A stretch of DNA of 15,389 nucleotides from Macrostomum lignano (taxonomy: Eukaryota): NCBI GenBank assembly GCA_002269645.1, contig NIVC01005257.1, positions 1-15,389 of the forward strand. Reading direction: 5' to 3'. Below the pieces are notes generated by a model that was not told the origin of the DNA, did no database searches, and was given only the letters and a program-made list of their open reading frames with translations. The position numbers and the translations under genes were made by a program. Position 1 is the first letter of the stretch, and every line of letters begins with the position of its first letter. This document shows positions 1 to 15,389 of the stretch, piece after piece.

Positions 1-343
1 GCTGTTATCTATGGCACCCCCGCTGTTATCTATGGCCCCGCTGTTATCTATGGCTCCCGCTGTTATCTATGGCACCGCTGTTATCTATGACACCCCGCTG
101 TTATCTATGGCACCGCTGTTATCTATGACACCCGCTGTTATCTATGGCATCCCGCTGTTATCTATGGCTCGCCGCTGTTATCTATGACACCCGCTGTTAT
201 CTTATGCAGCCGCTGTTATCTATGGCTCCCCGCTGTTATCTATGACACCGCCGCTGTTATCTATGGCATCCGCTGTTATCTATGGCACCCCGCTGTTATC
301 TATGGCTCCCCTGTTATCTATGACAACCCGCTGTCATCCATAG
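1..343. repeat. Minisatellite, ~19-22 bp unit CCGCTGTTATCTATG(G/A)C..., about 18 copies, in a PLC intron
   Basis: GCTGTTATCTATG recurs about every 20 bp from base 1; degenerate copies continue near 411-432. Confidence 0.95.
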
Positions 344-586
344 CCAGAAGCAAAGCAAAACTTACGAGCAGTGATTTTCAACGACAAAATGACCGGAAAG
401 TCGGACACTTTGTTATCTATACAACCCGCTGTCGTGTCTGCCGATCGGCCTCGCATGTGTTTCCTGAAAGTTAAGAGTTTTGTACAAGCTATTTTATTTA
501 ACGCAGTAGCACTCAGACAAGTGTCAACCGTTGCTCCACCAGAATTTTACGCAACGCTAATACATGAAACGCTTGAGTTTGCTCAC

Positions 587-744
587 TCGAAATGATACCT
601 CGCTGCACATGGTGAAGCCGTGGGTGATCACCGGCTCCTCCTCGCCTCCCCGGCCGTCCCAGCAGTCCAGCTCCACGCAGCGGCAGCCGGTGAGCAGGAC
701 TTGACGGTACAGCTCAACGGAGCTCTTGCCAGTGAGCTGATGGC
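587..744 (-). CDS. PLCB: Phospholipase C-beta exon, catalytic X domain ([31 protein letters not shown]...[16 protein letters not shown])
   Basis: Diagnostic PI-PLC X-box motifs [12 protein letters not shown] and HGFT. Acceptor ccgcag|GC at 745/744 (phase 1) and donor CGA|gtgagc at 587/586 (phase 0). The phase matches the upstream exon. Confidence 0.93.
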
Positions 745-770
745 CTGCGGAGTGTTTCATGAGCTCAGAG

Positions 771-1726
771 TCATACTATCCAGTGTAGCTCATACTATCC
801 AGTGTAGCTCATACTATCCAGTGTAGCTCATACTAACCAGTAAAGCTCATACTAACCAGTGTAGCTCATACTAACCAGTTTAGCTCATACTAACCAGTAT
901 AGCTCATACTAACCAGTGTAGCTCATACTATCCAGTGTAGCTCATACTAACCAGTGTAGCTCATACTAACCAGTGTAGCTCATACTATCCAGTGTAGCTC
1001 ATACTAACCAGTGTAGCTCATACTAACAAGTATAGCTCATACTAACCAGTGTAGCTCATACTATCCAGTGTAGCTCATACTAACCAGTGTAGCTCATACT
1101 GTCCAGTGTAGCTCATACTAACCAGTGTAGCTCATACTGTCCAGTGTAGCTCATACTGTCCAGTATAGCTCATACTAACCAGTGTAGCTCATACTAACCA
1201 GTATAGCTCATACTAACCAGTTTAGCTCATACTAACCAGTGTAGCTCATACTAACCAGTAAAGCTCATACTAACCAGTATAGCTCATACTATCCAGTGTA
1301 GCTCATACTAACCAGTGTAGCTCATACTAACCAGTGTAGCTCATACTAACCAGTGTAGCTCATACTAACCAGTGTAGCTCATACTAACCAGTGTAGCTCA
1401 TACTAACCAGTGTAGCTCATACTATCCAGTGTAGCTCATACTATCCAGTGTAGCTCATACTAACCAGTGTAGCTCATACTATCCAGTGTAGCTCATACTA
1501 ACCAGTATAGCTCATACTAACCAGTGTAGCTCATACTGTCCAGTGTAGCTCATACTGTCCAGTGTAGCTCATACTAACCAGTGTAGCTCATACTGTCCAG
1601 TGTAGCTCATACTGTCCAGTGTAGCTCATACTAACCAGTGTAGCTCATACTATCCAGTGTAGCTCATACTAACCAGTGTAGCTCATACTATCCAGTGTAG
1701 CTCATACTAACCAGTGTAGCTCATAC
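771..1726. repeat. 19-bp minisatellite CCAGTGTAGCTCATACTAA, about 50 copies, filling most of the intron between the two PLC exons
   Basis: Tandem unit with variant endings (-CTAA/-CTAT/-CTGT) and occasional GTAT/GTTT/GTAA cores. Confidence 0.97.
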
Positions 1727-1901
1727 CACACCGGTACTCCAGAGCTCTATAATTCTAGTAGAGTACTCCAGTACCTAGTATTCGAGTACATAAGTAACTC
1801 AAGTACTGAAATACTCGTGCACTATAAAAGTCCAGTGCTCTGGTACTCCACTGCTTATCAGTGACAGGTTCATGACACAATTAGCGCGAACGGGGACTCA
1901 C

Positions 1902-2048
1902 CAGACAGGTAAGTATTGTGCGACGAATTGATGAAGTAGTGAGCCAAGGGCTGGTCCATGTCTTGGCTGAGGTCAAGCTTGTCCAATGGAATCACATTGT
2001 TCTCCACTGAGATCAGGTAGGCTTGAAGGCCCTGGCTGCTCAGGCGAT
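1902..2048 (-). CDS. PLCB: Phospholipase C-beta exon, end of EF-hand region and start of X domain ([50 protein letters not shown])
   Basis: [19 protein letters not shown] is the conserved start of the PLC X domain. Acceptor ccccag|AT at 2049/2048 and donor TCTG|gtgagt at 1902/1901. The exon is 147 nt, phase 1-1, and joins in frame to the 587-744 exon (G|GC = Gly). Confidence 0.93.
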
Positions 2049-2139
2049 CTGGGGTGATGAGGTTCAGGGGCTCTGGGACCCAATTATAACTGTCTTCGTG
2101 TAAGAGGCAGACGCTGTTAAGGATAGATGCAAAAAGAAT

Positions 2140-2378
2140 TGAGATTAGATTGAAATCCAGTGAGATTAGATTGAAATCCAAAAAGATCTGATTGAAATCT
2201 AATGAGATTAGATTGAAATCCAACGAGGTTGGATAGAACTCCAGTGAGATTAGATTGAAATTTAATGGGATTAGATAAAAATTCAGTGAGATTTGATTGA
2301 AATCCAGTGAGATCAGATTAAAATTCAGTGAGATAAGAGTGAAATCCAGTGAGACTAGACTAAAATTCAGTGAGATTA
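2140..2378. repeat. 21-bp minisatellite GAGATTAGATTGAAATCCAGT, about 11 copies, interrupted by the LTR element
   Basis: Visible tandem unit; translates as LISLDFN heptads on the minus strand; ends abruptly at the LTR start. Confidence 0.92.
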
Positions 2379-2767
2379 TGATGTAACCACGCTCTGGTCG
2401 CGGATAGGGCATGGGAACTTTTTCGAAAGTGCCTCCTATCCCGTGCACCCTCTGCACAGAGCTGTCGAGACTCGGCCAGGTCTCCGACCGGGCCTGGAGA
2501 CTCCCGCTCTGCTGCACCCCTCCTGCTGCCTTGGTCCCGTCTCTCCTGCCGCCACACCTGCCTTTCCGGAGCCCCTACCCCTTTCTGTACCTCCCCCTCT
2601 ACCCTATCTCTTCTGTTCCCGCCCTATTCTTCCTGTACTTTCTCTACTTCCTCCTTTTTTTGTCTCCCTCTGCACTCTTTTCCTGCGCTGTCCCCTCTTT
2701 CCCTGTGTCTACTTACAGTACTTTGTGTGCTCACCGTCTCCCCATCCCCTCTCAAACTCCCAAACGG

Positions 2768-3315
2768 TGACGCAAGTCGTGTGACCCCTTCTCCCCCTCG
2801 GTGACTCATCGATGACTCATCCCCCTCTCTTGCGCAACCTTTTCTCACGCTATTGTTCTCCTTCCCAAATTTCTCATGTGACACCCACCCCACCTCCGCT
2901 TCTATTGTTCTCGTTTTTGCTTCTTTTGTTCTCTCGACCCCCACCAATTATCACATTTTCTCCGATTTTCTCTTTCTTTTGTTCTCGTTTTCGCACCTAA
3001 TTATCACCTTTTCTCCAATGTTTACTTTTCCATTGTTCTCAGTTTTCCCCAATTATCCCCGATTTCCAATTCCTTTGTTCTCGACCCCAGCCCTATTGTT
3101 CTCAATGTTTGCTTGCGCAACACTTTCGCGACCACCCGCTGCGCCAATTATCCCCCACCCCACCTCCGGATTGCGCAATTTCCCGATTTCTCATGTTGCT
3201 ATGCCGGTCTCATGCTTCTCATCATGACTCATTCTGACGTCATTCTGCCGGCAGCCAATCAGAGAGAGGGAGCCATGGTAACGACCTTGAGGAGGCGGCT
3301 GTGAGGTCTATAAAA
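2768..3315 (+). promoter_or_regulatory. LTR U3 enhancer/promoter: AP-1, CRE, C/EBP-type palindromes, CCAAT box and TATA box (copy also in the 3' LTR)
   Basis: TGACTCA at 2802, 2813, 3225; TGACGTCA at 3235; TTGCGCAA at 2830, 3113, 3171; CCAAT at 3255; TATAAAA at 3309-3315. Confidence 0.7.
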
Positions 3316-3643
3316 GGAAGCGATTTCGGCATGAGAATACTCAACTGAGTTTATCTCTGTTCCTCTCCTCGTCCTTCTTTGGACTTGCTGTCAGATTGAG
3401 TTCTGACCCATTCGTCTATAAGACGAATCCCTGCCGGTCCGCGGTCTGTTACCGCCAAGTTATCCTTAGCTCCCCAAGTGAGCTCGCCTATCGGCCAGCG
3501 GTCTGATACCGCCCAGCATCATCAGCATCGCCTGATCTACATCAGCGCCTCGTCGCTCCAGCGCATCGCCGCTTCACCGTCTGCCTGACTGCAGCCTACA
3601 GCCGCCCTCGGTCACTCCGCCTCTCTCTCTCTCTGTGCAGCTG

Positions 3644-3652
3644 CCGGTAAGT
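3644..3652 (+). other. Consensus 5' splice donor CCG|GTAAGT in the LTR, ~300 nt downstream of the predicted transcription start
   Basis: Donor consensus followed by an AT-rich, intron-like stretch. Confidence 0.55.
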
Positions 3653-4594
3653 TCCTGCTACTAATTTGTGCTCTAATTGCCTTTGCTTATCCGGGGTTTG
3701 CCTATTTTCCATTGTCTGATTAGAGAGCTGAGCCAATTGTGATACCGTATCTTTTGCTGTATTTTACTCAATAGTGAAGCCGCCTAATTGCCTGCTTATT
3801 TGCCTAAGGGCCTAATTATTAACTATTAACTAACTTCATCATTATTCAATCTTTCACCATCATTTCACTCATGGCTTGCTAAGCCTTTCCCCGGGGTGGC
3901 AAAGCATAAGGAAGTTTGGGTAAGCTAATGGCCTCTCCCCGTGCAAGCCCGCCTGTGAGTGCGTGCTGCGGGGCCGCGTGTGCGTGCAGTAGAGGGATTA
4001 GCGAGTCTTGGCACAGAATGGCAGTAGGAAGGTTGCAACCCCATGCTAACGCGTCCCTTCGCCCTGAGCAATCTAAACTGTAGATAGTACATGTTCGCCT
4101 CATACTACTCTTAGTAATCAAAGTCGCAAGTCAGCCTCGCTCACAGCCACAAAGGATCCCCTGCTGAGAAATCCTCCAGGATTGAGCCCAGAGTTCCCGA
4201 TCATGCCCCAAGCAGAGTCCCTGTACTCGGCTGCATGCGTCTCCCCTGTTAGCCTAAATCCCCTGGTAACCAATCCAGGCGGGGCTCTAGCCTCGAGAGG
4301 TCTGGTAGAAAGATCCAGGTGCGCCAGGTCACATAGAGTGGTGGCAGCCACTCGGTCATACCATGACCGAGTGACCAACTATTGCACCTTGGCTACAGGT
4401 GGGGTCCATGTGGGTCCTTGGCCCTCTGGTCACGAAGCGCTACCAAAGCTACTAATCATGTGGGCGGGACAGTCTGGTGCTGGAGGTCCGTCAGGTCATT
4501 GCCCGGTCATAGGCAGCCTACGGTCATTGCCCCCTCTAGCCATGCGTTCGTCTCTCTACGGAGCGGACAGGCGACAAGGGCGGTTACATCAAAA

Positions 4595-4612
4595 TGGTGG
4601 CAGCGGTGGGAT
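4595..4612 (+). other. Primer-binding site complementary to the 3' end of tRNA-Leu (AAG/UAG type)
   Basis: TGGTGGCAGCGGTGGGAT is the reverse complement of ATCCCACCGCTGCCACCA, the 3' 18 nt of metazoan tRNA-Leu(AAG/UAG) including CCA (tRNA sequence recalled, not searched). It starts 3 nt after the LTR end. Confidence 0.9.
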
Positions 4613-6962
4613 CTGGTGCAAACAGCGCTGAGTTTCGGACTGGTGGTTTAGATGTGACAAGCGCACCTGTGGCATCCCTCAGAATGGTGGCCGAAGCGCA
4701 AAGAGTGCCATGTCTAAATCTACCAATCGTAAAAATCGCCAATCGTCATTCTCTTCCCCATGGCGTGAGGCAACAAAATCCAAAAATATTAATGTAACTT
4801 TTCAAATTTTTCGGGCTGCGAATTCGTTCAATTCATTCGAAATTTCCAAATTCATTCATTCGCCAAAAGCCCCTGATTCAATTTAAAATTAATTTAGCCG
4901 ATCAGTTTCAGCGCTAGAAAGTGTGAAGTGGTAGACGAGCGGATTTGATTACAATCAGAATAGCTACCTGGTAACGGAGTGTGTGAAGAACTGCGAAAGT
5001 GAATTTTCCGGACTCACTTTCTATTTCATGGTAATATGCTTTATTTCCCCTCCCTTTCTTTCTCTCGCCTAGCCTACAGCAGAACTGTGTGAGTGTTGAG
5101 GTGGACAGCCAGCCAGGTACGGAAGCCTCATCACGCAAGCACAGGGAAGCTGGAAGCGAAGCATTTCTTTCCTTTGTCCTACCTCTTTCTTTTACTCGGG
5201 GGAGTGTAACAGTCGCTCTCCCTGATCGCTCAGTTAATCCTAGAAATGCGTAGAGACCGGAGCGTGTTTTGTTTGTCCATTAGAATGAACAGCTATCAAG
5301 GGCTATGGGGAACTCGCTATATATGCATAGTAAGGGAAGCAGTAGTCATGGCCTTGGAAACATTGGGGGATACCAAAGTCTCGCAGGAATGGGAATAGCG
5401 GTGTGATTGTATCTCTGTAGGGTATCAGTGTGACTCAAAAATCTCGGGCTAAAAAAAGTGTCACCTCCTATGGAATACCTGCGATCAGCCCGGACCTGAA
5501 TTCTGCGGTAACCCCTGGTGCCTTCATGGCTGGGATTCGATCCCAACGTGTCTGCTGACTCTCCCCACTGTATTGCAGACCCGGTAGTAACTGCTTTGGT
5601 TGCATTTGGGCTGGTGCAGTGGCTGGAAATAGTAGATCCCATAGTATCCTATTGATAGTGGAGTTCAGTGAGTATTGGAATGGTGTACTGGAAGTCTGGT
5701 GGCCCCCAGTGATCTCGTAATGTTTCCTGCTGCATTCTCCTCCTTTAGTAATTCCTCCCCCCTGCTGTCAGTCTGATAGGGGAGGTGGGTGTGCCAATCA
5801 GCCCGACCCGGTAGAACGGCGCTCCTGCCCGACTTGTCAGCCTGGCCCAGGAAGGCGCTATTGCGCAACTCTTTTCCCCTCTGGCCACTGCAGCCCACTA
5901 AGCGCTTAGACGCAGGGTTGCATGCAGTCCCCTAATGTAAAGCCCCGGTACATAGAGTGCCACCCCAGTGCCCCGCAAGGTCAATAAGACGGGTTGACGT
6001 CTCTGGCAACTTGGAATAACCTAGATGGAGGTACCGCTGTCTCCTGGTAGAACCGGGCGTTCAAGTACAGTAAAGTGGAGAGGCTGACAACTGTAGGACT
6101 TTCTCCGCCATCAGATAAAGGTCCCAAGTATGCTATTTCGAGCTGCAGCAAAGGTGGAGTATCGGAGGGGCAAGCATTTCAGGAAGATACTCACTTAGGT
6201 CTGTTTATCCTAGGAAAGCGGGCGAGAGTTTCAGGCTTGTAATCCGCCTAACCTGAAAACTTCGGGGACAGTTTAGTCTGGACTCCCGCTGCGCGCCTTC
6301 GCTCTGAACAGAAGGGGGAGGTCTTGGTTTTTGTGGATTCTGCTAGACGTAGGGGAGCTGGATTCCCGCCTTTTGTGAAGCTGCGTGTACAAGATTGGTA
6401 GTCCTGAGGTGGAAGCCCCACTGGACTCCGACGGTTTTCCGGCTGTGCAAGGGCAGTAAAGTGGGAGGACCTCCATGGGGATTGCTCCCGCCACTTGGGT
6501 TTTTGGGTCCAGGCGCCAACGCTTCTTCGTAGTAGCTTTCTTAAGGAAATGGGGTCCGGCGCGCAACCCTAGGGGAGAATTTGTACAGGTGCCGTAAGTC
6601 CGTTTACGGTCGGCATTTGGGTTCCCTAGCATGGCCGCAAAATGAAGGTCAAGTCTCTCTGAATAGCCAATTTTTCCCTGTCAGGATGTGCCATAGACAA
6701 CTGGTAGTGGTAGCCGCAGTTTGAGTCAGTGTGCTTTGCCGAGTGAAGCCGTTAGGACTGCCTAAATGGAATTATGTGGAGCCACCCGTTTTTCAATTTG
6801 TTTTCTTCGACGCCGCAAGTGTGTGGGTTTTGTCTGTGTTGTGTGTGTGTGAGTGTGTTTGTGTGTTTCGGATCAACTTTTCGGTCTTTACCTGTAGTTG
6901 TCCCGGTTTTCTTTTCTTTTCCTTCCCGGTAGTGGGTACTCCCCCAGCTATCCGGCATTCAC

Positions 6963-8404
6963 ATGTCACGGGCGCGTGGAGATAGGGTCGTAGAAGCTGT
7001 GTGCGCAGACGCCCCTGGTCAACCACCCTCGGCCGCTGACACCCCAGCAGTTGCCGCCCCCGCAGCCGCAATGGCCGCAGCCGCTGGTAACCAGGTCCCT
7101 CAGCCTCCAGAAGCAGTAGTAGTTGAGGAACCAGATGAAGGAGTAGCAGCTCCCGCTCCCAATCAGGGTGACGCAGCAGCCGCCGCTGCTCCCCGGACGC
7201 AGCCCAGAATCCTCCTCAGGCAGTCCCGCAGCTAGGAGACTTAGTTGCGCTATAGCCAATGCGTTTAACCAGCTAAACATGGGCCAAGACGCCCAGAGGC
7301 CGAAAATCTACGTAGAAAGTTCTCTCCCGGCGAACACTGTTTTGTGCAATGGGTAGAGAGAATGATCTACAAGCTGGACGCGGAGAGAACTGTAGGAGAT
7401 CAGGCTAGGAAGCAGGTGCTCATCTCGCACCTCCCAGGTGAATTTCAGAACTTAGCCTTAGGATTGGACGGGCAATTGCCCTTTGAGCAGTTCGTATCTA
7501 GATTAGGAGAGCAGTTGGGCGAGGCCAACACTGATCTGGCTAAGAGAAATAAGCTGAAGAATCTGAGCCAGAAACCCGGCCAATCACATAGTGCTTTTGC
7601 TGCTATGATAAGATCTCAGATAACGGCCATGTTTCCTCAGATTCAGGGTGAGCAGAGAGAACAAGAAATCGTGTACACCTACTTGGAACACGCTAAGCTC
7701 CCCCGCCAGGTCAGACAAGATCTGTTGAGCCGTCGCTGGCAGACAATTGAGCAGGTGTTAGAACAGCAGCAAGCCCTGTTAGAAGCCGCAGACTTAGCCG
7801 GGAAATGGGACAGTAGTGGCCCGCCCAGGTCTGAGTCCCGCACCGAAGTCCGTCTGCAACCTCAGCAGCCACCCAGGCCCCCTCGCAAGTGGGTCAGGAT
7901 GGTGAACCAGGAAGCTGACGAGACGGAGGAGGACGGTGACGGCCTATCAGAGATGCAAGAGAGGTTGGGCGCGCTAGAGCAAACGCAAAAGGATCTGCGC
8001 AACCAGCTGGTGCAGCTCAATGAAACTATGAAGGCGACAGCAGAGTCTGTTGCCCAGCTGCCCCAGCAGATGAGGCCCCCTCGCCCCGCCACTCCCAACA
8101 GGAACTGGAGGCAGGGGCAGGGCGGCTCTAATAGCAGTAGGAACTGGCGCCAACCCCAGCCCCGCCGCTTGCAATTCAGGAGGCGCCCACGCCGCCGGCG
8201 CCGGGTGTGCAGCAGCAGCAATTGCAGCTTCGTGCGCCACCTGATCGCCATAGGCAAGATTTAGAGGAGTGGGGCAGAGATATGTTAGACGAGGCTACCA
8301 GGGAGAGGCAGGAGAGGCTCGCCCAGCTGCGCGCGCAAGCTCTGATGCCTCCTCCTTCCACGCCTGAAGAGCCCCCGGGTTCGGGAAACCCGTGGGAGGG
8401 CTGA
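6963..8404 (+). CDS. gag: Gag (Ty3/gypsy-type capsid), reconstructed across four apparent 1-nt deletions (~7193, ~7250, ~7317, ~8160)
   Basis: Reconstructed ...RPKIYVE(K)FSPGEHCFVQWVERM...NKLKNLSQKPGQSHSAFAAMIRSQITAMFP matches the retrotransposon gag pattern (L-x-Q-x-x-x-E/Q-S-x-x-x-F). It is followed by a coiled-coil-like segment and a Pro/Gln-rich tail ending SGNPWEG*. Each ORF fragment is offset by -1 from the previous one. Confidence 0.8.
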
Positions 8405-8445
8405 ATGGCCCGGCCCGAACTCAGCCCCGTTCCCTCTCTAGGGCC
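8383..8445 (+). other. Programmed -1 ribosomal frameshift signal: slippery heptamer G GGA AAC plus downstream stem-loop/pseudoknot
   Basis: The heptamer at 8383-8389 is in the gag frame. After an 8-nt spacer, GGGCTGA (8398-8404) pairs with TCAGCCC (8421-8427), and loop GGCCC can pair with GGGCC (8441-8445). The -1 frame is the protease frame and has a stop just upstream of the heptamer. Confidence 0.78.
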
Positions 8446-8907
8446 CAGCTTAACCTGCCACGTCCGCCCAGCAAGAAGTTTAGATTTGAGAAGGTACCCG
8501 ATTTCTATCAGCCAAGACCAGCTGGAGGACAACGCGGGAGAGATATTGTTGTAGAGTTGCCAATTGAGAATGTTCCCACCCGCCTCCTGGTAGATGGGGG
8601 CAGTGCGCTGTCTTTGCTAACAGTCAAAGACTTTACTAAAATTACCGGACAGAGTGTGGAGGCCCTGGAGCCCCCATGTGTGAAGGCCGTGTCCTACACG
8701 GGCAATGAATTAGAGATGCTAGGCCAGGCCACCCTCACAGCAGTTATTGGGCTAGAAGAGGTGAGAATCCTCTTTCTGGTCGTTGGCAATTCAGCAGCAG
8801 TTTCCCTCCTGGGTAGTGCTTTTCTAGCCAGTACGCATGCTATCATAGACTATCGAACAGAAAAGGTTTACTTGCTAGGTGTGAGTCTCCCATTCGACCC
8901 CCGCTGA
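8383..8907 (+). CDS. Retroviral-type (A2) aspartic protease, likely expressed as a Gag-Pro frameshift product
   Basis: RLLVDGGSALSLL active-site motif, later SLLGSAFL (ILGxDF-like) and AIIDY motifs; TGA stop at 8905-8907 directly after the domain. Confidence 0.85.
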   Translation, partial: GKPVGGLNGPARTQPRSLSRAQLNLPRPPSKKFRFEKVPDFYQPRPAGGQRGRDIVVELPIENVPTRLLVDGGSALSLLTVKDFTKITGQSVEALEPPCVKAVSYTGNELEMLGQATLTAVIGLEEVRILFLVVGNSAAVSLLGSAFLASTHAIIDYRTEKVYLLGVSLPFDPR

Positions 8908-9432
8908 GTAACAGATCGGTAGCTAGCCAGTGATTGCTTAATTCCCCCCCCCGATTCGCGTGTCGAAATTTTGCTCGTGTTGCCCCGTTGGAGACCGCTT
9001 TTCGCGTATTTACGTATGCCCTCTATTACTCGAATTTATGTTGTGACCTCGTGCTCGTTGGTGTTGTTTAAATATCTAAGATTTTAGCTCTAAGCTTCTA
9101 TGGGTCTGCTCCACAGGAGGTCCTGCCCCGCTGTTTAAGATTTTCTGGGAACAATGGAAGTCTGGGACCGTAGGAAATTAGCACCTTTAGGTCTGATTTC
9201 GTGTGTTTGTTCACACTTTGTGAAAGTCCGATTTTGGGAAACTTTTAATTGGTTTCGATGAGGCAATAGGGGGGGGGCCTTCAATGTAATTAAGTTTATC
9301 AGACAAATGGGGCAGCAATTAGTTTAGAGTAGGCCAGTGGTTTAGTCAATGTAAAGTCAGGTAAGTAATTAAAGTCAAGTTATGGGGACAGATAGTTCAG
9401 AATTAGTAAGTAAGCATTAAGAACCACCAGCA

Positions 9433-9839
9433 TCAGCAGTTGGGAAGCCGCAGAAATAGCTCCAAGAGCAGTAGCCAGTGCATTGTGAGACCGGCTATTA
9501 GGGCCGTCGACAGCACGACCAAATGCCAGGAGCCGTCGGTCTCCACCACAGGGGTTGGCAAGGGCTGTGGAGCGGCAGCCACGGGCGTCACCGCGGCGAC
9601 CGGCGGCGGAGCGTGCGCTCGGGCTGACAACGGCGGTGGTACCGGATGCCAACCGGCCCCGGACGCTGGTTCGCTGGCGGCCCGGCGGTCGCATGGCCCG
9701 GGAGCCGCGGCGCCTATGCCACCAGATGGCGCAGCCGGCCCAGAATCAGAGGGGGCGTCCGGCTCTGAATGGCTGTCTTCGGGCGCTTCGTAGTCGGACT
9801 CCTCTTCAAGGATGGGCTCGGCTACTAGCGGCCGGAATC
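9433..9839 (-). CDS. Putative terminal coding exon of an antisense gene: acidic/Pro-Ala-rich stretch plus hydrophobic C-terminal tail (134 codons, FRPLVAEPILEEESDYEAPED...WHLVVLSTALIAGLTMHWLLLLELFLRLPNC*)
   Basis: Acceptor ttctcattttcag|GA at 9840/9839 with a pyrimidine tract and CTAAT branch-like motif upstream. The frame is closed by an intronic TAG just upstream and stays open to TGA at 9433. Possible ATTAAA poly(A) signal at 9244-9249 on the minus strand. Confidence 0.5.
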
Positions 9840-9930
9840 CTGAAAATGAGAATTTAAGGGATGAAATAGAAGTAGGGAACTAGCCGGGTATTAGGATGTA
9901 GATAGATGGGGATTTTAACTTTATGGCGTG

Positions 9931-10222
9931 TGGTAGTGGCCTTCCTGGGGGTTTCTTCCTTTCTTCATTCCCTCTCCTTCCTTGAGCTCTAGGTGATCAA
10001 GTAGTGGTAGCCTTCTTCCCCGCCTTCTTTTAATGATACACCTCTAAGTGATGGCAGTTTTTCGTCTTCCTCTCCTCTGGTAGAAGGGCAATTGGTGGCA
10101 GTTTTCCCTAGCAACCTCTCTCAAAATGGTGGCTGATCCTCCTTTTCTTTTCTTTGGTAATGCGCCAAGATGGTGGTAGGTTCCCCTTTCTCTTTTATAA
10201 TAGTACATCAAACTGGTGGCAG
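9931..10222 (+). repeat. Array of seven motifs (mostly C/TAA-N1-2-TRRTGGYWG) separated by pyrimidine tracts, ~44-bp period, resembling the LTR-end/PBS junction
   Basis: Cores at 9931, 10002, 10049, 10093, 10127, 10171, 10214. TACATCAAACTGGTGGCAG (10204-10222) matches TACATCAAAATGGTGGCAG (4585-4603) at 18/19. Confidence 0.65.
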
Positions 10223-10558
10223 TCAAATTAATGATTAATTCCTCTTTCGAATTCTTTCGGCTGTTAAGTTTATGAGGGTCTCGGAGGCATGGATGAGAAC
10301 TGCGTGCGCGTGGCGTTGAAGGAAGAAATCGAAGGGAGTTGGGCCGCATCATCATTTATCCTCCGGAGTCTAATCTCCCAAATCCCTCTTCTATTCATAT
10401 TAACCAAATTAATTTGTGTGCCTGATCTGAATGTGTGCATGTGAGGTGGGAGTGCGATCTCTGTCGGCTGGAGTACGGATCTGCCGCGGGCGCGACCGGA
10501 GGTGGTCTCGGGTCTGCCCCCTGCTCACAGGTGAGGAAACAGGAAGCGGCGGAACCAG

Positions 10559-10676
10559 CCAATCAGAGCGCACGGAGACTAGAGCGAGCGGTCCCAAGCC
10601 AACGGCGACCCCGGCCGCAGCAGGTGTGCCTCCCAATGTGCTCAACCAATGGGAAGCCAGCCCCGGCACTATAAGA
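10559..10676 (+). promoter_or_regulatory. Internal Pol II-like promoter for the 449-aa ORF
   Basis: CCAAT at 10559, 10633 and 10646, and TATAAGA at 10670-10676, ~95 nt upstream of the ATG at 10769. Confidence 0.55.
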
Positions 10677-10768
10677 AGACCCACGCCTGCCAGAGCTGGA
10701 AATCATCAATCAGAGAAATCATTCTGTCCTTCAATCGCTGAAGCATTCTATGAACTATCCAGCTTGAC

Positions 10769-12118
10769 ATGGACACGAAGCCTACCATCAATCGAATTCA
10801 GCTATGCTCCAGCTTACCGTCTGAGCGTCCTGCCAGCCCAGTTAGCCGAAAGCGGCCCCGTGACGCCATCCAAGAGGCGGAGGACGGCCCCGAGCCGCCA
10901 GCGGCGGCCTCCGCCAGGGTCGAAGAAGGTGACGAGACAATCGACCCGGCCAATGCTGGGGGCGACACCGCGGACATTTCGGACATGGCGGCCGAATTCG
11001 GCGAGGCGGCCCGCCGCCTGCGTGATGTTCTGCCCAACAGCCGCCGAAGTGTGGACATCGCCCTGCAAAGAGAAGAAGTCGATTGGGGTCAGGTGGCTGG
11101 CGAACCTTCGGCGACAGCTATGGATCTGGTGCACTGGGTCGGGCCTGAGTCCTATCATGGCCCACTCCAGGCCGAGGACAGGCATGCGACTCTAGAGCGC
11201 CAACTTCGCGACAACCTGGACCGGCCCTGTCTGCTCATCCTGTCAAAAGCGGCCCTGCTGGGATTGGTTGACAATACGCTGTTAATGTACATCGAGGCAG
11301 CGGCCCAGAGCGCCTACAAATACGCCCTCGGCGACCTAGTCCGGCAGGCCGCCAAGTTCCTCCGCAAGGTTGTGGATGAGGAACCATCACACCTGACAGC
11401 CCGGCCGCCGTCCTGTGCCCCCATCACAGCAATCTTCAGCACCTGCGATCGGCCGGTCTACAAGAAGGTGATCATCAGCTGCGCAGCCTCCTCTCAGATG
11501 ACTAGACAACTGACACCAACCCAGAGAGCCCGGCTATTGATTGGCCTGGCCAGCTTGGCCAGCCGCTGGGGCATGCTTCCTGCGGACCTGCCAGGGCTGC
11601 TCTGGGGCTTCCTGAGCGAGGGCGCCGAATGGGAAGAGGCTCTCGTCATCCACGACGGCATTCTTGCGGCCTCCGCGCCGGCCTCTGCGCCCCTCCTCTA
11701 TGCGCCGTTTGCCACAGTGGCCTGGGCCGCCACTCTCTCGCAACGGTTCAATCGCCGCTGTGGGTGGGTGTTGGCGGCCCTGGGCGACGTTGAGCCCGGC
11801 TACGCGGGCCTGGCCGAGGTGCCCCGTGGCACTTTGCAGCATTTTGCAATCGCGCAGCCGCCCCTGTCTGCACCAACTCTGACACGGCTGCAACAAGTAC
11901 GGAATGCGGCCTTCGTCGTCCAATGCCAAGCCCTGGGCATCCCGACTCTGCCGCAGTTGAGGGGCGTGCTGCGCAACGACATCTTGCCTAGCCGATGGCA
12001 CCGAGTGGTGCTCACGGCCGCGGCAGCCCAACGTTATGTGGAAGCATGGGCAAGTGCCATGGCTCAGGTGGCGGCATATGGCCCGTACCAGCTAAATCAA
12101 GAGGCCCATTTCGAGTAA
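10769..12118 (+). CDS. Intact 449-aa ORF of unknown function (cargo gene); acidic/disordered N-terminus with an RKRPR NLS-like motif, Ala/Leu-rich helical body
   Basis: Uninterrupted GC-rich 1350-nt ORF with ATG-G start, upstream promoter motifs and an AT-rich 3' region (AATATA then GT-rich sequence near 12270-12290). No motif I recognise. Confidence 0.75.
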   Translation: MDTKPTINRIQLCSSLPSERPASPVSRKRPRDAIQEAEDGPEPPAAASARVEEGDETIDPANAGGDTADISDMAAEFGEAARRLRDVLPNSRRSVDIALQREEVDWGQVAGEPSATAMDLVHWVGPESYHGPLQAEDRHATLERQLRDNLDRPCLLILSKAALLGLVDNTLLMYIEAAAQSAYKYALGDLVRQAAKFLRKVVDEEPSHLTARPPSCAPITAIFSTCDRPVYKKVIISCAASSQMTRQLTPTQRARLLIGLASLASRWGMLPADLPGLLWGFLSEGAEWEEALVIHDGILAASAPASAPLLYAPFATVAWAATLSQRFNRRCGWVLAALGDVEPGYAGLAEVPRGTLQHFAIAQPPLSAPTLTRLQQVRNAAFVVQCQALGIPTLPQLRGVLRNDILPSRWHRVVLTAAAAQRYVEAWASAMAQVAAYGPYQLNQEAHFE

Positions 12119-12459
12119 GGATGCGACTGCCTGCTGAGCGACGTCCGCCGGCCGGTCCGACCCGCCTTTCCGCCCCCTTGCGTTGTGTGTTTGTCGTGTG
12201 TGTGTGTGTGAAATTATCCTATTAATATTCGGTTCTTCCATAATATTCATTTTTAAACTTTAATAACCAATATACGAGTCATTGTTGTGTCATTATTCTA
12301 AAAATTCCTAAAAATGGCTCTGTGTTGGCTGCTCACTACTTTTACCGTAAGAAAGGCCATATATTATTACTGCAATTGGCTCAGTTTAAAACGAAAGGCA
12401 TGGCGAGTGGGTAGATTTCGTTTAACGTATAGGCGAAAGGAAATCAGGTTGGTGATGGG

Positions 12460-12572
12460 ACTTACCGAGTAGTTGTATAGTTTGGAAAATCGCGCTGAGT
12501 GCCTTGGTTGGAAACTGCGACTCCGTGTAGGTTGCAGGCAGCCGGCTCCCGTTATCAGTGGCGCCTTTTATA
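12460..12572 (-). promoter_or_regulatory. Antisense TATA promoter plus short non-coding first exon ending in a consensus splice donor
   Basis: Minus-strand TATAAAAGG (+ strand 12564-12572) in GC-rich context. About 100 nt downstream is CTCG|GTAAGT (donor at 12466/12465), with no ATG in between. Confidence 0.5.
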
Positions 12573-13158
12573 CAGTGGCCAGCGCACGGCGCGGCGCCTC
12601 CCAGCCTACAACCGATCGCCCCGAAGCCCTCTGACTGGCTGAAGCGGGGTCCGAGCCTTCAAGGACGCTAGGCCTCCGTGCGGTTGAACTCCCGGCGAAA
12701 TTAGCTTATTAATTTACTGCGCTGCATTAGTATTTTTCCCCTGTGTAATCGTCATTCTCCCGAGGCTCTGCCCTTGGCTGTGTGCTAGCAACCCTTCCCC
12801 CCTTCTTTTTCCCCACTTCCCTCACCCTTCCCCGTTTCCTCTCTTTCCCAGCTGCGCTTCTATCCAATTATGATAATTTATTGTTGACAATTCGCTATTT
12901 TTCTCCCTACTATTGCGCTGTCTGTGTTTCCCCCCTCCCACTTTAGCCACAGCAACAGTTGAAATTTTTGAAATTCTGTATTGCACTCCAACCTATGTAT
13001 CTCGTTTGTGAATTTATTGCTATCCCCTCTATTTTATCGCCTTTTTCCATTCCCGCTCGCGGTTTGTTAATTCTGTGATTTCACGTTCGGTTGAGATCCC
13101 GCTCCCGTCTGTGTGGTTCCATGTTGGGCAGTGATGATGACGGAACCAGTTCCGTCAC

Positions 13159-13174
13159 AAAAGGCAGTGGGGTG
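13159..13174 (+). other. Polypurine tract-like sequence AAAAGGCAGTGGGGTG abutting the 3' LTR
   Basis: 13 of 16 bases are purines, immediately 5' of TGATGTAACC. Confidence 0.7.
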
Positions 13175-15389
13175 TGATGTAACCACGCTCTGGTCGCGGG
13201 ATAGGGCATGGGAACTTTTTCGAAAGTGCCTCCTATCCCGTGCACCCTCTGCACAGAGCTGTCGAGACTCGGCCAGGTCTCCGACCGGGCCTGGAGACTC
13301 CCGCTCTGCTGCACCCCTCCTGCTGCCTTGGTCCCGTCTCTCCTGCCGCCACACCTGCCTTTCCGGAGCCCCTACCCCTTTCTGTACCTCCCCCTCTACC
13401 CTATCTCTTCTGTTCCCGCCCTATTCTTCCTGTACTTTCTCTACCTCCTCCTTTTTTTGTCTCCCTCTGCACTCTTTTCCTGCGCTGTCCCCTCTTTCCC
13501 TGTGTCTACTTACAGTACTTTGTGTGCTCACCGTCTCCCCATCCCCTCTCAAACTCCCAAACGGTGACGCAAGTCGTGTGACCCCTTCTCCCCCTCGGTG
13601 ACTCATCGATGACTCATCCCCCTCTCTTGCGCAACCTTTTCTCACGCTATTGTTCTCCTTCCCAAATTTCTCATGTGACACCCACCCCACCTCCGCTTCT
13701 ATTGTTCTCGTTTTTGCTTCTTTTGTTCTCTCGACCCCACCAATTATCACATTTTCTCCGATTTTCTCTTTCTTTTGTTCTCGTTTTCGCACCTAATTAT
13801 CACCTTTTCTCCAATGTTTACTTTTCCATTGTTCTCAGTTTTCCCCAATTATCCCCGATTTCCAATTCCTTTGTTCTCGACCCCAGCCCTATTGTTCTCA
13901 ATGTTTGCTTGCGCAACACTTTCGCGACCACCCGCTGCGCCAATTATCCCCCCACCCCACCTCCGGATTGCGCAATTTCCCGATTTCTCATGTTGCTATG
14001 CCGGTCTCATGCTTCTCATCATGACTCATTCTGACGTCATTCTGCCGGCAGCCAATCAGAGAGAGGGAGCCATGGTAACGACCTTGAGGAGGCGGCTGTG
14101 AGGTCTATAAAAGGAAGCGATTTCGGCATGAGAATACTCAACTGAGTTTATCTCTGTTCCTCTCCTCGTCCTTCTTTGGACTTGCTGTCAGATTGAGTTC
14201 TGACCCATTCGTCTATAAGACGAATCCCTGCCGGTCCGCGGTCTGTTACCGCCAAGTTATCCTTAGCTCCCCAAGTGAGCTCGCCTATCGGCCAGCGGTC
14301 TGATACCGCCCAGCATCATCAGCATCGCCTGATCTACATCAGCGCCTCGTCGCTCCAGCGCATCGCCGCTTCACCGTCTGCCTGACTGCAGCCTACAGCC
14401 GCCCTCGGTCACTCCGCCTCTCTCTCTCTCTGTGCAGCTGCCGGTAAGTTCCTGCTACTAATTTGTGCTCTAATTGCCTTTGCTTATCCGGGGTTTGCCT
14501 ATTTTCCATTGTCTGATTAGAGAGCTGAGCCAATTGTGATACCGTATCTTTTGCTGTATTTTACTCAATAGTGAAGCCGCCTAATTGCCTGCTTATTTGC
14601 CTAAGGGCCTAATTATTAACTATTAACTAACTTCATCATTATTCAATCTTTCACCATCATTTCACTCATGGCTTGCTAAGCCTTTCTCCCGGGGTGGCAA
14701 AGCATAAGGAAGTTTGGGTAAGCTAATGGCCTCTCCCCGTGCAAAGCCCGCCTGTGAGTGCGTGCTGCGGGGCCGCGTGTGCGTGCAGTAGAGGGATTAG
14801 CGAGTCTTGGCACAGAATGGCAGTAGGAAGGTTGCAACCCCATGCTAACGCGTCCCTTCGCCCTGAGCAATCTAAACTGTAGACAGTACATGTTCGCCTC
14901 ATACTACTCTTAGTAATCAAAGTCGCAAGTCAGCCTCGCTCACAGCCACAAAGGATCCCCTGCTGAGAAATCCTCCAGGATTGAGCCCAGAGTTCCCGAT
15001 CATGCCCCAAGCAGAGTCCCTGTACTCGGCTGCATGCGTCTCCCCTGTTAGCCTAAATCCCCTGGTAACCAATCCAGGCGGGGCTCTAGCCTCGAGAGGT
15101 CTGGTAGAAAGATCCAGGTGCGCCAGGTCACATAGAGTGGTGGCAGCCACTCGGTCATACATGACCGAGTGACCAACTATTGCACCTTGGCTACAGGTGG
15201 GGTCCATGTGGGTCCTTGGCCCTCTGGTCACGAAGCGCTACCAAAGCTACTAATCATGTGGCGGGACAGTCTGGTGCTGGAGGTCCGTCAGGTCATTGCC
15301 CGGTCATAGGCAGCCTACGGTCATTGCCCCCTCTAGCCATGCGTTCGTCTCTCTACGGAGCGGACAGGCGACAAAGGGCGGTTACATCA
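13175..15389 (+). repeat. 3' LTR (2215 bp)
   Basis: Differs from the 5' LTR by 2 substitutions and 8 single-base indels by my manual comparison; ends GGTTACATCA at the last base of the window. Confidence 0.96.

Follow-up and report, generated by a model that had tools for sequence, protein, structure and literature searches.

A tandem array of LTR/primer-binding-site-like units in a non-autonomous Ty3/gypsy element of Macrostomum lignano

The element, its helper and its private cassette

The window, by which we mean the whole 15,389-nucleotide stretch analysed here (contig NIVC01005257.1 of Macrostomum lignano), represents one young, non-autonomous LTR element. A TG...CA LTR pair, a PBS (primer-binding site) as well as a purine tract are all present, as expected of a Ty3/gypsy LTR retrotransposon. 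Its 2.2-kb LTRs differ from each other by 2 mismatches and 9 gap columns, and a 4-bp target-site duplication is seen at the insertion C2392. The tRNA-Leu(AAG) pattern has 12 matches in the genome, 2 of which were checked with ARAGORN. The features of the window are as follows.

2379..4590, plus strand: 5' LTR with TGATG...CATCA ends, about 99% identical to the helper LTR
4339..4347, plus strand: perfect PBS 9-mer in U5, inside a predicted hairpin
4595..4612, plus strand: PBS, an 18/18 match to tRNA-Leu(AAG) of the element's own genome
4642..4693, plus strand: two more TGGTGG motifs in the leader shared with the helper, 47 and 90 nt past the PBS start, the second resembling array unit w5
7153..12343, plus strand: private cassette replacing the helper gag-pol, delimited by comparison with the helper
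7269..8264, plus strand: Gag-like ORF segment, about 27% identical to the helper Gag and 37-38% to the sister family
8368..8907, plus strand: aspartic-protease-like ORF (gag-asp_proteas, E=0.021, under the cut-off)
9433..9839, minus strand: antisense exon, likely coding (23 synonymous versus 15 non-synonymous codon changes against copy C100; hydrophobic C-terminus)
9840..10817, minus strand: antisense GT..AG intron holding the array and the internal promoter, seen as a CT..AC joint in run contigs
9931..10222, plus strand: degenerate tandem array, recognised from its sequence, with 7 units here and 9 in most copies
10559..10675, plus strand: predicted internal promoter, comprising a TATA box at 10670 plus three CCAAT boxes, its function being inferred
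10769..12118, plus strand: cargo ORF (222/447 third positions changed, versus 73 and 41, against C100)
13175..15389, plus strand: 3' LTR, with a purine tract in front

A Pfam scan of the 16 window ORFs returned no hit to reverse transcriptase (RT) or integrase. When the Gag-like ORF was used as a query, three groups were recovered: its own family, a sister family (37-40% identity) and a set of long ORFs (28%). One of these long ORFs, that of the helper, spans 1503 aa and encodes RVT_1, RNase H, H2C2 and rve domains, arranged as is usual for Ty3/gypsy. At the three helper places fetched (G000 C2803, C936 and C2925), helper and window are about 99% identical over 2379-7153 and 12343-15389 and unrelated between; the LTRs, the 2.5-kb leader and the 3' UTR are thus common to helper and parasite. 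Because the window lacks RT and integrase and shares ends of about 99% identity with an RT-bearing helper, we regard it as a non-autonomous partner in which a private cassette has replaced gag-pol. At least 56 places carry the array versus at least 8 helper-type gag hits, duplicates being counted in both.

The cassette contains Gag, the protease-like ORF, the antisense exon, the array, the predicted promoter and the cargo ORF. The Gag-like ORF at 7269..8264 had no match over the cut-off in a Pfam search, and searches for relatives with the protease and the cargo returned only the window family and one sister family, which uses the same tRNA. Codon changes point to strong purifying selection on the cargo ORF. 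Members of the cargo family are found at window 10769-12118, at L125 6133-7347 (minus strand) and in public assemblies (P0010, P0012, P0013), and the pattern H-x-G...YAP...WA is common to both non-autonomous families and these few assemblies. The cargo protein fell into no Pfam family and had no match in a word-index search; comparison with cluster representatives gave 3 hits, one of them likely low-complexity, a homologue gave no usable hit in the Atlas, and the structural model (pLDDT 60.7) had no fold match at E<=0.001 in the PDB or viral libraries. A 72%-identical relic at L053 7094-8686 (G000 C201) holds the promoter and the cargo gene; within the part retrieved it has no array, no antisense exon and no gag.

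The earlier note had placed the array within an antisense intron, and this is supported by good splice signals and by a CT..AC joint that skips 9840-10817 in the contigs of 2 of the 8 runs. This joint has 28 letters on its short side, comes from two studies, and is read from contigs alone in runs whose RNA status is guessed. The 9839-10818 joint is absent from 67/67 genomic locus sites checked. The array lies 90-380 nt before the acceptor of this intron and ends about 450 bp before the internal TATA box, while the putative antisense transcript spans the cargo gene into the likely coding exon and has its intron donor inside the cargo ORF. Within U3, a degenerate repeat of about 53 nt at 2841-3102, with 6-7 TTGTTCTC-type cores, precedes the LTR TATA box at 3309 and is likely an enhancer array.

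Several further observations concern the copy and its surroundings. The host flank holds 19-21-nt minisatellites (1-338, 771-1726 and 2140-2378) and a short PI-PLC-X-like exon match at 1870-2574 on the minus strand (E=2.9e-06), so that the element likely sits inside a host gene intron. The window copy is without about 68 nt at 9090-9096 that are present in contigs of all 8 runs and in other genomic copies, and its gag region carries single-base indels relative to both. Elsewhere in the family, C1570 has a 6.3-kb insertion at window 9093-9096, tandem copies with a common LTR occur at C4958, and a leader motif is doubled on C546 and C3414. In C616, C3989 and C3922, 2.1 kb of extra DNA is inserted next to the internal TATA box. 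We had considered that these extras might be an LTR inserted in the array, which was rejected since they map to 10663-10666.

The array and its distribution among copies

Each unit consists of CA, 2-3 nt, a TGGTGGYAG-type core, a pyrimidine tract and a TAAT-like motif, repeated with a period of 34-47 nt. All 7 motif matches lie on the sense strand, and the cores, scored against the first nine PBS letters, are these.

9931..9939, plus strand: w1, weak (6/9), without CAA before the core
10002..10010, plus strand: w2, 7/9, with a mismatch opposite the tRNA CCA and a 12-mer in common with the leader near 6704
10049..10057, plus strand: w3, 8/9, with a mismatch opposite the tRNA CCA
10093..10101, plus strand: w4, 9/9; a 75-nt two-unit stretch of most copies is absent directly upstream
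10127..10135, plus strand: w5, 8/9, with 13 contiguous nt equal to the LTR/PBS junction
10171..10179, plus strand: w6, 8/9, G-U compatible
10214..10222, plus strand: w7, 9/9, with 18/19 nt equal to LTR end plus PBS; missing from copy C100

The earlier note had described seven mimics of the LTR-end/PBS junction at spacings of 71, 47, 44, 34, 44 and 43 nt, six of them with a YAA-N1-2 prefix. Positions, spacings and prefixes were confirmed, as was the closeness of w7 and w5 to the true junction; all seven cores are present, though the first, at 9931, falls short of the description. The spacers are pyrimidine-rich as claimed (66-74%). Shuffling indicates that the clustering is real: five cores with at most 1 mismatch to the PBS 9-mer fall within 300 nt, which was reached in 0/500 whole-element and 0/2000 local dinucleotide shuffles, and when any non-pyrimidine 9-mer was allowed to compete the best cluster reached five in 0/200 local shuffles. 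TGGTG occurs at 14 per kb around the PBS and 12 per kb in the array, versus 0-1.8 elsewhere.

The view that this is not a simple tandem duplication fared less well. Tested against composition shuffles, spacer pairs are related at p<0.05 in 6 of 21 comparisons in a 9-unit copy and in 4 of 10 in C100, a diverged copy, and the duplication of a two-unit block can be seen within the array. Because the spacers are mutually related, we regard the array as a degenerate tandem repeat. Being family-specific, built of related units in variable number and placed behind coding genes, it belongs with the Retand-type internal tandem arrays. A coding repeat was rejected, the unit spacings not being multiples of three. 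The antisense ORF crossing the array (10044-10355) had no Pfam match, the array sequence gave 0 matches to Rfam at E<=1, and its pattern gave 0 matches in metagenome contigs. A promoter and terminator scan made for bacteria, and not for this host, stayed at chance level. A loose triple-core pattern had 4462 matches genome-wide, and the 100 listed were satellites.

PBS-like motifs also occur outside the array. The U5 9-mer is found in the sister family as well (L123 2748), about 240-256 nt before the PBS in both families, and is kept by both even though their LTRs cannot be aligned; in the window family it accompanies a predicted multi-hairpin fold with z of -3.4.

The array was found to be private to the non-autonomous element, as it is absent from the helper (0/3 places fetched); it is likewise absent from the sister family (7/7 places fetched, of about 15 found). 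Unit w2 is found in 56 genomic places. Of the 58 places examined, alignment through both array ends succeeded for 56: 44 have the long form of 9 units, 10 the window type of 7, C100 another 7-unit form and C513 6 units. These are places rather than insertions, and at least 1 contig pair represents one insertion. A sub-family of 16 places (e.g. C546, C1413, C3414, C4418) has lost the promoter and the cargo gene by a deletion from 10306 to 12259, near GT-rich repeats, and is still multi-copy; the array is retained in 16/16 of these places once aligned.

Comparison of cores with spacers gave a divided answer. Against C100, 7/64 core sites differ (11%) versus 52/179 spacer sites (29%; p=0.002) and 10/141 flank sites (7%), a contrast inflated by an alignment anchored on the cores and by units that are perhaps not orthologous. 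In the nearby antisense exon, 17/81 fourfold sites differ, so that the spacers look neutral and the cores, although lower (p=0.08), are not significantly below neutral. The young copies showed no sparing of the cores: shared variants strike 6/81 core sites versus 10/246 spacer sites in 52 places, with 2 unclassified places and two diverged copies excluded. Because young variants strike the cores freely, there is no sign of present-day protection, and core conservation is real but modest. Across 23 distinct units from four lineages, core positions 1, 4 and 5 are invariant, and CA stands 2-3 nt before the core in 20 of the 23; at the true LTR/PBS junction this spacing is 3 nt in the window family and 2 nt in the sister family.

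Predicted pairing with tRNA-Leu and the footprint at unit w5

The claim that the units copy the LTR-end/PBS junction held, with a clear limit on its extent. The CA-N2-3-TGGTGGYAG core corresponds to the junction plus only nt 1-9 of the 18-nt tRNA-Leu(AAG) site. At nt 10-18 just 1-2/9 letters agree, and no unit reaches the 18-nt length of the element's own PBS. Since a repeated 14-mer would not match one site by chance, the unit presumably descends from the LTR/PBS junction. Counted from the CCA end of the tRNA, 2 of the 7 cores are perfectly complementary over 9 nt, 1 is G-U compatible, 1 is perfect over 7 nt, and the other 3 have mismatches within the first five positions. Duplexes of three window cores with the last 9 nt of the tRNA are predicted at -16.7, -16.8 and -15.6 kcal/mol, on par with the PBS over this length and close to the 0.1 percentile of the element (-15.7); the full PBS duplex, at -39.4 versus -12 to -22 kcal/mol, is far stronger. 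Among 21 departures from the tRNA complement in the 23 distinct units, 9 are wobble-compatible and 12 are not, 4 of the 12 lying opposite CCA, and the CA-AA before the cores is not explained by tRNA pairing.

The spacers offered no additional boxes for the rest of the tRNA beyond chance, 50-290 of 300 shuffles equalling them, so that the pairing with another tRNA part that marks a bipartite or multipartite PBS was not found. On both strands the array alone folds less than 100/100 shuffles (z +3.2 for the array RNA), while in a 750-nt fold the openness of the cores does not exceed that of the sequence around them (0.19-0.67 vs 0.39-0.43).

One insertion carries a mark of what may have happened at a unit. 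C2392 and C237 share the same flank, and therefore represent one insertion, with normal LTR ends. Its cassette has a deletion from unit w5 to about 12073, and over 18 nt the junction equals window 4589-4606, so that the unit is extended to 12 nt of PBS. Five letters at the junction go beyond the parent unit's own, all of them continuing the PBS, and the PBS is the only source in the element of at least 9 nt for the junction letters; four of the five also resemble the right-hand flank. PBS-templated letters at an array unit are consistent with the junction-copy reading, and by its letters the junction records synthesis on a tRNA or PBS template. A simple deletion accompanied by two additional errors could also account for it but is unlikely, because the copy is otherwise about 99% identical, while a switch of template to the true junction, guided by 12 nt of homology and with no priming, could equally have given the same result. 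A mini-element running from LTR through PBS to 12073 with this junction was found nowhere in the assembly; three one-mismatch hits to such a junction were rejected as belonging to unrelated DNA.

No second PBS-templated event was found among 47 distinct array segments or by a genome-wide pattern, and the leader look-alike at +90 showed PBS-type conversion in 0/61 places, being uniform in all 61. The other unit gains and losses (the window type, two in C100 and two in C513) are crossovers in spacers or CAA, or removed a core. Because these five events cross outside the cores or remove one, routine priming does not appear to drive unit turnover. Units as integration ends were rejected, as no copy ends at a unit CA among the aligned family loci.

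Readings of the array and comparison with known systems

The identity with the LTR/PBS junction, the tandem structure, the restriction to the parasite and the one junction with PBS letters are observed, and we consider the array to be real, parasite-specific and the apparent bearer of one direct sign of RT use at a unit. Its origin is the firmer part of our reading: very probably, a fragment of the LTR/PBS junction was copied once into the cassette during reverse transcription and was then multiplied in tandem. For its present role, the reading that we favour, tentatively and with something short of even confidence, is a row of weak half primer sites on the genomic RNA. Such half-sites would hold the ACCA tails of tRNA-Leu, loading primer or helper RT onto the parasite RNA, and now and then a unit would act as a priming or strand-transfer point. 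In the C2392/C237 insertion, the PBS and an array unit may both have been primed in one round; plus-strand DNA would have copied the left half, crossed the 3' end of the inner tRNA, copied 12 nt and then landed downstream on the right half, giving normal LTR ends and the observed deletion. Against the half-site reading count the single footprint, the unit losses away from cores, the cores hit in young copies, cores that against C100 are kept no better than the flanks, and a sister family that shares the PBS and the life style but manages without an array.

Alternatively, and with a lower though still substantial chance of being correct, the array could be a homotypic cluster of protein-binding sites, acting at the DNA level on the internal promoter, 450-740 bp downstream, as its enhancer or insulator, or as an RNA element for Gag binding, export or splicing; the likeness to the PBS would then record the origin of the array and not its function. 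This is consistent with its position directly upstream of the TATA box and its three CCAAT boxes, with the like design of the LTR, where a degenerate short-core repeat (6-7 TTGTTCTC-type copies) lies 210-460 bp before the TATA box, with its location in a spliced antisense intron, and with related leader motifs (+47, +90 and near 6704). The conserved stretch also takes in CA-AA, which the tRNA cannot read, and in promoter-less copies shared changes away from the motif affect 4/121 motif sites versus 1/246 spacer sites, compared with 1 and 2 in promoter-bearing copies, the numbers being small. However, none of the known motifs compared fits all units (a YY1-type core matches 2/7 and an E-box 1/7), the spacing from CA to core is not fixed (2 or 3 nt), neither the promoter of the C201 relative nor that of the sister family is accompanied by an array, and 16 promoter-less places retain it. 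Motif enrichment around the PBS is weak as well, being equalled in 11/1000 shuffles downstream in the window family and in 24-49/1000 upstream in the sister family.

The array might also be a neutral scar, an LTR/PBS fragment multiplied by slippage in which unit turnover keeps the cores alike while the pyrimidine spacers mutate fast; this we consider improbable. The available text of PMC11963269 describes such internal arrays as common and of unexplained function. A scar would fit the variable unit number (among 56, 44 long and 10 like the window, besides one different form of 7 units and one of 6), the young variants that do not spare the cores, the core divergence not significantly under local fourfold sites, a helper and a sister family that manage without an array, and a host genome rich in minisatellites. 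On the other side, cores differ from C100 less than spacers do, to the extent given above for an alignment that inflates the contrast, and 36/75 differences retain a pyrimidine. The array has also been lost from no full-cassette copy examined, while at least 3 separate large deletions remove DNA to its right.

A bolder version of the half-site reading, and a long shot, makes the array a "central primer tract": a second minus-strand origin inside the element, made up of several sites and placed halfway along the template. It would have evolved in a parasite without its own RT, whose RNA would load extra tRNA-Leu and helper RT and be copied as two halves, as the minus-strand counterpart of a central polypurine tract. 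With an assumed start site, the array does fall near the midpoint of the minus-strand path (5163 vs 5318-5601 nt), a position that does not hold in the promoter-less sub-family.

Two further proposals of the earlier note, that the array could act as a decoy against silencing by tRNA fragments and that its antisense strand could supply self-encoded primers ending in CCA, did not hold up. The region is transcribed and spliced on its antisense strand, as far as contigs of guessed RNA status tell, and 11/21 core departures would still allow G-U pairing if an antisense unit met the PBS, yet we find both ideas very unlikely: the array contains no seed target for 3' fragments of 17, 18, 19 or 22 nt and does not pair as PBS nt 10-18 does, whereas the PBS has such targets for three of the four lengths, and the other 10/21 departures, among the 23 distinct units, break pairing with the PBS and the antisense units sit inside an intron and show no tRNA-like fold or Rfam match. 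tRNA fragments are reported to require seed or near-perfect pairing, in the part of PMC7472051 that was available.

The system is of interest because the origin of the array can be traced to the LTR/PBS junction of the element itself, a helper that is 99% identical but has no array provides a matched control, and a natural reverse-transcription footprint is at hand. If the units bind or prime tRNA, the parasite would compete with its helper for primer and RT by means of multiplied half-sites, for which no prior description was found; if they bind protein, a primer site would have been turned into a regulatory array. A search of mainly open-access literature brought up nothing that describes PBS half-sites in an array.

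Retroviral vectors with two PBSs (Voronin and Pathak, 2004) reportedly initiate at both sites and yield rearranged products. Unlike these engineered vectors with full 18-nt sites, the array consists of natural half-sites with one genomic footprint. The gypsy insulator, for its part, has a repeated-site structure. Like it and like LTR enhancer arrays, the array lies in non-coding sequence of a Ty3/gypsy element and alternates short conserved cores with spacers of low complexity; unlike the insulator, it has the 5' half of the PBS as its core.

Closer parallels come from the primer sites of gypsy and Ty3. In the sections of PMC1635307 available, which also mention the gypsy insulator, gypsy has a second tRNA site of 11 nt for another part of the tRNA, which binds tRNA in vitro and is dispensable for cDNA synthesis, and the corresponding sections of PMC5371799 describe a bipartite PBS in yeast Ty3. 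As in these accounts, our Ty3/gypsy element has extra primer-tRNA-binding sequence far from the 5' PBS, the binding here being predicted. The extra sites of gypsy and Ty3, as described there, are single and pair with the anticodon and T stems or the T arm. They pair another part of the tRNA and are therefore able to bridge RNA ends, whereas the array offers 7-9 tandem sites for the PBS-type 3' end, of at most 9 nt each, with an LTR-end-like CA in front.

Retand-type plant elements, in the portions of PMC11963269 and PMC7264820 available, commonly have unexplained internal tandem arrays beside antisense ORFs. The array resembles these in being family-specific, variable in length, and placed behind coding genes and next to antisense or extra ORFs, and non-autonomous members occur in both. 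It differs in belonging to an animal-type element with a tRNA-Leu PBS and a 4-bp target duplication, and in that its unit copies the element's own LTR/PBS junction, unlike the units described in those portions. Finally, the LTRs of the TRIMs Helenus, Ajax and Cassandra contain promoter sequence derived from tRNA or 5S, which the accessible part of PMC10886601 states to be non-complementary to the PBS. Like them, as portrayed there, the window is a non-autonomous LTR element with small-RNA-related sequence besides its PBS; unlike them, it carries short complements of a tRNA end, repeated inside a coding cassette.

Follow-up and report, generated by a model that had tools for sequence, protein, structure and literature searches.

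An uninterrupted open reading frame (ORF) of 449 codons stands near the 3' end of an LTR retrotransposon, in a region where pol and env would be expected. Is it a gene, does it belong to the element that carries it, and what could its protein do? The window analyzed here, a stretch of 15,389 nucleotides, contains one whole LTR element (2379-15389, about 13 kb). An original prediction had described the ORF as a self-contained orphan gene in place of pol and env, possibly encoding a transactivator or an anti-silencing factor, a role that is an analogy. It also named a captured viral or host gene, for which no source could be traced.

Results

A young LTR element without detectable pol

1882..2088, minus strand: phospholipase C-beta-like exon of the host (Pfam PI-PLC-X; PLC-beta-3, E 6e-14)
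2379..4591, plus strand: 5' LTR of 2213 bp with TG...CA ends and a 10-bp terminal inverted repeat; a motif scan finds CCAAT at 3255, TATA at 3309 and a splice-donor motif at 3647
4595..4612, plus strand: primer-binding-site (PBS)-like 18-mer, 3 nt past the 5' LTR, beginning with TGG
4613..6932, plus strand: long leader (2.3 kb), ending at a strong splice-acceptor motif at 6932, shortly 5' of the first gag-like ATG (about 6965)
6933..8404, plus strand: gag-like region, four overlapping frames in the window, with a coiled-coil C-terminal part
8368..8907, plus strand: frame of a retropepsin-type protease, with entry at a slippery motif, GGGAAAC (8383), and a stop right after the protease
13158..13174, plus strand: purine-rich tract, an imperfect polypurine tract (PPT), abutting the 3' LTR
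13175..15389, plus strand: 3' LTR, pairing with the 5' LTR; the window stops at its last base

The two LTRs (2379-4591 and 13175-15389) differ by 2 substitutions and 8 gaps (99.5% identity), indicating a recent insertion and an LTR age near zero. The PBS-like 18-mer may correspond to tRNA-Leu. No Rfam or tRNA match was found within the element, and the motif scan found no heat-shock element. Because a phospholipase C-beta-like exon adjoins the element, the host is an animal, and the element probably lies within an intron of this host gene, in antisense orientation. Putative phospholipase C-beta-like exons are seen on the minus strand at 600-760 and 1882-2110; the profile match belongs to the second. 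Minisatellites with a period of 19-21 bp occupy host introns at 1-338, 771-1726 and 2140-2378, and the element was inserted at the end of a 21-bp array.

A profile scan of all 89 stop-free frames of at least 48 aa between the LTRs matched no reverse transcriptase (RT), RNase H, integrase or env family, in agreement with the prediction that the ORF stands in their place. The scan is not very sensitive, since it also missed the protease at E 0.01, and badly decayed remnants could escape it. We conclude that the element is non-autonomous. Its clade cannot be fixed, because there is no RT-RNase H-integrase match on which to build an RT tree, and it is hence called gypsy-like here.

The protease frame matches retroviral-like aspartic protease 1 (E 2e-7); its match to Pfam gag-asp_proteas (E 0.0067) falls below the cut-off. 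No stable structure was found 3' of the slippery site (z -0.43). The region upstream is called gag-like on the basis of its position and a general resemblance: its frames gave weak coiled-coil matches only in Pfam, matched no Gag capsid profile, had no homolog that could be found among longer proteins and displayed no CCHC knuckle.

We compared the window over 2379-13174 with contigs of four public runs, guessed to be RNA in three cases and of unspecified type in the fourth; such contigs carry neither strand nor transcription start, and their depth is no copy number. According to the original prediction, the 449-codon ORF was the only long frame without breaks. It is indeed intact, but the protease frame (179 aa) and one gag piece of 331 aa are stop-free as well. 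Moreover, the runs that cover gag differ there from the window by small indels at full depth, so that the breaks in the gag frame may have arisen during assembly or be peculiar to this copy.

Several further observations concern the part of the element upstream of the ORF. Splicing from 3647 to 6932 would excise the PBS and the leader, so that mRNA and packaged RNA would be distinct; the joints listed for the four runs include none of this kind. In all four, the LTR (2379-4591) is present in many variants and at a depth far exceeding that of the internal region, perhaps reflecting many solo LTRs or other internal types, the latter perhaps including an autonomous partner. The three RNA-like runs lack cover at 4899-7058, which run X6 covers; cover begins at differing positions and no joint spans the gap, so that gag splicing or 3' bias is hinted at weakly at best. 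Within and just past the protease, contigs break or end loosely at 8641 and 8942-9015, which may point to relatives with another continuation, such as pol. At 9090-9096, about 68 letters present in all four runs are missing from the window. Plus-strand splice-donor consensus motifs lie at 9361 and 9406 in the AT-rich spacer 3' of the protease, with no use seen.

The ORF has distant homologs, one of them full-length

10769..12118, plus strand: ORF encoding P0001, ATG to TAA, 449 aa, with a low-complexity tail (aa 1-100) and a conserved core (aa 103-433), member of an orphan family

The other five frames across the ORF contain 9-14 stops each. Among second-order Markov sequences, 449 aa were reached in 16 of 300 with the composition of the ORF and in none of 300 with that of the region. 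The length by itself is thus only suggestive, and homologs decide the coding status. A search of 1.84 billion proteins yielded three matches, of which P0002 (E 2.8e-21) and P0004 (E 6e-5) are unnamed Logan proteins. The P0002 cluster contains a full-length member, P0005 (437 aa, on a contig of 1650 nt), which is 33% identical to P0001 over 341 aa (aa 103-433; pairwise E 8e-42) and scores 141 bits, where 500 block shuffles reach no more than 28.1. The third match, P0003, was rejected as a homolog: it is a bacterial TPR protein in which a 39-residue repeat match was counted seven times (34.7 bits, shuffle maximum 25.8). Independent relatives of P0001 therefore number two, one cluster of two and one fragment, and they are known as sequences without genomic context. 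We regard it as nearly certain that the ORF is a real protein gene, in line with the predicted intact frame.

Given these homologs, the ORF is not an orphan in the strict sense. It has no named family, however, in Pfam, PHROGs, NCBIfam, PDB sequences or the ESM Atlas. A word-indexed search of 5.8 billion proteins matched neither P0001 nor alignment A1; this search is insensitive here, because the known homologs are in the searched collection. No locus related to the ORF was found in viral contigs, metagenome contigs or prokaryote genomes, and none related to gag and protease in viral contigs. P0001 and its relatives constitute a small protein family not described before.

The ORF region is present in 20 of 24 listed runs, from six studies and one organism, none of them recorded as RNA. 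Among the listed contigs of all four compared runs, from four studies, residues 1-446 are free of substitutions. In three of the four, the contigs exceed the window by one base over the ORF block. The fourth, run X9, excludes this difference from 10219-12107 and 12125-12443, which by exclusion points to 12108-12124 as the probable site of the extra base and leaves the last ORF codons unconfirmed. Because the copies are young, their intactness says little on selection. By contrast, the retention of full-length homologs at 33% identity indicates that the ORF family has been under selection somewhere.

A probably soluble protein with a conserved core

P0001 and P0005 follow the same plan, a loose tail and then a conserved core, in which Pro, Trp, Leu, Gly and Arg are best kept. 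Common to both are His139, Asp151, His295, Asp340, Cys386, His411 and Arg412. The view that the protein is not env-like was borne out. The hydropathy profile of P0001 contains no signal-like or strong transmembrane (TM) stretch (19-residue maximum 1.71; N-terminal 9-residue maximum 0.79), the corresponding maximum of P0005 is 1.45, neither N terminus is hydrophobic, and neither protein matches an envelope profile in Pfam.

The original prediction also read a basic motif and an acidic tail as signs of a nuclear protein. RKRPR is present at aa 27-31 of P0001. Four K/R within five residues, however, arise in 544 of 10000 shuffles of aa 1-100 and in 1005 of 10000 shuffles of the whole protein; P0005 has no motif of this type, and acidic residues do not prevail in its tail (9 acidic, 9 basic). 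Neither feature therefore supports a function. In the P0001 core, aa 101-230 contain 13 basic and 18 acidic residues, and aa 231-449 contain 17 basic and 13 acidic residues. Structure models were too poor to support fold searches, with a pLDDT of 37 from the single sequence and 46 from four sequences; the C-terminal half, which is better predicted in the latter, is mixed alpha/beta. Foldseek searches with the pLDDT-46 model returned nothing at E 0.001. The best VIA-align hits of this model (Z 6.2) were small helical bundles and are uninformative.

A promoter-like module and a possibly variable block

10559..10676, plus strand: promoter-like module, CCAAT at 10559, 10633 and 10646, TATAA at 10670 (TATAAG)
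10750..10767, plus strand: upstream ORF of five codons, ending one base 5' of the main ATG
12119..12330, plus strand: 3' region, GT-rich and then AT-rich, without a canonical polyadenylation hexamer
10249..12413, no strand assigned: variable block comprising promoter, ORF and 3' end, between contig branch points at 10248/10271 and 12414/12577 in four runs
10020..10225, plus strand: degenerate cluster of LTR-end/PBS motifs at the left edge of the block, with a copy at 10202 (4 mismatches in 22) and weaker copies at 10037, 10115 and 10159

The predicted combination of three CCAAT boxes with a TATA box withstood comparison with shuffled sequence. When the 8.6-kb internal region was shuffled 1000 times (block-wise dinucleotide shuffles), a module of this kind arose once, on either strand; 1000 shuffles of the 250 nt 5' of the ATG produced none. 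The TATA pattern in these comparisons was chosen after the site was seen. A 13-mer around the first CCAAT is common to the module and the LTR promoter (0 of 1000 shuffles). Judging from the motif, this internal promoter is probably used. The 3' end is AT-rich, as had been noted, but neither AATAAA nor ATTAAA occurs 3' of the ORF, where only AATAAC (12262) and AATATA (12269) are found. Similar GT-rich stretches are located 5' of the gag acceptor (6824-6855) and 3' of the ORF (12179-12211).

Contigs of all four runs branch at both edges of the block. Its depth was lower than that of the right flank (22 vs. 44, 46 vs. 90, 45 vs. 72 and 188 vs. 309) and, overall, somewhat lower in relation to the left flank (22 vs. 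33, 46 vs. 70, 45 vs. 25 and 188 vs. 207). In run X1, at least 255 unlike letters join at 12577. No joint simply deleting the block was among the joints listed. These contig paths hint that sister elements may hold other sequence in the same slot, and the block would then be exchangeable. Its content is just the promoter, the ORF and the 3' end, which supports a self-contained module.

The cluster at 10020-10225 comprises about six copies of an LTR-end/PBS core, each followed by a pyrimidine run, and the runs have an extra stretch near 10089-10108. One might speculate about a recombination scar, YY1-like sites or tRNA-fragment decoys.

A spliced antisense RNA overlaps the ORF

9840..10817, minus strand: antisense GT-AG intron with consensus donor and acceptor, deduced from a contig joint of run X13 that has CT..AC ends (depth 31; one of four runs)
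10818..11063, minus strand: antisense exon part overlapping ORF aa 17-99, with a Met-initiated frame of 80 codons; acceptor motif at 11063, use not seen
9433..9839, minus strand: antisense downstream exon, open for 134 codons past the acceptor, rich in Pro, Ala and acidic residues, with a hydrophobic C-terminal stretch
12460..12573, minus strand: candidate promoter of the antisense RNA, with TATAAAA at 12572 and a donor motif at 12465

The antisense intron spans the complement of the ORF promoter and start. Depth in run X13 is 31 for the spliced form, which equals or exceeds the 20-25 of the unspliced path. Since its splice donor sits inside the ORF, the antisense RNA overlaps the gene, and for this reason RNA cover of the ORF is not readable as sense expression. 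The claim of a self-contained gene is thus upheld in part: the block edges match the contig branch points, but the only strand-informative RNA signal over the ORF is this minus-strand splice. The HBZ RNA of HTLV-1 is likewise spliced.

The 80-codon frame is in phase with the 134 codons, giving a total of about 215 aa, and the C-terminal stretch of the 9433-9839 frame reaches a 19-residue hydropathy of 2.02. The antisense frames have no Pfam match. The combined frame, for which there is no homolog evidence, may be non-coding.

Discussion

We put at roughly 85% the probability that the ORF is accessory cargo of its LTR family. It would then be an ORF3-type accessory gene, carried by a young and non-autonomous family of Ty3/gypsy-like LTR retrotransposons in an animal. 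In the mechanism we propose, the element, which keeps LTRs, PBS, PPT, gag and protease, would be transcribed and packaged, and would borrow RT and integrase from a partner. The 2.2-kb block with its LTR-like promoter (CCAAT and TATA) would produce a separate mRNA of about 1.6 kb. Its product could be a soluble regulator, acting in trans and possibly in the nucleus, which would aid expression of the family by activating the LTR or by blunting host silencing. The spliced antisense RNA may damp the overlapping ORF or encode a second accessory protein. Because a non-autonomous element dropped pol yet kept the accessory gene, it is suggested that the ORF helps the element itself.

Regulation of the element's own expression by the ORF protein is a tentative proposal, to which we give somewhat less than even odds. 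By analogy, it ranks first on position, promoter and precedent, and not on a motif in the protein. Against it, no family, fold or DNA-binding motif was found that links the protein to regulation, the nuclear localization signal (NLS) and acidity are not kept in P0005, and the core sequence is not basic. The sole strand-informative RNA over the ORF is antisense, and the homologs lack a genomic context that would place them in LTR elements. Finally, the precedents for such regulators are proposals, except in retroviruses.

An alternative, which we consider unlikely, is that the protein is a captured enzyme (a nuclease, hydrolase or modifier) serving the element, similar to the DEDDy and GDSL ORF3s of rotifers. 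Enzymatic ORF3s are on record (described in part of PMC5408684), the modelled C-terminal half is mixed alpha/beta and better predicted than the remainder, and the seven His, Asp, Cys and Arg positions common to P0001 and P0005 could be read as enzymatic. However, neither protein has an enzyme family in Pfam or NCBIfam or a profile match in PDB, no catalytic motif is recognizable, and the model reaches a pLDDT of only 46.

It is also improbable that the ORF is merely part of a passenger block from another element, a virus or a host gene, and that the antisense RNA is the one that matters. With an LTR age near zero, intactness of the ORF needs no selection within the family. The LTR-end/PBS-like motif at the left edge of the block is what a template switch could leave, and alternative contig paths at both edges together with the antisense splice agree with this reading. 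On the other hand, the ORF promoter has the motif of the LTR, and the homologs are full-length at 33% identity.

Rather doubtful is a structural, RNA-binding particle partner that stands in for the missing nucleocapsid knuckle of Gag and might have been captured from a negative-strand RNA virus as its nucleoprotein. The absence of a CCHC knuckle from the gag frames would suit such a role, as presumably would the size of P0001, its largely helical core and its loose tail, which resemble these nucleoproteins. The C-terminal half is nevertheless predicted to contain strands, the core is not basic, and part of the family seems to be without the variable block according to the contig paths. No nucleoprotein family was found in Pfam at E up to 1 for P0001 or 10 for P0005, and none in PDB with a profile. 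LTR elements have taken env genes from negative-strand RNA viruses (reported in part of PMC5408684).

An accidental or shadow ORF, arising from a high GC content, is very improbable: the DNA is 63% GC, composition-matched simulations do reach the length (16 of 300) and recognition by a protein language model is low, but the other frames are closed, and the full-length homolog far above shuffles largely refutes this reading.

Going beyond the accessory-gene reading, an ambitious interpretation would be an invertebrate LTR lineage with a complex-retrovirus-like organization but without pol and env. It would combine a swappable cassette with its own promoter and a new family of trans-acting proteins, labor being divided with an autonomous partner. 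A spliced antisense gene, overprinted on the loose tail of the protein, would oppose or supplement it. We regard this as a long shot. LTR retrotransposons often carry extra ORFs, and these are hardly ever understood; an intact and young ORF, present in multiple data sets and with diverged homologs, is a testable case. Should its product activate the LTR or suppress silencing, it would represent a new type of counter-defense protein of animal transposons, and the overlapping spliced antisense RNA would parallel complex retroviruses.

Relation to known elements

Extra ORFs are a known kind of feature, and it is the protein family of P0001 and the layout that are new. The original prediction would have been contradicted by a match to a well-known accessory family of transposable elements. 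Pfam gave no match to the TRP28, Athila ORF1 or rotifer ORF3 types. We did not find this layout described for an animal in open-licence papers. In its available part, PMC13524379 concerns env only. Three motifs of the window are absent from the supplementary files of the survey in PMC12801592, which, as far as its available part describes, starts from RT and would therefore miss this element.

The plant elements Athila and Tekay carry extra ORFs, some with an NLS (PMC11728184, in part), and a regulatory role has been proposed for the extra ORFs of Retand, of which some recently active elements are non-autonomous (PMC11963269, in part). Together with Grande, they resemble the present element in having a long region before the 3' LTR with function-unassigned extra ORFs in sense and antisense orientation, according to the available parts of both sources. 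In contrast, the host here is an animal, neither the ORF nor the antisense frames match TRP28 or Athila ORF1 in Pfam, the ORF has a separate CCAAT/TATA module, and a spliced antisense RNA runs across part of the sense gene.

The available part of PMC5408684 describes ORF3s of bdelloid rotifers that encode env, GDSL, DEDDy or TM proteins in elements with full pol. The likeness lies in invertebrate gypsy-like elements with non-env ORF3s that vary among families and are common to different retroelements. Here, by contrast, pol is absent, and neither P0001 nor P0005 matches an exonuclease, an esterase or another rotifer ORF3 type in Pfam. TR-GAG elements of plants are smaller than 4 kb and recently active, with a single ORF and with LTR, PBS and gag but no RT or integrase (PMC4350172, in part). 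Membership in TR-GAG was rejected for the present element, which is 13 kb long and has a protease and extra ORFs.

Foamy virus has an internal promoter and the transactivator gene tas/bel-2, encoding Tas (PMC7828637, in part), and HTLV-1 has the antisense gene HBZ, as told in the available part of PMC11963269. Shared with them are an accessory gene near the 3' LTR, an internal promoter, which is putative here, and an antisense transcript over the region. The present element differs in having no pol or env and no sequence match to them; this is an analogy of layout and not kinship. Among animal gypsy elements, micropia of Drosophila hydei has an internal antisense promoter with antisense RNA facing RT (PMC2615633, in part), and Burro of planarians has accessory ORFs, which are recognizable domains in or beside a giant polyprotein (PMC6431247, in part). 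The 18-mer of the PBS also occurs at 121-138 of L002, a contig of the viral collection, near the contig start and outside any tRNA gene, where it is perhaps the PBS of another retroelement.
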